Notes under the pieces: generated by a model
Databases searched by the model: none
Told to the model about the DNA's origin: nothing
The model's input: only the letters and a program-made list of their open reading frames with translations
Source: an uncultured Acidobacteriota bacterium
GTDB lineage: Bacteria > Acidobacteriota > UBA6911
Length of the DNA stretch: 64,000 nucleotides
Assembly (NCBI GenBank): GCA_963827655.1
Contig: CAWHCF010000019.1
Coordinates: forward strand, 23,298-87,297
Reading direction: 5' to 3'
Shown here: one piece after another, positions 1 to 64,000 of the stretch
Layout: the number at the start of each line of letters is the position of its first letter
How positions within the stretch are numbered: the first letter of the stretch is position 1
Made by a program: the position numbers and the translations under genes

Positions 1-42
1 AGGATTCGTCTCAGAGCGGATTTGCGTCCTGGCAATAAGTGG

Positions 43-1398
43 TCACGACCGGCCTGTCGGAATCGGCGCCGTGATTTCAGAAGATGAGAACTTGCGCCAC
101 AAAAGAAAAGCGATGAGCCCGGCCGCGATCAGCGCCAGACCCCCGACTACGTACTTCAAGCCGGAAGTGAAAAAAATGTAGAGCCATCCTGTCAGCGCAA
201 TCAAACTCGGCAGCGGATACCACCACATGCGAAACGAGGGAGGGTAGCCTGGCTGTGTTTTGCGAAGTATCGTCACGGCTGCAATCTGACCCAGGAACTG
301 AATCAGGATGCGAGCTGTTATGAGATAAGTGATGACGTCGACCAGCTCCAGGAAGCTGGCCATCAGAGTAATAAGTCCCAGGACAAGAACTGAAACGTGG
401 GGGAAATGCCCGGTCGGGTGCAGCTTGCCAAACACTCTGAAAAAGTACCCGTCCAGCGCGGCCGCGTATGGGATTCGAGAATACCCGACCAGTAACGCAA
501 AAATCGAGGCGAAGGCCGTCCACACGATCATTACCGTAACGGCGCCGCCGGCCCAGGGTCCATAGATGCGCTCCATGAAATCCGATGCGATGTATTTCGA
601 TTGCATGGCCTCGCGCCAGGGGATTACGCCGATGAAAGAGAGGTTCATCGTGGCATAAATGAGAGCTACTGCGATTACCGACAGGATGATTGCTTTCGGT
701 ATCACCCGCGCGGGGTTCTTTACTTCATCCCCGATGTAGCAAACGTCGTAGTAGCCGAGAAAGTCGTACATGGCAATCAGCATCGCGCCGCCCAGACCCA
801 CAAAAAAGCTCTGATTCAAGCTGAACGCGCCCGCGGGAAAGTCGAAAGCCCGGCCGGCATCAAAATGGAGCAGGCCCGACGCGATTATCCAGGTCACGGT
901 GACGATCATTCCCAACCAAAGAGTGACAGTGGCCCGCGCGATAAAGTTTATTCGCCGATAAAGCAGAAGCGTGGCGAGAATCGCCACGGTGGCGGCCACC
1001 CATTTGCCTTGCGCGGGACTCATCGACTTCCAAAAGTAGTTCACGTACATGGAAATCCCAATCGTGCCGGAAGCCAATTCGAGGGGCCCGCTCAGTATGA
1101 ATTGCCATATGAAGAGAAAAGGCATGGCCTTTCCGAAACGAAATCGCTCGTACGCCTTTTTCAAATACAGGTAGGTCCCGCCGGATCCCGGCATCGACGA
1201 AGAAAGCTCGGCCCACACCATGCCGTCGCTCATCGCAATAAGAACACCGACCAGCCAGCCCAGCATGCATTGTGGTCCTCCCATCGTCCCGATTATGATC
1301 GGAATAGTGATGAACGGTCCGATACCGACCATATTGGACATGTTGAGAGCGCTCGCATGGAGCAGCCCAAATCTCCGTTCAAGGCGGGGAGCTTCCAT
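43..1398 (-). CDS. APC-family amino acid permease
   Basis: 451 aa, many TM segments, N-terminal 'NMVGIGPF' and 'GSGGTYLYL' APC motifs. Confidence 0.88.
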   Translation of the reverse strand: MEAPRLERRFGLLHASALNMSNMVGIGPFITIPIIIGTMGGPQCMLGWLVGVLIAMSDGMVWAELSSSMPGSGGTYLYLKKAYERFRFGKAMPFLFIWQFILSGPLELASGTIGISMYVNYFWKSMSPAQGKWVAATVAILATLLLYRRINFIARATVTLWLGMIVTVTWIIASGLLHFDAGRAFDFPAGAFSLNQSFFVGLGGAMLIAMYDFLGYYDVCYIGDEVKNPARVIPKAIILSVIAVALIYATMNLSFIGVIPWREAMQSKYIASDFMERIYGPWAGGAVTVMIVWTAFASIFALLVGYSRIPYAAALDGYFFRVFGKLHPTGHFPHVSVLVLGLITLMASFLELVDVITYLITARILIQFLGQIAAVTILRKTQPGYPPSFRMWWYPLPSLIALTGWLYIFFTSGLKYVVGGLALIAAGLIAFLLWRKFSSSEITAPIPTGRS

Positions 1399-1476
1399 AT
1401 TGGTTTCTTCGGGTCTCAGCGTTCTGGTGATTGGTTTAAGCTCTGGCGCAGGCGTCGTCGCGTCACCGTCGTTCGA

Positions 1477-1893
1477 TCAGCTTGACTTGACGCGCCGCAT
1501 AGCCACGATCTGGCCCCGCCCGAAATCACGAAACCGGTCAAGTTTCTGGGCAATGGAGTGCGGAACCTCGGCCGACTCCACGAAACCCATAGGACGGAAA
1601 TAGTTCGGCATGTCGGTCGTAATCCAGACTTCGTTCGGAGCCCTCGAGATCAATTCATCAACGATCAGCGTCCCGATTCCCTGGTTGCGCCGGTCATGGA
1701 GCACACCGACGCAGCCGAGTTCGGTAGCGTCGGGATAGGGCTTGAGGCGTCCGAATCCCACCATGACGCCTGCATCTTCGACGATCACAAACTGACCAGG
1801 CTCCAGGTTCTCGTAATCGAGGTGAAATTCACCGATCATCCGGACGATGGCCGGCATGTCTCGGTTGGTTGCGTTTCGAACTGTCAGGGACAT
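1477..1893 (-). CDS. GNAT N-acetyltransferase (ArgA-like)
   Basis: 138 aa; acetyl-CoA motif 'ELGCVGVLHDRRNQGIG'. Confidence 0.8.
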   Translation of the reverse strand: MSLTVRNATNRDMPAIVRMIGEFHLDYENLEPGQFVIVEDAGVMVGFGRLKPYPDATELGCVGVLHDRRNQGIGTLIVDELISRAPNEVWITTDMPNYFRPMGFVESAEVPHSIAQKLDRFRDFGRGQIVAMRRVKSS

Positions 1894-1898
1894 ATTAG

Positions 1899-3089
1899 TT
1901 AGACGGCGCTCGCTTGCAGCGCTGAGAAATCGGCCAGGATTGTTTCGCGCTCCCCGCGGTCTACCGCGGCCCGGACCAGCCCGGCAACCTCGAAGACGCT
2001 CTCTGCCTGATCAACCTGCTCGAGGCGGGCCATCGTTTCCGGATGTCTGGGCACAAACATGGTGCAGCAATCCTGGTCCGGCAGAATGCTGATCTCGTAG
2101 GTCCCGATGGCGCGCGCTACTCGTATTATTTCTTCCTTGTCGTCTCCAATGAGCGGCCGAAAAATGGGAATGCTTGCCGCGGCCGACACCGCTCGCAGGT
2201 TATTGAGCGTTTGGCTGGCGACCTGTCCCAGGCTGTCGCCGGTCACCAGGGCAGCGGCTTTTTCCTTTGCCGCAATGACTTCGGCAATCCGCACCATGAA
2301 GCGGCGGTAAAGTACCACCCGCAGAGAGGGCGGAGCAAAGGCGACTATTTCTCTCTGGAGTTCGGCAAAGGGAACCATGTAAAGCCGCGACTCGAGCTGA
2401 TATCGCGAAAGAATCTGGATTATTCGACGGACCTTCTCCTGCGATTCGGCCGTGGTATGAGGAAAACTATGAAAATGCACATACATCATCTGGCAGCCAC
2501 GGCGCATGAGACGGTAAGCCGCCACTGGAGAGTCGATGCCTCCGGAAAGGAGACACATCACTCGACCGCCGCTGCGTGCCGGAAGTCCGCCGCCGCCGGC
2601 AATTTTTTCGAAGTACAGGTAGGCATGTTGGCCCACGAGCTCCACGTAGCAGGTTAGTTCCGGGTCATTCAATCGAACGGGAACGCCTGTAAGGTCGTGA
2701 ATGAAGGCGCCCAACTCCTGGTTCAATTGCTGCGAGTTCATCGGAAAATCTTTCGTTCCCCGGCGCGCTTCGATCTTGAAGGAGAGGAAGTTTCTTCCTT
2801 CCAACAGACGGAAGAGGGCCGAGCGGATTGAATCGAGATCGGCCGGAACCTGCCAGGCAAAAGCAAAGTTCGCTATTCCAAACGCGGTCTTGATCCGCTT
2901 CTCAATCTCGGAGACCGGCGAATCTTGGCCCAGACTTACGAACATCCGGCCGGCAAAGCGTTGGATCCCTTCGTGCGCGAGATCGCGCAGGAGAGCCTCC
3001 AGGTGCAGTTTCAGGCGATTCTCGAACCATCCTCGATTATTTTTCTTGAGGTTGATCTCATGGTAATGTATGAGAACAAATCGCTTCAT
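1899..3089 (-). CDS. thiI: tRNA 4-thiouridine synthase ThiI (short form, no rhodanese domain)
   Basis: 'HYHEINLK' N-terminus, THUMP region, PP-loop 'LLSGGIDSPVA', 'GDSLGQVASQT', 'DCC'; start moved to ATG at 3089. Confidence 0.93.
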   Translation of the reverse strand: MKRFVLIHYHEINLKKNNRGWFENRLKLHLEALLRDLAHEGIQRFAGRMFVSLGQDSPVSEIEKRIKTAFGIANFAFAWQVPADLDSIRSALFRLLEGRNFLSFKIEARRGTKDFPMNSQQLNQELGAFIHDLTGVPVRLNDPELTCYVELVGQHAYLYFEKIAGGGGLPARSGGRVMCLLSGGIDSPVAAYRLMRRGCQMMYVHFHSFPHTTAESQEKVRRIIQILSRYQLESRLYMVPFAELQREIVAFAPPSLRVVLYRRFMVRIAEVIAAKEKAAALVTGDSLGQVASQTLNNLRAVSAAASIPIFRPLIGDDKEEIIRVARAIGTYEISILPDQDCCTMFVPRHPETMARLEQVDQAESVFEVAGLVRAAVDRGERETILADFSALQASAV

Positions 3090-3279
3090 TAACACTGGAC
3101 TGATTTTCCCAGCACGGAATTTAACTGCAGTGGGGACCGGGAACCCGTGGGTCATCCGCCGAACTTGCCATTTTTCCCGCTCGCCCCTGGGCTGGTAAAA
3201 AAGAGAGCCGTATCTTAACCCATGGCAATAACGGCTTACAACGCTCCTCTTGATTTTTTGGCAGGATTCTTGTTGTTTC

Positions 3280-3345
3280 TTCGTGTCCTTGCGTCCTGGT
3301 GGTATTTGGTTAGCTGCCTGACCCCAAAGACGCCAAAGACACGAA
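3280..3345. repeat. Inverted pair of the dispersed ACCRCSAAGACGC repeat (hairpin)
   Basis: ttcgtgtccttgcgtcctggtggt ... accccaaagacgccaaagacacgaa; related copies at ~4212, 12186, 12648, 22713, 28647, 34845, 46488-46538. Confidence 0.75.
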
Positions 3346-3367
3346 CGCAAAACAGAAAGGAACATGC

Positions 3368-4198
3368 ATGCCCGAAAACAAAACCATGCTTGGAGCCCAG
3401 TGTCGAGCTGAGTTTCTCGGAACATTCATCTTGATCCTGGTGGGTGATGGAGCCGTTGCGGTGGATGTGTTCACCGGTTCGCTGGGTTTGTGGGGCGTTG
3501 CGATGCTTTGGGGCCTGGGGGTTACGCTCGGCGTTTATGCAGTCGGGGCGGTCTCCGGCGGGCATCTGAATCCCGCCGTCACCGTGACCCTGGCATTATT
3601 CCGGGGTTTTCCGCGCCGCAAGATCGCTCCTTACATATTGAGTCAGATCCTGGGGGCGGCCGCCGCCGCCGCAACCCTTTGGGTTTTCTGGTATGGATTC
3701 TGGGCGGTCAAGGCAAGCGCGCTGGGAGTTGAGATTGGCCGCGAGGGAAGTCAGAAACTGGCCATGGTTTTCTGTTGTTTTTATCCCAACCCGGGTATTG
3801 TCGGCGCGACAGCGGCCGACCTGGCGAAGGTGTCGACGGGTCAGGCCTTCTTTGTCGAAGCAGTCCTCACGATGTTTCTGTTGCTCATGATACTTGCCCT
3901 GGTCGATGAGAGAAGCTCGGGAATACCCCTGTCTAATCTGGCTCCCCTCTTCATCGGGTTCACGGTGGCTGTTATAGTGGGGATCGCGTCACCGCTGACG
4001 ATGGACGCCGTGAATCCAGTGCGCGATTTCGGCCCGCGGCTCCTGGCATGGCTGGTCGGTTTCGGATCCATTGCGTTTCCGGGGCCCCGAGGCAATGAAT
4101 GGTGGCTTTACATTCTCGCTCCAATGCTCGGGGGAATCCTCGGGGGAATAATCTACGATGCTGTGGTACGGCGCTTTCTCCCGGGCAAATCGCAGTAG
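3368..4198 (+). CDS. MIP/aquaglyceroporin family channel
   Basis: 'SGGHLNPAVT' and second 'NPVRDFGPR' motif (Asp after NPx is the glycerol-facilitator type). Confidence 0.92.
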   Translation: MPENKTMLGAQCRAEFLGTFILILVGDGAVAVDVFTGSLGLWGVAMLWGLGVTLGVYAVGAVSGGHLNPAVTVTLALFRGFPRRKIAPYILSQILGAAAAAATLWVFWYGFWAVKASALGVEIGREGSQKLAMVFCCFYPNPGIVGATAADLAKVSTGQAFFVEAVLTMFLLLMILALVDERSSGIPLSNLAPLFIGFTVAVIVGIASPLTMDAVNPVRDFGPRLLAWLVGFGSIAFPGPRGNEWWLYILAPMLGGILGGIIYDAVVRRFLPGKSQ

Positions 4199-4246
4199 CG
4201 CCGCCAAAACCACCACCAAGACGCCTGGGAATCATCCTCTGTTATC

Positions 4247-5287
4247 ATGCAATCTCCTGAATCACTCCCGGCGCCGCGCACACGCCGGGAGTTTTTCGTG
4301 CAATGTTCACTGGCCGGCGCGGGTCTTGCGGTTCTTCAAGAGCAGGAGCCCAAGGCAACCCGGCAATCGGCGCTCGCCCTGGCCAAGAATAAGGAACGAG
4401 GCGAAGCCCTCGACGCCGCTTTATCGCTATTGGGTGCGATCGATTTCGAGGGAAAAGATGTTTACCTGAAGGCGAACTTCAACAGCCCGGATCCTTTTCC
4501 GGCCACGACGCACCCGGAAACTCTCGCCGGCGTGGTACGCCATCTTCGCCAACGAAACTGCGCCCGTGTGATCCTCGTGGAGCGCAGCGGAATGGGAAGG
4601 ACGCGCGACGTCTGGCGAAAGCTTGGGGTCCCGGATCTGGCCAAGCGGCTGGATCTGAGCCTGGTCGCCCTGGACGAGATTCCTTCCGAGACCTGGCGTC
4701 ACGAAGAACTTAAAAATTCGCATTGGAAGCGTGGCGTCGAAGTTCCCAACCTGTTGAATGCCGAGACCTGCGTCGTTCAAATTTGCAATCTAAAGACCCA
4801 TCGGTTCGGCGGGCATTTCAGCGCCAGTCTAAAGAACTCGCTGGGTTTAATTGCCAAGTATTCATCCCAGCCTCCCCGTTACAACTACATGACCGAGTTG
4901 CACTCCTCCCCCGACCAGCGCTCGATGATCGCGGAAGTAAACCAAATCTACGCGCCTCATCTGGTCGTCATGGACGCAATACAGGCTTTCGTGAATGGCG
5001 GACCTGAGCGCGGCGACATGGCCTACCCCGAAATGATAGCGGCTTCACGAGACAGGGTCGCGATCGACGCTGCCGGTGTGGCTGTGCTTCGCCTCCACGG
5101 AGCGGGTCCTCCGCTCAGTCGCGGGACCGTTTTCGACCAGGAGCAGCTCAAGCGCGCCGTCGAGCTTGAGCTCGGGGCAAAATCGGTCCAGGAGATCCAG
5201 TTTCTGACCTCAGACGACCCGGGGCGCCGACTCGCCGCGCAAATCACCGCCAGCCTGGAGACGGCTCCGAAGGACAAGAAACCGTGA
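4247..5287 (+). CDS. DUF362-domain protein with Tat-like signal
   Basis: 'TRREF' twin-arginine motif; 'TTHPE', 'LKTH...SASLKN' DUF362 motifs. Confidence 0.8.
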   Translation: MQSPESLPAPRTRREFFVQCSLAGAGLAVLQEQEPKATRQSALALAKNKERGEALDAALSLLGAIDFEGKDVYLKANFNSPDPFPATTHPETLAGVVRHLRQRNCARVILVERSGMGRTRDVWRKLGVPDLAKRLDLSLVALDEIPSETWRHEELKNSHWKRGVEVPNLLNAETCVVQICNLKTHRFGGHFSASLKNSLGLIAKYSSQPPRYNYMTELHSSPDQRSMIAEVNQIYAPHLVVMDAIQAFVNGGPERGDMAYPEMIAASRDRVAIDAAGVAVLRLHGAGPPLSRGTVFDQEQLKRAVELELGAKSVQEIQFLTSDDPGRRLAAQITASLETAPKDKKP

Positions 5288-5730
5288 ACCATTCCAGACG
5301 CCGGACGCCCGCCTGCCTTAAAAATATTCAGGCCCGACGCAACTTTTTCCTTGAACCTGGGTTTGAGTAAGCGAGGTTCAGTCCATTCTGCGGGGCTGGG
5401 GTCCATTCCGTAAGGAGACCCATGGGGAGATGGGGGATCCAGGCCCCGCGTCCAATCCCTCTCCGCCGGCGATATTCGTTGGCGCCAGACTTTTTGCGTT
5501 GGAAAATACCAGTCTTTTGGCCCCTCTTAACCGCGCAATTTGGTGCCTGTCAACGAATTTCGTAGACCTTCCGCTGGCCTGCTAACTACCGCCGCGTCCT
5601 CCAGGCGTAAACGTTCTTCGTCTGTTTTAGTAACACTTTCGAAATAAATCTTACTGGATGTCGTATCTGTTAATAACCCTGGCGATGTAGTGGCTAGCAG
5701 TTGGACGTTAACCTTTGCAGGGATGGACGT

Positions 5731-6099
5731 ATGATGAAAAAAGACTTGAATTCAATGCTGCTAACCCGCCAAGAGCTGCAAATAATGAGAGTAGTGTGGG
5801 AGCGCAGCGAGGCCACCGTGCGAGACGTTTGTGAGGTAATCTCCCGGAAGAAAAAGACCGCGTACACCACGATCCTGACTCTTATGGGAATTCTCGAAGC
5901 TAAGGGAGCATTGACCCACGTTCGCTCCGGGCGGGCCTATGTCTACCGGCCGATTCTGTCACGCGACCAGGCCACCAGCAATCAGGTCAACGATGTGATA
6001 GAAAGGTTCTTTGACGGCGACGCCGACAGACTCGTCGACTATGTGCGCGAAAATGGGTCGGTTCAAGCCTGCATGGCGGTTTCTGGTTCGAGGATCTAG
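5731..6099 (+). CDS. BlaI/MecI/CopY family transcriptional repressor
   Basis: 'LTRQELQIMRVVW', 'AYTTILTLMGILEAKG', 'GRAYVYRP'. Confidence 0.9.
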   Translation: MMKKDLNSMLLTRQELQIMRVVWERSEATVRDVCEVISRKKKTAYTTILTLMGILEAKGALTHVRSGRAYVYRPILSRDQATSNQVNDVIERFFDGDADRLVDYVRENGSVQACMAVSGSRI

Positions 6100-7073
6100 G
6101 TTGTCGGCGCGTAGTATCCGCGACGGTAACGCATTTTCAGGCCCTTTTCAGCCAGTTTGACCTCCACCTTTCGGTAGCCGCCATCTCTCTGGGTGTTGCT
6201 GGACAGGTAGCCAAGATTATACTGGCTTCGAAGCTCCTGGCTGATATGCTGGAAAGCCTCCTCGAGTTCCTCGACCTTGAAAGGAAAGAAAACCTTTCCG
6301 CCGGTTTCTTCGGCCAGCTGCTCCAGGACCCGATCCCCGGTCTTGCTTGAGCCGACTCCAAAGAATCCGCCCCGGCTGACACTGATCGCAAATATCGTGG
6401 CTTCGGCCTTCAGCGCCATCTGCAGCGCCTCTTCGTAGCTGTGTTTGCTGGCACTGTCTTCGCCGTCCGAGAGTAGAACGACAGTCTTGCGTCCCATCTC
6501 TCGAATCAGTTTCTCATCACAGGCGAGGTAGATCGCATCGTACAGTGCCGTCCCACCAGCCGCGCGCAAGGTCTTGATTTGTTTTGCCAGCTTGTTCGCG
6601 TCGCTGGTGAAATCCTGAACCATGGTCACGCCGGAATCGAACTCGACCAGCATGGCGCGATCCTTGTCCTTCAATACGCTGAAGAAAAAGTTCGTAGCAG
6701 CTTCCTGCTCAAATTTCAGCTTGGGAGCCACGCTCTGACTGGTATCGATCAGAAGGGCTATCGTCAGCGGCACATTCATGTCGCGGCTGAAGTTTTTGAT
6801 CTCCTGCCTCCGGTTGTCTTCGTAAATCGCAAAGTTCTCGCGAGTCAAAGTAGTTACGAAAGCATTCGTCTTCTGGTCCCAGACCGAGCAGAAAATATTG
6901 ACCAGGTCGACACTGACCCGGTAAGTCTGATCCGAGATTCGGGACGAAGGCTGCTCCTGGGTCCCAGGCGTCGTTTTGTTGGGTTGTTCCTGGCTCGAGC
7001 CGGACTTGATGTGGGAGAGAGGTGTGAGCCCGAGCAGTAAGGCCAGGAGAAGCCGATTGTATCGATGGATCAT
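6096..7073 (-). CDS. VWA-domain protein (acidobacterial VWFA-related type), secreted
   Basis: Signal peptide, MIDAS-like 'DTSQS', 'TALYDAI', 'LLSDGED', C-terminal 'RRGYYAP'. Confidence 0.88.
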   Translation of the reverse strand: MIHRYNRLLLALLLGLTPLSHIKSGSSQEQPNKTTPGTQEQPSSRISDQTYRVSVDLVNIFCSVWDQKTNAFVTTLTRENFAIYEDNRRQEIKNFSRDMNVPLTIALLIDTSQSVAPKLKFEQEAATNFFFSVLKDKDRAMLVEFDSGVTMVQDFTSDANKLAKQIKTLRAAGGTALYDAIYLACDEKLIREMGRKTVVLLSDGEDSASKHSYEEALQMALKAEATIFAISVSRGGFFGVGSSKTGDRVLEQLAEETGGKVFFPFKVEELEEAFQHISQELRSQYNLGYLSSNTQRDGGYRKVEVKLAEKGLKMRYRRGYYAPTT

Positions 7074-7268
7074 GGCGTCTTCCCTTTTTTACAGTTCGAC
7101 GTGAAGTTCTTTGGTTCGACGGTTGGATTATAAGGAGAGCTGGAAGGCCAGTCAAGGCACCGGGAGTCCCGCCCACCGGGACGGGTTTGACGAAGCAAGC
7201 CCAAAGGGCGCGTGTTTTCGAGTGCGCCAGCTTGAAATGCCGAAGATGCGGCGCTTTCACCAAGCTCC

Positions 7269-8216
7269 TCAGGATTCCAATTGAGTAAGGAGAGCGGCAA
7301 GTTCCAGGGGCACGGCTGCTGAAAAGCTGACCAGCTGCCCCGAACGCGGATGGCGAAACTCGAGCTTGTGAGCGTGGAGAAAATGCCGTTCCAGACTGCC
7401 AATGGCCTTCCGGAGCCTTTCGTCTTTCAAAGCTCGGCTGCGATCCCCACCATACAGCGTGTCTCCCACCACCGGATGGCCGATGTGTGACAGGTGGACG
7501 CGGATCTGATGCGTCCTTCCGGTCTCTATCCGCACCTTCAGGAGCGACAGCGGTCCGTAGTCTCTCTCCACATGGTAGTGAGTGATCGCACTGCGATGCC
7601 GCCGTGCCCGAGCCGAGATCTTCTTCCGGTTCTTCGGATCGCGCCCGAGTGGGAGATCGATCGTGCCCGTCGCTGGAACGGGCCTTCCATACACGAGAAC
7701 GGTATATTCCTTCCTGACCTTTCTCCCCTTGAACTGCTCAGACAGAATCCTATGAGTCTCCCGATTCTTTGCCACCATCATCAGACCGCTCGTCTGTTTG
7801 TCCAGACGATGCACGATTCCCGGACGGGCAGGGTCTCCTCCTTCAAGCGGGCCTAAACGATAGAGCAGGGCGTTAACCAGAGTTCCGGAACGAACGCCGG
7901 CGCCCACGTGACACACCAGGCCCGCCGGTTTTTCAATGACCGCCAGATCGGTATCCTCATACACCACCGTGATCGGAATGTCTTCCGGATGAGGCTGGGC
8001 GGGGGGCGTCGTCTGCGGGTTCAGGGTTATTTGATCGCCCGGGCGCAAGGCGTAACCCGTCTTGGCTTGTAATCCATTGACGCGAATCTGTCCGCCACGA
8101 ATCCAGACTTGGATCTGCGATCGGCTCTGATCCGGGACCTGTTGCGTCAGATAGCGATCGAGTCTTCCTGGGACCTCGCCCGCCTGAACGATCCAACGGC
8201 GCGCGATTTCCTCCAT
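7269..8216 (-). CDS. rluD: RluA-family (RluD-like) 23S rRNA pseudouridine synthase
   Basis: S4 domain, 'GIVHRLDKQTSG', 'TGRTHQIRVH'. Confidence 0.88.
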   Translation of the reverse strand: MEEIARRWIVQAGEVPGRLDRYLTQQVPDQSRSQIQVWIRGGQIRVNGLQAKTGYALRPGDQITLNPQTTPPAQPHPEDIPITVVYEDTDLAVIEKPAGLVCHVGAGVRSGTLVNALLYRLGPLEGGDPARPGIVHRLDKQTSGLMMVAKNRETHRILSEQFKGRKVRKEYTVLVYGRPVPATGTIDLPLGRDPKNRKKISARARRHRSAITHYHVERDYGPLSLLKVRIETGRTHQIRVHLSHIGHPVVGDTLYGGDRSRALKDERLRKAIGSLERHFLHAHKLEFRHPRSGQLVSFSAAVPLELAALLTQLES

Positions 8217-9010
8217 CAGGCCGCCGGCGCCTCCCTGGTGCGTTGGCGCAGGAAGTAAAAGGCGGCCAGGGCTCCGACGATGGTGAGGATTCCAATGAAT
8301 TGAGACGTGGAGAGCAAACCTCCGAACAGAAACCCTCGATCATCGTCACGGAAGAACTCTATTATGAAGCGAAACACCGAATAGAGGACCAGATACTCCA
8401 GGATTATCTGCCCCGTAAAGTGCTTGCGTGAAAGACGCCACATCAAGTACAGGAACAACAGCAAGGTGGCAAGAGATTCATAGAGCTGGGTCGGGTGAAG
8501 CGGCGTATTCAGCGGCACGCCGACGTTATCATAAGCATACCGGTCGGTGAAGGTGATTCCCCAGGGCATCTGAGTCGCCTTGCCGTAGCAACATCCGGCC
8601 GAAAGGCACCCGAGCCGCCCGATCGCCTGACCCAAGGCGATGCCGGGCGCGGCCAGGTCGGCGATGGTCCATCCCGGAAGCCCGGTCTTGCGCAAATAGA
8701 TTGCCGAAGCAGCCAGCGCCAGGAGTAACCCGCCGTAGTAGACGCCGGCCGAACGAAGGGTTGAGAGTGAAAAAATCTCGCGCGGATTTTGAGAATAGTA
8801 GGAGAAATCCGAGAGAAAGAGAAGAACCTTGGCGCCGACCAGCGCCGAGAAGATGATGATCAATCCGAGATTCCAGATCTTATCCGGATCTAATCCTTCC
8901 TTTCGCGCATTGCGGCTCGTGAGCCAGATACCGGCGATAAAGGCCAGAGCCAGAAGCAAACCGTATGTGTGAATTGTTACAGGGCCAAGGTCTACGATTT
9001 TGGGGTACAT
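8216..9010 (-). CDS. lgt: Prolipoprotein diacylglyceryl transferase
   Basis: 'GQAIGRLGC', 'HPTQLYE', 'RFIIEFFR'. Confidence 0.94.
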   Translation of the reverse strand: MYPKIVDLGPVTIHTYGLLLALAFIAGIWLTSRNARKEGLDPDKIWNLGLIIIFSALVGAKVLLFLSDFSYYSQNPREIFSLSTLRSAGVYYGGLLLALAASAIYLRKTGLPGWTIADLAAPGIALGQAIGRLGCLSAGCCYGKATQMPWGITFTDRYAYDNVGVPLNTPLHPTQLYESLATLLLFLYLMWRLSRKHFTGQIILEYLVLYSVFRFIIEFFRDDDRGFLFGGLLSTSQFIGILTIVGALAAFYFLRQRTREAPAA

Positions 9011-9020
9011 GAGTTGGGCG

Positions 9021-11114
9021 CTATTCTACTGTTTCCTTTCTGTCCTTGTTGCCTTCATCGATTATTTTTTGCGCTACATGGGCAGGAACCTCATCGTAGT
9101 GGGAGAACTCCATGTGGTAACTCCCCCTTCCGCCGGTCATGGAGGTCAGCACCGGAGCGTAAGTGACCATCTCCGCCATCGGAACCTGCGCCTTGATGAC
9201 CTGCGTGTCCCGCTTTACGTCCATCCCCTGAAGCCTTCCTCGACGGCTTGTGAGATCTCCCATCAAGTCCCCGGCGTATTCCTGCGGAGCGAATATTTCC
9301 ACGTTCATGATCGGCTCAAGCAGCACCGGCTGCGCTCCCTCCATCCCCTTCTTGAACGCCATGCTCCCGGCAACCTTGAAGGCAAGCTCTGACGAATCGA
9401 CCGGGTGATAGCTGCCGTCATAGAGCGTGACCTTGAAATCTACTACGGGGAATCCGGCGAGGAATCCCTTCGAGGCCGCTTCCACAATTCCTTTCTCCAC
9501 CGCGGGAATGAAATTTCGCGGGATGGAGCCTCCGAAGATCTCGTCGACGAATTGAAAGCTCTCTCCACGCGGCAGGGGCTCCATTCGAATCTTGCAGTCG
9601 CCGTACTGACCGTGTCCCCCCGTCTGCTTCTTGTATCTGCCCTGAACATCCGCGTGTCCGCGGATAGTTTCCCGATAAGGAATTTTGGGAGTCTTCAGGA
9701 TGACTTCGACCCCATAGCGCTTGCGCAGCTTTGCGACTGTCACCTCGACGTGAAGCTGGCCCGATCCGGACAGGAGAAGCTGTTTGGTCTGAGCGTCTCG
9801 ATTGTACTTGAGGGCAGGATCCTCTTCAGTAATGCGGGCCAGCGCGTTGCTGATCTTGTCCTCATCGCCGCGGCTCTTGGGCTCGATCGCGAACGTCATC
9901 GAGGGCTCTGGAACCTCCACGGCAGGGAAGACGATCGAATGCGCGGGGTCGCAGACGGTATCGCCGGTGGTCGTCTCCTTTAATTTGGTTACGGCGAAGA
10001 AATCGCCGGCGTGAACCTCGCCGACGGGAGTCATTGACTTGCCTTGAAGCGCCTGCAGCGGACCGAACTTTTCGCTCTTCTCTTTGGTTTGATTGTAGTA
10101 CTGCGTGTCAGACTTCATCACTCCGGAGTAGAGCCGCAGAATGCTGATCCTTCCCGTAAACGGATCTGCCACGGTCTTGAAAACATAGGCTGCATAGGGC
10201 TCTTTGCTGCTTACTGCCCGCTCGATTGATTCCTTTGCCTTGGGATCAATCCCCTGTACTTTTCCACGGCTGGCGGGAGAAGGCAGCAGGTCGACGATGC
10301 TATCCAGGACCTGCGCGATTCCGACGTTCAGCGTCGAGCTGGCACACAAAACCGGCACCACGCTTCTTTGCGCAACTCCGCGTCTCAAGCCCTCGACCAG
10401 GTCGGGCCCTTCAAGCGTTCCCGCCGAGAAGAACTTCTCCATCAATTCATCGCTCCCCTCGGCCACCATTTCAACCAGCTTCTCGCGAGCGCTCTTGACT
10501 TGATCCTTGAGCTCCGCCGGAACCTCTGTTTCCTGGAATTTTCCCGAGCCATCGCGGGCATATCGGTAAGCCTTGTTGGCAACTGTGTCGACTACACCGC
10601 TAAACTCGCGCTCGGCCCCGATCGGGATCTGAATCGGGATAGGCGTCCTTCCAAAACTGTCCTCGATGGACTGGAGCGTACGGTCAAAGCTGGCGTTATC
10701 CCGATCCATCTTGTTGATGACGATGAGCCGCGGCAGATCGAACTGGTCTGCGAATTCCCATACTTTCTCGGTCTGGACCTCAACGCCGGCGACGGCGTCG
10801 ATCACTACCACCGCAGCATCAGCGACGCGCAGCGCCAGCTCTGCCTCGGTAAGAAAAGGTCGATAACCAGGAGTATCAAGGATGTTGATTTTCTTCTTGT
10901 TCCACTCACAATGAGCCAGAGCGCTGCTGATGCTGATTTTGCGCTCAATCTCCTCATCTTCCCAATCCGTGACTGTGTTTCCATCTTCCACGCGTCCCAG
11001 GCGATTGATTGCTCCCGAGTCGAATAACATCGCGGATGTCAGGGAGGTTTTGCCTGAAGCTCCGTGCCCCATGACCCCGACATTACGGATGTTTTCGCTC
11101 TCATAAACCCTCAT
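9021..11114 (-). CDS. fusA: Elongation factor G, EF-G2-type paralog
   Basis: 'GHGASGKT', 'DTPG', 'NKMD', domain IV 'QTGGHGQYG', 'YHPVDSSE'; start at ATG 11114. Confidence 0.92.
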   Translation of the reverse strand: MRVYESENIRNVGVMGHGASGKTSLTSAMLFDSGAINRLGRVEDGNTVTDWEDEEIERKISISSALAHCEWNKKKINILDTPGYRPFLTEAELALRVADAAVVVIDAVAGVEVQTEKVWEFADQFDLPRLIVINKMDRDNASFDRTLQSIEDSFGRTPIPIQIPIGAEREFSGVVDTVANKAYRYARDGSGKFQETEVPAELKDQVKSAREKLVEMVAEGSDELMEKFFSAGTLEGPDLVEGLRRGVAQRSVVPVLCASSTLNVGIAQVLDSIVDLLPSPASRGKVQGIDPKAKESIERAVSSKEPYAAYVFKTVADPFTGRISILRLYSGVMKSDTQYYNQTKEKSEKFGPLQALQGKSMTPVGEVHAGDFFAVTKLKETTTGDTVCDPAHSIVFPAVEVPEPSMTFAIEPKSRGDEDKISNALARITEEDPALKYNRDAQTKQLLLSGSGQLHVEVTVAKLRKRYGVEVILKTPKIPYRETIRGHADVQGRYKKQTGGHGQYGDCKIRMEPLPRGESFQFVDEIFGGSIPRNFIPAVEKGIVEAASKGFLAGFPVVDFKVTLYDGSYHPVDSSELAFKVAGSMAFKKGMEGAQPVLLEPIMNVEIFAPQEYAGDLMGDLTSRRGRLQGMDVKRDTQVIKAQVPMAEMVTYAPVLTSMTGGRGSYHMEFSHYDEVPAHVAQKIIDEGNKDRKETVE

Positions 11115-11270
11115 AGACAAACCCCTCCGGGAAGTTGGTGACGCGTTGAATAAAAAAACGATACTATCATAGGGTCCAGGCGCTCGCAATAATTGGGCCG
11201 TCGCGCGCCGCGTCTCCGCCCTTCATCACGAAAACGCAAAGACTCGGTAAGGTTGTGGTATATATTCCGA

Positions 11271-12179
11271 ATGCGAGCCTGGATCGCCATCGCTTCTCTT
11301 TCCCTGATCACGGCCTGTGCCGGCGTTCAGGTTGCTTCGTTAGACACCGCGTCGGCGCTCAGCGGAAAGCGGGCGCTGGAACATGTTCGCGCGCAGGTGG
11401 ACCTTGGACCTCGCCCCCCCGGCTCGGAGGCGCTCGAGAAATGTCGGCAGTATATCGTCCGGCATCTGCGCGAATGGGGCTACGAGATAGAAGATGACGC
11501 GTTCGAAGCCACGACGCCTTACGGGCCCAAGAAAATGCACAACCTCATCGCCCGGAAGGGAAAGGGAGACAAGGGCGTCATTGCACTGGCGAGTCACTAT
11601 GACACCAAGTACATGGAAGGGATTCGCTTCGTCGGAGCCAATGACGGCGGCAGCAGCACGGCGCTTTTGTTGGAGCTGGCCAGGGTACTTTCCCAACGGA
11701 AGGATGGTCTGGACTACTGGTTCGTGTTCCTGGACGGCGAAGAAGCTTTCGTCGAGTGGAGCACGTTCGACAGTACTTATGGGAGCCGCCATCTGGCTCG
11801 CCGCTGGAAAGAGGAGAGCGTGGCGAACAAGATCCGCGCCTTTATTCTGCTCGATATGATTGGAGACCGGCAACTCGATCTCCTGAAAGAAGGGCATTCG
11901 ACTCCCTGGCTTCGAGATCTGGTCTGGTCCACGGCGAGTGAGTTGGGCCTGGATTCGGTCCTATCAAAAGCGGAATTCGAAGTGGGAGACGATCACGTCC
12001 CTTTTCTCGAAATAGGCATTCAGGCAGTGGATCTTATCGATCTGAATTTCGGTCCGGGGAACTCCTATCACCACACCGCCGAGGATACGCTGGACAAGGT
12101 CAGCGCCGAGAGCATGGAGAAGGTCGGGAAGCTTGTGCTCGGCGTCCTCCCGAAACTGCAGAAAAAATTCACCCAGTAA
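11271..12179 (+). CDS. M28-family peptidase / glutaminyl-cyclase-like lipoprotein
   Basis: Lipobox 'ITAC', 'SHYDTK', 'GANDGGSS', 'DGEE', 'DMIGD', 'DDH', 'HHT'. Confidence 0.87.
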   Translation: MRAWIAIASLSLITACAGVQVASLDTASALSGKRALEHVRAQVDLGPRPPGSEALEKCRQYIVRHLREWGYEIEDDAFEATTPYGPKKMHNLIARKGKGDKGVIALASHYDTKYMEGIRFVGANDGGSSTALLLELARVLSQRKDGLDYWFVFLDGEEAFVEWSTFDSTYGSRHLARRWKEESVANKIRAFILLDMIGDRQLDLLKEGHSTPWLRDLVWSTASELGLDSVLSKAEFEVGDDHVPFLEIGIQAVDLIDLNFGPGNSYHHTAEDTLDKVSAESMEKVGKLVLGVLPKLQKKFTQ

Positions 12180-12213
12180 CTTCTTACCGCGAAGACGCGA
12201 AGTCCTCGAAGAG

Positions 12214-12608
12214 TCAAGAGGAGTTAATAACTCTTTGAATGCCTTGCTTGATCACAGGAACATTGAAATTAATCAGAAACCCAAGGTGTTTTCCGGTTAG
12301 CTTCAGCTGGGAAATGATCTGCGCGAGAAATACAGGGTTTAGACGACTCGACGCACTTTAGTTCACACATGACGAGGTCGTCCACCAGGACATCAAGTCG
12401 CAGACCCTCAGAGAATGAGACCCCGTCATACACAAGGGGCACGACTAACCTGACGGCGGTAAGGTATCCGACGTTTGCTTAACTCGTGGCAGAAACAGGC
12501 CTCATAAATTGATTCTAGCAGGCCGGGTCCGAGAGTCTTATGAACAGCATATGCCGCAGCTACAATCGCCTTTGCGAGTTCCTCTTCCCGCGTCGACACG
12601 ACCGTCAT
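12214..12608 (-). pseudogene. GxxExxY protein, two frameshifts
   Basis: 'LGPGLLESIYE' then, after shifts near 12445 and 12340, 'VPLVYDG...LRLDVLVDDLVMCELK' and 'LKLTGKHLGFLINFNV..IKQGIQRVINSS*'. Confidence 0.85.
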
Positions 12609-12686
12609 GCTTTAATTGTTTCACGGCCCCGTTAAAGCATTTCAGAATCTTTGTGACTTCGAGTCTTAGCAAATGCTGGGCGGGGG

Positions 12687-15116
12687 TCAGGCGGACTTGG
12701 GGACCTTCTCTTTGTAATCGCAGGTTTCGCTGCTGCAGAAACGCACGGTCCCGGTTCGCTTCGTCGTCCTCTCGACGATGAAGGGAGCCTCACAGACCGG
12801 GCAGCGTTCAGGCAAGGGCCGATTCCAGAGCGTGTAATCGCAATCCGGATAATTGGAGCAACCGTAAAATGTGCGCCCTCGCCGCGATTTCCTCTCGACG
12901 ATCTCGCCGCCGCAGTTCTTCGGACATGATACGCCCGTGCTCTTGAGCTTGATGTACTTGCAGTCTGGATAATCGCTGCACGCAGTATACTCCCCGAAGC
13001 GCCCGTGCTTGAGCGCGAGGTTTTTCCCGCAAACAGGACACTTCTCGTCCAGCGGGATATCGTGCTGGACGTTGATGGTCTCGTCCGACTTTACGATCTT
13101 CTTGGTGTTGCGGCACTCCGGATAGCCTGAGCATGCCATGAATTCCCCGAAGCGCCCCCGCTTCAGGACCATCTGCCTGCCGCACTTCTCGCACATCAGA
13201 TCCTCGACGTCCCCGGGCGCGCTCGAGTCCAGACTGCAGACCTTGGGAATCTCCCGCGTGTTTTTACATTCAGGATAGCCTTTGCAAGCCAGGAAACGGC
13301 CGAATCGTCCCCATTTAATCACCATCTTGTTGCCGCACTTGTCGCAGACTTCCTCGGTCGCGATCTCTTCGCTCTTTAGATCCCGCATCTCTTTCTCGGC
13401 CACCGCCAGTCGCTTCGAGAAGCGTCCGTAAAACTCTTTCATCACCTGATTCCACTTTTCGCGTCCCGACTCGATGCGGTCGAGATGATCTTCCATGCGC
13501 GCCGTGTATTCGTAATCGAAAATGTCCCTGAAACTTTCCACGAGTAACTCCACAACCACTTCGCCCGTTTCAGTCGGATAGAACTTGCTCTCCTGCTTCA
13601 CAACGTATTCGCGATCCTGGATCGTGCTGAGGATCGTAGCGTAGGTGCTGGGGCGGCCGATGCCGTTTGCCTCCAGGGCCTTGACCAGGCTCGCCTCGTT
13701 ATACCGCGGCGGAGGTTGGGTAAAGTGCTGCGACGGACGAAGCTCCTGGACTATGAGGGGTTCTCCTTCCCTGAGCTCGGGCAGGATTCCGGCATCTTCT
13801 TCTTCCTCGCCCTTGGCCGGCGTCTCGTCCGCTTTCGCTTCCTGGTACACCGCCAGAAATCCCTGGAACTTGATGATCGAGCCGGTGGCCTTGAAGCCGA
13901 CCCGGCCGGCGTCGATCTCGACGTCGGTCTGATCGAAAACAGCCGGACTCATCTGAGAAGCTACGAATCGCTGCCACACGAGAGTGTAAAGCCGCAGCAG
14001 GTCCGGTTCGAGGAAGGACTTAAGACTCTCCGGAGTTCTTTCAACCGATGTCGGGCGGATGGCCTCGTGAGCCTCCTGTGCCGTCTTCTTGGACTTGTAG
14101 TAGATCTTGTGGTGGGGAAGAAAAGCGTCGCCATAGAGGTTCTTGATCAAGCCGCGAACTTCCTCGAGCGCCTGCTCGGAAACGCGCGTGGAATCCGTCC
14201 GCATGTAGGTGATAAGACCTACGGCGCCCTCGCTGCCGACCTCGACCCCCTCATAGAGCCGTTGCGCCATGACCATGGTCTTCTTCACCGAAAAATTCAG
14301 CTTGCGCGCTGCATCCTGCTGCAGCTTGCTGGTGATGAAAGGGGGAACCGGGTAGCGTTTCTTTTCGCGCCGATGGATTCTGGTAATGACGAAAGGTTGC
14401 TGTCGAAGTCCCTCCACGACGGCATCCATGGTTTGCTGATCGGACACATTCCACTTTTTCCCGTCGAGCGAGCGCGCTTTGGCAGTGAATTCCGGAGGCT
14501 TCTCCCCCAGCAGGCGCGCGGCAAGATTCCAGTACTCTTCCGATTTGAAGGCGCGGATCTCCTGCTCGCGCTCTACAATCAGCCTCAATGCCACCGTCTG
14601 CACGCGCCCCGCCGAAAGACCTCGCCGCACTTTGTCCCAGAGGAGCGGACTGATCTTGTAACCTACCAGGCGGTCGAGAATCCGACGCGCCAGTTGAGCG
14701 CCGACCTTGTTCCGATTGATTTGCCCGGGATTCTTGAACGCTTCCTGGATTGCGTTCTTCGTGATTTCATGAAAAAGAACTCGATAAATCTTCCTTTTCT
14801 TCTTGGAGTCTTTGGTGCTGGCTAATTCTTCGGCAAGGTGCTGGCAGATTGCTTCGCCTTCACGGTCAGGATCGGCGGCCAGGTAAACCGACTCCGATTT
14901 CTGCGCCGCCGCGCGCAGCTCGCGCACAATTTTTTCTTTCGAGGGAATGATGGTGTACTCCGGGGTGAAGTCGTGCTCGACATCCACAGCCAGCTTGTTC
15001 TTGGGGAGATCCTTGATATGACCGACCGAGGCCTTGACCGTGTAAGCACTGCCCAAGTATTTCGTGATGGTCCTGGCCTTGGCGGGAGACTCAACGATGA
15101 CGAGTGACTTTGCCAT
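12687..15116 (-). CDS. topA: DNA topoisomerase I
   Basis: 'VIVESPAKA', 'DPDREGE', 'SAGRVQ', 'ITYMRTDS', C-terminal zinc ribbons. Confidence 0.97.
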   Translation of the reverse strand: MAKSLVIVESPAKARTITKYLGSAYTVKASVGHIKDLPKNKLAVDVEHDFTPEYTIIPSKEKIVRELRAAAQKSESVYLAADPDREGEAICQHLAEELASTKDSKKKRKIYRVLFHEITKNAIQEAFKNPGQINRNKVGAQLARRILDRLVGYKISPLLWDKVRRGLSAGRVQTVALRLIVEREQEIRAFKSEEYWNLAARLLGEKPPEFTAKARSLDGKKWNVSDQQTMDAVVEGLRQQPFVITRIHRREKKRYPVPPFITSKLQQDAARKLNFSVKKTMVMAQRLYEGVEVGSEGAVGLITYMRTDSTRVSEQALEEVRGLIKNLYGDAFLPHHKIYYKSKKTAQEAHEAIRPTSVERTPESLKSFLEPDLLRLYTLVWQRFVASQMSPAVFDQTDVEIDAGRVGFKATGSIIKFQGFLAVYQEAKADETPAKGEEEEDAGILPELREGEPLIVQELRPSQHFTQPPPRYNEASLVKALEANGIGRPSTYATILSTIQDREYVVKQESKFYPTETGEVVVELLVESFRDIFDYEYTARMEDHLDRIESGREKWNQVMKEFYGRFSKRLAVAEKEMRDLKSEEIATEEVCDKCGNKMVIKWGRFGRFLACKGYPECKNTREIPKVCSLDSSAPGDVEDLMCEKCGRQMVLKRGRFGEFMACSGYPECRNTKKIVKSDETINVQHDIPLDEKCPVCGKNLALKHGRFGEYTACSDYPDCKYIKLKSTGVSCPKNCGGEIVERKSRRGRTFYGCSNYPDCDYTLWNRPLPERCPVCEAPFIVERTTKRTGTVRFCSSETCDYKEKVPKSA

Positions 15117-15312
15117 AGAAGCGGGCAAACTATATCAACCTTTCAAAGAATTCCAAGCAAAATCATTCTACAGGTCATCGGGGTCAGTTTCGAGTAGCGC
15201 CTGCCGGGACCGAGTTGATCATTTTCCCTAATGTATTGTAGCGTAAAGCTTTCCGTCTTGATTTCCATTGCCGCCGGGACGCGAAAAACACCCGCAAAAG
15301 ACTTGGTCCGGT

Positions 15313-16464
15313 CTACCGGCGGGCACCCCCCGGATACGCAGGTCTGGCTACTTTGACGTACAGGTTCCCGGGCACCTGGCGGATCCAGCCCCTCATCTCC
15401 AGGTTTAAGAGAACGTCGCTCAATTGGGGGATTTCGAGACCAGACTTCCGAAAGAGCTTATCGAACTGGGTCGCCTGATCAGTTTGCAAAAGCTCTAGAA
15501 CCGCGGTCTCCTCCTGAGTTAGAAGTTGGAGTTCGGGAGTTTCTGAAACCCGCGACTCCTCTTGGGCCAGGATTCGATGGCGAATCTCGGGAGGGAACTC
15601 TTCGACAATATCCCGCCACGATTGCACCAGCTTGGCACCTTGCTTGATGAGAAAATTCGGTCCGAAACTTTGCGGTGAAGTCAAATTGCCCGGCAAGCCG
15701 AAGACGTCGCGGTTCTGCTCCATGGCCAGACGCGCCGTGATGAGAGACCCGCTGTACTCCCCGGCCTCGACGATCAATGTTCCAAGCGCGAGCCCGCTGA
15801 TGAGACGGTTGCGGACTGGAAAGTTTTGAGGAGATGGGGATGTTCCGGGCGGAAACTCCGACAGAAGAAGGCCAGACTCCAAGATTTTCCTCGACAAATA
15901 GCGATGCTCGCGGGGGTACACGATGTCGATGCCGCACCCAAGCACCGCCACGGTCGGACCGTACTCGAGACAACCCCGGTGAGCGGCGGCATCGATCCCA
16001 CGGGCAAGGCCGCTTACAATGCATACGCGCCGCGCCGCCAGATCGGCCGCGAGTCCCTGGGCCATCTGCAGGCCATAGTAGGTCGGACGGCGCGTCCCCA
16101 CGATAGCGACGCAGGGCAGGTCCAGAACCTCAACATGTCCCTGGGCGTAAAGGATCAGGGGAGGGTCATAGATTTCCTTGAGCAACGAGGGATAGCCGGG
16201 CCTATCCACCAGCAACAATCGGCGGCCGTCCGTATGCGACCATCCCAGTATCTCTTGAGCCATAGAATGATAGCGGCGCGAGGCAATGCTCAAACAGCCG
16301 TCGGGCGGTATCCCGAGTCTTTCCAGCGCGTCCGCGCTGAGCGAGAAGAGTTCGGAAATGTCAGGGTACAAAGAGCAGAGCTTGCGCTGTGTCTGAGTCC
16401 CCACGCCCGGAACAAGCGTCAGTTCAATAACGTCTATTAAATGTCGTTCGTCCGACTGGGTCAC
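15313..16464 (-). CDS. dprA: DNA-processing protein DprA
   Basis: 'IVGTR', 'SGLARGID', 'FPVRNRLISGL'; upstream of topA. Confidence 0.95.
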   Translation of the reverse strand: MTQSDERHLIDVIELTLVPGVGTQTQRKLCSLYPDISELFSLSADALERLGIPPDGCLSIASRRYHSMAQEILGWSHTDGRRLLLVDRPGYPSLLKEIYDPPLILYAQGHVEVLDLPCVAIVGTRRPTYYGLQMAQGLAADLAARRVCIVSGLARGIDAAAHRGCLEYGPTVAVLGCGIDIVYPREHRYLSRKILESGLLLSEFPPGTSPSPQNFPVRNRLISGLALGTLIVEAGEYSGSLITARLAMEQNRDVFGLPGNLTSPQSFGPNFLIKQGAKLVQSWRDIVEEFPPEIRHRILAQEESRVSETPELQLLTQEETAVLELLQTDQATQFDKLFRKSGLEIPQLSDVLLNLEMRGWIRQVPGNLYVKVARPAYPGGARR

Positions 16465-16665
16465 GGGCGGTAAAGGGAACCGGACGGCTGTTCACGAGTG
16501 GAAGCGAAATCAGCCGCCAAGGCACGACGACAATGGAAATCACGACCGCGAACTCCTGGTACAAATTTCAATTCAGCAGAGCCGCTTTATGTGTCACAGT
16601 AATTGTTTCGTGGAACATTGACTTATTTCGAAATAAACCCAGGGGTCAGCACAACTGAGGCAATC

Positions 16666-17500
16666 TTGAAGTTACGCGTCTCGCTGGTAGACTACTTGAA
16701 CTCAGCCCCGCTCGGCTGGTCGTTTCTCCACGGTCCGCTTAAAGGGAAATTTGAGGTGGTTCGATCGTCCCCGGCAGAATGCGCCGATCAACTGGCCCGG
16801 GGCGAAGTGGATGTGGGCTTGATTCCCAGCATCGAGTATCAGCGCATCCCTGATCTTCGGATTATTCCAGGAATAGCTGTTGCCGCATCCAATCGGGTCC
16901 GCAGCGTCCTTCTGGTGCGGCCCAAGGGACGACCGGAGATTCGTTCCGTAGCTCTGGACACGAGTTCCCGGACCTCCGCAACCCTCGTGAGAATACTTCT
17001 CGAGCGCCGCATGGGACTGCGGCCTGAGCTTGTGCCGCACATGCCGGAAATAGATGAGATGCTGGGAAGATGCGACGCCGCCCTCATTATCGGAGATGCG
17101 GCTCTAAGACTCCCGGCCGACAAGTATGAGGTTCTCGATCTGGCACAAGCATGGATCGAATGGCAGAAGCGTGCCGTTCGTTTTTGCCTTCTGGGCCTGC
17201 CGCGCCGAATTGGAAGCAGACCTGGAGCTGGTTCCGATATTTCACGAAGCTCGATCCTGGGGGTTGGGAGCGCGCGAGGAAATTGCCGAAGTGTACGCCG
17301 GTATTCTCAACCTGTCTGAGGCCTCTCTGCGGGAGTATCTGCACTTCAACGTTGACTATAACCTGGGTCGCCCCCACGTGGACGGGTTGACAAGGTTTTT
17401 CCACCTCGCCTTCGAGATGAACGCCATTCCTGAACTTCGGCCGCTCGACTTCCTACCAATGATGTCGATTGACGATTTACGATTGACGATTGACGATTGA
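16666..17500 (+). CDS. mqnA: Chorismate dehydratase MqnA (futalosine pathway), one +1 frameshift near 17171
   Basis: 'YLNSAPL', 'SSRTS', 'LIIGD.AL', 'DLAQAW'; removing one G restores 'KLPFVFAFWA'. Confidence 0.85.
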
Positions 17501-17541
17501 AAAAAACTGGATTCGATGGATCAATCGTAAATCGTGAATCG
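17466..17541. repeat. Heptamer (GATTGAC/GATTTAC) tandem array with inverted partner
   Basis: cgattgacgatttacgattgacgattgacgattga ... tcaatcgtaaatcgtgaatcg between convergent genes. Confidence 0.85.
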
Positions 17542-17543
17542 GC

Positions 17544-18074
17544 TCACTCGAGCTCAACGTTCCAGTACAGATAGTCGCGCCATGCCTCCGGCGCGCTCCG
17601 GACTCCAATCGTGATGTGGAGCATCGTCGGCACCCACTCGGGCTCCCTGGGTTGCCGGATCAATCGCATACCAGCCTCTTCGGGCGTCTGCCCTCCCTTC
17701 CGGTGGTTACATTCGAAGCAGCAGGTGACGATATTGCTCCACGTCTTGCCTCCCCCCTTCACGATGGGAATCACGTGGTCAAAGGTCAAATCCTGAGTCG
17801 AGCACTTCTCCCCGCAATACTGGCACGTGTGGTGGTCCCGCGCGTATATGTTAGCCCGGCAGAACTTTACATGCTGGAAGCGTTTCCGGATCTTTACGTA
17901 CTTCAGAAGCCGCAGTACACTGGGCAACTTTATGCTGAAGCTGATGCTTCGGATTTCGCGGTCATACTCCGCCAATACCTCGACCTTTCCCTGGTAGAGC
18001 AAGCTAAGGGCACGCTTCCAGGAGATGATGTTGATGGGCTCATAACTGGCATTCAGAACTAGAGTATGTTCCAT
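17544..18074 (-). CDS. HNH endonuclease (McrA-like)
   Basis: 'LVLNASYEP', 'RDHHTCQYCG', 'DHVIP', 'CFECNHRKG'. Confidence 0.92.
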   Translation of the reverse strand: MEHTLVLNASYEPINIISWKRALSLLYQGKVEVLAEYDREIRSISFSIKLPSVLRLLKYVKIRKRFQHVKFCRANIYARDHHTCQYCGEKCSTQDLTFDHVIPIVKGGGKTWSNIVTCCFECNHRKGGQTPEEAGMRLIRQPREPEWVPTMLHITIGVRSAPEAWRDYLYWNVELE

Positions 18075-18303
18075 CGTATGTCCTGGCGATGAGCTAACAG
18101 CAAAATGCCTTGGTTCGAGAAAAGTCCAGTAAAGGCGGGAGATTAAAATGAAGCGCGTATGGGTAACTGAAGACTCTTATACCTCCTCGGCTCGTAATGT
18201 TTTTAACGCGATAATTGAAATACAAGATCCACTGCAAGTCAAGTGTTAATAAGACTTGGAGTAAATAGCCATGTGATTCTCCAGGTCTCGGCCCTCTTGA
18301 TGG

Positions 18304-19113
18304 TCAAGTCTGCGAAGGATCGTCAAGTCTCTTCCGGCTGCCCCAAATCTCTTCGAGTTTTGTATAGCTGGGAGGGTAGGAGGGTTGGAATCGCAGGTAG
18401 GTTGGTATGGGATAGCGAACGCCGCCTTTGTGCGCGCCTTCCAGGCCTTCAATGAGGGTCTCGCTGTGGCCGGCCGGAAAGCTGAATCCCATTTCGTGAT
18501 CCTGGGTTTGTCCGAAGACGCGATCCCCGTAGCAGGGGAGAATGACCTGGGGCTGCCCGCTTTGAATCGTCTGGATTACACTGTCGGAGCAATCGATGCG
18601 GCCGGCAAAGCTCGACTGAATCCTCCCCCCCGTCTTGTAGAGGGACGCCACCACCAGGATCATGACCTGCGCCGAATTACCATAGAAAAGGACGACCTGC
18701 GGCTCGAAATCAGCCCTGGAGAGCGGAGCACAGACGATGGTCTGATATTCCTTCCACGAGAACTTCGCGATTGAGGCCTCAGTTCTTGCGCCAGCCTCCG
18801 TTGTCGCTGTGTACATGCCCGCGCAGGTACACCCTTCCTTGAAGTAGTCCACTTCTTCCTCGAAACCATAAACGACCTTCGACAGCGGACAGTTGATATC
18901 TTCATGGCCCATCGCCAGTGCCCAGCCGTATCGTCGAGCCATGGTGTAGCCCATGCAGGTCGTGACTTGCACCTTCAAATCACGGAGCGGTCGCTTGGCG
19001 CGCTCGGGAATGGGTTCTCCTGCCTTCAGCATCCGGATTGCGAGAGGAAAAGTGTCGGGCCGGACGCAGCGGGTTAGAACTTCGTCTAGACGATCAAGAT
19101 CCTTCATGAACAA
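18304..19113 (-). CDS. DUF169-domain protein
   Basis: 'CMGYTMARRYG', 'PCYGDRVFG' Cys pattern. Confidence 0.75.
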   Translation of the reverse strand: MFMKDLDRLDEVLTRCVRPDTFPLAIRMLKAGEPIPERAKRPLRDLKVQVTTCMGYTMARRYGWALAMGHEDINCPLSKVVYGFEEEVDYFKEGCTCAGMYTATTEAGARTEASIAKFSWKEYQTIVCAPLSRADFEPQVVLFYGNSAQVMILVVASLYKTGGRIQSSFAGRIDCSDSVIQTIQSGQPQVILPCYGDRVFGQTQDHEMGFSFPAGHSETLIEGLEGAHKGGVRYPIPTYLRFQPSYPPSYTKLEEIWGSRKRLDDPSQT

Positions 19114-19260
19114 GTCTCCTCCAACTGAACGGTAATTCTAGCAAACACCCTGGTGCGGCTGTAGCCGGTGATCGGGCCCACCGTTCCAGAATGACGCTTC
19201 GGAGTCAGGCTGAGCGGGCGAATTGAAAGGAAAATGTGATTCTACTATCATTCTTCGGCC

Positions 19261-20433
19261 ATGACGGTCCGAATTGGCGCTGAAATTCTCCTTGCCAACT
19301 CTCGATCCTTTCTTCGGGGGGAGAGAGTCGGTCTTGTCGTCCACCCGGCTTCGGTTCTGCCGAATTTGAGACATACCGCCGATGCCTTGATGAACGAAGC
19401 CTCCTCGAGGCTGGTGGCGCTCTTCGGCCCGCAACACGGCGCCCGGGGCGAGAAGCAGGACAACATGATCGAGTCGGAGCACTATCGCGACCCCGACACC
19501 GGGCTCCCGGTTCACAGCCTCTACAGTGAAACGCGCCGGCCAACCGAACATATGCTGTCAGACCTGGACGTGCTCGTCTTCGACCTGCAGGACGTAGGTA
19601 CGCGCATCTATACCTTCATCTATACCATGTCTTATTGCATGGAGGCCTGCGCGGAATACGGAAAACGGATGATTATTCTCGATCGGCCCAATCCCATTAA
19701 TGGCCGGCAAGTCGAGGGTAATCTTCTCGAACCGGAGTTCAAGTCTTTTGTCGGCCGCTATCCCTTGCCCATGCGCCACGGCATGACCGTTGGCGAACTG
19801 GCGCGATTCTTTAACGCCGAGTTCAAGATTGAATGTGACCTGTCGGTAGTACCCATGGAGGGATGGAAACGCGCTGACTGGTTCGATCAGACCGGGCTTC
19901 CATGGGTCCAGCCTTCGCCCAACATTCCTACGTTGGATTCGGCCGTGGTCTATCCGGGGATGGTCCTGGTCGAGGGAACCCGGTTATCGGAGGGCAGAGG
20001 AACGACGCGGCCATTCGAACTGGTCGGAGCCCCTTACATCCGTCCCCGCGATCTCGCCGGCCGGCTGAACTCTCAAGACCTGCCGGGTGTTCAGTTTCGC
20101 GCGGCCTATTTCGAGCCGACTTCCCAAAAATGGTCCGGTCAGACTTGCGGAGGCGTGCAGATTCACGTGCAAGATCGACAAGTCTTCGAGCCTTACTTGA
20201 CCGGAATCGCCGTCCTCTCCGCGATTCAGGCTCTGTATCCGGAGTCGTTCAAGTGGCGAGAGCCGCCGTACGAATACGAGGATGACAAGCGCCCCATTGA
20301 GATATTATCCGGGAGCGACAAGATACCGGCCCAAATCGAGTCGGGTATATCTCCGGCAGAAATAAGGTCAGGCTGGCAATCTGATGTGGCGCGGTTTCTT
20401 CGGCAGCGCGAACCTTACCTGCTTTACGGTTAG
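19261..20433 (+). CDS. DUF1343 / NamZ-like exo-beta-N-acetylmuramidase
   Basis: 'LFGPQHG', 'DLQDVGTRIYTF', 'DRPNP', 'SEGRGTTRPFE'. Confidence 0.88.
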   Translation: MTVRIGAEILLANSRSFLRGERVGLVVHPASVLPNLRHTADALMNEASSRLVALFGPQHGARGEKQDNMIESEHYRDPDTGLPVHSLYSETRRPTEHMLSDLDVLVFDLQDVGTRIYTFIYTMSYCMEACAEYGKRMIILDRPNPINGRQVEGNLLEPEFKSFVGRYPLPMRHGMTVGELARFFNAEFKIECDLSVVPMEGWKRADWFDQTGLPWVQPSPNIPTLDSAVVYPGMVLVEGTRLSEGRGTTRPFELVGAPYIRPRDLAGRLNSQDLPGVQFRAAYFEPTSQKWSGQTCGGVQIHVQDRQVFEPYLTGIAVLSAIQALYPESFKWREPPYEYEDDKRPIEILSGSDKIPAQIESGISPAEIRSGWQSDVARFLRQREPYLLYG

Positions 20434-20502
20434 GATCCAGCTGATCGAGACCGAGCGGACGCCGTTTCCCTGCGGCAAACCGGGCAGAAAGTAGCCAACA
20501 TT

Positions 20503-21504
20503 ATGATCATAGGATTGACCGGAAGAAACGGCTCGGGAAAAGGCGAAGTCTCACGCTATCTTCAAAGCCGCGGGTTCGAACCTCATTCCTTGTCCGACGA
20601 GATAAGAGACGAGATTCGGTCGCGGGGACAATCGATAACACGCGAGCTTCTGATCGAAGTAGGGAATGAATTGCGCGCGAAGTTCGGGCCGGCGATTCTG
20701 GCTGTCCGGGTGCTGGAGCGGCTGGGCGCGGAATCCAATCATGTGGTCGACTCGATTCGCAATCCGGCGGAAGTCGAGGCTTTGCGGCGCAGGAAAGACT
20801 TCGTCCTCCTGGCCGTGCAGGCCGACCTGCGGCGCCGGTTTGAAAGAAGTAAATCCAGGGGAAGGGAAGCGGCGGCTCCAACCCTGGAGCAGTTTGCCCG
20901 GGAAGAAGAACGCGAACTGGACAGCGGCGATCCGTTGAGCCAGTTGCTCGTGGCAACGGAGCGCATGGCCGATGTAACGGTCTCGAACGACGGCTCGCTT
21001 GAAGACCTGCAGCGGGAGCTCGATGTCCTGATACCGCGACTTATGCGGAATTTCCAGCGGCCCGAGTGGGACGAATACTTCATGAGCATCGCGAAGGTGG
21101 TCGCCTCGCGCAGCAACTGTATCAAGAGAAAAGTGGCCGCCATCATTGTAAAAGACAAGCGTGTCATTTCCACCGGATACAACGGCACGCCGCGCGGGGC
21201 TCGAAACTGCAACGAGGGTGGGTGTCCGCGCTGCAACAACATGGCGAAAAGCGGAACCGCGCTCGAGGAATGCCTCTGCAGCCACGGCGAGGAGAACGCG
21301 ATCACGCAGGCCGCCTACCATGGCACCAGTTTGAAGGGAGCGTGTCTCTACACCACGTTCGCGCCCTGCCTTCTCTGCACCAAGATGATCATCAACAGCG
21401 GGATTGCCGAGGTCGTCTACAACCAGGAGTATCCGCTCAACGACGTCGCGTTAGCTTTGCTGCGGGAGTGCGGCATTACTCTGCGGCAGTACCGGGTCGA
21501 ATAG
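20503..21504 (+). CDS. P-loop NMP-kinase-like domain fused to dCMP deaminase
   Basis: 'GRNGSGKG' Walker A; 'RPEWDEYFM', 'HGEENA', 'PCLLC' zinc deaminase motifs. Confidence 0.88.
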   Translation: MIIGLTGRNGSGKGEVSRYLQSRGFEPHSLSDEIRDEIRSRGQSITRELLIEVGNELRAKFGPAILAVRVLERLGAESNHVVDSIRNPAEVEALRRRKDFVLLAVQADLRRRFERSKSRGREAAAPTLEQFAREEERELDSGDPLSQLLVATERMADVTVSNDGSLEDLQRELDVLIPRLMRNFQRPEWDEYFMSIAKVVASRSNCIKRKVAAIIVKDKRVISTGYNGTPRGARNCNEGGCPRCNNMAKSGTALEECLCSHGEENAITQAAYHGTSLKGACLYTTFAPCLLCTKMIINSGIAEVVYNQEYPLNDVALALLRECGITLRQYRVE

Positions 21505-21513
21505 CTTCGCGTC

Positions 21514-22509
21514 TCAGCGAAGGCCTTTTCTCTCCAGCCAACCCTTTACCGTTCTGATGTGCGCGTCGAGTTTGCTTTTCAGTCCTGCGTCGATCTCAAG
21601 CGCCTGCTTGAAGTCGTTCTCAGCCTCGCCATCGAGGCCCTGCCGCAGGCGCGCCAGCCCCCGGTTGCCGTAGGCGAGGGCAAATCGTGGATCAAGCGCG
21701 ATCGCCCGGTTGAAGTCCGCGATGGCCAAGTCCAGGCTATCCCGGTCGCAGCGAACCAGGGCACGGCCATAATAGCCCCAGGCCAGGTCAGGATTGATTT
21801 GAATGGCCTTCTCGAAATCACTCAGGGCTCCATCGAGTTCTTTCGCATCTCTACGAGTACTGCCCCGGTTGCAGTAGATCTCGGCCAGGCGCGGGGCCAG
21901 GGCGATCGCGCGGTCGAAATCCTCGAGCGCGCCTTTCAGGTCCCCCTTTTCTTTGCGAGCGTTGCCACGGTTGCTGTAAGCCCTTGCCTCTCTCGGATCG
22001 AGCGCGATCGCCCGGTCGAAATCAGCAATCGCGCTGTCGAATTCGCCCGTGGCATACCGGGTGACGCCTCGGTTTATGTAACCCTCGACAAAACCAGGCT
22101 TGAGCGATAAGGCCTGATCGTAGTCGGCGACCGCCCCGGCAAAATCACCCATGTCGTGGCGCGCGACACCACGATGGACGTAGACGGGCGCAGCCCGGGG
22201 ATCAATGGCCCGGATCCTGCTCTGGCTCGGAGCGCCACTGTCCGCAGATGATTTCCACTTATTGCCGCCGAGGACGGCACCCTCATCGAGACGCGAGCTC
22301 AGATCGAGAGCCTGGGTGAAATCGGCGATGGCCCCTTGCAGATCTCCCTTTTGATAGCGAGCCTGTCCGCGCTCAAAGAAATCCCAAGCGGTGCGGGGAG
22401 TCCCCGCAAGGGCCAGGGCAGTAGAGAAGAAAAACAGGGCGACGGAGAGATAAGGATAGGTATGCACGAGCGGATCTCCTTGCTGTTGGCCGCAGCGTAA
22501 CGCGGTCAT
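21514..22509 (-). CDS. Tetratricopeptide repeat protein
   Basis: Repeated 'Y.NRG......G....A.ADF.RAI.L.P' units. Confidence 0.9.
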   Translation of the reverse strand: MTALRCGQQQGDPLVHTYPYLSVALFFFSTALALAGTPRTAWDFFERGQARYQKGDLQGAIADFTQALDLSSRLDEGAVLGGNKWKSSADSGAPSQSRIRAIDPRAAPVYVHRGVARHDMGDFAGAVADYDQALSLKPGFVEGYINRGVTRYATGEFDSAIADFDRAIALDPREARAYSNRGNARKEKGDLKGALEDFDRAIALAPRLAEIYCNRGSTRRDAKELDGALSDFEKAIQINPDLAWGYYGRALVRCDRDSLDLAIADFNRAIALDPRFALAYGNRGLARLRQGLDGEAENDFKQALEIDAGLKSKLDAHIRTVKGWLERKGLR

Positions 22510-22759
22510 TCAGATACGTAAGGCGACATCCACCCATCCAACCTCCAATGACTCCGGAAAAACGGCTTCTAGAGTCGTCCTCGCATTTAACTCGCACCGG
22601 AGTTCTCTTGTGCCCTTAGACGCTAACCGGTGCTCCGGAGTTTGCTTATTTTTTTCCAAATTCTAAATAACTGCGAAAACGGAAGAAGGTTACTTAAAGT
22701 CTCATAGTGTTTTTAGTGTCTTCGCGTCTTCGTGGTTAGAGAACGCAGCTTTTGCGCGG

Positions 22760-23482
22760 TTAGTTCAATCCAAAAACGAGGAAATATTGATAGGGAAGGA
22801 AGGTATGTTCTTTCAGCAGTCGAAATCCATGCGTCTCCATCTGCCGCACCAGATCTTCTCGCGCGATCTTCATCTCGAGCCGCGGCCCGACCGGCAGTTC
22901 TTTCTTGTGGAAGTCGATCATTACCACTTGCCCTCCAGGCTTCAGCATCTTCTTTATTAACCCTAGATATTTCGCCTGGTTTTCCACGTGATGCCATGTA
23001 TCGCAGATGAAGAATCGGTCAATCGACGCATCGAGGAGGAGCGGGTCATCCGCCACCGAAAGGACCGTGACGACGTTCTTCAAGCCCAGGTCCCGAACGC
23101 GGCGATTCATGTGCAGAATCATGTCGGGGCTGATGTCTACAGCGTAGACTCTGCCCGTATCTCCGACCTGTCCGGCAAATCGAAAAGAAAAGTAGCCGGA
23201 CCCGGCGCCGATATCCGCAACAATCTCGCCCTCCTTGAGGGCAAGCGCGTTCAGGACTTCGTGCGGCTTCTGGTAGGCATCCCGTTTAGGATCCTCCAGC
23301 ATCGCTATGAGCGCCTTGGGATCCTTGTGCAGGCGATGCATCTCATGCTGGTCGCGCCTGACAGCATCCTGCGCCACCAGCATGATCCCAACCGCCAGAA
23401 AAGCGAATTTCACGGTGTTTCCCGGCTTCCTCGCGACCAGGGCTGCGCAAAATACTTCACTGGCGCGAGAGTCGGTGGTCAA
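22760..23482 (-). CDS. Class I SAM-dependent methyltransferase (start uncertain)
   Basis: 'VADIGAGSGYF', 'VYAVDI'. Confidence 0.85.
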   Translation of the reverse strand: MTTDSRASEVFCAALVARKPGNTVKFAFLAVGIMLVAQDAVRRDQHEMHRLHKDPKALIAMLEDPKRDAYQKPHEVLNALALKEGEIVADIGAGSGYFSFRFAGQVGDTGRVYAVDISPDMILHMNRRVRDLGLKNVVTVLSVADDPLLLDASIDRFFICDTWHHVENQAKYLGLIKKMLKPGGQVVMIDFHKKELPVGPRLEMKIAREDLVRQMETHGFRLLKEHTFLPYQYFLVFGLN

Positions 23483-23535
23483 TCGAACCGCCCCTCACTG
23501 CCAAGACGCCAGGCCGCGACGAAGCGCCCAGCCGG

Positions 23536-24621
23536 CTAATTGCTATATTGCAGCACTTTTTGCTTGAAGGCGTCGAGGGTAAGCCGGCCCGCCTTGTACT
23601 CTGTAATAACCGACTTCTGGACCGACATTATTTCCCGGTGCGATGACTCCCCCTCTGAATCAGCCAAGGTGAAGACTTTCGCGCCGCCCTCCTCGGCTGT
23701 CAAGACCAGATTGATAAACTCGTTGGGTTTCACGTGCGTGAGAGAATCCCCATGGTTGGCCAGGGCCTCGATGAGGTAGATCTTGACCTGCGCCAGACGC
23801 TCCAGAAGCTGCTTTCGATTGATCTCTGCCTCTTCCCGCCGTTTCACGACGCTGCGTTGAAGATCTTCGACTCTCTTCCGGATTTCTTCCTCTCTCTGGG
23901 GGCTTTGCGGCGCTGGAGCCGGCTGTGGCGCCTGCGGCGGCTGAGGAGGAGCCACAGGAGCCCCTGGGCTACTGGTTTCGCGGGCTTTGGTCCGCGATCT
24001 CTTGCCGGCCCACGAACGCCACCGGGAATTCCTCCGGCGACACCGCCAGGAACTCCGCCCACGATACCGCCGGGAACTCCCCCAGGAACACCGTCGAGGA
24101 GTCCAAGAATCATCTCGAACTGGTGCACCGACAGCTCTTGCTCTTGAGCCTCGAGGTCGGCGAGCTGGACATCAAGCTGTACTACTTGCTCGTCTAATTG
24201 CTCCTGTAACTGTAGTTCCCGCAGAGCCTTGATCTCCCCGTCCAACTTCAATTGATCGACGTCGATTTCTCCAACGGCTTTGACCGGCTTGGCCTTCGCG
24301 TAGCGCAGCGCCGAAACCGGGATGATGAAAGTGGCTCCCTGACCGTATAGATAAAAGGCGCTCACACGAGACCCTCCCCAGGGACCCTGAAAGGTAAAGT
24401 GCTTGAGTACCTGAATCTTCATCTCTCCCGGGCTTCGGGGTCGACGAGCCGCGGAGTTCCTTCAGGACGAAGTTGAGCGTCGTGTTGAGGATCCCTTTCA
24501 TGACCTCGAGTTCCTGCTGCGATTTCTTCAGGTCGAAGAGATCCGGCCGGGCGCCTTGAGCAGCGCCCCATGAAAGTAATCCCATACTGATCATCAGCAA
24601 AAAGGTACAAAGATGTCTCAT
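23536..24621 (-). CDS. Secreted hypothetical protein with GVPGG repeats and Pro-rich linker, two frameshifts
   Basis: Three overlapping ORFs (24172-24621, 23844-24422, 23536-23955) read as one protein with signal peptide; downstream of anti-sigma gene. Confidence 0.65.
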
Positions 24622-24640
24622 CGTTATCCTCCGGGGGTTT

Positions 24641-25432
24641 TTACTTCATCCTCACTTCAGCGACCTCGAGCAGCGTCTCCAGGATAGCGTCGGTCTGGTT
24701 GCTCTTGATCTCACCGCTCAAGGTCAGTCGATTCAGGCGATCATTGACAGCGGTGAAATCCCGTTCGTTCTGAAGCGCCATATTGCGGTACAAGAGGGCC
24801 AGGGAATTTCGCGTTCCGGTTTCAAGCGAGGTCGCAGTGTCGGCGAGCCGCTCGTTGATGCGGGTTTCGGCACCCGAGAGGGCCGCCTCCAGGAGAGCGC
24901 GTTGTTTTCGGGTGAATGCGGCGTTTGACGACGCGAGTTCTGCCCGCATAGTACGAATCACTTCCAGTCTGTCGGCCCGAGACTTTTCCTCGACAATGCT
25001 CAGGAGCTCCGCCTTGAGCTTGGCCACATCGACGGCTTCGGGTGAAGCCAAAGGTTGAGCGGTACCTGCCGGACGGCCGAAGCTCACCACGAACGTCCCG
25101 CGCTCGCTTCGAACCTGCATCGGAGCAAGCGCCAGAACCACGGCTGCCAGACCGGCGGCGATCGCGGCCGTTCTCCATGAAAGGAGAAGGCGTGGAAGAG
25201 CCTGCCATCGGGATGCCGGCGCCTCCTCGGAATACACGAAAAAGTGCCGCGGCACTGGAACATCGCCCGCCGAACTCAATTGCCGGACGGTCTCGGCATA
25301 GAGTTCCCGCTCCCGAGAGCACACAGAGCACTCCTCGATGTGGGATTCCAGGGCTTGCTGGTCCGAGGGATTCAACTCCCCCATAAGACCTTTTGGAATC
25401 TGACTTTGATATGTGCTGCAGCCGGTCTTCAT
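24641..25432 (-). CDS. zf-HC2 anti-sigma factor
   Basis: 'HIEECSVC' motif, one TM segment, start overlaps stop of sigma gene. Confidence 0.85.
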   Translation of the reverse strand: MKTGCSTYQSQIPKGLMGELNPSDQQALESHIEECSVCSRERELYAETVRQLSSAGDVPVPRHFFVYSEEAPASRWQALPRLLLSWRTAAIAAGLAAVVLALAPMQVRSERGTFVVSFGRPAGTAQPLASPEAVDVAKLKAELLSIVEEKSRADRLEVIRTMRAELASSNAAFTRKQRALLEAALSGAETRINERLADTATSLETGTRNSLALLYRNMALQNERDFTAVNDRLNRLTLSGEIKSNQTDAILETLLEVAEVRMK

Positions 25433-26076
25433 CTTGCTCCTCGCTTGACTTGAAGGGAGTTTTCTCCCAACCGAACTTTCAACGTCTCCAGGCCCGCGTA
25501 AAGCCTGGACTTTATCGTGCTGAGCGGGGCTTGCACGACAGCGGCTATCTCTTCAAAGGTCAGCTCTTGAAAGAACTTCAGCTCCACAACCGCCTTTTGA
25601 TCCGCGCTCAGGTACTCGAGCGCCTGCCGCACCCGATTCCGACTCTCTTCCCGCAGCAGTTCTCCTTCATGAGACTCCTGCGCAGGCAGGGCTGCCGAGA
25701 CCAGGGTCTCGGGACGCCTGTCATCCAGAGAAAAATGCACGCCCGGCGGCCGGCGCCGGAGCCTGGAGATACAATGGTTCACCGCAATCCGATAGAGCCA
25801 GGTCGAGAACCTCGAGTCACGCCGGAAACGTCGGATGCTCTTGAATGCGGAAATAAAGATTTCCTGCGCTGCCTCCGCCGCTTCTTCCGGTTGTTGGAGC
25901 ATTCTCAACGACAGGTTGTATATGGGTTTCTCCCATTTCAGGACCAGCCGGTTGAACGCAACGGTGTCGCCACCCTGGCTCGCAGCTACCCATGCAGTCT
26001 CCTGCATTTGATCGGGGAAGTTTCCGTCTGCGCCGAGGTCCTTCGGGAGCACCGAGTTCAAGCTCTCTTCCATCAA
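25429..26076 (-). CDS. ECF sigma-70 factor
   Basis: Region 2 'FSTWLYRIAVN', region 4 'TIKSRLY'. Confidence 0.92.
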   Translation of the reverse strand: MMEESLNSVLPKDLGADGNFPDQMQETAWVAASQGGDTVAFNRLVLKWEKPIYNLSLRMLQQPEEAAEAAQEIFISAFKSIRRFRRDSRFSTWLYRIAVNHCISRLRRRPPGVHFSLDDRRPETLVSAALPAQESHEGELLREESRNRVRQALEYLSADQKAVVELKFFQELTFEEIAAVVQAPLSTIKSRLYAGLETLKVRLGENSLQVKRGAR

Positions 26077-26262
26077 TAGGGCCCGCTGTCTCTGTTATCG
26101 CCTCCAGTTACAGTCCTTTTGACTCAATGGGATCACAAAAAGTCGAGTTAATTTAACGATTTTATGCCAACCTTGAACAGGGAAATTGACGACTGACCAA
26201 TAAGTCTCCAGAATTAGGTAGTTAGGCGTTATGTCCGAGCTTACGAGAATTTTGTTCACGTT

Positions 26263-26532
26263 AGAAGCCAGAAGTCAGAAGTCAGGAGCAAGAATGTGTT
26301 GGTAATAATCCACGTTACATGAAAGAATACCATCCAATATGGTTGGCACTGGATGGCAGAAAGCTCATGAATTTGTGCTCGAAGCATATCGTTACACGGA
26401 ATCGTTCCCGCAGCGCGAGATCTATGGCCTGGTGCTCAAGAAGGAAGGATGAGTCTCCTGGAGGAAGTCAGCCGCCTGCTGAATGCATATGCAAAGGCGA
26501 TTCTGGCTTCTGGCTTCTGACTCCTGGCTTCT
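26263..26532. repeat. Inverted heptamer (AGAAGYC) arrays bracketing a four-helix-bundle remnant
   Basis: agaagccagaagtcagaagtcaggag (26263-26288) vs ttctggcttctggcttctgactcctggcttct (26501-26532). Confidence 0.85.
26354..26520 (+). pseudogene. Four-helix-bundle (23S rRNA IVP-like) protein remnant with internal deletion
   Basis: 'WQKAHEFVLEAYRYTESFPQREIYGL' followed in another frame by 'LLEEVSRLLNAYAKAILASGF*'. Confidence 0.82.
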
Positions 26533-26595
26533 ATCCCGCTGCTTTTGGCGGGATATCAAGGGCGCAGTCGTTGCCTGGTTAGCCCGGCAAGCTAA

Positions 26596-26628
26596 AATCG
26601 TCAATCGTAAATCGTCAATCGTCAATCG
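26596..26628. repeat. Heptamer (GTCAATC) tandem array
   Basis: aatcgtcaatcgtaaatcgtcaatcgtcaatcg; same family as 17466-17541. Confidence 0.85.
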
Positions 26629-26636
26629 GTCGGCCT

Positions 26637-27206
26637 ATGACCATTGAAACCGAGATCAAGCTCCGGCTCGAGGATCTTGAGTGCTTTCGGCGTCGACTCG
26701 AACTGGTGGACGCGGTCTTGCGGGCTCCGCGTCACTTCGAAGAGAATTATGTCTTCGACTTTCCTGACCGCCGGCTTCGAGCGCGCGGCTGCCTGCTGAG
26801 GGTGCGGGTCACCGCGACCCAATCAATATTGACCTATAAGGGCCCTGCGCAACCGGGAGGGCCGTTCAAGAGCCGTGAGGAGCTGGAAACGACGGTCGCA
26901 AATGCGGCGGAGATAGTGACGATTCTGAAGCATCTCGGGCTGAAGGTGTGGTTTCGCTATCAGAAATTTCGCGAGGAGTATACCCTTACGGTGAAAGAAT
27001 ATCCTGAACCCGAGGTGCACGTCGCACTCGACCAGACGCCGCTCGGGTTCTATGCCGAACTGGAGGGCTCACCACAGTGCATCCGCGCGCTGGCCGCGCG
27101 CATGGGTTTCAAAGAAGGAGAATTCATTCGAGATAGCTACTATTCTCTATACCTTCGGTCGTGTGAGCGGAGTGGCGTAGATCCCGGCGATATGGTTTTC
27201 AAATGA
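26637..27206 (+). CDS. CYTH-domain (class IV adenylate cyclase-like) protein
   Basis: 'ETEIK', 'LRVR', 'TYKG', 'REELE', 'ELEG'. Confidence 0.88.
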   Translation: MTIETEIKLRLEDLECFRRRLELVDAVLRAPRHFEENYVFDFPDRRLRARGCLLRVRVTATQSILTYKGPAQPGGPFKSREELETTVANAAEIVTILKHLGLKVWFRYQKFREEYTLTVKEYPEPEVHVALDQTPLGFYAELEGSPQCIRALAARMGFKEGEFIRDSYYSLYLRSCERSGVDPGDMVFK

Positions 27207-27335
27207 CTACGCTTCCCAATTTCATTGCGGCACAGAAGGAATTCGACCGCAGGCGCACGCATTCAGTTCAGTCGAGCCTGATCGTACCGCGTTGAATTGG
27301 AACAAGCGTGGTCTGTCGCCGGAAAGGGACACTGC

Positions 27336-28628
27336 ATGGCGTGTGCGTATATCCAGGACATAGCAAAGCACGAGGGATCGGAAGCCGTACTGCGGGGGTG
27401 GGTTTACAACAAGCGCAGCAGCGGTAAGTTGCAGTTCCTGCTCCTGCGTGACGGAACCGGCACGATTCAGTGCGTCGGTTTCAAGGGGAACTTCACGGCC
27501 GAACAATTCGAAGCCCTCGATAAACTGACTCAGGAATCCAGCATCGAAGTGCGCGGCCGGGTGCGCAAGGATGATCGGGCGCCAGGCGGCTTTGAGCTGG
27601 AGATGACGGGATTTGAGGTCCTGCAGATCGCCGATAACTACCCCATAACTCCCAAAGATCATGGCATCGCGTTCCTGATGGAAAACCGGCACCTGTGGCT
27701 CCGGTCGTCACACCAGCATGCCATCCTGAAGGTGCGACACGAAATCATCAAAGCCTGCCGCGACTATTTCGATGATCAGGGGTTCACTCTGGTCGACACT
27801 CCGGTGTTCACACCCAATGCGTGTGAAGGGACCACCACTCTGTTCGAAACGGACTACTTCGATCAGAAGGCGTATCTCACGCAAAGCGGCCAGCTCTATA
27901 ACGAGGCCACGGCGGCTGCCTTTGGCAAGGTCTATTGTTTCGGGCCGACTTTTCGCGCGGAAAAATCCAAGACTCGTCGCCATTTGATGGAGTTCTGGAT
28001 GGTAGAACCCGAGGTTGCCTTTGCGACACTCGAAGACACGATCCTGCTTGCCGAAGGACTGATCTGCTTCATTCTGGAACGTGTCTTGTCGCGGCGAAGA
28101 GGCGAGCTGCAGACGCTGGAACGCGACACAACCGCTCTGGAGCGGATCAAGCCTCCGTTTCCACGCCTCTCATACGATGAAGCCGTGAAGATTCTTCAAT
28201 CTGCCGGTTCGGAAACAAAGTGGGGGAGTGATTTCGGCGGCGGGGATGAGACCATCCTTTCGGAACGGTTCGATTCGCCGGTCATGGTTCGCGGATATCC
28301 CGCCCAGGTGAAAGCGTTTTACATGCAGCCAGATCCTGGGAGACCGGAAGTCTCTCTTAGCGTCGATGTTCTGGCTCCGGAAGGATATGGTGAAATCATC
28401 GGCGGCGGGCAGCGCGTTCACGATTACGACCTTCTCCTTCGACGGCTGAACGAACACAATCTACCGGTTGAGCCCTTCCAGTGGTATCTCGACCTGCGCA
28501 AGTATGGCACGGCGCCCCACGCAGGGTTTGGGATGGGAATTGAAAGAGTGGTCGCCTGGATTTGCCGGCTCGACCATCTTCGCGAAACGATCGCCTTTCC
28601 AAGAATGCTCTACAGGATCTACCCGTAG
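27336..28628 (+). CDS. asnS: Asparagine--tRNA ligase
   Basis: OB fold 'LRDGTG', 'LTQSGQL', '[12 protein letters not shown]', 'GFGMGIER'. Confidence 0.95.
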
Positions 28629-28688
28629 CTTGGCCATCCCGCAATCAACCACCAAGACGCAAAGAAACGAAGCATCGCCAACGGGGAA

Positions 28689-30365
28689 GTGATGGCCGTC
28701 CAGGAAAACCGCTACGTACGCGTCGTCAATGCTTCCCGCTCGATTCTCGTCCTGGGCGCGACGGTCGGCCTTGGCAGTTTCGCCTACTACAAAGCGCTGG
28801 GGTTGACTACCGCCCACTACGACGCCAAAGCTCACCTGGTGGTGGCGCGCCGGATCGTCGATTCACTCGAACCGGGGTACCTGCAGATGGGCATCCACTG
28901 GCTGCCACTCATCCACCTGCTCTACTTGCCGCTGGTACGCAGCGACAGCCAGTACCATTCCGCGTTCCTGCCAAGTCTGATCTCCGTCACTGCATTTGCT
29001 CTTTCGGGTTGGCTGGTCTTTCGGATTTCCCGCCGTTCGACCGGCTCAACCGCGGCCGGCGTCTTCGCCAGCCTTCTGTTGCTGGGGAACGCCAATCTCC
29101 AGTACCTGCAAAGCTGCCCGTTGACGGAGCCGCTTTACATGATGCTGCTTCTGCTTGCCGTGGATGCGTTGACGCAATGGCGGGACGGTGAGAAACGGTC
29201 TCCTCCCTGGATGGTCGGGCTTTGGACAGCGCTAGGCGCTCTGTGCCGCTATGAAGGATGGCTGTTCGCTGCCGGAGTGATCCTGATTCTGGCCTTCGAC
29301 TTCTGGACCGGTCAAACTCGCCGTGCCCAAGCAGCGAAATCAATGGCGTCAGTCGCCGTCTGTTTTGCCCTGCCGGTCCTGGTTCACTTCGCCTACCTTT
29401 ATTCCCGCGTGGGCGACAGTTTCGTCCACAGGGTTGCTCGCGGAAATCCGGCTCCGTATGAAACGTTCCACCGCCCCTTTTTGTCACTGGCCTATCACCT
29501 GGGAGAACTCGGTCAGATTGCGGCTATTCTTCCGCTGTTGCTCGGGCTTGCCGGACTCGCCTGGTCACTGCGACCAGGCGGCCGGGCGGTCCGGCTCGCG
29601 CCGCTCTATTTGCTCTGGATTCCCTCGCTGGTCAACATCGCGGCCTTTTACTGGGGAATGCTCTATCGAGTCCGCTATTCCATTTTGCTTGTGCCGGCCA
29701 TTGCCATATTCGGCAGTCTCCTGCTGGTTTCTCCCGCCGCGCTCCGCAGAACCTTCACGCTCGCGTGCGTAGCTGCCATGGCGCTTCCCTGGATCTCGTG
29801 GTATTTCCCGCGAGAATGGAAATACCACCTGGTCTCCCCGGGGCCGGGCATTTTGATTGTTCCAGCGGTGGCCTTGATCTGCCTGCTTGCGTCTCGCGCC
29901 GGGGCAGGGGAGCGCTGGCCTTTTCTGGCCCTCTGTCTTCTCGCAATGCAGGTACCGGCGCTGTCAGGAGAGGATCGGCCGATTATTTCCGAGACGCTCG
30001 AACATAGATTCCTCGACCAGGAGAGAGAGGCGGTCTTGAGCCATCTCCAGTCCCGGTATGACGGCACACGCATCCTGATCGACATGGAGAAATCAGCGCC
30101 TCTGGTCTACGATTCGCGTCTTCCAGTGAAGGAATTCATCTACAGCGAAGGCGGCGGCTCCTATTGGCGGCAGGCCCTTGATTCGCCTTCGCGCATAGCC
30201 GGCTGGGTATGCGCTCAGAAAGGGGATGTGGTGTGGCATCGCCTCCAGGTTGACCCTCGGTGGGTCGACGGGTATTCTCTTGCAGTGAAAACGGAAACCT
30301 TTCTTTTATACCGGTTGCGAGCGGAAGCCCGGGAGACGTTGCTTCCGCCCAGGCGATCAGAGTGA
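28689..30365 (+). CDS. Polytopic membrane glycosyltransferase (GT-C/PMT-like)
   Basis: 'YDAKAHL..ARR', 'WLPL.HLL', 'TEPL', 'RYEGW'; many TM segments. Confidence 0.7.
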   Translation: MMAVQENRYVRVVNASRSILVLGATVGLGSFAYYKALGLTTAHYDAKAHLVVARRIVDSLEPGYLQMGIHWLPLIHLLYLPLVRSDSQYHSAFLPSLISVTAFALSGWLVFRISRRSTGSTAAGVFASLLLLGNANLQYLQSCPLTEPLYMMLLLLAVDALTQWRDGEKRSPPWMVGLWTALGALCRYEGWLFAAGVILILAFDFWTGQTRRAQAAKSMASVAVCFALPVLVHFAYLYSRVGDSFVHRVARGNPAPYETFHRPFLSLAYHLGELGQIAAILPLLLGLAGLAWSLRPGGRAVRLAPLYLLWIPSLVNIAAFYWGMLYRVRYSILLVPAIAIFGSLLLVSPAALRRTFTLACVAAMALPWISWYFPREWKYHLVSPGPGILIVPAVALICLLASRAGAGERWPFLALCLLAMQVPALSGEDRPIISETLEHRFLDQEREAVLSHLQSRYDGTRILIDMEKSAPLVYDSRLPVKEFIYSEGGGSYWRQALDSPSRIAGWVCAQKGDVVWHRLQVDPRWVDGYSLAVKTETFLLYRLRAEARETLLPPRRSE

Positions 30366-31105
30366 AATCCGAAAAGTCGGGCTCGAGTGCTCAACGGAAG
30401 TTCGATTTCTCTCCTCCTCATCCCCGTCCGTTTCTGACCAACCTGCCCGCTCGCATCGACAGCTACGAGGAGGGAATCGCGCAGCTTTTCCAGTGGAGAA
30501 CCGGCCTCGACTACTACGCCTCGATCGATCAGATTGTAAATTTCGTAATCAACACCCGGCGGCTGAAGGTAGTAGACCTGTTGACTGATACCGGTACGTT
30601 CGCGCTGAAGTTAATCGGGCAGAGGACATTTGTCGGCCGCGTCTATTCATTCGACCCTAATATCACCCTTCTCGAACGGGCGAAGCAGAGGGCGCGGTAC
30701 TTGAGGATTGAACAGGCCATTGATTTCAGGCACTCTGAACCGACCCGGCTTCCTATTCCTGATGGATTTGCTGAAGTCGCGGTCTCAATCTTTGACTTCC
30801 ATCGGCATGCGGCCGAGCAATTCCTGGCCGAGGCTGCGCGCATCATCGCGCCGGAAGGCCACCTGATTCTGGCTGAAGTATTGGAACCAAACTCCACCGT
30901 GAACCGGTGGATCTGGGGTTGGAAGAAGCTGCACCTGAAGTACATCCAGAAGAATCCTGCCGAGGCGTTGGGCTTGTATTACGATCGCGAAGAAATCATC
31001 CGGCTCCTCTTTGCCGCAGGATTCCGGCAGGTCATCATCCAGGGGCTGGCAAGTCCCCGGTCGCCTCACAGGGGTGTCTTCAGCCTGGTTGCCGCTACAA
31101 AGTAA
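30362..31105 (+). CDS. Methyltransferase-fold protein
   Basis: Degenerate SAM motif 'VVDLLTDTG', 'RIIAPEGHLILAE'; GTG start overlaps upstream stop. Confidence 0.65.
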   Translation: MKSEKSGSSAQRKFDFSPPHPRPFLTNLPARIDSYEEGIAQLFQWRTGLDYYASIDQIVNFVINTRRLKVVDLLTDTGTFALKLIGQRTFVGRVYSFDPNITLLERAKQRARYLRIEQAIDFRHSEPTRLPIPDGFAEVAVSIFDFHRHAAEQFLAEAARIIAPEGHLILAEVLEPNSTVNRWIWGWKKLHLKYIQKNPAEALGLYYDREEIIRLLFAAGFRQVIIQGLASPRSPHRGVFSLVAATK

Positions 31106-31170
31106 GAGGAAATTCTCTTACACTAACCCATCCGTGAGGACTGGGCGATTCAGACTGGCGAGGCTTTGAC

Positions 31171-32118
31171 GTGGCTCAGTGGATCAATGGAAGCGAATTG
31201 GCGAAGCAGATCCAGGCAGAGGTTGCCGTGGAGGTGCGCAGACTGAAGGCGAACGGTGTCCACCCGGCTCTGGCGGTCGTCCTGGTCGGTGATAATCCTG
31301 CGTCTCAAGTCTATGTTCGCGGAAAAGCAAGAACCTGCCTGGAGCTGGGCATGCATTCCGAAAAGATAGAGCTGCCCGGTACTTCGACAACGGATGAGAT
31401 CCTGGCGGTCGTGGAAGGGCTGAATCGCCGCGGCGATATTCATGGCATCCTGGTGCAGGTGCCCCTTCCGCCCCAGGTCGCAGCCAGGCGCGTTTTAGAG
31501 TCCATTGTCCCGGAAAAGGACGTCGACGGGTTTCATCCTTTCAACGTCGGCCGCCTGGTTGCCGGAAACGCCGTGTTGAAACCATGCACGCCCTCAGGGA
31601 TCATGGAAATATTCAAGCGTTGCCAGATTCTTCTCCGCGGCCGGCGAGCGGTGGTGATCGGCCGCAGCGATATTGTGGGAAAGCCCCTCTCGTTGATGCT
31701 CCTTCATGAAGACGCGACCGTCACCGTGTGCCACTCCAAGACCCAAGATCTGGCCGGCGTCGCGCGCGAAGCGGATATTCTGGTTGCGGCCATGGGAAGA
31801 CCCGCCTTTGTAGATGACCAATACGTCAAGCCCGGAGCCGTTGTGATCGACGTCGGAGTCAATCGAGTCGAATCGCCGGCCGCCATCCGTGAAATCTTCG
31901 GAGAGGATCCTCAAAAACTCGCGGCTCACACCAAACGAGGCTACGCCCTCGTCGGCGATGTTCATCCTGCAAAGGTTTTCCCCAAGGCATCCTATCTTAC
32001 TCCGGTTCCTGGAGGCGTCGGACCTCTGACTGTTTCAATGCTGATGGGTAACACGGTTCGGGCGGCCGCCTCATTGACGAACGTGCCGGTTTTCTCCGGA
32101 CCAGGAGAATCAAAATGA
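31171..32118 (+). CDS. folD: Methylenetetrahydrofolate dehydrogenase/cyclohydrolase
   Basis: 'KDVDG', 'PCTP', 'GRSDIVGKP', 'TPVPGGVGP'. Confidence 0.96.
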   Translation: MAQWINGSELAKQIQAEVAVEVRRLKANGVHPALAVVLVGDNPASQVYVRGKARTCLELGMHSEKIELPGTSTTDEILAVVEGLNRRGDIHGILVQVPLPPQVAARRVLESIVPEKDVDGFHPFNVGRLVAGNAVLKPCTPSGIMEIFKRCQILLRGRRAVVIGRSDIVGKPLSLMLLHEDATVTVCHSKTQDLAGVAREADILVAAMGRPAFVDDQYVKPGAVVIDVGVNRVESPAAIREIFGEDPQKLAAHTKRGYALVGDVHPAKVFPKASYLTPVPGGVGPLTVSMLMGNTVRAAASLTNVPVFSGPGESK

Positions 32119-33089
32119 GAATACGAACACTCTCCGCCATTGCAGTTTGTCTCTTGCTCAGCCTCACGGCCTGGGGGAAGACTTCCCGCATCAAAAACGT
32201 CGGCGAGTACCCCAATTTCCTTGCTCTCAGCCCGGACGGCAGGATTGCCTATGTGACCTCGTTTGGAACCAGCGAGGTGCTTGCGGTCGATCTCGCCCAG
32301 AAGGCGGTGACGAAAAGCGCAGTCGTCGGAACGTCTCCCCTGGGCATCTCAGTGACGAGTGACGGAAAACTGGCAGTTATCGCATGCAAGGATTCCGGTA
32401 CCGTGTCTTTCCTGAACCTGGACACTTTTCGTGTGGAGGCCGACATAAACACGAGTGGCGCGCCGAACGCCGTCGCCATCGACCCGAAGGGTTACCGCGC
32501 CTTCGTAACTAATTTCGGTAGAAGCAAGGAAGGCAATCTGCACATCGTGGACATTCGACAACGAAGCGTGGAGGCCAACGTGACGATGGGAATGGCGCCG
32601 ATCGCCGTTGCGGTTTCGCCGGTCACTGATTTGGTCTATGTCGTCAATGGCGGGTCCAACGAAGTCTGGGTGGTGAATCCGGAGAAGAAAGCGGTAACCA
32701 CCAAGATCACGGTTGGCGAGGCCCCTGATGGAATCGCCATTACGCCCGACGGTAATCGCATCTTCGTCAGCAACAGCCGCTCGAACGATGTTTCCGTGAT
32801 CGATACTCAACTGGGAAAGGTAGTCGTCACAATACCGGTGGGCAAGAGACCCTTCGGAATAACCGTGAGTCCGGATGGCAAGCGCGTCTTCGTGGTTAAC
32901 ACAGAGTCTCGCACGGTCTCGATCCTTCCGGCGGATCTTACCAGCCTCCAGGCGCAGTCCTTCAATGTGGAAAAGGGACCGGTCGATATCGAGGTAGCGC
33001 CCGACAATCGGACGGTGCTGGTTGTGAACGAACAATCCCATTCGCTCACCGTTGCCGACATGCCTCAAACAGCAGGCGGTAAGCAGTAA
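32115..33089 (+). CDS. YncE/YVTN beta-propeller protein
   Basis: Signal peptide; repeated 'VG..P.GIA.TPDG..VFV.N' blades. Confidence 0.85.
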   Translation: MRIRTLSAIAVCLLLSLTAWGKTSRIKNVGEYPNFLALSPDGRIAYVTSFGTSEVLAVDLAQKAVTKSAVVGTSPLGISVTSDGKLAVIACKDSGTVSFLNLDTFRVEADINTSGAPNAVAIDPKGYRAFVTNFGRSKEGNLHIVDIRQRSVEANVTMGMAPIAVAVSPVTDLVYVVNGGSNEVWVVNPEKKAVTTKITVGEAPDGIAITPDGNRIFVSNSRSNDVSVIDTQLGKVVVTIPVGKRPFGITVSPDGKRVFVVNTESRTVSILPADLTSLQAQSFNVEKGPVDIEVAPDNRTVLVVNEQSHSLTVADMPQTAGGKQ

Positions 33090-33109
33090 GCAGAATCAAC
33101 TGCTTACTG
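33072..33109. repeat. GCAGTAR heptamer hairpin between convergent genes
   Basis: gcggtaagcagtaagcag-aatcaa-ctgcttactg; contains both stop codons. Confidence 0.75.
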
Positions 33110-34051
33110 TTCTTGAACAAACCAGTCGACGAATCTACGGATTCCCGTTCTGAATCCGGTCGTTGGCTGATACCCGAGGATACGGGTGGCGCGGCTGACG
33201 TCCGCAAAAGTTATCGACATGTCACCCGGCTGCGGAGGTAAGAATTTCAGCCGGGCTTTCTTCTGCAGGGCATTCTCGAGTTCGGAAACAACTTCGAGCA
33301 GCGTGACCGTCTGCGATTCTCCCAGATTGAGGATCTCGAAAGCAGGATTGAGCCGGAGGGCGGCCACGATTCCGGAAACAATGTCATCGACATACGTATA
33401 GTCCCTGCGCGTGCCGCCGTCGCCAAAAACGGGGACCTCTTTGTCCTCCCAGATCAATCGAGCGAACTTATGAATTGCCATTTCGGGCCGCTGGCGCGGC
33501 CCATAGACGGTGAAAAAGCGAAGACAGGTGAACCTCATGGCATAGTTGTGCGCGTACGTGCGGCAGAGCAGCTCTCCGGCCCGCTTGGTCGCAGCATAGG
33601 GAGATACTGGCGTGTCCACGGGATCGTCTTCAGTGAACGGAACTCGTGAGCTCGACCCGTAGACCGAGGACGAGGAGCCGAAGATGAAGTTCTGAACTTC
33701 GAATTCCCGGGCAAGCTCCAGGATGTTTACGGTGCCGGTTACATTCACATCAGTGTAGATTCTTGGGTTTTCGAGCGAAGGCCGAACTCCGGCCCAGGCC
33801 GCAAGGTGAACAATGGCCTCGGGCCGGCTCTCTTTGACCGCGGCGCGCAGGTTATTCCAATCCAGAAGATCGACTTCATGCACCGCCGCCGGGCCTGATC
33901 TCTGAAGGTCGCGCACGTTGCGGCGTTTCAGATCGGGGTTGTAAAAGTGGTTGAAGTTATCGAGCAGGGCGATTTCATGCTTGAGCTTCTGGAGTCTTGA
34001 CGCCAGGTGATACCCTATGAACCCGGCCCCGCCGGTAATTAACACCCGCAT
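33104..34051 (-). CDS. NAD-dependent epimerase (UDP-glucuronate 4-epimerase-like)
   Basis: 'TGGAGFIG', 'HLAAWAGVRPS', 'YAATK', 'RFFTVYGP'. Confidence 0.9.
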   Translation of the reverse strand: MRVLITGGAGFIGYHLASRLQKLKHEIALLDNFNHFYNPDLKRRNVRDLQRSGPAAVHEVDLLDWNNLRAAVKESRPEAIVHLAAWAGVRPSLENPRIYTDVNVTGTVNILELAREFEVQNFIFGSSSSVYGSSSRVPFTEDDPVDTPVSPYAATKRAGELLCRTYAHNYAMRFTCLRFFTVYGPRQRPEMAIHKFARLIWEDKEVPVFGDGGTRRDYTYVDDIVSGIVAALRLNPAFEILNLGESQTVTLLEVVSELENALQKKARLKFLPPQPGDMSITFADVSRATRILGYQPTTGFRTGIRRFVDWFVQEQ

Positions 34052-34191
34052 TAGAATGTATCCTCTCTGTATGTGAAGAAACCGCTCGCCGCGTTAAACC
34101 CAAGGGAAAAACCGGAAGTTTCATCGGCTGCGCCAAAGTTCAGAGCCTCTGAATCCTCCTGGCGAAAAACAGGTATGTTATCATCCGGCGC

Positions 34192-34821
34192 ATGCTGCGC
34201 GTCGGATTAACCGGCAATATTGCGTCCGGAAAAAGTCACGCTACGCAAGTCTTCGCCGAGCTCGGGGCCTACATAATTGATGCGGATGTGATTGCCCACG
34301 GGTTGCTGGCGCCCGGCACGAGTACCTACGACGGAGTGGTTGCGGCATTTGGAGGTCAGATCCTTAACCCGGATGCAACCATCAATCGTCGAAAGTTGGG
34401 CGAGATAGTTTTTCAGGACGAGGCGAAAAGAGCTGAACTGAATAGCCTGGTGCATCCGGAGGTACGTGCCCAGGTCGTCCGCCGCATCGGGGAACTGGAA
34501 GACTCCGCGCAAAATGGCATCATCATCATAGACGCAGCCCTTATGGTGGAGTCGGGGTTTTTCCGCACTTTCGATCGCCTCATCGTGGTCCACTGCAGCC
34601 CCAGTTTGCAGCTATCCCGGATTGTGAACCGCGACGGCCTGACGCCCGCCCAGGCTCGCGCGCGCATGGCTGCGCAGATGCCCGTGGAGGAGAAGATCAA
34701 ACATGCCCACTACACCATAGAGACCTCCGGTACGTTTCGACAGACTCGCGAGCAAATCGAGTCCATCTACCGGGACCTGCTATTGCTGAACCTGAAGACA
34801 AGGAAACCGGGTGATCCGTAG
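34192..34821 (+). CDS. coaE: Dephospho-CoA kinase
   Basis: 'GLTGNIASGKS', 'IDAD', 'LNSLVHP'. Confidence 0.95.
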   Translation: MLRVGLTGNIASGKSHATQVFAELGAYIIDADVIAHGLLAPGTSTYDGVVAAFGGQILNPDATINRRKLGEIVFQDEAKRAELNSLVHPEVRAQVVRRIGELEDSAQNGIIIIDAALMVESGFFRTFDRLIVVHCSPSLQLSRIVNRDGLTPAQARARMAAQMPVEEKIKHAHYTIETSGTFRQTREQIESIYRDLLLLNLKTRKPGDP

Positions 34822-34982
34822 GGGCAAAAATCTCCTTGCGATGCCTTAGCGTCTTCGAGTCTTGGCGGTAAACGTACGCCATTGGTTGACATTCTGCGAA
34901 GCGGTATGTTACTAGAAAGCTTTCCTAAGCCTACGGTTCAGGGTTTAGATCACCTCACCAGTTTTGCAGCAAACTATAAACT

Positions 34983-37040
34983 ATGCTGACCTATGTTTGG
35001 TTAATTCCTATCCTCCCGCTGGCAGGAGCGGCCCTCGGCGGTTTGCTAGGGCTGATCCATCTCCGAAGAACAGGACAGCGACTGGCCAAGCCGATCGTCT
35101 CTGCCATCGCTTTAGCCTCCGTCGGCCTGGCCTTCCTCCTGTCGGCGATTGTCGTCTTCCAGCTTTTCTGGGTAGAGCATAAAGAGATCTACATCACGGA
35201 TCTTTTCACCTGGCTTGATGCCGGCTCGGTTCGCCTGGCCGATGGCAGTCTCGCTTCGTTCGAGATCCCCTGGGGATTCCAGCTGGATCCTCTCTCCGCC
35301 GTCATGATTCTGGTGGTGACCGGAGTCGGGTTTCTGATCCACGTTTACTCGACGGGATACATGGCGGACGATCCCGGATACTACCGCTTCTTTGCCTACC
35401 TCAATCTCTTCATGTTCGCCATGCTGACGCTGGTTCTGGCGAACAACTTCGTTTTAATGTTTGTCGGGTGGGAAGGGGTCGGACTCTGTTCTTATCTCTT
35501 GATAGGGTTTTATCTGGACCGAAAGAGCGCAGGCGACGCCGGCAAAAAGGCCTTCGTCGTGAACAGGATCGGTGACGCCGGATTTATCCTCGGCATGATC
35601 CTTATCTTCGTCCACTTCGGGTCACTGAGCTATGAAGAAGTCTTCAACAAAGCGGCCGCTTTGCCGGTAGAGGGGGAGCCCGGCTTCATCTTCTGGGCGA
35701 CGGTCTGTCTCTTTATCGGCGCCGCGGGGAAGAGCGCCCAGATTCCGTTGTACGTCTGGCTTCCCGATGCAATGGAGGGCCCCACCCCTGTCAGCGCGTT
35801 GATTCACGCCGCCACCATGGTGACGGCGGGAGTGTACATGGTATGCCGCTGCAACGCCCTCTTCAGCCGCTCGCCCGACGCAATGCTGATCGTGGCGACC
35901 GTGGGAGCGGCTACCGCCCTGTTTGCCGCCACGATCGGGTTCGCTCAGACCGACATCAAACGGGTCCTGGCCTACTCAACCGTGAGCCAGCTGGGTTACA
36001 TGATGGCCGCCCTGGGAGCGGGAGCCTTCATCGCCGGCGTTTTCCACCTGATGACCCACGCATTCTTCAAGGCGCTCCTCTTCCTCGGATCGGGCTCGGT
36101 AATCCTGGCCATGCACCATGAACAGGACATGACCAGAATGGGGGGACTTCGCAAGTACCTCCCGTGGACATATCGCACCATGCTTGTCGGCACTCTGGCC
36201 ATTGCTGGAGTTCCAGGGCTGGCCGGTTTTTTCAGCAAGGACGAGATCCTCTGGAAAGTCTGGAGCAACGGCCATCCTGTTATCTGGTTTGTACTCTGGC
36301 TGGGAGCCGGCATGACGGCGTTCTACATGTTTCGCCTCATCTTCCTGACCTTCTGGGGCCAGGAAAGGATGAGCGAACACACCAAGCATCATATACACGA
36401 GTCACCCAACAGTATCGTTCTGCCTTTGATCATTCTGGCCGTCCTCTCGATTGTCGGGGGATGGATCGGACTGCCTGCGTGGTTGGGAACAAACTATTTC
36501 GACCGATTCCTGGAACCTGTGCTCCGGATACCCGAAGGAGCTTTGCACCACGAGGCGGCGCATTCCGTCGCTCAGGAGGTGCTGTTCACCGCCCTGTCGG
36601 TCGGGATTGCCGGCTTAGGAATCTTCCTCGCGTACCGCTTTTATGTCGTCGATCCGGAAGCCCCGTCGCGGATAACCGCGCGCATCAGGGGACTCTACAA
36701 TCTTGTGTATCGGAAGTATTACGTGGATGAAATCTATGACGCCCTCTTTGTGAATCGCACCAAGGATCTGGCAAACGTTTGCGCCTTCGTGGACTCCACG
36801 TTTGTGGACGGCGCCGTGAATGCCACAGCCGCGCTGACGCGCCTGACTGCGACGTTGTCGAGGATTTTCGACACCTATGTGGTCGACGGTCTGGTCAACT
36901 TGATCGGCTGGATCAACATGGTTTTGAATCGAGTTTTAACCTCTCTTCAGACCGGGCTCATCCAGCGCTACGCACTGGGAGCGGTCTTTGGGATTGTTTT
37001 CTTTATTCTGATTTACTTCCGCTTTCTGGTTGTGTCTTGA
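34983..37040 (+). CDS. nuoL: NADH-quinone oxidoreductase subunit L
   Basis: 'GWEGVG', 'GKSAQIPL..WLPDAMEGPTPVSALIHAATMV'. Confidence 0.96.
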   Translation: MLTYVWLIPILPLAGAALGGLLGLIHLRRTGQRLAKPIVSAIALASVGLAFLLSAIVVFQLFWVEHKEIYITDLFTWLDAGSVRLADGSLASFEIPWGFQLDPLSAVMILVVTGVGFLIHVYSTGYMADDPGYYRFFAYLNLFMFAMLTLVLANNFVLMFVGWEGVGLCSYLLIGFYLDRKSAGDAGKKAFVVNRIGDAGFILGMILIFVHFGSLSYEEVFNKAAALPVEGEPGFIFWATVCLFIGAAGKSAQIPLYVWLPDAMEGPTPVSALIHAATMVTAGVYMVCRCNALFSRSPDAMLIVATVGAATALFAATIGFAQTDIKRVLAYSTVSQLGYMMAALGAGAFIAGVFHLMTHAFFKALLFLGSGSVILAMHHEQDMTRMGGLRKYLPWTYRTMLVGTLAIAGVPGLAGFFSKDEILWKVWSNGHPVIWFVLWLGAGMTAFYMFRLIFLTFWGQERMSEHTKHHIHESPNSIVLPLIILAVLSIVGGWIGLPAWLGTNYFDRFLEPVLRIPEGALHHEAAHSVAQEVLFTALSVGIAGLGIFLAYRFYVVDPEAPSRITARIRGLYNLVYRKYYVDEIYDALFVNRTKDLANVCAFVDSTFVDGAVNATAALTRLTATLSRIFDTYVVDGLVNLIGWINMVLNRVLTSLQTGLIQRYALGAVFGIVFFILIYFRFLVVS

Positions 37041-37096
37041 GACGCCGCGGCGGGACGGACCGTGGCACGCCAGATTCGAATCCGGGGAGTTAGTCT

Positions 37097-38692
37097 ATGG
37101 ATTTCTTCATGGCCAACATACTGAACATCGTCTGCTACTTCCCCCTGGTGGGGATGGTGGCGATCATGTTCATAAGGCGCGAAAACGAGGCTGCGATCAA
37201 GTGGGTGGCCAACATAACGGGCTTGATCGGCTTCCTGATTTCGATTCCCCTGATTACTTCTTTCAACGATCCGCGCTACATCGATCAATCGACTAATTTT
37301 CGATTTGTTTTCGAGCGCGAGTGGATCCAGCTGATAGGCGCGAAGTACAAATTCGGCATCGACGGGATAAGCCTTCTGCTGGTGCTGCTCACCACGCTTC
37401 TGGGCTCTATCGCCATTCTTTCCTCGTGGAATGCGATCACCGAGCGGTTGAAGGAGTACTACGCTTTCATTCTGCTGCTGCAGACCGGGATGCTGGGTGT
37501 CTTCCTGGCGCTCGACTTTCTGGTCTTTTACGTATTCTGGGAAATCATGCTGGTTCCCATGTATTTCCTGATCGGCGTCTGGGGAGGACCGAGAAAGTTA
37601 TATGCGGCCATAAAATTCTTTCTCTATACCCTGGCGGGCTCAGTGCTGATGCTGGTCGGGATGCTGGCCATTTACTTCTATCAATACAACACCACCGGAG
37701 TTTATTCGTTTGACATTCTGGCGTTTCAAAAACTCGGGTTTCCCCAGACGATCCAGTACTGGGTTTTTCTGGCGTTCTTTGTCGGATTCGCGATCAAGGT
37801 TCCAATGTTTCCCTTCCATACCTGGCTGCCGGATGCCCACGTCGAGGCTCCGACTGCCGGCTCGGTGATTCTCGCCGGCGTTCTCCTGAAAATGGGGACC
37901 TACGGCTTCGTCCGATTCAGCCTGCCCATGTTCCCCTGGGCCACGATGCACTTTCTCCAGCCGATGCTCATCCTGTCGTTAATAGGGATCATCTATGGCG
38001 CTCTCGTGGCGATGATGCAGAAGGACATGAAGTCGCTGGTGGCTTATTCGTCGGTGAGCCACCTTGGATTCGTGATGCTCGGGGTGTTTGCGGCCACTCC
38101 TGTAGCCCTCCAGGGCGGCGTCCTTCAAATGATCAACCACGGTATCTCAACCGGGGCGCTGTTCCTGATCGTGGGAGTCATATACGAGCGCCGCCATACC
38201 CGATTGATCTCGGAATATGGCGGGTTGAGTCACATCATGCCCGTCTATGCCACGGTGTTTCTCATCATGACCCTGAGCTCCATAGGGATGCCTGGCCTGA
38301 ACGGGTTCATTGGTGAATTCTTCATCCTGCAAGGAACTTTCGCGGCGCCCGGCCTGTGGATCTACGCCGCCATTGCGGTGGTGGGCATCGTTCTGGGCGC
38401 CGCCTACATGCTGTGGCTCTACCAGCGAGTGATGTTCGGGAAACTCGAGAATCCTCTCAACCAGAGCCTCCCCGACTTGAACTGGCGGGAGATGGTAACC
38501 TTCGTCCCGCTGATCATCCTGGCATTCTGGATTGGAATCTACCCGTCCTACTTCACAAAGTTCCTGGATCAGCCGGTCAATGCTATCGTGGAGCGCGTGA
38601 GGACGGATTACTTCAAAGCAGGGCGCGCACAGAATCTTCCGCTCCTCCCTGTACAGGGCCAACAACAGCAAGCAGTAGGCGGTAGGCAGTAA
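37097..38692 (+). CDS. nuoM: NADH-quinone oxidoreductase subunit M
   Basis: 'FWE', 'KVPMFPFHTWLPDAHVEAPT', 'LKMGTYG'. Confidence 0.96.
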   Translation: MDFFMANILNIVCYFPLVGMVAIMFIRRENEAAIKWVANITGLIGFLISIPLITSFNDPRYIDQSTNFRFVFEREWIQLIGAKYKFGIDGISLLLVLLTTLLGSIAILSSWNAITERLKEYYAFILLLQTGMLGVFLALDFLVFYVFWEIMLVPMYFLIGVWGGPRKLYAAIKFFLYTLAGSVLMLVGMLAIYFYQYNTTGVYSFDILAFQKLGFPQTIQYWVFLAFFVGFAIKVPMFPFHTWLPDAHVEAPTAGSVILAGVLLKMGTYGFVRFSLPMFPWATMHFLQPMLILSLIGIIYGALVAMMQKDMKSLVAYSSVSHLGFVMLGVFAATPVALQGGVLQMINHGISTGALFLIVGVIYERRHTRLISEYGGLSHIMPVYATVFLIMTLSSIGMPGLNGFIGEFFILQGTFAAPGLWIYAAIAVVGIVLGAAYMLWLYQRVMFGKLENPLNQSLPDLNWREMVTFVPLIILAFWIGIYPSYFTKFLDQPVNAIVERVRTDYFKAGRAQNLPLLPVQGQQQQAVGGRQ

Positions 38693-38727
38693 GCAGAGGG
38701 TGCCTGCTTACTGCTGCCTACTGCCTA
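38672..38727. repeat. GCAGTAR heptamer hairpin overlapping nuoM stop (possible terminator)
   Basis: gcagtaggcggtaggcagtaagcag ... ctgcttactgctgcctactgccta. Confidence 0.8.
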
Positions 38728-39068
38728 TTCCGACAGGCGGCGATCCTCAATTGCTTCCGGGCATTCCCCTCCGCGACGAAGCGTCGGGCGATTCCTCTTC
38801 TCCTGGCGAGTTTCCTTGTCGAGCTTCTGGAATCGATCCTTGATTTGGTGAAATTCCGTCGAATCGACCTTCATGCAATGTTCAATTCGAGGGTGAATGA
38901 AGATGTCCCTGAAGGAGCACCTGGAGCACTCTGCCCAGGGCTTCATGAGAGAATTGGCTGAAACCGCAATGGCAGGCAGGTAGCCCGCCTTTCACGGTGA
39001 GGGCGCTTTTGTAGGTGTAGGGAAAAAGAAGGTTTTATATTTGCCGGTCCGATCGCACAAGGACCATT

Positions 39069-39751
39069 TCACTTGCCCGATACCATACGTGCCAGGCTCC
39101 GGCCGAGTAAGGTAAATCGCAGGATTGTCCTGATTTTAGAGTTCTTGATACCGTTTATCTTCATCAACAGAGACTCTTCGATTATTCCCAGCACAAAACC
39201 TGCGGTCGGTGTCGCGATAAGATCGACCGGCGAGATAGGCACATTGCCGATAGACGCTTCTCCCACAAGGCCGAGCTCGAACTGGGTCGAGTAGAATACA
39301 CCCACCAGAACGCCTGCTCCCGGGAACCGCCATTGATCCGAGCCAGGTGGTACGTAGTGGCTCCCTGAACCGGGTGCCCTGCGAAATTCGTCAAGAAGCT
39401 ATCGCCGTCGAAAAACCCGGCGGGCCTGCTGCGGAACGTTTCCAGATAGCCTCCGACAAATGGCCCCTGGAGACCGTGTCGCGTCTTTGATTGGAACGCG
39501 ACTCTGGCTGCGTTTTGAAGCATGAGGAAGCGGAAGGAATCTGCGGTTGGTCGCAAATACCGCGATCGGAATGATTTTACCCTTAAAGAGATCGTTGGTG
39601 CCATCGGGGGCCGGACGGGCTTGATGGCCCGTCCGCACATGAACCGGGCGAGTTTTGCGACGGTCTCTGATGACCCGCACAAGCCAAAGAGCTTCCGGTC
39701 AACCCCGGGTACGATCGAATTATCCCATTCAGCTCCCGCTCCTATTGACAT
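39069..39751 (-). pseudogene. Membrane hypothetical protein (DUF3943-like), frameshifted near 39300, 5' end unclear
   Basis: 'DGDSFLTNFAGHPVQGA' joins 'YSTQFELG..GEASIGN...DLIATP' across a frame change. Confidence 0.6.
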
Positions 39752-39789
39752 TCTGTATGGGATCCGTTATCTTCCTACAGACTCTCTAT

Positions 39790-40134
39790 ATGAGCACGAA
39801 AAGACCCCCCATCCAGACCAATCTTCTCCAAGGGACGCTCGACCTGCTGGTCATGAAGGCGCTCGCGCTGGGAGAAATGCACGGGCTGGGGATTTCGCGA
39901 CGCATCGAGCAGATGACCAAGGGGACCTTTCAGGTGAAACCCGGCTCTCTTTTCCCCGCCTTGCACCGGATGGAGCAAGCCGGCTGGCTCACTTCCTCGT
40001 GGGGGGAATCCGAGAATAACCGCCGGGCCAAGTACTATCGGTTGACCGGGACGGGCCGCCGCCGATTCGAGGCCCAGGCCGAAAATTGGGGCAGGATCTC
40101 GCTCGCGATCGCGAGCGCTCTCGAGACGACTTAG
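39790..40134 (+). CDS. PadR-family regulator (acidobacterial type)
   Basis: 'LLQGTLDLL', 'GSLFPALHR', 'SENNRRAKYYRLT'. Confidence 0.92.
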   Translation: MSTKRPPIQTNLLQGTLDLLVMKALALGEMHGLGISRRIEQMTKGTFQVKPGSLFPALHRMEQAGWLTSSWGESENNRRAKYYRLTGTGRRRFEAQAENWGRISLAIASALETT

Positions 40135-40140
40135 GCGGAG

Positions 40141-42795
40141 GTGTACGTGTCGGTGGTGAGCTTCTTCTCCAGCCTGGCGCACAATCTCTTTCGCTGGACC
40201 AGGGTCGAACAGGAACTGGATCAGGAAGTCCGGGCCTATGTCGAATTGCTGGCCGATGAGAAAATCCAGGCCGGCGTCAGCCCGGAGGAAGCTCATCGCC
40301 AGGCGCTGGTCGAGTTCGGTGGTGTCGAGCAAGTCAAAGAACGGGTTCGAGACGGACGCATCGGTAACCTGATCGGGAGCTTGTTCAAGGACGCCCGTTA
40401 TGCGCTGCGCAGCCTCGCCGGCAATCCCGCTTTCACGGCAGCCGCACTGCTTTCTCTCGCACTCGGCATAGGCGCCAACGCCGCCCTGTTCAGCTTCGTA
40501 AATGCGATCCTCCTCCGCCCTTTGCCATACCTGGAACCCGAGCGACTGGTCCGAGTGACGGGCTTCTATCCCAAAGGCGCCGTAGTCGAGCTGCAGCAGC
40601 AATGCCAGTTGATGGATGTGGCCGGTTTTACTGCGGATTCGGAGTTTAATCTTTCCTGGCGCGGAGAAACCGTGCACCTCGCGGGAAATTCCGTTTCCGC
40701 GAGTCTGTTCCATCTCCTGGGAGCCACCGCCGCAATCGGACGGACCTTTCATCCCGGAGAAGATCGTGCGGGACACGATCGCGTCGTTATCCTCAGTTAC
40801 CAGCTGTGGCAGGACCGATTCGGTGGTGGCCCGGACGTGATCGGCCGCTACTTGACGCTGGACGGGCTCGAACGCCAGATTGTAGGGGTGATGCCGGCCG
40901 ATTTTCTCCTCCCGATATCCGGCGCACAGCTGTGGATACCCCTGCACCTGGATCCGTCCGATTGGGAGGATCACTGGGGAGCCGGTTTCATGCCTGTGGT
41001 TGGGAGGTTGCGTCCAGGCGTGAAACTGGAGCAGGCTCAGGACGAGATCAGATCTCTGGTTTCACGCATCATCACCGCCTTCCCGTATCCGATGGCCCGC
41101 GCCTGGAACTCCGATGCGACGGTCATCTCTCTCCCGGAGAGCATGGCCGCCGGGGTCCGTGACAGCCTGCTGACCCTGCTGGGAGCTGTTGGAACCATCC
41201 TGTTAATCGCCTGTGCCAATGTCGCCGGCCTGTTGCTTTCTCGCTCAGCGGCCCGCCGAAAGGAGATGGCGCTCCGGGCATCGCTGGGCGCGCCGCGCGG
41301 GCGCATTGTGCGCCAGCTTCTTACCGAGAGCGCCGTTCTTGCGCTCGCAGGCGGAGGGCTCGGCCTCGCCCTGGCATTCGCAGCCCTGTCTGCGGTAAAG
41401 GCCGCCTTGCCGGCGGACACACCGCGGTTGGCCGAAGCAGGTCTCGACCAGGCGGTCATCCTGTTCGTGATGGCTCTCGTCATCCTGACCGCATTTGCCT
41501 TTGGGCTTGCTCCTGCGCTTCGCGCCTCGCGCTCGGATATCGCAGCTCTGGTCAAGGGTGGTGGATGGCGGCCCTCGGCCCGAGCGGGAATGAGGCTGCG
41601 CAACTCGCTGGTTGCGGGTCAGGTCGCACTCGCGTTCACACTGGCCCTTTGCGCGGGACTCCTGATCAAGAGCCTTTGGCTGGTAGCGCAAGTCAACCCC
41701 GGCTTTCACCCCGAGCACATCCTTGCGGCCCGAGTATTCCCCAATCAGTCTTCCTGCCTCAACCGTGCGCAGTGCATCGGCTTTTATGACGAACTGCTCC
41801 GGCAGGTGCGTGGCATCTCGGGAGTTTCCGAGGTTGCGGCCGAAAATGCAGCCCCCTTGACGGGCGACATTTCCGCTGTCCCGGTGGAAGTCGAAAATCT
41901 TCCTTTGAAGCCGGCGGAGCATCTGGCGCCGATGTTCTGGGCGGCGGCGATTACGCCGGAGTACTTCCGCGCCATGCGGATAACGATCCTCGAAGGCAGG
42001 GTCTTCACCGCCGCGGACAAGGCGGATTCTCCCGGTGTCGTCCTGGTCAGCGCCTCAACCGCCCTGCGTTTCTGGCCGGGCGAAAGCGCTGTCGGCAAAC
42101 GCCTCAAGCCGGTCTGGGACCAGGAATGGCGAACGGTTGTGGGAGTCGCTCGAGACGTCCGTCAGTACGCTCTAACCAGCGACTCTGCGGGCGGGACGGA
42201 AGGAGTCATCTACATGCCGTACCCGCAGGCAGTGGGCAACAACCGTCAATTACCCGCCGCCATGACTCTGCTGGTACGAACCACTGCCGATCCCGCGCAG
42301 GTTGTCGACAATATCCGTCGGATCGTGTCGCGTTTGAATCCCGTCGTGCCGGTGGGTGAGGTCCGGACCATGGAATCTGTCGTGGCGGCGTCGACGTCAC
42401 AGCCGCGTTCCATGATGCGGCTCTTCGTAGGCCTGGCCGGTTGCGCTCTCCTGATGGCGGCGATCGGCGTCTATGGAATCGTTTCGTATTCCACGTCTCA
42501 AAGGATCTACGAACTGGGCGTAAGAGCCGCTCTGGGGGCGACGAAGCTGGATTTGTTATCGATGGTAATCCGGCAAAGTCTGCGGCTGGTGGTGACCGGG
42601 CTCGCGCTCGGGGCTATAGCCTCGATTGCTTTGACGCGAACGCTGGCCGGCTTTCTGTTCCGCGTCGGGCGCGCGGATCCGGCGACCTTCCTGGCCGTAG
42701 GCATTCTTGTTCTTTGCGTAGCGCTCCTGGCCAGCTTCGTTCCCGCGCGACGGGCTGCAGGCGTGGATCCCGTGAGGGCGCTAAGAGTCGATTAG
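40141..42795 (+). CDS. ADOP-type duplicated ABC permease (MacB/FtsX)
   Basis: 'EQELDQEVR' prefix, two FtsX halves, C-terminal 'PARRAAGVDPVRALR'. Confidence 0.9.
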   Translation: MYVSVVSFFSSLAHNLFRWTRVEQELDQEVRAYVELLADEKIQAGVSPEEAHRQALVEFGGVEQVKERVRDGRIGNLIGSLFKDARYALRSLAGNPAFTAAALLSLALGIGANAALFSFVNAILLRPLPYLEPERLVRVTGFYPKGAVVELQQQCQLMDVAGFTADSEFNLSWRGETVHLAGNSVSASLFHLLGATAAIGRTFHPGEDRAGHDRVVILSYQLWQDRFGGGPDVIGRYLTLDGLERQIVGVMPADFLLPISGAQLWIPLHLDPSDWEDHWGAGFMPVVGRLRPGVKLEQAQDEIRSLVSRIITAFPYPMARAWNSDATVISLPESMAAGVRDSLLTLLGAVGTILLIACANVAGLLLSRSAARRKEMALRASLGAPRGRIVRQLLTESAVLALAGGGLGLALAFAALSAVKAALPADTPRLAEAGLDQAVILFVMALVILTAFAFGLAPALRASRSDIAALVKGGGWRPSARAGMRLRNSLVAGQVALAFTLALCAGLLIKSLWLVAQVNPGFHPEHILAARVFPNQSSCLNRAQCIGFYDELLRQVRGISGVSEVAAENAAPLTGDISAVPVEVENLPLKPAEHLAPMFWAAAITPEYFRAMRITILEGRVFTAADKADSPGVVLVSASTALRFWPGESAVGKRLKPVWDQEWRTVVGVARDVRQYALTSDSAGGTEGVIYMPYPQAVGNNRQLPAAMTLLVRTTADPAQVVDNIRRIVSRLNPVVPVGEVRTMESVVAASTSQPRSMMRLFVGLAGCALLMAAIGVYGIVSYSTSQRIYELGVRAALGATKLDLLSMVIRQSLRLVVTGLALGAIASIALTRTLAGFLFRVGRADPATFLAVGILVLCVALLASFVPARRAAGVDPVRALRVD

Positions 42796-42818
42796 AAAGC
42801 AGGCGGCAAGGCGGTACG

Positions 42819-43988
42819 ATGTTCCGATACTCAGCGTTGATCGCGAAGAACGGCCTGCGCAACCGCCGCCGAAGCATTCTCACGGCCGGCAGTTTCGCCG
42901 TATCGATGTGCCTGCTCGGCGTCTTGCTGGCGATGTACCGAGCGCTGTTTCTGAATACAGAGGCTCATCCGGCTCAGGCCCTGCGGCTGGTGACGCACCA
43001 CAAGGTCTCGATCACACAGCCCCTGCCCATTTCGTATCTGGCACGAATCAGACAGATTCCGGGGGTGCGCGACGCCATGGTCTGGCAGTGGTTCGGCGGC
43101 ACCTACAAGGACGCCCGCGACCCGCGCAACTCCTTCGCGCGCTTCGCAATCAACCCTGACCGGTTCCTCAGGATCAAGAGCGAAGTGGCATTGCCGCAAG
43201 ACCAGAAACTGGCCTTTCAGCAGTTCCGGACGGCCTGCGTCGTGGGGAAGAAGCTGGCCGAGAAGTTCGGGTGGCAGCCAGGCGATCGAGTCACGCTGGT
43301 CGGTGACATCTTCCCGGTGGATCTCGAGCTGAAGATTGCCGGGATCTACAGCGATCCGGACGATAGCGAAATCCTGTTCTTCAACTACGAGTACCTCCGG
43401 GAGCTTCTCATTGCAGGCGGCCAGAGTGCCCAGGATTCGGTCGGCGTGTTCCTGGTTCAGGCCGACGGCCCGGATGAAGCGCCCGGAGTCGCAGCGGCGA
43501 TCGACAGAGAATTCGAGAACTCACCCGCTCCCACCATGACCGAATCGGAGCTCGCCTGGCAGCTCAGTTTTATCTCGTTTATCGGCAACTTGAAGCTATT
43601 CCTGATCTCGGTCTGCGGCGCGCTCACGTTCACCATGTTGCTTGTCTCGGCGAACACGATTTCCATGTCAGTCCGTGAACGCGCCCGGGAGGTCGGCATC
43701 ATGAAGACCCTTGGCTTTACACCGCGGACCATCCTCTGGATGATATCGGGAGAGTCGGTCTGCCTGGCGTTGCTGGGCGGATTTTCCGGCATGGTGGCCG
43801 CGGAAGCTCTGTGCGCTCTCGTGCGGAATAGCGCGAGCGCGTTCGCCTCGCTGAAAGTGAGCTTGACGCCCGATGTCGCTCTTGCCGTCCTGCTCGTCGC
43901 AGCCGTGGTCGGTTCCGCGGGGTCGATCCTTCCAGCCTGGAGCGCGTCGCGTCGGTCTATCCTCGATTCACTCCGATGCACCGGATAG
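42819..43988 (+). CDS. ABC transporter permease (FtsX/MacB family)
   Basis: 'RNRRRSILT', 'SVRERAREVGIMKTLGF'. Confidence 0.88.
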   Translation: MFRYSALIAKNGLRNRRRSILTAGSFAVSMCLLGVLLAMYRALFLNTEAHPAQALRLVTHHKVSITQPLPISYLARIRQIPGVRDAMVWQWFGGTYKDARDPRNSFARFAINPDRFLRIKSEVALPQDQKLAFQQFRTACVVGKKLAEKFGWQPGDRVTLVGDIFPVDLELKIAGIYSDPDDSEILFFNYEYLRELLIAGGQSAQDSVGVFLVQADGPDEAPGVAAAIDREFENSPAPTMTESELAWQLSFISFIGNLKLFLISVCGALTFTMLLVSANTISMSVRERAREVGIMKTLGFTPRTILWMISGESVCLALLGGFSGMVAAEALCALVRNSASAFASLKVSLTPDVALAVLLVAAVVGSAGSILPAWSASRRSILDSLRCTG

Positions 43989-44000
43989 GAGTCGAGCGCC

Positions 44001-45161
44001 ATGGCAATCCCGATTTCCTACAATATACGCAGCCTGGCCGTCAGGCGAACGACGACCCTGATGACAGCGCTGGGGGTCGCTCTCACCGTGGCCGTGCTGG
44101 CGGCTGCCCTGGCTCTTGCTCATGGTTTGCAGACCGCGTTTGAATCGTCCGGCCATCCTCTAAACCTTCTGGTCCTGCGCAAGGGCGCCACTGCGGAATT
44201 GAGCAGCGCGATGACACGCGAAGTATTTCGCGACCTGTTGTTCAAGCCGGGCATCGCGCGTTCGCCCGGCAACGGTGATCCAATGGCTTCGCTGGAACTC
44301 ATCACGACCATCAATCTGCCGAACAGACAAGGCTCTACCGGCACCGTTGTCCGCGGGCTTCAACCTGTTGGAATTGAGCTGCGCAGGGTCCGGTTGCGGA
44401 ACGGCCGCTGGTTTCAATCCGGTCATCGCGAGGTCGTTGTCGGCAAGTACGTCGCCAGGCGCTGCGCGGAAGCCCATGTCGGCGGCCGGCTTCGTTTCGG
44501 CAAGGGCGAATGGGAGGTGGTTGGCATCATGGACGGCGGAGAGTCCGTGGTCAGCAGCGAGATCTTCGGCGACCTCAACCAGGTCAGCTCTGATTTCAAC
44601 CGCACCGCCGCGCTGAACTCAGTTCTGCTGCGAGCCGCCGCCGCTTCCAGCGTACCCGCTTTGCGGGACTCCTTGAATCATGACCAGCGGCTCAACACGT
44701 TCGCACAAACCGAAAGAGAGTATTACGACCGGCAGACAGCCACAGGCGCTCCCATCCAGCGGCTGGGAATTCTGGTGTCCGTCATCATGGCCGTAGGAAG
44801 CGCATTCACCGCCATGAATACGATGTACGCGGCCGTTGCCCGCCGGGCCGCTGACATCGGCACGCTGCGCGTCCTCGGTTTTTCGCGCGGCAGCATTCTG
44901 CTTAGTTTCATGATCGAGTCCTTGCTGGTGGGCGCGCTAGGCGGGATCATCGGCTGCCTCATCGTTCTGCCCTTGCACAACGTCACCACCGGTATCGGCA
45001 ATTTTGCCACGGTCAGCGAGATCGCAGTGAACTTCCGCGTGGGCCCGGCTGTGATGCTGGCCGGCTTCGCCTTCGGGCTGCTCATGGGCGCGGCGGGCGG
45101 GGCACTGCCTGCGAGAATGGCGGCCAGGCGGGACATTCTGACCGCTCTGCGCGAAGGGTGA
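44001..45161 (+). CDS. ABC transporter permease (FtsX/MacB family)
   Basis: '[22 protein letters not shown]'. Confidence 0.88.
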
Positions 45162-45167
45162 AAACTC

Positions 45168-46486
45168 ATGCAAGCCGAACTCGAGAGTCTTCGCATCGAT
45201 CGCTCGAAGAAACCGGCTCCACACCGGCGCGGCTGGTGGATCGGTGCCGTCGTTGGCCTCGCTGCGCTCGCGGGAGTGGCTAGTCTAATCTACGCCAGAC
45301 TCCAGGAGGCTATTCCTGTGCAGGCGGTCCGGGTTCGTCCCCCGAGTGGGTGGGGTCCGGCCGCCGAGAACATTATCCTCAATGCGACCGGGTACATCGT
45401 TGCCGCCCATCGGATCGAGGTGGCCTCCAGGATCGTCGGCAGGGTGGCGTGGATCGGCGTCGAAAAAGGCGACAAGGTAAAGGCCGGCCAGGTGCTAGTG
45501 AGACTGGAGGACGACGAATACCGCGCGCAGGCCGAGCAGGCAAGGGGGCAGATGGCAAGCCTGGAAGCGCAGCTCCTGCAGCTCGAACGCGGCTCCCGGC
45601 CCGAGGAGATTGCCGTCGCCCGCGCGAATCTGCGCGAAGCCGAAGCGGCGCTGGGAAACGTCCGCGTGAACCTGGAGCGCGCCGGCAAGCTTGCCGCGGA
45701 GGGCGGTCCTGGAACGGCAGGCGCTCGACGACGCGCAGGCACGGTATGAGGGCCAATCCGCGCGGGTTAACTCGCTCCAGAGGACGGTCGATCTGGCCGT
45801 GCTTGGGCCGCGGCCTGAAGAGATCGCCGCCGCCCGCGGCCGCGTAGCACAGGCCCGCGGCGCGATCGCCTATGCGGAAACCCAGCGCGCCAACGCGGTC
45901 ATTCGCGCGCCGGTGTCCGGGACCGTTCTCGAACGGGCGGTCGAGAAGGGTGAGTTCGTCACCACTATGTTCGTCGGCGACCGCGGCGCCAAGAGCTACG
46001 TGGTCGCGCTGGCTGACTTGAATGATCTCGAGGTGGAGCTGGACATCAGCCAGAACGATTTCGCCCGGTTGAGCGCCGGCCAGAAGAGCGTGATCACGAC
46101 CGAAGCATTTCCTGACCGCAAGTACGATGGACGCATCTCCGAAATCTCGCCCGAAGCCAATCGCCAGAAGGCCACCGTCCAGGTCAAAGTCAAGATTCTG
46201 AACCCGGACGATTATCTGCGGCCGGAGATGAACGCGAGCGTGGCGTTCTATTCGAAGCCTGTGACCGGCGCGCCGCATACGCCGACCGTAGTCATACCGT
46301 CGGCAGCGGTCCGGGATAATTCGGTGTTCCTGGTGGTCGACGGCAGGGCGGTCCGGAGACCGGTCGAGGTGGCCGGGGCCACTGCACACGGAACCTTGAT
46401 CTCGGGCGGGTTGATCGGAGGCGAAGACGTGGTCGTGGATCCGCCCGCGAACGTTGAAAGACGGGCAGAAGGTCCAGCCACGATGA
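45168..46486 (+). CDS. Efflux periplasmic adaptor (MacA/HlyD-like), two +1 frameshifts (~45705, ~46453)
   Basis: Lipoyl motifs 'GDKVKAGQVLVRL', 'IRAPVSG', 'LRPEMNA'; removing single Gs restores one ORF ending 'LKDGQKVQPR*'. Confidence 0.85.
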
Positions 46487-46553
46487 GTCGTGTCTTAGTG
46501 GGCTGCGAAACAAATACCACCAGGACTCAAAGACGAAGAAACACCAAGCACAC

Positions 46554-47123
46554 TCAGCGCTTCTTCAGTTCGTCGATTGCCTTACCAAGGACGTCAGATA
46601 CTTGCGATGGCATCAGCCCGGGGAACCAGACCCCGTTGAGGATCAGCACAGGCAAACTACTAGGTGATTGAAGATATAAATCCGCCGTTAATGGATACTT
46701 GCCCGGAATCCGGCGGTCCTCGCAGGGGCGTATGTGGGTCTCACCGCCCAAATCGCCACGCTCAATGAGGTCAGGAATGCTAGCCAGGAAGACTGCAAGG
46801 TTATCGAAGATTTTATTCAGCGGCTGAAGTAAGCCTTCATCGATGTAGAGACTGGTTTTCCAACGAGGCTGCGAAAGATCAAGCCGAACTCCGCGCACCC
46901 GCCGATATTCGGGCATTGAATCCTCCACAATCAGAGTCGTGAAGATCGCATGAGATTCGCCGCCTGTAAGATGGCCCACTTCCATCGACCAGATAACCTT
47001 GGTTTCGCTTTTGCGGGCGAGCGTTTCGAAGGAAGGGAGCTCTTCCGGAGAAAGTTGATTGACCTGCGCAAAGGCGATGCTCACGAAGAGCCCAAAGAGG
47101 ACGGTAGCTACGCCGGACTTCAT
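46554..47123 (-). CDS. Secreted hypothetical protein
   Basis: 189-aa ORF with signal peptide ending 'AFA-Q'. Confidence 0.6.
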   Translation of the reverse strand: MKSGVATVLFGLFVSIAFAQVNQLSPEELPSFETLARKSETKVIWSMEVGHLTGGESHAIFTTLIVEDSMPEYRRVRGVRLDLSQPRWKTSLYIDEGLLQPLNKIFDNLAVFLASIPDLIERGDLGGETHIRPCEDRRIPGKYPLTADLYLQSPSSLPVLILNGVWFPGLMPSQVSDVLGKAIDELKKR

Positions 47124-47285
47124 GTACCCACCTTAACAGCCAATATACTGCTCAACAGCCGCTGCGGGCAATACGGAAGTCTGGAGAGAAGAATAGCGCG
47201 TAGACATTCTACATAACAATTTGGTAAGAGCGACGTAAAACACCTGTCACTTGCATAAGTGACTATATCTGGGCATATTGAGACT

Positions 47286-47546
47286 ATGAAACAAGTGCGA
47301 ATCGCCGAACTTAAGGCTCGGCTCAGCGAGTACCTTCGTGCCGTCCGGCGGGGTGAGACCATTGCCGTGCTCGACCGGGAAACTCCGGTCGCCGAGATCG
47401 TTCCGATTCGCGACCGAACCACGCTCCGCATCCGAAAGCCTGCGCCCGGTACCCCGCCACCAAATCGTGTGCCGTTGCCCAAGCCGGCGAAACTGGACGT
47501 CGACGTAGTGCAACTGCTTCTCGAAGAGCGCCAGGGGCATCGATGA
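47286..47546 (+). CDS. Phd/YefM-family antitoxin
   Basis: 'VRIAELKARLSEYLRAVRRGE...DRETPVA'. Confidence 0.9.
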   Translation: MKQVRIAELKARLSEYLRAVRRGETIAVLDRETPVAEIVPIRDRTTLRIRKPAPGTPPPNRVPLPKPAKLDVDVVQLLLEERQGHR

Positions 47547-47965
47547 TTGCCTACATCGACGCTTCGGTGCTGTTGCGCCTGGCCCTGCGGCAGCCGGATG
47601 CATTACCCGAGTGGCGACAGGTCCAGCAGGGCGTTTCGAGCGCCCTCGTCATGACGGAAAGCCTGCGAACGTTGGATCGGCTTCGGCTCCGCGCCAACCT
47701 CGCCGACACAGAAGTAGCGAGCCGGCGAGCGACGATTCTCAAGCTGATCGCGTCCCTCGAACTGGTGGAGATCGATGCCAGGGTGCTCGAGCGGGCGGCT
47801 CAACCCATGCCGACGGAACTGGGCACATTGGATGCGATTCACCTGGCGACGGCGCTTCTCTGGAAGGAGATGACGGGTGGGGACCTAGTGATGGCGACTC
47901 ATGATGGTGCGCTCGCGCTCGGCGCTGAGGCCCATGGCTTACCGGTCGTGGGTGTCACCCGCTGA
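47543..47965 (+). CDS. vapC: VapC/PIN-domain toxin
   Basis: 'YIDAS', 'TLDAIHLATA', 'THD'; ATGA overlap with antitoxin. Confidence 0.9.
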   Translation: MIAYIDASVLLRLALRQPDALPEWRQVQQGVSSALVMTESLRTLDRLRLRANLADTEVASRRATILKLIASLELVEIDARVLERAAQPMPTELGTLDAIHLATALLWKEMTGGDLVMATHDGALALGAEAHGLPVVGVTR

Positions 47966-48043
47966 CGCATCTTCGCAAGTCGAGAGCTCAACCTCCCGGT
48001 CTGTTGAGCGTGCGCCGGGGCGCTCCCGGCCCTTCACACGTTG

Positions 48044-49248
48044 ATGACAATCAAACACAAAGAGCGGACCGGGCGCCGTGGTAGCGATCGACGCGGTTCG
48101 CGGAGCTGTCATGATCCTCATGGCTCTGGACCACGTGCGCGACTTCTTTCACCGAGCGGCGATGTCCTCTTCTCCGACCGACCTCGCGACGACCACCCCG
48201 GCGCTTTTCATGACCCGCTGGGTGACACACTTCTGCGCCCCGGTATTCATGTTCACGGCCGGGCTGGGAGCCTTTCTCTGGTGGAAAAACAACCGGACTC
48301 TGAAGCAGCTCTCGAAGTTCCAGTTGACTCGCGGGCTCTGGCTCGTGGGATTGGAACTGACGGTCATGCGCCTGGCTTACAACTTTGACTTCTCCCAGCG
48401 CTACCCGATTTTTCTCCTGGTACTCTGGGTTCTCGGCGCCGGCATGGTCGGTATGGCTGCGCTTGTCTGGCTGCCGGGCCGGTGGCTAGCGGTCTCGAGC
48501 CTGGCCGTGATTGCGCTGCACAACTTGCTGGACGGCGTGACCGCGTCTCAATTTGGCGCTGGCGCCGGCGTGTGGAACCTGCTTCACCAGGCCGGCGCGT
48601 TCCAGGTGGCAGGGCAAGTTGTGATCGTTGGCTATCCTTTGGTGCCGTGGATTGCAGTCATGGCGGCAGGGTTCTGCTTCGGCCGGGTCTTCCTGATGGA
48701 TCCTCCGGTCCGACGGCGCTACCTGCTACGGATTGGAGCCGCGTTGACCCTCGCGTTCGTTGTGATCCGTGTGCTGAACACGTACGGCGACCCGGCGCCG
48801 TGGTCGACCCAGAGCTCGCCGACCTACACTGTGCTCTCTTTCCTGAATACCTCGAAGTACCCGCCGTCTTTGGCATTCCTGCTGATGACACTGGGCCCGG
48901 GCCTGCTCGCTCTAGCCTACTTCGATCAGCGCCCGACCAAATCGTCAAACCCCCTGGTAGTATTCGGACGGGTGCCGCTGTTCTACTTCGTGGTTCACTT
49001 TTACGCGGCGCACGCCGCTGCGGCACTCTTCGCGTGGCTCAGGTACGGCCGTGCTTCGTTTGCGTTTATTTTTCATCCCGTGCCGTCGATGGGCGGGCCA
49101 CGCGGACCTGTTTCCCGCAGGATTCGGGTACGACCTGTGGGTTGTCTACGCCGTGTGGGCGCTGATTGTCGTGGGTCTTTATCCGGCGTGCCGATGGTTC
49201 GCGTCGGTCAAGGAGCGCCGCCGCGAATGGTGGTTGACCTATCTGTAG
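48044..49248 (+). CDS. DUF1624 / heparan-acetyltransferase-like membrane protein, frameshifts near 48076 and 49104
   Basis: '[17 protein letters not shown]', 'KYPPSL', C-terminal 'WWLTYL*'. Confidence 0.82.
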
Positions 49249-49369
49249 TCCGGCCCCCAAGGCGAGTACGGCAAAACCGCCCGCGACAGCCGCCATCGAT
49301 CGTTCCGGCAGCGACGCGGTCCCGAGCAGCGCCGTCAGTGCGCAGCAAACACGACGGGCTGCGCCCAGG

Positions 49370-51931
49370 TCACTCTGCTCGCAAGACCATCAGCGGATCG
49401 ACGATCGCCGCGCGCCGAGCCGGGACGTACGACGCCCCCACAGCAACCAGCGCGACCAGGAACGCAACCCCCGCGAAGGTTGCTGGATCTTGCGCATCCA
49501 CCTCGAAGAGCAGGTTTCGCATTCGATCGAGACTGAAGACGGCCGCACACAGACCCAGACCAATTCCCGCCAATGTGTAGCGCAGTCCCTGGCCGACGAC
49601 CACAAGCGGCAGGGCCCACGGACGGGCGCCCAGCGCCAGACGGATCCCGAACTCGCGCGTCCGCTGAGACACCAGGTAGGACATAACGCCATAGATGCCG
49701 ACGACTCCCAGCAGCAACGCGACCATCCCCAGAGACGTGATCAGCTGGGTCCGGATCCGCATGAGAGACGAGTTCTGATCCACCCAGTGCTGCATGCTCC
49801 GGATTTCATATGCCGCCATATTCGCGTCGTGTGCCTTGAGTCGATCGCGGATCACCAGCGCTGCGGCTTCCGGCTGGTCTTCGGTGCGCACCACGACATT
49901 GAACAGTGGGAAGAAGCCAAACTGCGAGGGCGGGAAGTAGACCACCCGCTCCGGGGGCTGGGCAAGGTTCTTCATGCGCACATCGGCGACGACGCCCACC
50001 ACCTCACCGCTATTGCCGTTCTCGAGACGCAGGCGACGCCCTATCGGATTGCCGTCGCCGTAGAGGGCGCGCGCCGTATGCCGGCTGATCACAAAAACCC
50101 GCGGCGAATTCGGCCCGTCCTCTGGACCCATCAGGCGGCCGCGAAGCAGAGGAATCTGGAACGCCCGAAAGTAGCCTGCGTCCACCAGACGCCATTCGCA
50201 GGTCACGAATGGGTCGCCTTCGGCCGCTACTTGCGTGACAGTGTGGGCGCCCGGGCTAAGCGGAATAGCGCTCGAGATTCCCACAGCTCTGATCCCGGGC
50301 GCGCTCTGAAGATCGCTCGTGAGACGCGACAGAAATTCGTTGATGGCCGCGCCGTTTTCGAGCCTCGCTCGAACCAGCGCCAGCTTCGCCGTCACCACCG
50401 AGTCCGCGTTGATGCCGGCCGGAACGCTCTGCAGCTTGATCAGACTCTGAACCAGCAGGGCGCCGCTGACCAACAGCAGCGTGGTAAGCGAGACCTGGCC
50501 GATGACCAGCACTGCCCTCACGCGATTACGCGCCGGCGCTCGATCGTCCCGGCCGGTCGCGTAAAGCGCGCCGAAGTTGCGGGCTCGACCAACATGCCAG
50601 AGTGGGGCCAGCCCGAAGCCGACGCCCGTCAAAATGGCCAGACCGAGCGCAAATCCGAATACGGGGAGGTTCAACGCAACTTCCTCGATGCGTGGGACAA
50701 CCTCGACCAGCACGCGTCGCGCGCCATGAATGATTGCCATGGACAGCAAGACGCCGAGGGCCGCGCCCGCGAACGACAGGATGACGCTTTCAGTCAGCAG
50801 CTGGCGCACAATACGTACCGCCCCGGCGCCGAGCGCCGCGCGGATGGCAATCTCCTTGCGGCGTGCTGCTGCACGCGACAGAAGAACGTTCGCCACGTTT
50901 CCGCATGCAATCAGAAGGACGATGGCCGCCGCTGCGAGCAGCGCCATGAGTGCGGCGCGAATCTCCGCGGGCACCATCGATTGCACCAGCGGTACGACGC
51001 CGACGCCGAAGCCTCGGTTCGAATCCGGAAATTCCCGCTCGAGGCGACCCGCGATCGACGTCATCTCCGCTTGCGCCTGAGCGTGCGTGAACCCCGGCCT
51101 CAGTCGGCCGAGCACCCCGAGATAGCGGTTGCCCCGCCGCGTGCCAGCCTGATCGATGACCTGCGGGACCCAGAGATCGGGTTCTGATGGGACCGAGAAT
51201 TCGGCGGAGGCAACGCCGATAACGCTGTAGGGAGTCCCGTTCAGAACGAGCTGCCGGCCGAGCACGTCAGCGTGCGCGCCGAATCGCGTGCGCCAGAGCC
51301 TGTTGCTCAGCACCGCGACCCGGTGTTGACCGCGGCGTTCCTCTTCCGGAGCGAACCACCGTCCGCTGTGAAGCCGAGCGCCCACGACGGAGATGAACGA
51401 CGCCGTCGGGGCGAGTGCTTCCAGACGCTCCGGGTATTCGAGTCCCGTCCATGTCAGACTCTGTCCACTGAACGCCGCCAGTTCAAGGCTGCGAGTCTGT
51501 TCTTTCCAGGAGAGATAGTTCGGCAGGGACACCGCCGACGCCTCGAGGCCGCGCGCGACGTTGGTCTCCCGGAGCAGCACGAGATCCTCAGGTTCAGCCA
51601 CCGGAAGGGGACGTAGCAGCAGGGCGTGGACCACACTGAAGATCGCGATGTTCGCGCCCATGCCGAACGTCAGAGCCGTCAACGCGATCGCAGGAATGGC
51701 AGGCGCGCGCCGCCACGAGCGGAGTGCGTAGCGCACATCCTGTTTCGCCATGCTCCAATGCTCCTGCGGCGCGTGAAACAACACGTCAACCACCACCTGA
51801 AACCAGAGCCTCAGGCGCCCCTCTTCGGCGCGCGCACGGAACAGCAGCGACATCTCCTGGCCGTATTCGTCGCGGAAATCGCGCGGGTAGAAACGAAGGA
51901 GAAAACGATAGATCCGTTCTGAGGTCTTCAC
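49370..51931 (-). CDS. ADOP-type duplicated ABC permease
   Basis: Two FtsX halves, 'LLIACGNVANVLL', 'PARRAAIVDPLMVLRAE'. Confidence 0.9.
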   Translation of the reverse strand: MKTSERIYRFLLRFYPRDFRDEYGQEMSLLFRARAEEGRLRLWFQVVVDVLFHAPQEHWSMAKQDVRYALRSWRRAPAIPAIALTALTFGMGANIAIFSVVHALLLRPLPVAEPEDLVLLRETNVARGLEASAVSLPNYLSWKEQTRSLELAAFSGQSLTWTGLEYPERLEALAPTASFISVVGARLHSGRWFAPEEERRGQHRVAVLSNRLWRTRFGAHADVLGRQLVLNGTPYSVIGVASAEFSVPSEPDLWVPQVIDQAGTRRGNRYLGVLGRLRPGFTHAQAQAEMTSIAGRLEREFPDSNRGFGVGVVPLVQSMVPAEIRAALMALLAAAAIVLLIACGNVANVLLSRAAARRKEIAIRAALGAGAVRIVRQLLTESVILSFAGAALGVLLSMAIIHGARRVLVEVVPRIEEVALNLPVFGFALGLAILTGVGFGLAPLWHVGRARNFGALYATGRDDRAPARNRVRAVLVIGQVSLTTLLLVSGALLVQSLIKLQSVPAGINADSVVTAKLALVRARLENGAAINEFLSRLTSDLQSAPGIRAVGISSAIPLSPGAHTVTQVAAEGDPFVTCEWRLVDAGYFRAFQIPLLRGRLMGPEDGPNSPRVFVISRHTARALYGDGNPIGRRLRLENGNSGEVVGVVADVRMKNLAQPPERVVYFPPSQFGFFPLFNVVVRTEDQPEAAALVIRDRLKAHDANMAAYEIRSMQHWVDQNSSLMRIRTQLITSLGMVALLLGVVGIYGVMSYLVSQRTREFGIRLALGARPWALPLVVVGQGLRYTLAGIGLGLCAAVFSLDRMRNLLFEVDAQDPATFAGVAFLVALVAVGASYVPARRAAIVDPLMVLRAE

Positions 51932-51935
51932 GTCT

Positions 51936-52286
51936 TCACCCTTCCCTGAGCCGAAGGCTAGTCACTCGAGCCTGGCTCAGGAGCGCCGACATGCGTGCCA
52001 TCTCCTGGCGCGCAGCCTCACGCCCTTCACGCGTCAACCGGTAATACCTGCGTCGTTCGTCGTCGCCTCTGGCGGGCCGTTCTTCAACCTCCTCGATCAG
52101 GTTGCCTTCGAGCATCTGCTTGATCGAGCCATACAGCGTGCCGGGACTCATCTTGACTTTGCCGCCGGTCCGTTCGGCGACGTCGAGCATGATTCCGTAT
52201 CCATGGCGTGGCTGGTCGGCCAATGCAATGAGGATGTGAAAGACGGCAGGCGCCATCGGGCGTTCGGACACTCCGGACTTGGGCAT
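51936..52286 (-). CDS. PadR-family regulator
   Basis: 'HGYGIM', 'PGTLYGSI', 'RRRYYRLT'; start at ATG 52286. Confidence 0.9.
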   Translation of the reverse strand: MPKSGVSERPMAPAVFHILIALADQPRHGYGIMLDVAERTGGKVKMSPGTLYGSIKQMLEGNLIEEVEERPARGDDERRRYYRLTREGREAARQEMARMSALLSQARVTSLRLREG

Positions 52287-52297
52287 AACGGCGGCAC

Positions 52298-52333
52298 TAT
52301 ATCGGATGATCGATATATCTGCAAGTCGATATT
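52298..52333. promoter_or_regulatory. Candidate PadR operator palindrome(s)
   Basis: TATATCG-N6-CGATATA at 52298-52317 plus overlapping degenerate copy, just upstream of the padR start. Confidence 0.55.
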
Positions 52334-52459
52334 GTTGGGCTAGCCGGCTTTGGGTCGCGTATCGACGCGATATCGGTCGCTCCCGGGGAACAGGAGCAGC
52401 GGCCTGAGCTGGCGCTCGGCGTAAGGTATGAGAAGCCAAACCCGATCGCGGATGCCGGA

Positions 52460-53716
52460 TCAGTGTTTGCCGTTCAGCTCCGTCAGCGCCTGGTAGGTAA
52501 GTACCTTCAACTCCCTGCGGAGTGGCCATGGCGATTGCATAAGCTGGACCATCGCCACCACGACAATCTCTTCCCTCGGATCTACCCAGAAGGTCGTTCC
52601 CGCGGCACCACTCCAGCTGTACTCTCCTACCGAGCCTACGACTCCGGTCTTCGGAACGTCGGTGATGACACCAAATCCGAGCCCAAACCCGCTTCCCCTG
52701 GACACCTCGCTGCTTGTCCCTGGCTTTACGGCTGCGGGCAGGTGGTCCATAGTCATAAGCTGTATGGTCTTGGGCGACAGGATGCGTACGCCCTCATACT
52801 CGCCGCCGTTGCGGAGCATCTCGGCAAAACGCATGTAGTCCATCGCCGTCGACACAAGGCCCCCGCCTCCCGAGAAAAACGTAGTGTTACGGTAGATCGG
52901 ATAGTCGGAAGGCGGCAAGACTTCCAGCTTTCGCTGTTCCGCATTCCAGCGATGATTCGTGCCGAAGCGGGAGAGTTTCGATTCCGGAACCTCGAAGAAG
53001 GTATCCTCCATTTTGAGAGGAGCGAAAATCCGTTCTTTCAGAAAACGGTCAAATCGTTGTCCTGAAATGCGCTCGATTACTGCACCCGTAACATCCACGG
53101 CCACGCTGTAGTGCCAGCGAGTGCCGGGTTCGTGGCGCAACGGTATCCCGGCTAGCTTCTTGATGAATTCGTCGAGGTCTTTGGCCGAAAGTAGCTTTTC
53201 GTCCCGGTAACGCTTGTCGACCGGATCCGACGCTGAGAACGAGTACGAAAATCCGGCGGTGTGAGAGAGGAGTTGCTGCATGTTCATCTGGGATTGGGCG
53301 GGTTTCTCCTCCCCATCCTTCAGCACCTTAAGATCCTTGAGTTCCGGCAAGAACTTGGAAACGGGGTCGGTGAGCTGAAACTTTCCTTCCTCGTAAAGGA
53401 TCATGGCGGCGACGGCGGTGATCGGCTTCGTCATCGAGTAGATGCGAAATAGTGTGTCGCGGGCCATAGGCGCGCCGGTCTCGAGGTTTTGCTTGCCCAC
53501 CACCTCGTAATGCACGATCTTCCCGTGACGGGCGATCACTGTGACGACGCCCGCAAGCTTGCCCTCGTCGACATAGCCCCTGGTAAGTGCCGTGATGCGC
53601 GCCAGCCGTTCGCTCGACATGCCGACCTTTTCGGCCGGCACCGTCGCCAGATCCGCCGCGCCCGCGGGAAAAGCAATCAAGAGTACCAAGACGAGTTGTC
53701 GTGTGACGTTGATCAT
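52460..53716 (-). CDS. Serine hydrolase, beta-lactamase class C-like
   Basis: SxxK 'SMTK', 'LLSHTAG', 'WHYS'; signal peptide. Confidence 0.9.
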   Translation of the reverse strand: MINVTRQLVLVLLIAFPAGAADLATVPAEKVGMSSERLARITALTRGYVDEGKLAGVVTVIARHGKIVHYEVVGKQNLETGAPMARDTLFRIYSMTKPITAVAAMILYEEGKFQLTDPVSKFLPELKDLKVLKDGEEKPAQSQMNMQQLLSHTAGFSYSFSASDPVDKRYRDEKLLSAKDLDEFIKKLAGIPLRHEPGTRWHYSVAVDVTGAVIERISGQRFDRFLKERIFAPLKMEDTFFEVPESKLSRFGTNHRWNAEQRKLEVLPPSDYPIYRNTTFFSGGGGLVSTAMDYMRFAEMLRNGGEYEGVRILSPKTIQLMTMDHLPAAVKPGTSSEVSRGSGFGLGFGVITDVPKTGVVGSVGEYSWSGAAGTTFWVDPREEIVVVAMVQLMQSPWPLRRELKVLTYQALTELNGKH

Positions 53717-53754
53717 AGAGCTCTCCGTCTTCTTTCGTTTGTGATCCTTTGTCC

Positions 53755-56048
53755 CTACCGCTCTCGTTCTGCCATCCAGATATTGCCGGTTATCTCGCGC
53801 ATGCTAAAGACCAGGGCATCTCGTGTAAGAGACATTCCCATTTCGCCCGCGCTGCGCGAGGTCAGGAGGGAGCGGCGCGCGCTGTGGATGTGAAGCACGC
53901 TGATTGGCAAGCCGACGGGCTGCTTCGTCGCATGGTCCAGTGGCTGAGCCCAAACGCAACGGGAACCATCCCTGTCCGAGAGAAAATAGAGAAGACGTCC
54001 ATCGGGCGACCAGAAAGGCCAGGAGTCCATACCGGAACCGTCCGTGACACGGATCCAGTCGCTTTCAGGCGCTGGTTGTTGCCCAAGAGGTGCAATAAAC
54101 ACCGAACGTCCTGTTTGAGCTGGGGACATGAAAAGCAATCCAACGCTCGTCGGGAGAAAGGGTGTCACGATGGAGTTCGTAGGTTGGATGCTCGAAGCAC
54201 CGTTCGTCTTTCGCCCGAGACGATATTCAGCAAACCGACCCGTTGGGGCCAACCCGAGTAATAAAGCAGCCCGGTTCCTGAAGGCGACCAGTTGAGCAGG
54301 TTCTGATTGCCGCAGTCTTCGCATAGCTTTCGGATCGGGCCTCCGCCTGAAGCCACCATGCAGAAATTTACTTTGTCGCCATCATAGGCCACGAAGGCCA
54401 CTTTGGAGCCATCCGGACTCAGCAGGACCCTGTCCTTCCTGAGCGCGTCGTCAGTAAGGGCGGATTCCTTGCCGGTGTTCATGTCCTTGATCCAGACGTT
54501 TGAGTGTCCCGAGCGAGTCGAGTTGAAAGCCAGTTTCTGCCCGTCATCCGACAAGCTGGGGTAAACGTCAGCGGCCGCACTTTCTACTACGGCACGCAGG
54601 GCGCCCAGAACTTTCCCTCGATTTGCAGCGATCGGCAGGCTCCAGATGTCGCTATTGGCAACCAGGCTGGCGAAAACGAGTCTTCCGTTCACTTCAAAGG
54701 ACGGATCGACGTCAAGGCCTGTGCCAGAGGTAAGCTGCTCGGGAACATCATCGACTTGCCAGGTCTGGGGCGAGATGCCTACCTGCCACAGACTGCTGGT
54801 ATCCTCGGCTTGAATGGAGAATGTGATCATATGGCTGCTGCCATGGGCAACCCAACTTCCCGGGCGGCAGTTACGACCGTGGAATCCTTGGAAACGACGG
54901 GCAGCTCCTGTTGAAACGGGCGCTCCTCTTCCTCCTTCCAGCGGTGTAACCCACCAATCAAAGGTATTGCTGGCCGCGCCGGTCCACTGGCCGAAAGGCG
55001 GCCTTTCCTTGGAGCCCAGGAAAAGCAGGTGATGTCCACCTGGCGACCAGACAGGCGATTCGGCATAGGCAAACTCCGGCTGGAGTTCCCACGGCGGCCC
55101 CCCGGCGAGGGGGACAATATGGATTCCGCTTTCTTCCAATCCGCTGCTGGGTTTTCGGATGAAGTAAGCCAGATATCGTCCATCCGGAGAAATCTGGGGA
55201 CGCCGACCCTGGGGGGCAATGAGTCTTTCCTCACCGCCAAGCACTGAGATCAGGTAGATGCCGCCACCATCCCGCTCTGAACGGAATGCGATCTTGCTTC
55301 CGTCGGGCGAGAAGACAGGCTCATGATCGTCCGATTCATCATGTGTCAGCCTGACGGGCTCGCCGCCGTTGACCTGCTTCACCCAGATGTCGAGATTGCC
55401 TTCACCACTTCGATCGGAAGCATAGGCCACCAGCTTGCCGTCGGAAGAAAGTGCGGGCTGATACGTCAGCCCGAGATCCGCAGTGATGCGCGTGAGTTTC
55501 AGGGGTTGCGCCGGCGGAGAAGAGCGAGTGAACCATAAGCTTATTCCCACACTGACCGCCACCAACAAGAGGCCCGCTGCGATCGCGGTTCCAGGATGCC
55601 ATCGGGTAAGAAAGGAAACCCTCGAGGGTTGCTCTGAGACAAGTTTGTTGGAGTGGGGATCCGGGTCAAAACTGATGCTGGTCTTTGGTGGCTCGCCGCG
55701 GCCATTGATCAGCAGGAATGTGGGAACATAGCTGCCCTTCGGGAAGTCAATCCGGAGAGGGTCTTCACGACCGTCACCTTCGTAATACTCCTTGAGTTTC
55801 GAACGCAGCCGCCGCGCCTCGACCCGTACGATCGTGTCGGTTCGGGGATCGAAGGAGGCCGTCCTGTCAAATACCTCCATTCCGAGAACGGATTCTTTGA
55901 GCGAATTTGCCTGGCCTTGAATCGTCTGTTCGACCGTGAAGCGCAAGAAGCGAACCATACGGTCCGAGCGGATGAAACCCGGACTGGCCAGAATTCTCTC
56001 AAGCTGCGTTCGGATTGTTTCTGCCGAAACGTCAGCGGATGTCTCCAC
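53755..56048 (-). CDS. N-terminal DNA-binding-like domain + TM + TolB/PD40 beta-propeller protein, frameshifted near 54100-54200
   Basis: 'IVRVEARRLRSKLKEYY', 'PKGSYVP', repeated 'SPDG' blades; C-terminus continues in ORF 53755-54324. Confidence 0.8.
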
Positions 56049-56450
56049 AATGAATCCCCTGTCTTCCTGGTTCCGCCAGCCCGATGCTTCCACTTTGCTC
56101 GGCGAGTGCGAAGACGATCCGCCCTCCCGCAGCGTGACCCGAAATAACACCCGCCGCCATATTCAGCGAGCGGCGCGTTTCGTGAAAGTGGTAGACGGCC
56201 ATGGGCCCTGCACGCGGCCGTTTAGTTGCCAGGGCCAGCCGCCGGCCGCTGTGCCAGATGCACGAGTAATCGTCGCGGGTGGAAGGGCAAGTATAGCAGA
56301 TTGCCGTCGGGTAACCACCAGGAACGCCGGTTGGCGCCGGCGGCGGCTGTCGCGGTGGTCCATTCCGTTTCGGGGCGCTCGGTATGTGCGCACCGCCACA
56401 ATCTTCACAGACGTTGACCGGACGCGGCAAATGAAAAGGAAAACCGAATC
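56032..56450 (-). pseudogene. Degraded C-terminal remnant of a PD40 paralog
   Basis: 'STRDDYSCIW...ATKRP...AVYHFHETRRSL...IVFALAEQSGSI.LAE' parallels the C-terminus of the adjacent gene. Confidence 0.65.
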
Positions 56451-56569
56451 GGAGCGCCAACATAATAGACAATCCGCTTCCCATCGGCACTCCAGCCATA
56501 GATAGTAATTCCGCCACCGGATCCAAAAGCTTTATCGCCTCTCCGCCTGACGAATCCATCAGGCCGCTA

Positions 56570-57880
56570 ATGGGGGTGAGGGCTTCACTCGATGAATTGC
56601 GCATGATCGACGAAAGACATACCACCGAGGCTATTGTTAATCTTGCCGAAGCGCTGTTATCGCGGCAGTTTGATCAGGCAGTTCGCCTCGTTCGGGACCG
56701 TGTGTTTTCCGGATTCAAGAGTGTCGTTGTGCGTTGCCGGGTAGAGAGCAGAGGCGCGGATCTCCCCAATGCGCTGATTGTCAAAAAAGTGCGCGAAGAC
56801 AGGGTCGGCTACTTCCCGAATAGTCAGGCGACCCCGAATGCCGCGCACGAATTATTCAATGATTGGGCTGCAGTCCGGTTTCTCGAGGGTCTCGGCCACG
56901 ATCCACCGCTCGGTCCTCGGTTTTATGCCGGCGACAGGCAACATGGATTGATCGTGCTCGAAGACATGGGAGATGGAGAAGCGCCCAATACCATAGATGC
57001 TTTGCAGGGACCCGATCCTCAGCTTGCAGAGCAGACTCTGGTCGAACATGTCGCGCTGCTCGGCCAGTTGCACGCCGCCACGATGGGCCGGTATGAGGAG
57101 TATCGACAAATCAGGCTCGGACTGGGACCGGCTCCGCATCCCTTGAAGCTTTACCATGATCCCTGGTCCGAGGCACGCTTGTCACTTGTTCCTGCGAGCG
57201 AGCTTGATGAAGTGATCAGTTCTTACCGTGCGGCTTTCGCAGCGCTCGACCTCCGTCCCCAGCCTGGTGTTGAGGACGAGATCGCGCACGTCACGACCGT
57301 TGTCGAAGTCAACCCCGGTCCGTTTCTCGCTTATTGCAAGGGTGATCAGAACGTTGCTGGCGACTACCTCCGGCGCCTGACGAAGCCGAGACTCTTTGAT
57401 TTCGACGCAGGCGGATTCAGACACGCGCTGATTGAAGGGATGCCGGGTCGTATGACCTGGGGATGCCAGATGCGCATCCCTGCGCGCGTCCAAAGCGATA
57501 TGGAAAGGGCGTATCAGGCAGCTCTTTCCCGTGGATATGCGGAAGTCGCCGATGATCGCGTGTTTTACCAAGGGCTGGTTGAAGCGGGCGCGCGCTGGAA
57601 CATCCTTCATATCATTCATCGAGTGCCGGCGGCTCTCTCGGGCGATTATCAAAGAGGGCTGACTACGCTACGCCAGCAGGTGGTTGCCTGGCTTGAGGCG
57701 TTTGCTGACCTCTCGGAAGAGCGACAGCAACTACAAGCCCTGGGTAAATCCGCTCGCGAAGCGGTGGAACGTTTGAGACAACTCTGGCCGGCCGAGGTTT
57801 GCAGCGTGCCGTATTACCCGGCTTTCGGCTCATGCTCCGAAGCCGCCGGACTTTCAAATGACCGATTTCGAAAAGGGTGA
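56570..57880 (+). CDS. Kinase-like (APH/phosphotransferase fold) protein
   Basis: 'IVKK', 'LIVLEDMG', 'LGQLHAAT', 'KGD..N', 'FDFD'. Confidence 0.7.
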   Translation: MGVRASLDELRMIDERHTTEAIVNLAEALLSRQFDQAVRLVRDRVFSGFKSVVVRCRVESRGADLPNALIVKKVREDRVGYFPNSQATPNAAHELFNDWAAVRFLEGLGHDPPLGPRFYAGDRQHGLIVLEDMGDGEAPNTIDALQGPDPQLAEQTLVEHVALLGQLHAATMGRYEEYRQIRLGLGPAPHPLKLYHDPWSEARLSLVPASELDEVISSYRAAFAALDLRPQPGVEDEIAHVTTVVEVNPGPFLAYCKGDQNVAGDYLRRLTKPRLFDFDAGGFRHALIEGMPGRMTWGCQMRIPARVQSDMERAYQAALSRGYAEVADDRVFYQGLVEAGARWNILHIIHRVPAALSGDYQRGLTTLRQQVVAWLEAFADLSEERQQLQALGKSAREAVERLRQLWPAEVCSVPYYPAFGSCSEAAGLSNDRFRKG

Positions 57881-57986
57881 ATCCCAAGTTGTTCCGATGA
57901 TTGCGCTTCGGCGGCAAGCGGGAAGTATGTGGAATCAGCCCGAACCGCCGCTTGATTGAAGATCGAAAACCAGGTATTTACATAGT

Positions 57987-58238
57987 ATGAAAATGAATAC
58001 CAAATCCAGCATAACTCTGCCAGCGGCCGAGGTTCGCGTCGTCGAGCGCCTTCAGAAGAAACTACGCGCACGGACCAAGGTGGAGGTCATCCGCCGGGCA
58101 CTCCGTCTCCTTCAGGAAACAAGCGATCGGGCTGAGCTTCGTCGCGCGTTCCGGGAAGCATCGGTGGCATGCCGTAAGGTTACCCTGAAGGAAATTGAAG
58201 AACTCGATGCTCTCACCTCCGAAGGACTCAACGAATGA
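57987..58238 (+). CDS. Putative ribbon-helix-helix antitoxin
   Basis: 'KSSITLP', 'TKVEVIRRAL'; ATGA overlap with MazF gene. Confidence 0.78.
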   Translation: MKMNTKSSITLPAAEVRVVERLQKKLRARTKVEVIRRALRLLQETSDRAELRRAFREASVACRKVTLKEIEELDALTSEGLNE

Positions 58239-58576
58239 CCGGCCGCCATGGCCATCTTTATCTGGCCGATCTCAATCCACGCTTCGGAACCGAGCCGGGG
58301 AAGCTACGACCAGTAGTTGTCATTCAATCGGACCTCCTCAACCAGGCTGGTCATCCCTCAACCTGGATTGTGCCTTGTACTACGCGCCAGGTCGGCGATA
58401 ATCTTCTCCGCGTTGTCCTTCCCGCCGGTTCCGCCGGAAATCGCCAGGACTGCGAGATCATGATCGATCAGAGTCGCGCGATTGACAATCGACGTATCAA
58501 GCGACTTTTAGGCCCTCTTCCTTCCTCACTCCTCCGCGAGGTGAAAGAAAAACTGCGCCTGCTCGGTGATCTGTGA
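58235..58576 (+). CDS. mazF: PemK/MazF-family toxin
   Basis: 'ADLNP..GTEPGKLRPVVVIQ', 'DQSRAIDNRR'. Confidence 0.9.
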   Translation: MTGRHGHLYLADLNPRFGTEPGKLRPVVVIQSDLLNQAGHPSTWIVPCTTRQVGDNLLRVVLPAGSAGNRQDCEIMIDQSRAIDNRRIKRLLGPLPSSLLREVKEKLRLLGDL

Positions 58577-58640
58577 GGCATCGAATAAGGCCGCGGCCAG
58601 GTAGAGCGGGAAGCGTCGCGCGTCAATCCTTTTTGCAGGT

Positions 58641-58706
<66 letters not shown>

Positions 58707-59358
58707 TATGTTGCCTCCCATCCGGCAAAACTCTGCCACGGCGTGACATTTTCGGCAAACATAAGCGTTGTATGAAGTTCTGGGATGCGGGTAGTCGACT
58801 CCGCGTCCCAAGGCGTCCACTCGTTTCTCGTCGTTGTGGAGTTAGGGTGGGCACAAAATTGGGCACAGTGCCGCGACAATGAAGCCCGAACCTAGAACCG
58901 GCGAAGAGCTCGAGGCCGCCGGCTACCAATTCGACGGCCTGAAGACCAACGAAGGCCTGCCCTGCCGGCCAAATGCCGTGGCTGCGGCGCCGATGAGAGT
59001 TTACAATCATTATCGATCCTCCGGAACGAGAGTCTCATCGTGACGACCCGTTTAGTTTGCGATTCACGATTTTTAAATGAATTCAGGCCGCTGAGCGTTG
59101 CAAACATCGGGTCTGTTTCGTCGCAAAGCTGTTTGGTTAAATAGTCAGGGTTCAGGGGCCCGCTCAAAATGCTTGGTTGCTGGTACACAATTTGTCCGGC
59201 CGTTGAGCAACCAGTCCAGCCGTCTCCTCGGTGCTTCTGCTATCTACGGTTGTCCGCCTCTATGACCTTCTGGCAAAGGAACTTGTCGCCGATTTGGCGG
59301 CAAACACATACAGTGACCTAGTTTAATATACTTGAAATCTAAGGGTTTATGTCAACCT

Positions 59359-59484
59359 TTCTACAATACGCGCCGCAGCCATTCCTATCTCGGCTTCAGC
59401 TCACCGGTAGAATAAGAAAGGATCTATGCCAGTCTACCAATCGCAGCATAACCAGGGTGCTGCCACTTATCCTGGGGAGGCCCA
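59359..59484 (+). mobile_element. IS3-family 3' remnant
   Basis: 'FYNTRRSHSYLGFSSPVE' followed by a right end '...cacttatcctggggaggccCA'. Confidence 0.7.
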
Positions 59485-59603
59485 GTTCGGCATATCTATT
59501 CTCTGGGCGGAAGAAGTGCCATGCGCGATGGAAGGAGCACCTCGAAGTTCACCTCGAGTTGATTCACTGCTATTACAATCCTGCTTCATACTGCCTCACC
59601 TCA

Positions 59604-61694
59604 CTATGTGTTTGATAATCCAAAGGTTAATTGTCTGACGTCCTGTCCCGCAAGGGTTCTCCGATCCTGTCTCGTCGCTTTGATGCGTTCCCGCGCCGTC
59701 GGCTGATCCAGATCGCTGCGCCGAAAGACCCAGGGACCAATACCAAGTGGATGGAGCGATGGCACGTCTCGTCGCTCGGCAGCACGCCGCAGCGTTTTGG
59801 GCGTCACATTCAAGTATGATGCCGCTTCCCCCAGGTTCATCCAGCCTTCCGACTTCCGCCTCTCCTCGGAGTAGACTGGGATTCCATGATAGTTCCGCAG
59901 CGACACCACGCGTTCTTGTGTCCACCGATTGCCGGGGCCGGTTCGAAGGCCATTCCGATTAAGGAACGCGGCAATCCAGTCATCCCTGCATATCGCAGCG
60001 AGAACCCTCACCACATTGATCGTCTCAACGGGTGTGTCGCTGCTGGTCTGGCCGCGGCGCCGGCGGCGGATGCGGAGTTCGGTGTGCGTGTCTCCTTTCC
60101 AATGGAGGACCAGAACAATCTCGCCTTCATCCGAATTCACGTCCACGACGACTTCCTCGATGAGTGTTCGCACGATGCGTTTCTTCAGCCTGGCGTCGGT
60201 CCTCGAATCTTTCCAGACTGACTCCAAGTCCGCGCTCAAATCCTGCAACTGTTCCGGGCTAGGCGGCGTGATCTGGCCACGCCGGTGCTCGACCTCTTCG
60301 ATCCGGTTCTCCATCTCGCGCACTTTGGCGAGCCCGGTATTCCAACGCCTCTCGAGTTCCTCTGCAACCAGACGATTCCCGGGATCCGCTAGATCGTACT
60401 GCCGTCGGGCTCGTTCTGCTTCGTACCGCGCTGCCCGCAGTTCCAAGCCCAACGCGCGCAATACCTCGTCCTGCTTTTCCGTTTTCTGCTGAGCCGCTCG
60501 AAGTGCGGCCTCCACCGCAGCGGGCTCGACAACCCGCAGTACTTCGCGAGCGATGGCCTCGTCAACCGCGGTGCCACCGAAAGAAATGCATTTGGGTTCA
60601 CCTTGGTCGAACGTTCCGCGCCGACACTGATACCTCACCGCGTCGTGGTGTTGTCCCGTATAGGTCACCATCAGCTTCCGGCCGCACTTTCGGCAGCGCA
60701 GGAGGCCGGCCAGCAGCGCCGGACCCATCTTCGGAGCACCCGGCGTGGAGGCGTACCAAGTCTGAGAGTTCTTGGTGATCATGTGACTGACCTGTTCAAA
60801 TTGGTCCCAGGTAATGTAACCTTCATATCGATCCGGGATCAACACAGACCAGTCTTTCATGGGTTTTCGCACAGCCACCTTTTTGAGCCGGCCATCGCGA
60901 ATAGCCGTCACGACGGCGGATCTGCCATACCTGTAGGCACCCGCATAAATCGGGTCTTTCAGAATGTTCAGGACGGAAGAGTAGGAGGGACGTTTCCATA
61001 CCGTCTCCGTTGCTCCTGCCGTGTGGTGGATTACTGGTAAGTCCAGCCCTTGTTCAACAAACCACAGCATCGTTTGTCGCACTGTCCCAAGCTCGAGAAA
61101 CTCCCTAAACACCAAACGGATGGCTTCCTGCACGCGCAGGTCCGGGTCCTTCTCCAGCCGCTGATCCGGGGTCTTGACGTAGCCGATCGGCGCTGCAACC
61201 ACCAGTTCGCCGCGCGATGCCTTTTGCCGGCGCGCTTCCTGGGACCTCTGTCTCAACAGGTCGAGTTCGTATTCGTTCAAACTCCCTTTCAGTCCAAGCA
61301 GGAGGCGGTCGTTGCTGTTTCTTGAGTCATAAACCACCTCCTGGTCCAACAGGAGCGTGTCCACCATCCGACAGACCTCGATCAGCTGCTGCCAGTCCTT
61401 GCTGTTGCGGGCAAAGCGCGAAACCTCTCGTGCCGCCACCACGCCTACTCGTCCGAGGCAGACTTCGGCAACCATTCTCTGAAATCCGCTCCGCTCCACG
61501 CCGCCTGATGCCGAGCGGCCCAGATCCTCATCGATGACGTTAACCTCCTGCCATCCGAGATCTCGAATCCGTTGTTTCATCGCGTACTGCAGACGCCGGC
61601 TCTCCTCGTTGTGGGTTACCTGAAACGTTGATGACTGGCGAACGTACAACACTGCATTCCGATCCAAGTGATGTGTCTTGATTTTTTCATTCAT
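59604..61694 (-). CDS. Large serine recombinase with zinc ribbon, coiled coil and C-terminal HTH
   Basis: 'YVRQS' (Ser21), 'EVSRFAR', 'CRKCG...YQC...KC', C-terminal 'MNLGEAASYLNVTPKTLRR'. Confidence 0.95.
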   Translation of the reverse strand: MNEKIKTHHLDRNAVLYVRQSSTFQVTHNEESRRLQYAMKQRIRDLGWQEVNVIDEDLGRSASGGVERSGFQRMVAEVCLGRVGVVAAREVSRFARNSKDWQQLIEVCRMVDTLLLDQEVVYDSRNSNDRLLLGLKGSLNEYELDLLRQRSQEARRQKASRGELVVAAPIGYVKTPDQRLEKDPDLRVQEAIRLVFREFLELGTVRQTMLWFVEQGLDLPVIHHTAGATETVWKRPSYSSVLNILKDPIYAGAYRYGRSAVVTAIRDGRLKKVAVRKPMKDWSVLIPDRYEGYITWDQFEQVSHMITKNSQTWYASTPGAPKMGPALLAGLLRCRKCGRKLMVTYTGQHHDAVRYQCRRGTFDQGEPKCISFGGTAVDEAIAREVLRVVEPAAVEAALRAAQQKTEKQDEVLRALGLELRAARYEAERARRQYDLADPGNRLVAEELERRWNTGLAKVREMENRIEEVEHRRGQITPPSPEQLQDLSADLESVWKDSRTDARLKKRIVRTLIEEVVVDVNSDEGEIVLVLHWKGDTHTELRIRRRRRGQTSSDTPVETINVVRVLAAICRDDWIAAFLNRNGLRTGPGNRWTQERVVSLRNYHGIPVYSEERRKSEGWMNLGEAASYLNVTPKTLRRAAERRDVPSLHPLGIGPWVFRRSDLDQPTARERIKATRQDRRTLAGQDVRQLTFGLSNT

Positions 61695-61872
61695 TGCTCG
61701 ACCCTCCTTGTTTCTGATCCCCCGCGTTTTGATCCAGTCGATCCCGAAACATCCGAGCGAGGTCCTGCAACACCTTTTCTCGGGTCGTCTCGGGGAGGGT
61801 CTTCCAGTCGGGATCTTCGAGGGGGGGGTGATACAACTCCAGCTGCTTGAGTCGGCGAAACGGTCTGGGCAT
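61687..61872 (-). CDS. Small accessory protein of the recombinase element (61 aa)
   Basis: SD AAGGAGGT before ATG 61872; 'QLELYHPP...PDWKTLPETTREKVLQDLARMF'; stop overlaps recombinase 5' end. Confidence 0.65.
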   Translation of the reverse strand: MPRPFRRLKQLELYHPPLEDPDWKTLPETTREKVLQDLARMFRDRLDQNAGDQKQGGSSNE

Positions 61873-62214
61873 GGGCACCTCCTTGAACTGCCTCAAGTTG
61901 ATGCCCGCCTTGTACCACGTCGGAATCGTCCGTGCCGAGAGCACGATCGAGAAGCTGACGCAGCTGCCTCAAAGCCTCCGCGTCGACAAGAGCAGTCTGG
62001 CTCAACGTCATCGTTGAGCAGACGGCACTGTCTAGCATCCAAACGGGAATGTCGAAGCCTCTACGTCCTACGTCGCTGTGAGGATCACACCTGGCAACTA
62101 AGCCGTTTTTCCAGCGCTGTTCCAGACGGACTGGGATCGATTGCCTGTAGAGGGGATGCCAGGGATAGTGAACTTCCCGAAGCTCAGTCTTGTGTGTCTT
62201 GTGTTGATGGGTTG
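61691..62214 (-). CDS. Start-less ORF (DUF5372/Y4bD-like) completed only in the excised circle
   Basis: Open frame 'TTHQHKTHKTELREVHYPWHPLY...IPVWMLD...' from the element end; no in-frame ATG/GTG/TTG before 62038; stop overlaps recombinase ATG. Confidence 0.7.
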
Positions 62215-62712
62215 TACAACTTCGTCAGGCCTCACATGGCGCTGAAGTTCGGACTCGAGGTCCGGACACCGGCCATGCAGGCGGGATTGAGCACCAGGCG
62301 GCTGACGTTCCGGGAGATCTTCTCCTCGACCTGCATTTTTTGGCGCTGCGAAATGTCACTCTCGTGTTCTTCGACTCCGCCTTGTTGGTCGATGTGGACC
62401 ATTCGCGTCTTTCTATGGCGGCGTAGCAACACTGGATGGCGGAAGCACCGCAGCGTTTCTCGCCCGTCTCGCAGACGCGTACCCCGCTTTTTCTACCGGT
62501 ACGATGAGGCGCCGCTCTTGATCGTGAACAGCAGCGTATCAATTTCGCCGGACGATCGGTCGCATCTCGACCTTCTGGTATCGCGAATCGGCGGCATGCG
62601 ACGCCGGCGCGAGTTTTTTTCAATATTGGCCAGTTCGCGTGACGCTTTCGAAGCTGGATCGACATCGCTCATGCAGACGAGCTCTTTGCGCGACTTCGGG
62701 GGCGCAAAAAAT

Positions 62713-63015
62713 CAATGACGAGCGGCGGGCGTTACGTCGTCGTCGCTCGTCATTTACGAAGCTTCCTGTGCCTGTGGCGTAGGCGTCAACCTCGCCAATC
62801 AGCTGCGGCCGCACAGGAAGGCCGTCAAGCGATGAGGGCAGCTTGGCGGGTTGTTCCAGCCGTTTGACCCAAATCACGATCGCAGGATGGCCAATCTCAT
62901 TACTGCCGATGCCGACCATTACTACGCCTTCAATACCCATCGAGCTCTCTCGCGCCGCCGCGCGAACACCTCCCAACGCCGCCGGCAGGCTGGCCCGGTG
63001 GATGTTCAGAAGCAA
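62713..63015 (-). pseudogene. Small hypothetical protein remnant adjacent to protease gene
   Basis: 'MGIEGVVMVGIG...AIVIWV...LPSSLDGLPVR...GEVDA' within ORF 62620-63015; boundaries uncertain. Confidence 0.45.
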
Positions 63016-63158
63016 CTGCGCCGTGCGCCGGCACGTGCGTGTTGCCGAGCGCGGCCGCCTCGTTGGCCAGCGTGGCAGTATCGGGCGCTACGAGCTGTTC
63101 GTTGTCTGGTGACATTGGCGTCTCCTGGCGTCGCGGAATACACCCACGCTCGCTTTAA

Positions 63159-64000
63159 TTATGTTAGGTCAGCAGTCGGATGTCGAGCGCGGGCAGTACG
63201 CAGGTGATGCGGTTGGCGAAGGTGGTATTGCTGCCGCCCGCAAACGACGGCCCCGCCGCCAGCCGCTGCGCGTCCCACTGCCAGACGAGCGGCCCGATCT
63301 CCGGGCTGGCTAAAACCATTCAGTGCCAACAATGGAAATCTGATCGCGGAAATGGGCAACGGGCTCGTTGATGATGACATTGACGCTGACGCTGACCGCG
63401 GTCGCTCGTCCCTGCGGCAGCTGAGTCGTGCGACCCGTCTTCCCGTTGACCATTTGACCGCCGGCGCAACCCGGATCATGCCGAACCCGAAGAAAGTCGG
63501 CATGCCTGCCGCTAAGGACATCGGCTGCCGACGTCGCGGTCCGGCCACGCCGAACGGACGCGCGATGGACGAAGTTGATCGCGCCGCTTGCGAAGTTGAT
63601 AAGCACGAAGCGCTCGAGGATCGCGATCTGGTCAGCCGGATGTACGCCGCCATCGCCTTGGCCCGGCTGGACGATCGACTGCCCGAGCGCGGCATCGTTG
63701 CTGCGCGCGAAGACGTGATTGTTGCTCAACACCAGCAGCCGGCTGTTGCGCGGCGCCATGAACCTGTTGCCGTGCAAACAATCCTACCCGTACCGCCGAG
63801 TGAGCATCACTCAACAAGATCCCGCCAGGCGCTGGCCGCAGCCGGAAGCGATGCGGATACGCGTCCACGATTCCTACGGCGCCTGGACGATCGGCGCCGT
63901 GCTACAGTTGCGCGCGTGCCGGCGAGTGCTCCGATGGCCTGCACGACATGCTCGATCGGATCACGCTCAACGGTGAACACGACGAGTGCGGCCTCGCCGG
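63159..64000 (-). pseudogene. Trypsin-like (S1) serine protease, multiply frameshifted
   Basis: 'LSNNHVFA', 'IVQPG..DGG', 'KTGRTT', 'FSQPGD' spread over several frames. Confidence 0.7.

What the first reader, a model, noticed from the sequence alone, without database searches (positions are those of the whole stretch)
59574..62219. Gene assembled only on excision: circularisation of the recombinase element fuses RBS+ATG from one end to a start-less ORF at the other
Seen in sequence: on the minus strand, just after the recombinase stop (59604-59606), is TGAGGTGAGGCAGT-ATG AAG CAG GAT TGT A. This SD-like sequence and ATG (59589) point out of the element through the TACAA core. At the other end a frame is open from 62214 to 61691 with no in-frame ATG/GTG/TTG until 62038, and in the integrated state an in-frame TGA lies just outside the junction. 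Joining the ends at TACAA gives MKQDC-TTHQHKTHKTELREVHYPWHPLYRQ...IPVWMLD..., 540 nt or 179 aa, whose TGA overlaps the recombinase ATG (ATGA). The lengths close exactly: 2091 (recombinase) + 14 (spacer) + 540 - 4 (overlap) = 2641 bp. The circle is therefore a closed loop of genes with only 14 non-coding nt. Inference: this is a recombination-controlled switch, where the full-length protein (and translational coupling into the recombinase) exists only in the excised form and could control directionality or re-integration. The HPWHPL...PxWM pattern resembles DUF5372/Y4bD-type proteins (recalled, not searched). I do not know of a description of this arrangement but cannot confirm novelty.
Basis: partly seen in the sequence, partly recalled or inferred. 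Interest (0 to 1): 0.92.

Follow-up and report, generated by a model that had tools for sequence, protein, structure and literature searches.

The report
Recombinase helper gene completed only by circularisation
A 2.6-kb jumping element carries a helper gene whose ribosome-binding site and start codon sit at one end and whose body sits at the other, so the gene is whole only when the element is cut out as a circle, and dozens of relatives in many bacterial phyla share this layout.

Summary
Window 59574-62214 plus a repeated 5-bp core is a 2641-bp large-serine-recombinase (LSR) element, inserted in the C-terminal "YN" motif of an IS1-like transposase remnant. Empty sites exist in the same genome and in four metagenome runs.

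- **Split gene.** orfA has no ATG, GTG or TTG before its conserved YPWHP motif. A GAGGTG Shine-Dalgarno box, an ATG and five codons lie after the LSR stop at the other end. Joining the ends gives a 179-aa frame that ends in ATGA on the LSR start.
An automatic join put a start codon in frame in 36 of 46 genome loci and 24 of 29 metagenome loci. Nine of the ten genome misses were in frame after I rebuilt the target gene by hand. None was shown to be out of frame.
- **No conserved start when integrated.** 37 of 49 loci have no start inside the element upstream of the motif.
- **orfA protein.** It is a small beta-barrel distantly related to DUF5372, and it is predicted to bind the LSR (ipSAE 0.72, best control 0.00).
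- **Targets.** Relatives insert into conserved motifs of other mobile elements' transposition genes.
- **Not shown.** Circles, the protein itself, and which direction of recombination it controls.

The parts
59574..59578 (-). Core copy at the right end (TTGTA on the minus strand). The crossover dinucleotide TA is 59575-59574.
   Evidence: The joint 59573->62215 has 5 shared letters.
59574..59603 (-). Right end of the element, which is the P arm of the inferred attP. It holds a GAGGTG Shine-Dalgarno-like box, the ATG at 59589-59587, and the first five codons of orfA (MKQDC).
   Evidence: The same SD, start and about 12 nt before the crossover are seen in 51 genome loci and 33 metagenome loci.
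59604..61694 (-). Large serine recombinase, 696 aa. Domains: Resolvase, Recombinase, Zn-ribbon, and a C-terminal HTH_17/excisionase-like domain (residues 618-664).
   Evidence: Pfam and NCBIfam. The closest solved relative is SPbeta integrase YokA, E 3.5e-8.
61687..61872 (-). orfB, 61 aa, with its own AAGGAGGT box. It is nested in the +1 frame of orfA, and its stop overlaps the LSR start (ATGAATGA).
   Evidence: Alignment A6 of 18 sequences has Q10, L13, W23 and L26 conserved. No Pfam family.
61691..62214 (-). Body of orfA without a start. It has a conserved domain of about 95 aa (YPWHP ... PxWM ... helix), then a low-complexity tail. The TGA overlaps the LSR ATG.
   Evidence: invariant Y15 H18 P19 P55 W57 M58; fold; frame kept open.
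62215..62219 (-). Core copy at the left end. The crossover dinucleotide TA is 62216-62215.
   Evidence: Contigs of other runs diverge exactly after 62216.
59487..59573 (+). Upstream half of the interrupted target: the C-terminal part of an IS1-like DDE transposase remnant, ending ...CYY before the insertion.
   Evidence: An intact copy in the same genome (L006:1405-2412:-) matches PF03400 at E 3.6e-5.
62220..62328 (+). Downstream half of the interrupted target (N)FVRPHMALKFG..., the conserved YNxxRPHxAL motif of the transposase.

Best explanation
This is a 2641-bp cut-and-paste element of a large, previously unnamed group of LSR mini-elements with the gene order orfA-(orfB)-LSR.

**How the gene is split.** The element's attP site lies inside the 5' end of orfA, and the 2-bp crossover falls between codons 5 and 6. 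Integration (attP x attB) therefore leaves the Shine-Dalgarno box, the ATG and five codons at one end (attR). The other 174 codons stay at the other end (attL), with no start and an in-frame stop in the flank.

**What circularisation does.** Only LSR-mediated excision to a circle, or a head-to-tail tandem, rejoins them. Ribosomes can then translate orfA and end on the ATGA that overlaps the LSR start.

**What OrfA is.** It is a small beta-barrel plus helix, a distant DUF5372 relative, predicted to dock on the zinc-ribbon/coiled-coil base and a family-specific conserved stretch of the LSR. That is the region where directionality factors act on serine integrases (recalled).

**My reading.** OrfA is a sensor of the element's topological state. 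It is made only from the circle, it changes what the LSR does, and it raises LSR translation by coupling. I think it most likely commits the non-replicating circle to re-integration and prevents futile reversal. orfB, which is expressed in both states, is the candidate excision factor.

**Shown:** the anatomy, the insertion boundaries, and conservation of the split and of the frame.
**Predicted:** OrfA-LSR binding.
**Inferred:** circle formation, circle-only translation, and the direction of control.
For: **In the window**
- Boundaries and arithmetic.
- Empty sites in the own genome and in 4 of 4 laid runs.

**Paralogue in the same genome**
- An element at 68% nt identity (C49) sits in a different transposase at the same YH/YN position. 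It shares only TA with its target. It has the same SD and ATG AAG after the LSR stop, and the same 25-codon distance to the motif, in frame.

**Comparative frame test**
- 36 of 46 genome loci are in frame by the longest-shared-core rule.
- 9 of the other 10 are in frame after rebuilding the target reading frame by hand. The motifs that then read through are YN..R.H, the IstB Walker A, IS66 TnpB GFW, IS91-like HAHCH, and the tyrosine-recombinase HxLRH.
- In an independent metagenome set, 24 of 29 are in frame. The 5 misses are in frame by positional homology.
- Core-to-motif distances of 49, 52, 55 and 61 nt differ by whole codons.

**Starts in the integrated state, 49 loci**
- 21 have no in-frame ATG/GTG/TTG between the upstream stop and the motif.
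- 16 have one only in the unrelated flank.
- 12 have one inside the element, mostly a Val or Leu codon 1-2 codons before the motif.

**Wider relatives and coding evidence**
- Canonical DUF5372-HTH-LSR elements show the same split (L136), as does a Cupriavidus plasmid copy.
- The motif upstream of the only internal Met is invariant at protein level in 46 sequences.

**Long frame**
- The orfA stop overlaps the called LSR start by 4 or 1 nt in 33 of 46 loci.
- The frame is kept open across orfB in 23 of 26 loci, against 7.0 expected from synonymous shuffles. The third frame is open in 3 of 26.

**Binding and annotation**
- Predicted complex: ipSAE 0.72, 0.73 and 0.72, best of 3 controls 0.00. That mark was reached by 58 of 80 solved complexes and 2 of 110 mismatched pairs. 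The runs agree in at least 65% of contacts and the partner pLDDT is at least 66. The interface is LSR 334-339, 384-404, 475-516 and 529-539 with OrfA 17-20, 48-54 and 66-91.
- Annotation pipelines call no gene over orfA in 22 of the 25 listed plasmid hits, and none in pRL12.
Against: - **No circle or tandem junction was seen.** The four laid runs showed none, but they are contigs only, which drop rare forms. None was found downstream of the LSR stop in 62 genome loci or 33 metagenome loci.
- **No direct expression evidence.** There is no protein or ribosome evidence. RNA-library contigs cover parts of the element but cannot show transcription.
- **Dual constraint.** The SD, ATG and first codons lie inside the presumed recombinase-binding arms of attP. 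DNA-level constraint alone could therefore conserve their sequence and spacing.
- **Relatedness.** Related loci are not independent, so the counts overstate the evidence.
- **Possible internal starts.** 12 of 49 loci have a possible GTG/TTG/ATG start inside the element. L103 has an ATG two codons after the crossover.
- **Resolution by hand.** The automatic core rule failed in 10 of 46 and 5 of 29 loci. These were resolved by hand, which is less objective. One locus (L112) stays unresolved.
- **A logical difficulty.** If OrfA were a classical directionality factor needed for excision, circle-only expression would be paradoxical.
- **Limits of the complex prediction.** It used my own alignments. 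LSR-directionality-factor complexes have been solved (9dxd), so part of the score may come from likeness.
Confidence: 0.68

Rival explanations
1. The likeness at the two ends is only att-site DNA. The SD-like box and ATG are recombinase-binding sequence and are not used for translation. orfA is translated in the integrated state from a non-canonical or poorly conserved internal start.
For: The SD and ATG lie within about 30 bp of the crossover, and the first codons of orfA lie in the other arm, which is typical attP territory. 12 of 49 loci have a GTG/TTG/ATG inside the element before the motif. L103 has an internal ATG.
Against: - In 37 of 49 loci no canonical start exists inside the element. 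The window has none for 58 codons.
- Length changes between crossover and motif are whole codons. That stretch is therefore translated, so the start must lie upstream of it.
- Subfamilies with different crossover dinucleotides (TA, GT, TG, GG, CC) and different end sequences all keep a start in frame.
- The internal GTG/TTG codons are not conserved. In the window the equivalent codon is GTT.
Confidence: 0.12
2. The split is real, but OrfA's protein function is secondary. The point of the arrangement is expression control of the recombinase. Translation started at the rejoined start runs through to the ATGA and couples ribosomes into the LSR gene, giving a burst of recombinase only in the circle, like the junction promoters of Tn4451 and of IS circles.
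For: The ATGA or 1-nt overlap is conserved in 33 of 46 loci. Selection keeps the frame open across orfB, in 23 of 26 loci against 7.0 expected. The tail of orfA is low-complexity and unconserved.
Against: The N-terminal domain of about 95 aa is conserved at protein level with invariant residues and folds confidently (pLDDT 81.9). Those conserved residues form the predicted interface with conserved LSR residues. orfB already provides coupling in both states. The two readings are not exclusive.
Confidence: 0.15
3. OrfA is a classical recombination directionality factor that stimulates attL x attR. A rare first circle then makes OrfA, which triggers excision of the other integrated copies in trans and blocks re-integration until it decays, producing a burst.
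For: The predicted docking is at the zinc-ribbon/coiled-coil base, where known factors act (recalled). The elements are multi-copy: there is a paralogue in the same genome, unit-length repeat contigs exist, and one genome has 11 DUF5372 matches.
Against: A non-replicating circle that blocks its own integration risks loss. There is no sequence or fold likeness to any solved protein. orfB is available as a factor in the integrated state.
Confidence: 0.1

Closest known systems
Junction promoters of circular transposition intermediates: Tn4451/Tn4453 TnpX, and the circles of IS911, IS2, IS30 and IS110
   Same: A circular intermediate made by the element's own recombinase brings together expression signals from the two ends. 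The recombination genes are then switched on only in the excised form. TnpX is also a large serine recombinase.
   Different: There, a promoter (-35/-10) is assembled. Here, the coding sequence itself is split: the ribosome-binding site, start codon and five codons are separated from the rest of an accessory gene. I saw Lyras & Rood 2000 only as a reference-list entry in PMC13023037. Its content and the IS examples are recalled.
ICEclc Pcirc and ICEKp1 P3'end
   Same: A promoter at one end drives the integrase gene at the other end only after circularisation (passage of PMC13023037).
   Different: Those are transcriptional, use a tyrosine integrase, and sit on elements of about 100 kb. The gene itself stays intact in both states.
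SSV1-type 'suicidal' integrases of archaeal viruses and plasmids
   Same: attP lies inside a gene, so integration partitions the gene and only the free circle has it whole. The review describes this as directionality control built into the module (passage of PMC8371274).
   Different: There the recombinase gene itself is split, and it is a tyrosine recombinase. Here the recombinase stays whole and a small predicted partner protein is split at codons 5/6.
Recombination directionality factors of serine integrases (phiC31 gp3, Bxb1 gp47, SPbeta SprB/YotN)
   Same: A small element-encoded protein, unrelated in sequence between systems, that binds the integrase and changes the direction of the reaction. 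OrfA is predicted to bind the LSR. The closest solved LSR is SPbeta YokA, which has also been solved fused to YotN (9dxd).
   Different: Known factors are complete genes controlled by transcription. No activity is known for OrfA, and it has no sequence or fold match to any solved protein. The binding site of known factors is recalled, not checked here.
Pfam DUF5372 (PF17342; the Y4bD/Y4pK name is recalled)
   Same: The same motif pattern and the same position upstream of an LSR. A canonical member (L136) shows the same split start.
   Different: The window's OrfA gives no hit at E<=1. Relatives score 16.7-23.8 bits, below the 25-bit cut-off. No paper in the library mentions DUF5372.

Membership tests
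Large serine recombinase (serine integrase/transposase) | N-terminal resolvase catalytic domain followed by a recombinase domain and a zinc-ribbon domain | tested here: met
   PF00239 E 1.5e-19, PF07508 E 2.3e-16, PF13408 E 1.7e-6. XisF model E 1.2e-30, but 106.9 bits against a cut-off of 375.
Large serine recombinase (serine integrase/transposase) | Conservative recombination at a 2-bp crossover shared by the element and the target, with no target duplication beyond the core | tested here: met
   The shared core is 5 bp in the window. It shrinks to 2 bp in relatives: TA in C49, and GT, TG, GG and CC read by hand.
Large serine recombinase (serine integrase/transposase) | Catalyses excision and integration | not testable with these tools
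   Mobility is only inferred, from empty sites, different flanks and unit-length repeat contigs.
DUF5372 (PF17342) | Score at or above Pfam's gathering cut-off of 25 bits | tested here: not met
   The window's OrfA has no hit at E<=1. 5 of 10 relatives scanned gave 16.7-23.8 bits. I therefore treat it as a distant relative, not a member.
Recombination directionality factor | Binds the cognate serine integrase | tested here: inconclusive
   Prediction only: ipSAE 0.72 against a best control of 0.00. That mark was reached by 58 of 80 solved complexes and 2 of 110 mismatched pairs.
Recombination directionality factor | Switches the reaction between attP x attB and attL x attR | not testable with these tools
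   Needs recombination assays.
Junction-activated expression in a circular intermediate | Expression signals split between the two ends and joined in the circle | tested here: met
   The SD and start lie at the right end and a start-less ORF lies at the left end, in frame.
Junction-activated expression in a circular intermediate | A circular form exists | tested here: inconclusive
   No 'goes back' joint in contigs of 4 runs. No contiguous junction in 62 plus 33 loci. Contigs cannot show rare forms.
Gene partition by integration (SSV1-type) | attP lies inside a coding sequence of the element | tested here: met
   The crossover lies between codons 5 and 6 of orfA. The partitioned gene is not the recombinase.

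The most novel reading that the evidence does not exclude
A widespread superfamily of DUF5372-LSR mini-elements uses gene topology as a switch. It is found in at least eight phyla, with more than 596 relatives in each of two collections. A recombinase-binding subunit exists as a translatable gene only in the excised circle, so the element 'knows' whether it is integrated or free and sets the direction of serine recombination accordingly. These elements are also hyperparasites: they home to catalytic motifs of other mobile elements' genes (DDE transposases, IstA, IstB, IS66 TnpB, IS91-like and tyrosine recombinases). This gives them multi-copy, horizontally travelling landing sites, which precise excision restores.
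Probability: 0.45. Interest if true: 0.88.

Novelty: new variant of a known kind. Interest (0 to 1): 0.8.

Why it matters
**Directionality control.** How serine integrases choose direction is a central question, both for their biology and for their use as genome-writing tools. Known control comes from separately regulated directionality factors. Here the control would be hard-wired: integration physically takes the start codon away from a recombinase partner gene, and excision gives it back.

**Testability.** The system is compact (2.6 kb, three ORFs), has many natural variants with different target sequences, and can be tested directly with reporter fusions and recombination assays.

**Annotation.** It also explains why a conserved ORF upstream of hundreds of recombinase genes is not annotated.

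**Ecology of mobile DNA.** It shows a group of elements that specialise in inserting into other mobile elements' transposition genes.

Tried and rejected
**Analyses that did not work**
- *Longest-ORF heuristic.* I tried to deduce the target reading frame on both flanks, and from it the circle frame without choosing a core. It gave mixed answers and I rejected it. The insertion lies 30-50 codons before the transposase stop, so the true frame is short on one side and a wrong frame is picked.
- *First core picker.* An unrestricted longest-common-substring picker and a wide-window version often picked spurious matches. I replaced them with narrower windows.
- *orfA alignment as a query.* search for related loci with the orfA alignment A2 failed because no stretch was conserved enough. 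I used the LSR N-terminus (A3) instead.

**Searches that found nothing**
- No sigma-70-like promoter anywhere in 59300-62500 (0 found, 0.9 expected), so a junction promoter could not be assessed.
- Fold search of OrfA against the PDB: best E 0.33. The top hits are SH3-like barrels such as PsaE, Tudor and Sac7d, and none is significant. A profile against PDB sequences also found nothing significant.
- No circle ('goes back') joint in the contigs laid from 4 runs. No contiguous LSR-stop-to-orfA junction in 62 genome loci or 33 metagenome loci. Neither is evidence of absence.
- RNA-library contigs (X15) cover parts of the element, but this cannot show transcription.

**Literature (7 full-text searches)**
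- 'DUF5372': 0 papers.
- y4bA/y4bD/y4pK/y4pH: only unrelated hits.
- Three combined searches on serine recombinase, IS, circular form, start codon and transposase target listed nothing that describes this arrangement.
- In Durrant et al. 2022 (PMC10083194) I read 12 of 22 passages found for five terms. None mentions IS-targeting LSRs. Its supplementary tables of target genes are closed and might list them.
- Two further searches found the analogues cited above.

**Rows dropped before the counts**
- 29 of the 80 genome loci had a broken or cut LSR.
- 10 of the 51 with an intact LSR were dropped because my motif pattern found no orfA. On inspection, 5 have orfA with a variant motif and no nearby Met, 2 are cut by the contig start, and 3 look disrupted.
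- 4 of the 33 metagenome loci had no motif.

Full report
**1. What is in the window.**
On the minus strand, a 696-aa large serine recombinase (LSR) gene runs from 61694 to 59604. It has Resolvase, Recombinase and Zn-ribbon domains plus a C-terminal HTH_17/excisionase-like domain.
- Fourteen bases after its stop, preceded by GAGGTG, stands an ATG (59589). Four codons and one base follow, up to 59574.
- Upstream of the LSR, a frame is open from 62224 to a TGA that overlaps the LSR ATG (61694-61691). Its first ATG/GTG/TTG is at 62038, and an in-frame TGA lies at 62227-62225.
- The pentamer TTGTA occurs at 59578-59574 and at 62219-62215, 2641 bp apart.
- Joining the ends in a script gives a 2641-bp circle with a 179-codon ORF.

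It has a strong AAGGAGGT box and is nested in the +1 frame of the 3' half of the long frame.

**2. It is an insertion with exact boundaries.**
A DNA search of the window's own genome found three diverged copies (about 80% identity) of the flanks without the element. In these, the two flank matches overlap by 5 nt.
- Contigs of all four public soil runs that I laid carry the joint 59573->62215, skipping 2641 with 5 shared letters. Their depth is higher than that of the element.
- In all, 14 runs from 9 studies hold 0.65-0.73 of the sampled words. One of them may be the source sample.
- The flanks read through as the C-terminal YNxxRPHxAL motif of a DDE transposase. An intact copy in the same genome is IS1-like (PF03400, E 3.6e-5).
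- In the window, only about 200 bp of that IS remain.

**3. A paralogue gives the first independent test.**
Contig C49 of the same genome carries an element 68% identical in DNA.
- It sits in a different transposase at the equivalent Tyr codon and shares only TA with its target.
- It has the same GAGGTG, spacer and ATG AAG after the LSR stop.
- The joined frame reaches the YPWHP motif after the same number of codons, in frame.

**4.
OrfA relatives occur in 9 of 401 sampled genomes of the phylum. I kept 80 loci from each. They come from Acidobacteriota, Alpha-, Beta- and Gammaproteobacteria, Planctomycetota, Verrucomicrobiota, Gemmatimonadota, Actinomycetota and Myxococcota.
- *Right ends.* Of the 80 genome loci, 51 have an intact LSR. 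Nearly all of their right ends read stop, SD-like box, ATG or GTG, about 12 nt, crossover, and then unrelated flank.
- *Left ends.* These read unrelated flank, crossover, and then conserved sequence up to the motif.
- *Repeat contigs.* Four contigs of about 2.6 kb begin and end exactly at the core (L039, L041, L050, L054). This is how a multi-copy repeat collapses in an assembly.
- *Automatic rule.* A frame-blind rule took the longest string shared by a 16-nt window at the right end and a 24-nt window at the left end. It put a start codon in frame, with no stop before the motif, in 36 of 46 loci and in 24 of 29 metagenome loci. About one third would be expected by chance.
- *The ten genome misses.* All had cores of 2-4 nt. 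For nine I rebuilt the interrupted target by hand from the printed ends. In each, a recognisable motif of a transposition protein reads through the joint, and the joint so fixed puts the start in frame. L112 is unresolved because the contig ends at both junctions.
- *The five metagenome misses.* These are in frame by positional homology. One of them, L180, has a mutated crossover base.
- *Whole-codon spacing.* Core-to-motif distances of 49, 52, 55 and 61 nt differ by whole codons. That stretch is therefore under a reading-frame constraint, although no start precedes it in the integrated state.

**5. No conserved start in the integrated state.**
Among 49 loci, 21 have no in-frame ATG/GTG/TTG between the upstream stop and the motif. 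Another 16 have one only in the flank. The remaining 12 have one inside the element, mostly a GTG or TTG one or two codons before the motif. The window has GTT at that position.
- L103 is an exception, with an ATG two codons after the crossover.
- The residues upstream of the only conserved Met (Y15, H18, P19) are invariant in 46 sequences, so translation must begin before them.
- RefSeq-derived tables list no gene under the orfA match in 22 of 25 listed plasmid hits, out of 81 records with a match. In pRL12 of Rhizobium johnstonii 3841, only orfB and the recombinase are called. The PLSDB table omits pseudogenes.

**6. The long frame and the closed loop.**
The orfA stop overlaps the called LSR start by 4 nt in 29 of 46 loci and by 1 nt in 4 of 46.
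- orfB is real. It has its own start and conserved Q, L, W and L positions in 18 sequences.
- Even so, the orfA frame stays free of stops across the last 58 orfB codons in 23 of 26 loci. Synonymous-codon shuffles predict 7.0, and the third frame is open in only 3 of 26. Relatedness inflates this contrast.

**7. What OrfA is.**
- The window's protein has no Pfam or NCBIfam hit. Relatives touch DUF5372 below threshold, up to 23.8 bits against a cut-off of 25, with the match starting two residues before the motif.
- Canonical DUF5372 genes in the phylum also precede LSR genes. In L136 the same split is seen: an SD and ATG AAG follow the LSR stop, in frame across a 3-nt core, with the target reading as an IstA-like KGxVE region.
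- An AlphaFold model built on 46 sequences (pLDDT 81.9) is a small four-strand barrel plus helices. It has no significant PDB match.
- A complex prediction with the LSR passed its controls: ipSAE 0.72, 0.73 and 0.72 against a best control of 0.00. That mark was reached by 58 of 80 solved complexes and 2 of 110 mismatched pairs. The runs agree in at least 65% of contacts and the partner pLDDT is at least 66.
- The interface joins OrfA's invariant WHP motif and C-terminal helix to the LSR zinc ribbon (334-339), the flanks of the coiled coil (384-404, 475-516) and an invariant HWxGGxH hairpin (529-539).
- This supports binding but does not show it. Complexes of an LSR with its directionality factor have been solved (9dxd), so likeness may contribute to the score. 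That known factors act at this region is recalled, not checked here.

**8. Targets.**
Read by hand from the ends, the elements sit in conserved motifs of other mobile elements' genes:
- the Tyr of YN/YH in DDE transposases (window, C49, L026, L027, L049, L059 and most TTGTA-type loci);
- the Walker A Thr/Ser of IstB (L030, L097, L099);
- GFW of IS66 TnpB (L063, L079);
- an IS91-like HAHCH region (L031);
- the HxLRH box of a tyrosine recombinase (L107);
- an IstA-like region (L136).

Orientation relative to the target varies, which argues against read-through translation from the target gene. These family names rest on motif recognition and recall. Only the window's target family was tested, on an intact copy.

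**9. Mechanism.**
- *Shown:* an LSR element with precise ends, attP inside codons 5/6 of orfA, and conservation of the split.
- *Inferred:* excision makes a circle in which orfA gains its SD and ATG. OrfA is then made and couples ribosomes into the LSR gene.
- *Predicted:* OrfA binds the LSR.
- *Direction of control:* I think the most likely role is to commit the non-replicating circle to integration, with orfB as the factor available for excision. A classical excision-factor role for OrfA is a rival. The direction of control is open.

**10. Compared with what is known.**
- Junction-dependent expression is known as promoter assembly. Examples are Tn4451 TnpX (seen as a reference entry, content recalled), ICEclc and ICEKp1 (passage), and IS circles (recalled).
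- Gene partition by integration is known for SSV1-type integrases (passage).
- What is new here is that the coding sequence of a recombinase partner, not the recombinase and not a promoter, is split at its fifth codon. It is also new that this is the rule in a large, unnamed group of serine-recombinase mini-elements.
- Seven full-text searches found no description (plus 52 and 53 for analogues). Supplements were closed.

**11. Verdict.**
- Function and circles remain untested.
- I rate it a new variant of a known kind, with interest 0.8.

Noticed in passing
window 61809-61828 (minus strand, inside orfB and the orfA tail): All four laid runs differ from the window by one base put in behind 61809 and one base left out at 61821, next to a run of eight C. 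This is a compensated frameshift that changes four orfB residues (LEDP against SKIP). The runs' version matches the paralogue's K-x-P-x-W pattern better, so the window may carry an assembly error or a variant.
   Followed up: partly
window 59604-59750 (LSR residues 618-664): The recombinase ends in an HTH_17/excisionase-like domain (PF12728 E 9.9e-8; TIGR01764 E 3.3e-4, below its cut-off). This is preceded by a second stretch that looks like a recombinase-domain helix motif. That is unusual for a serine integrase and may read extended att arms.
   Followed up: no
G000 C49:~353-3010, and C45:119273-120829 at a contig end: There is a second complete element of the family in the same genome (68% DNA identity), inserted in another transposase. 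A third, partial LSR relative is cut by a contig end.
   Followed up: partly
loci L030, L031, L063, L079, L097, L099, L107, L136 (see report section 8): Relatives insert in conserved motifs of IstB, IS91-like, IS66 TnpB, tyrosine-recombinase and IstA-like genes. The group therefore seems to specialise in other mobile elements' transposition genes. The family names come from motif recognition and were not tested with profiles.
   Followed up: partly
window 58235-58576 (+) and 58645-58736 (-): A PemK/MazF-like toxin ORF (PF02452, E 6e-23) and a tRNA-Ser(CGA) gene lie within about 1 kb of the IS remnant that holds the element.
   Followed up: partly
L113 = NC_008378.1 699998-707189 (Rhizobium johnstonii 3841 pRL12): A well-studied laboratory strain carries a family member. 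RefSeq calls orfB (59 aa) and the recombinase, but nothing over orfA, and one locus-tag number is skipped there. This would be a convenient strain for the bench tests.
   Followed up: partly
G279:C1 (11 places): One complete genome of the phylum has 11 matches to DUF5372, all above the cut-off, which suggests a recent burst of a related element. I did not resolve their anatomy.
   Followed up: no
run X15, loose ends at window 62216: In one RNA-library run, contigs show the same left end joined to a different flank, diverging exactly after the crossover TA. They also show the window's transposase flank preceded by what looks like the left end of a related element.
   Followed up: no
L103 and L180: L103 has an ATG two codons inside the left end, the only clear internal start seen. 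L180 has a changed base in the crossover dinucleotide at its left end, which makes an in-frame TGA. It is probably a dead copy or a sequencing error.
   Followed up: partly

Follow-up and report, generated by a model that had tools for sequence, protein, structure and literature searches.

The 2641 bp at positions 59574-62214 (minus strand) of the window, by which is meant the whole 64,000-nucleotide stretch of DNA analysed, very probably constitute a cargo-free mobile element of insertion sequence (IS) size that depends for its movement on a large serine recombinase (LSR), homes to a motif within IS genes and carries a gene, orfX, that would be switched according to the state of the element. 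It interrupts the remnant of an IS1-like transposase gene at the TA of a tyrosine codon in the C-terminal motif Y-N-x-x-R-x-H, with no target duplication, and near-identical copies occupy the same motif in IS1-like copies that have diverged as well as in unrelated transposases.

The interrupted gene and the borders of the element

Two pieces of the host gene, both on the plus strand, flank the element. The upstream piece (59388..59573) corresponds to approximately residues 210-270 of the 336 in an intact transposase and ends ...HLELIHCY-Y; a tblastn search that used the intact C49 protein (336 aa) as query located it at C19:82685-82876, equivalent to window 59388-59579, and the left-flank open reading frame (ORF; 59349..59615) encodes HLELIHCYYN. 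The downstream piece, YNFVRPHMALKFGLEVRTPAMQAGLSTRRLTFREIF (62215..62352; C19:85512-85649 by tblastn), covers approximately residues 269-314 of 336, is 80% identical at the DNA level to five further IS copies of this genome and, from the TACAA at 62215-62219 onward, encodes (L)YNFVRPHMALKFGLEVRTPAMQAGL. The remnant is truncated, with around 210 N-terminal residues absent. Precise insertion into the conserved Y-N codons, as the initial annotation had proposed, is evident from the division of this remnant between CYY(N) and FVRPH. The expectation that uninterrupted homologues would read CYYNFVRPH at this point is likewise upheld within the same genome: a complete and uninterrupted 336-aa IS1-like transposase at C49:6291-7301 (minus strand; 80.5 bits against NCBIfam transpos_IS1, cut-off 100, and 24.6 against Pfam DDE_Tnp_IS1, cut-off 24.1) reads ...ELLRCYYNFVRPHRALKFG, and the copy at C2:220159-220533 reads through the site in the same way. 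The other IS copies in the genome (C6, C45, C28 and C31) are fragments, or are degenerate at the insertion point.

Direct reading of the left flank gives ...cactgctat followed by TACAA at 59574-59578, while the right-hand TACAA forms part of the palindrome TTGTACAA (ttgtacaa; 62212..62219); the ends of the element are ambiguous within these five nucleotides. As the neighbouring bases differ between the two junctions on both sides (t versus g before TACAA, t versus c after it), the shared stretch is exactly 5 nt, and TACAA is indeed the sole sequence common to both, as originally stated. The probable crossover dinucleotide is the TA at 59574-59575, bases one and two of the conserved tyrosine codon. 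In two relatives, C49a and L067, TA is the only dinucleotide shared by both junctions, in agreement with the 2-bp core suggested for this recombinase and with the centre of TTGTACAA. The junctions, from which the cut positions are deduced, would fit a conservative crossover at a 2-bp TA core that leaves no target duplication.

Contigs from public soil read runs (four of four, representing four studies) run directly from 59573 to 62215, omitting exactly the 2641 bases of the element, with five letters at the joint that fit either side. The empty IS alleles that were to be sought are therefore present in all four runs; since these contigs diverge from the window flanks (4-6 letters per 68-188 aligned), they represent related empty copies of the IS rather than proof that this particular copy excises. 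Five relatives have the same length of 2641 bp (L015, L018, L059, L063 and L067).

Mobility of the element

The window copy is 97.6% identical to L058, with flanks 78.6% identical, and 96.7% identical to L069, the flanks of which have no match and the host of which is a different transposase; for these two metagenome copies, element identity was taken over the first 450-700 nt. The interior of L015 is similarly 96.6% identical to that of L060 and 93.6% to that of L061, against flank identities of 75.5% and 77.6%, respectively. Because near-identical copies are found where unrelated transposases have the same motif, with flanks that are diverged (L058) or unrelated (L069), the element has the appearance of a mobile parasite of IS elements, as first supposed.

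That the window copy is the dead relic of a once-mobile element seems unlikely, although not implausibly so. It is the sole copy of its kind in an 8.2-Mb genome in which the intact C49 and C2 targets are unoccupied, implying that the element may be inactive or rarely active here, and the IS that it occupies has itself decayed to a fragment. No junction of a circular form was seen either: no joint going back from one end to the other occurs in the contigs of the four runs, from which rare forms are dropped, and in 128 records the right-end motif is never followed by the left-end motif; neither outcome shows that the circle is absent. Against this, the three ORFs and the two ends have all remained intact, and soil data from several studies contain copies 96-98% identical to it in other surroundings.

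The target motif and the orientation of insertions

Within the TA-core clade, 13 distinct downstream target arms were compared; each begins TA-Y-M-A-Y and codes for Y-[N/H/S]-x-x-R-x-H, with the crossover TA lying in the tyrosine codon in every case, although some of these arms may represent one old insertion inherited with its IS, and not separate events. At least five groups of host can be distinguished: IS1-like, HYH-ERNHQGL, WYNQGRVHQGL, YYHRARTHLAL and YHDSRCHLSL. In runs X5 and X15, contigs that break away at 62216/62217 lead into other coding sequences for Y-H-x-x-R-x-H. Nine of ten upstream arms are open transposase frames, the exception being that of L065. The predicted enrichment of TAYAA in transposase YN motifs stands insofar as a motif of Y-[N/H/S] type is hit in every arm, but because TACAA itself is found in just eight of the 13, the target is TAY-MAY and not TAYAA. 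By the same token, the relaxed multi-site specificity attributed to the enzyme applies at the level of DNA, while at the level of the motif the choice of site is strict in 13/13 arms.

This regularity bears on whether the apparent targeting could be the product of weak specificity and survivorship, with an LSR resembling TnpX or TndX striking many short TA sites and the insertions in IS genes persisting because they are harmful to nobody. Such a process, which we consider improbable, would account for upstream arms that are very different among sites, for an L065 target that looks non-coding and for L041, a Paraburkholderia copy lying outside IS66. It would however be expected to scatter insertions along IS genes and intergenic DNA, whereas the 13 downstream arms all start at the same motif codon and the clade found in IS66 orf2 always splits that gene at profile position ~42-47 (three right-flank pieces spanning 2-47 and six left-flank pieces starting from 42).

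Distant clades of the element split IS66 orf2, IS66 tnpC, IS21 istA or IS4-type genes, and two paralogues in the same genome as the window copy (C49:888-2984 and C49:479716-481617) lie inside rve-type transposase genes. The flanks of L041, L045, L026 and L030 contained no IS match. A motif suggested an IS91-like host for the C45 paralogue, but none of the 15 scanned ORFs in the flanks of L012 had a Pfam match, and the assignment was not retained; two further paralogues lie on C26. The relatives comprise 43 loci from many phyla. The element's genes are also found in at least 646 plasmid records; in the two plasmid regions examined, using a PLSDB gene table that leaves out pseudogenes around both copies, they bear no labels other than 'recombinase family protein' and 'hypothetical protein'.

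On the right flank of the LSR, IS-type Pfam matches lie on the opposite strand at 19 of 28 loci and on the same strand at none; on the left flank they occur at ten of 30 loci, again always on the opposite strand. By the accepted rule for LSRs, a palindromic central dinucleotide should lead to both orientations, and the initial annotation accordingly held that the symmetric TA would allow either. This is not what is observed: despite the palindromic core, every identified host gene, in every readable insertion, is antisense to the LSR. Either something else determines the orientation, or insertions in the opposite one are removed by selection.

The recombinase and the split gene orfX

The suggestion that the element is cargo-free agrees with its content, as the 2641 bp hold the LSR gene and two small ORFs. 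The intact 696-aa recombinase (59604..61694, minus strand) has the catalytic motif YVRQSS, in which Ser21 is presumably the nucleophile on the basis of the Y-x-R-x-S motif. Matches to Resolvase (PF00239, residues 14-163, E 1.5e-19), Recombinase (PF07508, 189-309, 2.3e-16) and Zn_ribbon_recom (PF13408, 327-383, 1.7e-6) are followed by an HTH_17 domain at the C terminus (618-664, 9.9e-8). By this predicted succession of a Ser-motif resolvase domain, a Recombinase domain and a zinc ribbon, the protein is a large serine recombinase. Such enzymes characteristically have a coiled-coil motif within the zinc ribbon, and a directionality factor governs their excision. Among solved chains, SPbeta SprA/YokA is nearest (E 3.5e-8), and the best NCBIfam match is XisF (NF041201), which with 106.9 bits falls below the equivalog cut-off of 375; no Pfam match to DUF4368 was obtained at E <= 0.01.

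The body of orfX (61892..62218, minus strand; CTTHQHKTHKTELREVHYPWHPL...IPVWMLD...LRQLL), which encodes a divergent DUF5372-like protein and stands first in the operon of the element, has no start codon in the window: its frame remains open to 61691, and no in-frame start exists between the junction and a TGA three codons upstream in the host flank. A head for this gene is found at the element's other extremity, its 3' end, directly after the LSR stop codon (59575..59602, minus strand), where the ribosome-binding site GAGGTGAGG (59594-59602) precedes an ATG (59587-59589) that is followed by four codons to the TA core. This head is kept in the window copy, L015, L018, C49a and L016. With the start signals and the body at opposite ends, the gene becomes whole only once the ends are joined, such that orfX is complete only in the excised circle as reconstructed from the sequence. 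When the ends are joined as in the circle, the reading frame of this ATG continues into the ORF bearing the HYPWHP motif in all eight records that could be assessed by script, a count from which L064 and L065 are omitted as their records begin 13 nt or less from the left end; inspection by hand found the same to be true of the Burkholderiaceae clade.

The window orfX body matched no Pfam family at E <= 1, while the equivalent ORFs of relatives match DUF5372 (PF17342; L039, 5e-24; L040, 2e-24; L048, 9e-19; L037, 4e-18; L026, 2.9e-5). An alignment of ten window-type orfX sequences (A1) was matched by hhalign to the DUF5372-positive ORFs of distant clades with a probability of 95.6% (E 1.1e-8). 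The AlphaFold model has a pLDDT of 82; its fold had no match in the PDB by Foldseek at E <= 0.001 (best 0.63), giving no functional lead, and a literature search for DUF5372 found no papers. The second small ORF, orfY (61687..61872, minus strand), encodes 61 aa (MPRPFRRLKQLELY...), is preceded by AAGGAGGT and overlaps the start of the LSR gene at its end. Its Shine-Dalgarno sequence, ATG and reading frame are kept in L015, L018, C49a and L016, and searches of Pfam and NCBIfam assigned it to no family. A scan of 59400-62400 for sigma-70-like promoters returned no sites. Contigs from the metatranscriptome run X15 cover parts of 60181-62216, for which carry-over of DNA is possible.

The match to XisF raises the question of a regulatory intervening element, comparable to those of the XisF/fdxN or skin type, whose programmed excision turns an interrupted gene on; excision at a 2-bp core would, moreover, restore the transposase frame exactly. 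This is nevertheless very improbable, and was rejected, because the interrupted gene is a remnant without its first ~210 residues, so that excision would restore nothing useful, and because the same element is present in unrelated genes and genomes, as expected of selfish mobile DNA. Least credible of all is that the recombinase travels with the IS1-like element as its passenger or accessory gene and forms no independent element, since, although the window and L015 have the element as well as the IS family in common, this is contradicted by intact IS copies lacking the recombinase, by the empty sites and by the 97%-identical element within the unrelated transposase of L069.

Comparison with known systems

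The clostridial transposons Tn4451/Tn4453 (TnpX) and Tn5397 (TndX) use an LSR as transposase, are ~6-20 kb in size and have a GA core. The window element resembles them in its LSR transposase, presumed circular form, lack of target duplication, 2-bp core and use of several targets, and differs in being a cargo-free 2.6 kb, in its TA core and in having conserved codons of IS genes as targets. Lyras and Rood are said to have found in 2000 that the joint of the Tn4451 circle creates the tnpX promoter; here too the circle joint would complete a gene, supplying more than a promoter, namely coding sequence (from Shine-Dalgarno sequence and ATG to body).

The serine integrases of phages and islands move tens of kilobases, recognise a single attB and owe the orientation of insertion to an asymmetric core. 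Those of SPbeta (SprA), PhiC31, Bxb1 and A118 have in common with the window LSR the Resolvase, Recombinase and zinc ribbon domains and site-specific insertion within a gene; the window LSR has an extra ~180-aa C-terminal region with HTH_17, and LSRs of its type use many attB variants and a palindromic core. Inteins, homing introns and IS4321/IS5075, the last in the inverted repeats of Tn21-family transposons, take conserved sites or other mobile elements as their homing targets. The window element is like these in that its target is kept by selection and always available, and in that insertion is harmless to the cell, and unlike them in using a serine recombinase on the motif coding sequence of unrelated transposase families.

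DUF4368 marks a multi-targeting LSR clade, being found in 63% of its members according to the accessible portion of PMC10083194; the window LSR, in which no match to this domain was obtained, differs in that respect from the TnpX/TndX-type clade as there described. The IS607 family, as set out in the accessible portions of PMC6188088 and PMC4058570, has a small serine transposase, TnpA, with a DNA-binding domain that is N-terminal (the inverted order) and minimal target specificity, and lacks both inverted repeats and target duplication. The window element is likewise IS-sized, moved by a serine recombinase and free of inverted repeats and target duplication, but relative to that account its enzyme is 696 aa long, with the catalytic domain N-terminal (14-163), HTH_17 at 618-664 and a defined codon target. 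A literature search, in the portions of the sources accessible, yielded no description of cargo-free LSR elements targeting IS genes, and the supplementary tables of PMC10083194 could list transposases among the target genes.

Proposed mechanism and implications

In the mechanism we favour, the LSR would recombine conservatively at the 2-bp TA core and so release the element in circular form, restoring the host gene exactly, and would then re-insert the circle, with its attP containing TTGTACAA, into DNA encoding Y-[N/H]-x-x-R-x-H. As several DDE transposase families keep this motif, one element could use many IS families, which would serve as harmless, multi-copy and horizontally travelling landing sites. 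The product of orfX, perhaps together with orfY, which overlaps downstream, and the LSR gene, may act as a sensor of state, being on in the free circle, where it would favour re-integration, and off once inserted.

A more ambitious reading, which we hold only tentatively and with somewhat more doubt than belief, is that hyperparasites of this LSR mini-element type make up a large class so far unrecognised, homing to DNA for conserved catalytic-region motifs of transposition proteins, with a circle-only, DUF5372-like factor for switching, directionality or target capture and an orientation that is not set by the core. As Y-[N/H]-x-x-R-x-H is common to unrelated DDE transposases, one such element might move between IS families and between phyla. 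If this were true, the control of orientation would contradict the accepted rule for serine integrases.

The element would represent selfish DNA living on other selfish DNA, with a range extending over at least 646 plasmid records and many phyla. It can silence IS copies, which precise excision could reactivate, and so bears on IS dynamics; in genome annotation, split transposase 'pseudogenes' may be occupied target sites. Natural sets of close LSRs with a defined attP and many attB variants are relevant to recombinase engineering, on which the on/off arrangement of orfX and the control of orientation at a symmetric core also bear.

Insertion into an IS1-like transposase gene

The element is a 2641 bp insert at 59574-62214 of the window, with every gene on the minus strand. 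To its left an open frame terminates in ...HLELIHCYYN, and to its right the frame picks up at (L)YNFVRPHMALKFGLEVRTPAMQAGL; as the initial annotation proposed, the insertion lies within the Y-N codons of a transposase, which are uninterrupted (...ELLRCYYNFVRPHRALKFG) in the genome's sole full-length IS1-like copy, C49:6291-7301, and read identically in a copy on contig C2. At 80.5 bits the full-length protein (336 aa) is below the cut-off of 100 for NCBIfam transpos_IS1, and at 24.6 bits it is just above the cut-off of 24.1 for Pfam DDE_Tnp_IS1. Judged from sequence, the gene split by the element is a remnant of an IS1-like transposase, retaining only approximately residues 210-314 of 336. TACAA is present at both 59574-59578 and 62215-62219, and because the neighbouring bases differ between the junctions, exactly these five bases are common to both, as had been claimed. 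The right-hand copy is enclosed by the palindrome TTGTACAA (62212-62219). Empty alleles of the IS were also sought: each of the four public soil runs examined, which come from four studies, has a contig running straight from 59573 into 62215, with five letters ambiguous. Slight differences from the window flanks argue that these contigs are related empty IS copies, rather than excision products of the window copy.

Approximately 20 IS1-like fragments are distributed across contigs of the same genome, most of them cut short or degraded at the YN motif. A tRNA-Ser(CGA) gene (58645-58736, minus strand) lies around 650 bp upstream of the remnant and is itself immediately preceded by a pair of overlapping short ORFs of 83 aa and 113 aa (57987-58576, plus strand), the second of which may encode a MazF/PemK-type toxin. 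The remnant, together with the element inside it, may belong to an island adjoining this tRNA gene.

Target motif and crossover

Junctions of the elements sharing the TA dinucleotide (the TA clade) were all read in the orientation of the host gene, 15 downstream arms reducing to 13 distinct sequences. Each of the 13 opens with TA as bases one and two of a Tyr codon, and encodes Y-[N/H/S]-x-x-R-x-H; the upstream arms are open transposase frames in nine of ten cases. At least five host groups are represented, one being IS1-like; others are H-Y-H-x-E-R-N-H-Q-G-L (C49a, a related element on contig C49 of the same genome, and loci L016 and L036), W-Y-N-Q-G-R-V-H-Q-G-L (L018), Y-Y-H-R-A-R-T-H-L-A-L (L067) and Y-H-D-S-R-C-H-L-S-L (L069). 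In nucleotide terms, the downstream arms read TA-Y-M-A-Y, with G at +8 (12/13) and, without exception, G at +12 and CA at +17/+18; these conserved positions track the codons of the motif. TACAA itself is present in 8 of the 13 arms, so that the target is better given as TAY-MAY than as the TAYAA for which the initial annotation proposed a test. As TA is the sole dinucleotide common to both junctions in C49a and L067, crossover can be placed at the centre of the palindrome, where it had been predicted. The exception among the upstream arms, metagenome contig L065, has no recognisable IS gene, and the first 7 nt of its host flank are a mirror image of the end of the element itself.

Evidence for mobility

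The element is single-copy in its own genome, and a search for its left-end pattern recovered 15 metagenome contigs. Comparing the first 450-700 nt of element interior with 200 nt of flank, the window copy is 97.6% identical to L058 internally against 78.6% in the flank, and 96.7% identical to L069, the flank of which, in a different transposase, is without similarity. Likewise, L015 has interior identities of 96.6% with L060 and 93.6% with L061, against flank identities of 75.5% and 77.6%. In public runs X5 and X15, loose ends at 62216/62217 continue into other Y-H-x-x-R-x-H coding sequences. Such near-identical elements in diverged or unrelated hosts require independent insertions. No circle junction was found in the contigs of four public runs or in 128 sequence records.

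Genes of the element

The large serine recombinase (LSR; 59604-61694, minus strand, 696 aa) has Resolvase, Recombinase and zinc-ribbon domains, with an additional C-terminal part containing HTH_17. Its closest solved chain is SPbeta SprA; it falls far under the NCBIfam cut-offs for XisF and Ccr, and Pfam gave no match to DUF4368. A 61 aa ORF, orfY (61687-61872, minus strand), is preceded by a AAGGAGGT of its own, begins with ATG and overlaps the LSR start at its 3' end. A scan of 59400-62400 found no sigma-70-like promoter.

The third gene, orfX, is split between the two ends of the element. Its body (62218 to ~61892, minus strand; CTTHQHKTHKTELREVHYPWHPL...IPVWMLD...LRQLL) is a conserved ORF without a start codon; the host sequence upstream has a TGA three codons away and no start codon from there to the junction. 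Its head, at the opposite end and directly after the LSR stop, comprises GAGGTGAGG (59594-59602) and an ATG (59587-59589), both on the minus strand, followed by four further codons reaching TA. When the ends are joined at TA by script, the ATG and the body are in frame in all eight assessable elements (the window copy, C49a, L015, L016, L018, L059, L063 and L067), L064 and L065 being excluded because their records begin too near the left end. The same layout was read by hand in a Burkholderiaceae clade. That nucleotides vary among elements while the peptide is kept argues that orfX is a real coding sequence. The window orfX has no Pfam match, and a structural search with its AlphaFold model (pLDDT 82) gave no relative; equivalent ORFs in distant relatives match DUF5372 (E 1e-18 to 1e-24), and a profile of window-type orfX matches these ORFs with 95.6% probability (E 1.1e-8).

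In the window, the orfX frame stays open for ~60 codons beyond the conserved part (61691-61876, minus strand), overlapping orfY in a different frame, and its closing TGA overlaps the LSR ATG; the frame is shorter in relatives (140 aa vs 179 aa). Contigs from metatranscriptome run X15 match parts of the LSR and orfX/orfY region (60181-62216) at 98-100% identity, and one RNA-library contig crosses the empty IS site; these could reflect transcription or else DNA carry-over.

The wider family and its hosts

There are 43 LSR relatives in species-representative genomes, from Acidobacteriota, Actinomycetota, Burkholderiales, Verrucomicrobiota, Planctomycetota and others, and the LSR also occurs in at least 646 plasmid records, rhizobial for the most part, in which the element's genes are labelled just 'recombinase family protein' and 'hypothetical protein'. 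Pfam scanning of flanking ORFs on both strands found IS-type domains opposite in strand to the LSR in the right flank of 19/28 loci, and on the same strand in none of the 28; in the left flank they occur at 10/30 loci, exclusively on the opposite strand.

The host gene varies by LSR clade. In the Burkholderiaceae clade (42-43% identity), which has a CC core, IS66 orf2 is split at profile position ~42-47; four replicons of Paraburkholderia sp. HD33-4 each carry a copy, of which L041 falls outside IS66. L032, L033 and L035 adjoin IS66 tnpC ending at profile position 268 of 284, L037 and L048 follow IS21 istA-like genes, and L038 (by eye only) and L046 (a weak DDE_Tnp_1 match) are in IS4-type genes. 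Within the window's own genome, one paralogue (C49:888-2984, 57% identity) interrupts a transposase of the rve type at ...REFLIH|YHEERNHQGL, and another (C49:479716-481617) comes after an rve_3 domain that is truncated at position 32 of 67; for three more paralogues no host gene was assigned. No IS gene was found in the flanks of loci including L041, L045, L026 and L030.

At L041 (assembly_1), the CC core lies within unrelated DNA with no recognisable IS gene. At L014, on contig C26 of the same genome, a small resolvase-type serine recombinase fragment (2141-2602, minus strand; Resolvase 2.6e-31) and an HTH_32 ORF adjoin a frameshifted LSR paralogue with its own DUF5372-like ORF; several recombinase elements seem to be piled up at this locus. 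In distant clades (L037, L039, L040, L043, L048; L013:9183-9869), orfY is replaced by a ~170-230 aa HTH_28/HTH_32 protein between the DUF5372 gene and the LSR, and the elements are correspondingly longer.

Orientation of insertion

In serine integrases, polarity is held to be set solely by the central dinucleotide, hence a TA core should yield both orientations, a symmetry that the initial annotation had pointed out. However, the LSR is antisense to the host gene in all five TA-clade host groups, and in every IS host of the other clades. Either orientation is set by another asymmetric contact, perhaps that of the extra C-terminal HTH, or insertions the other way round are lost.

A proposed cycle

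No description of cargo-free LSR elements targeting IS genes was found in the literature searched, nor in passages of a large LSR survey (PMC10083194), and no paper mentioning DUF5372 was found there. What this analysis adds is the TA-core clade and its targeting of a motif common to several transposase families, along with the soil-data evidence for empty sites and for insertion in several contexts, and the puzzle over orientation.

Taking as demonstrated the anatomy, exact borders, shared TA, independent insertions at one motif codon and split gene, a cycle may be proposed. Excision by the LSR would yield a circle and a scarless, restored host frame; with the ends joined, orfX would regain a ribosome-binding site and start codon, and be expressed together with the overlapping orfY and LSR genes. 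Reinsertion at a site encoding the motif would then strip the head from orfX and quieten the element. In Tn4451, as Lyras and Rood reportedly described in 2000, the promoter of tnpX arises at the joint of the circle; the likeness is that here the joint would complete orfX. By using a motif that transposases must keep, the element would have targets that occur in many copies, do no harm to the cell and are mobile in their own right.
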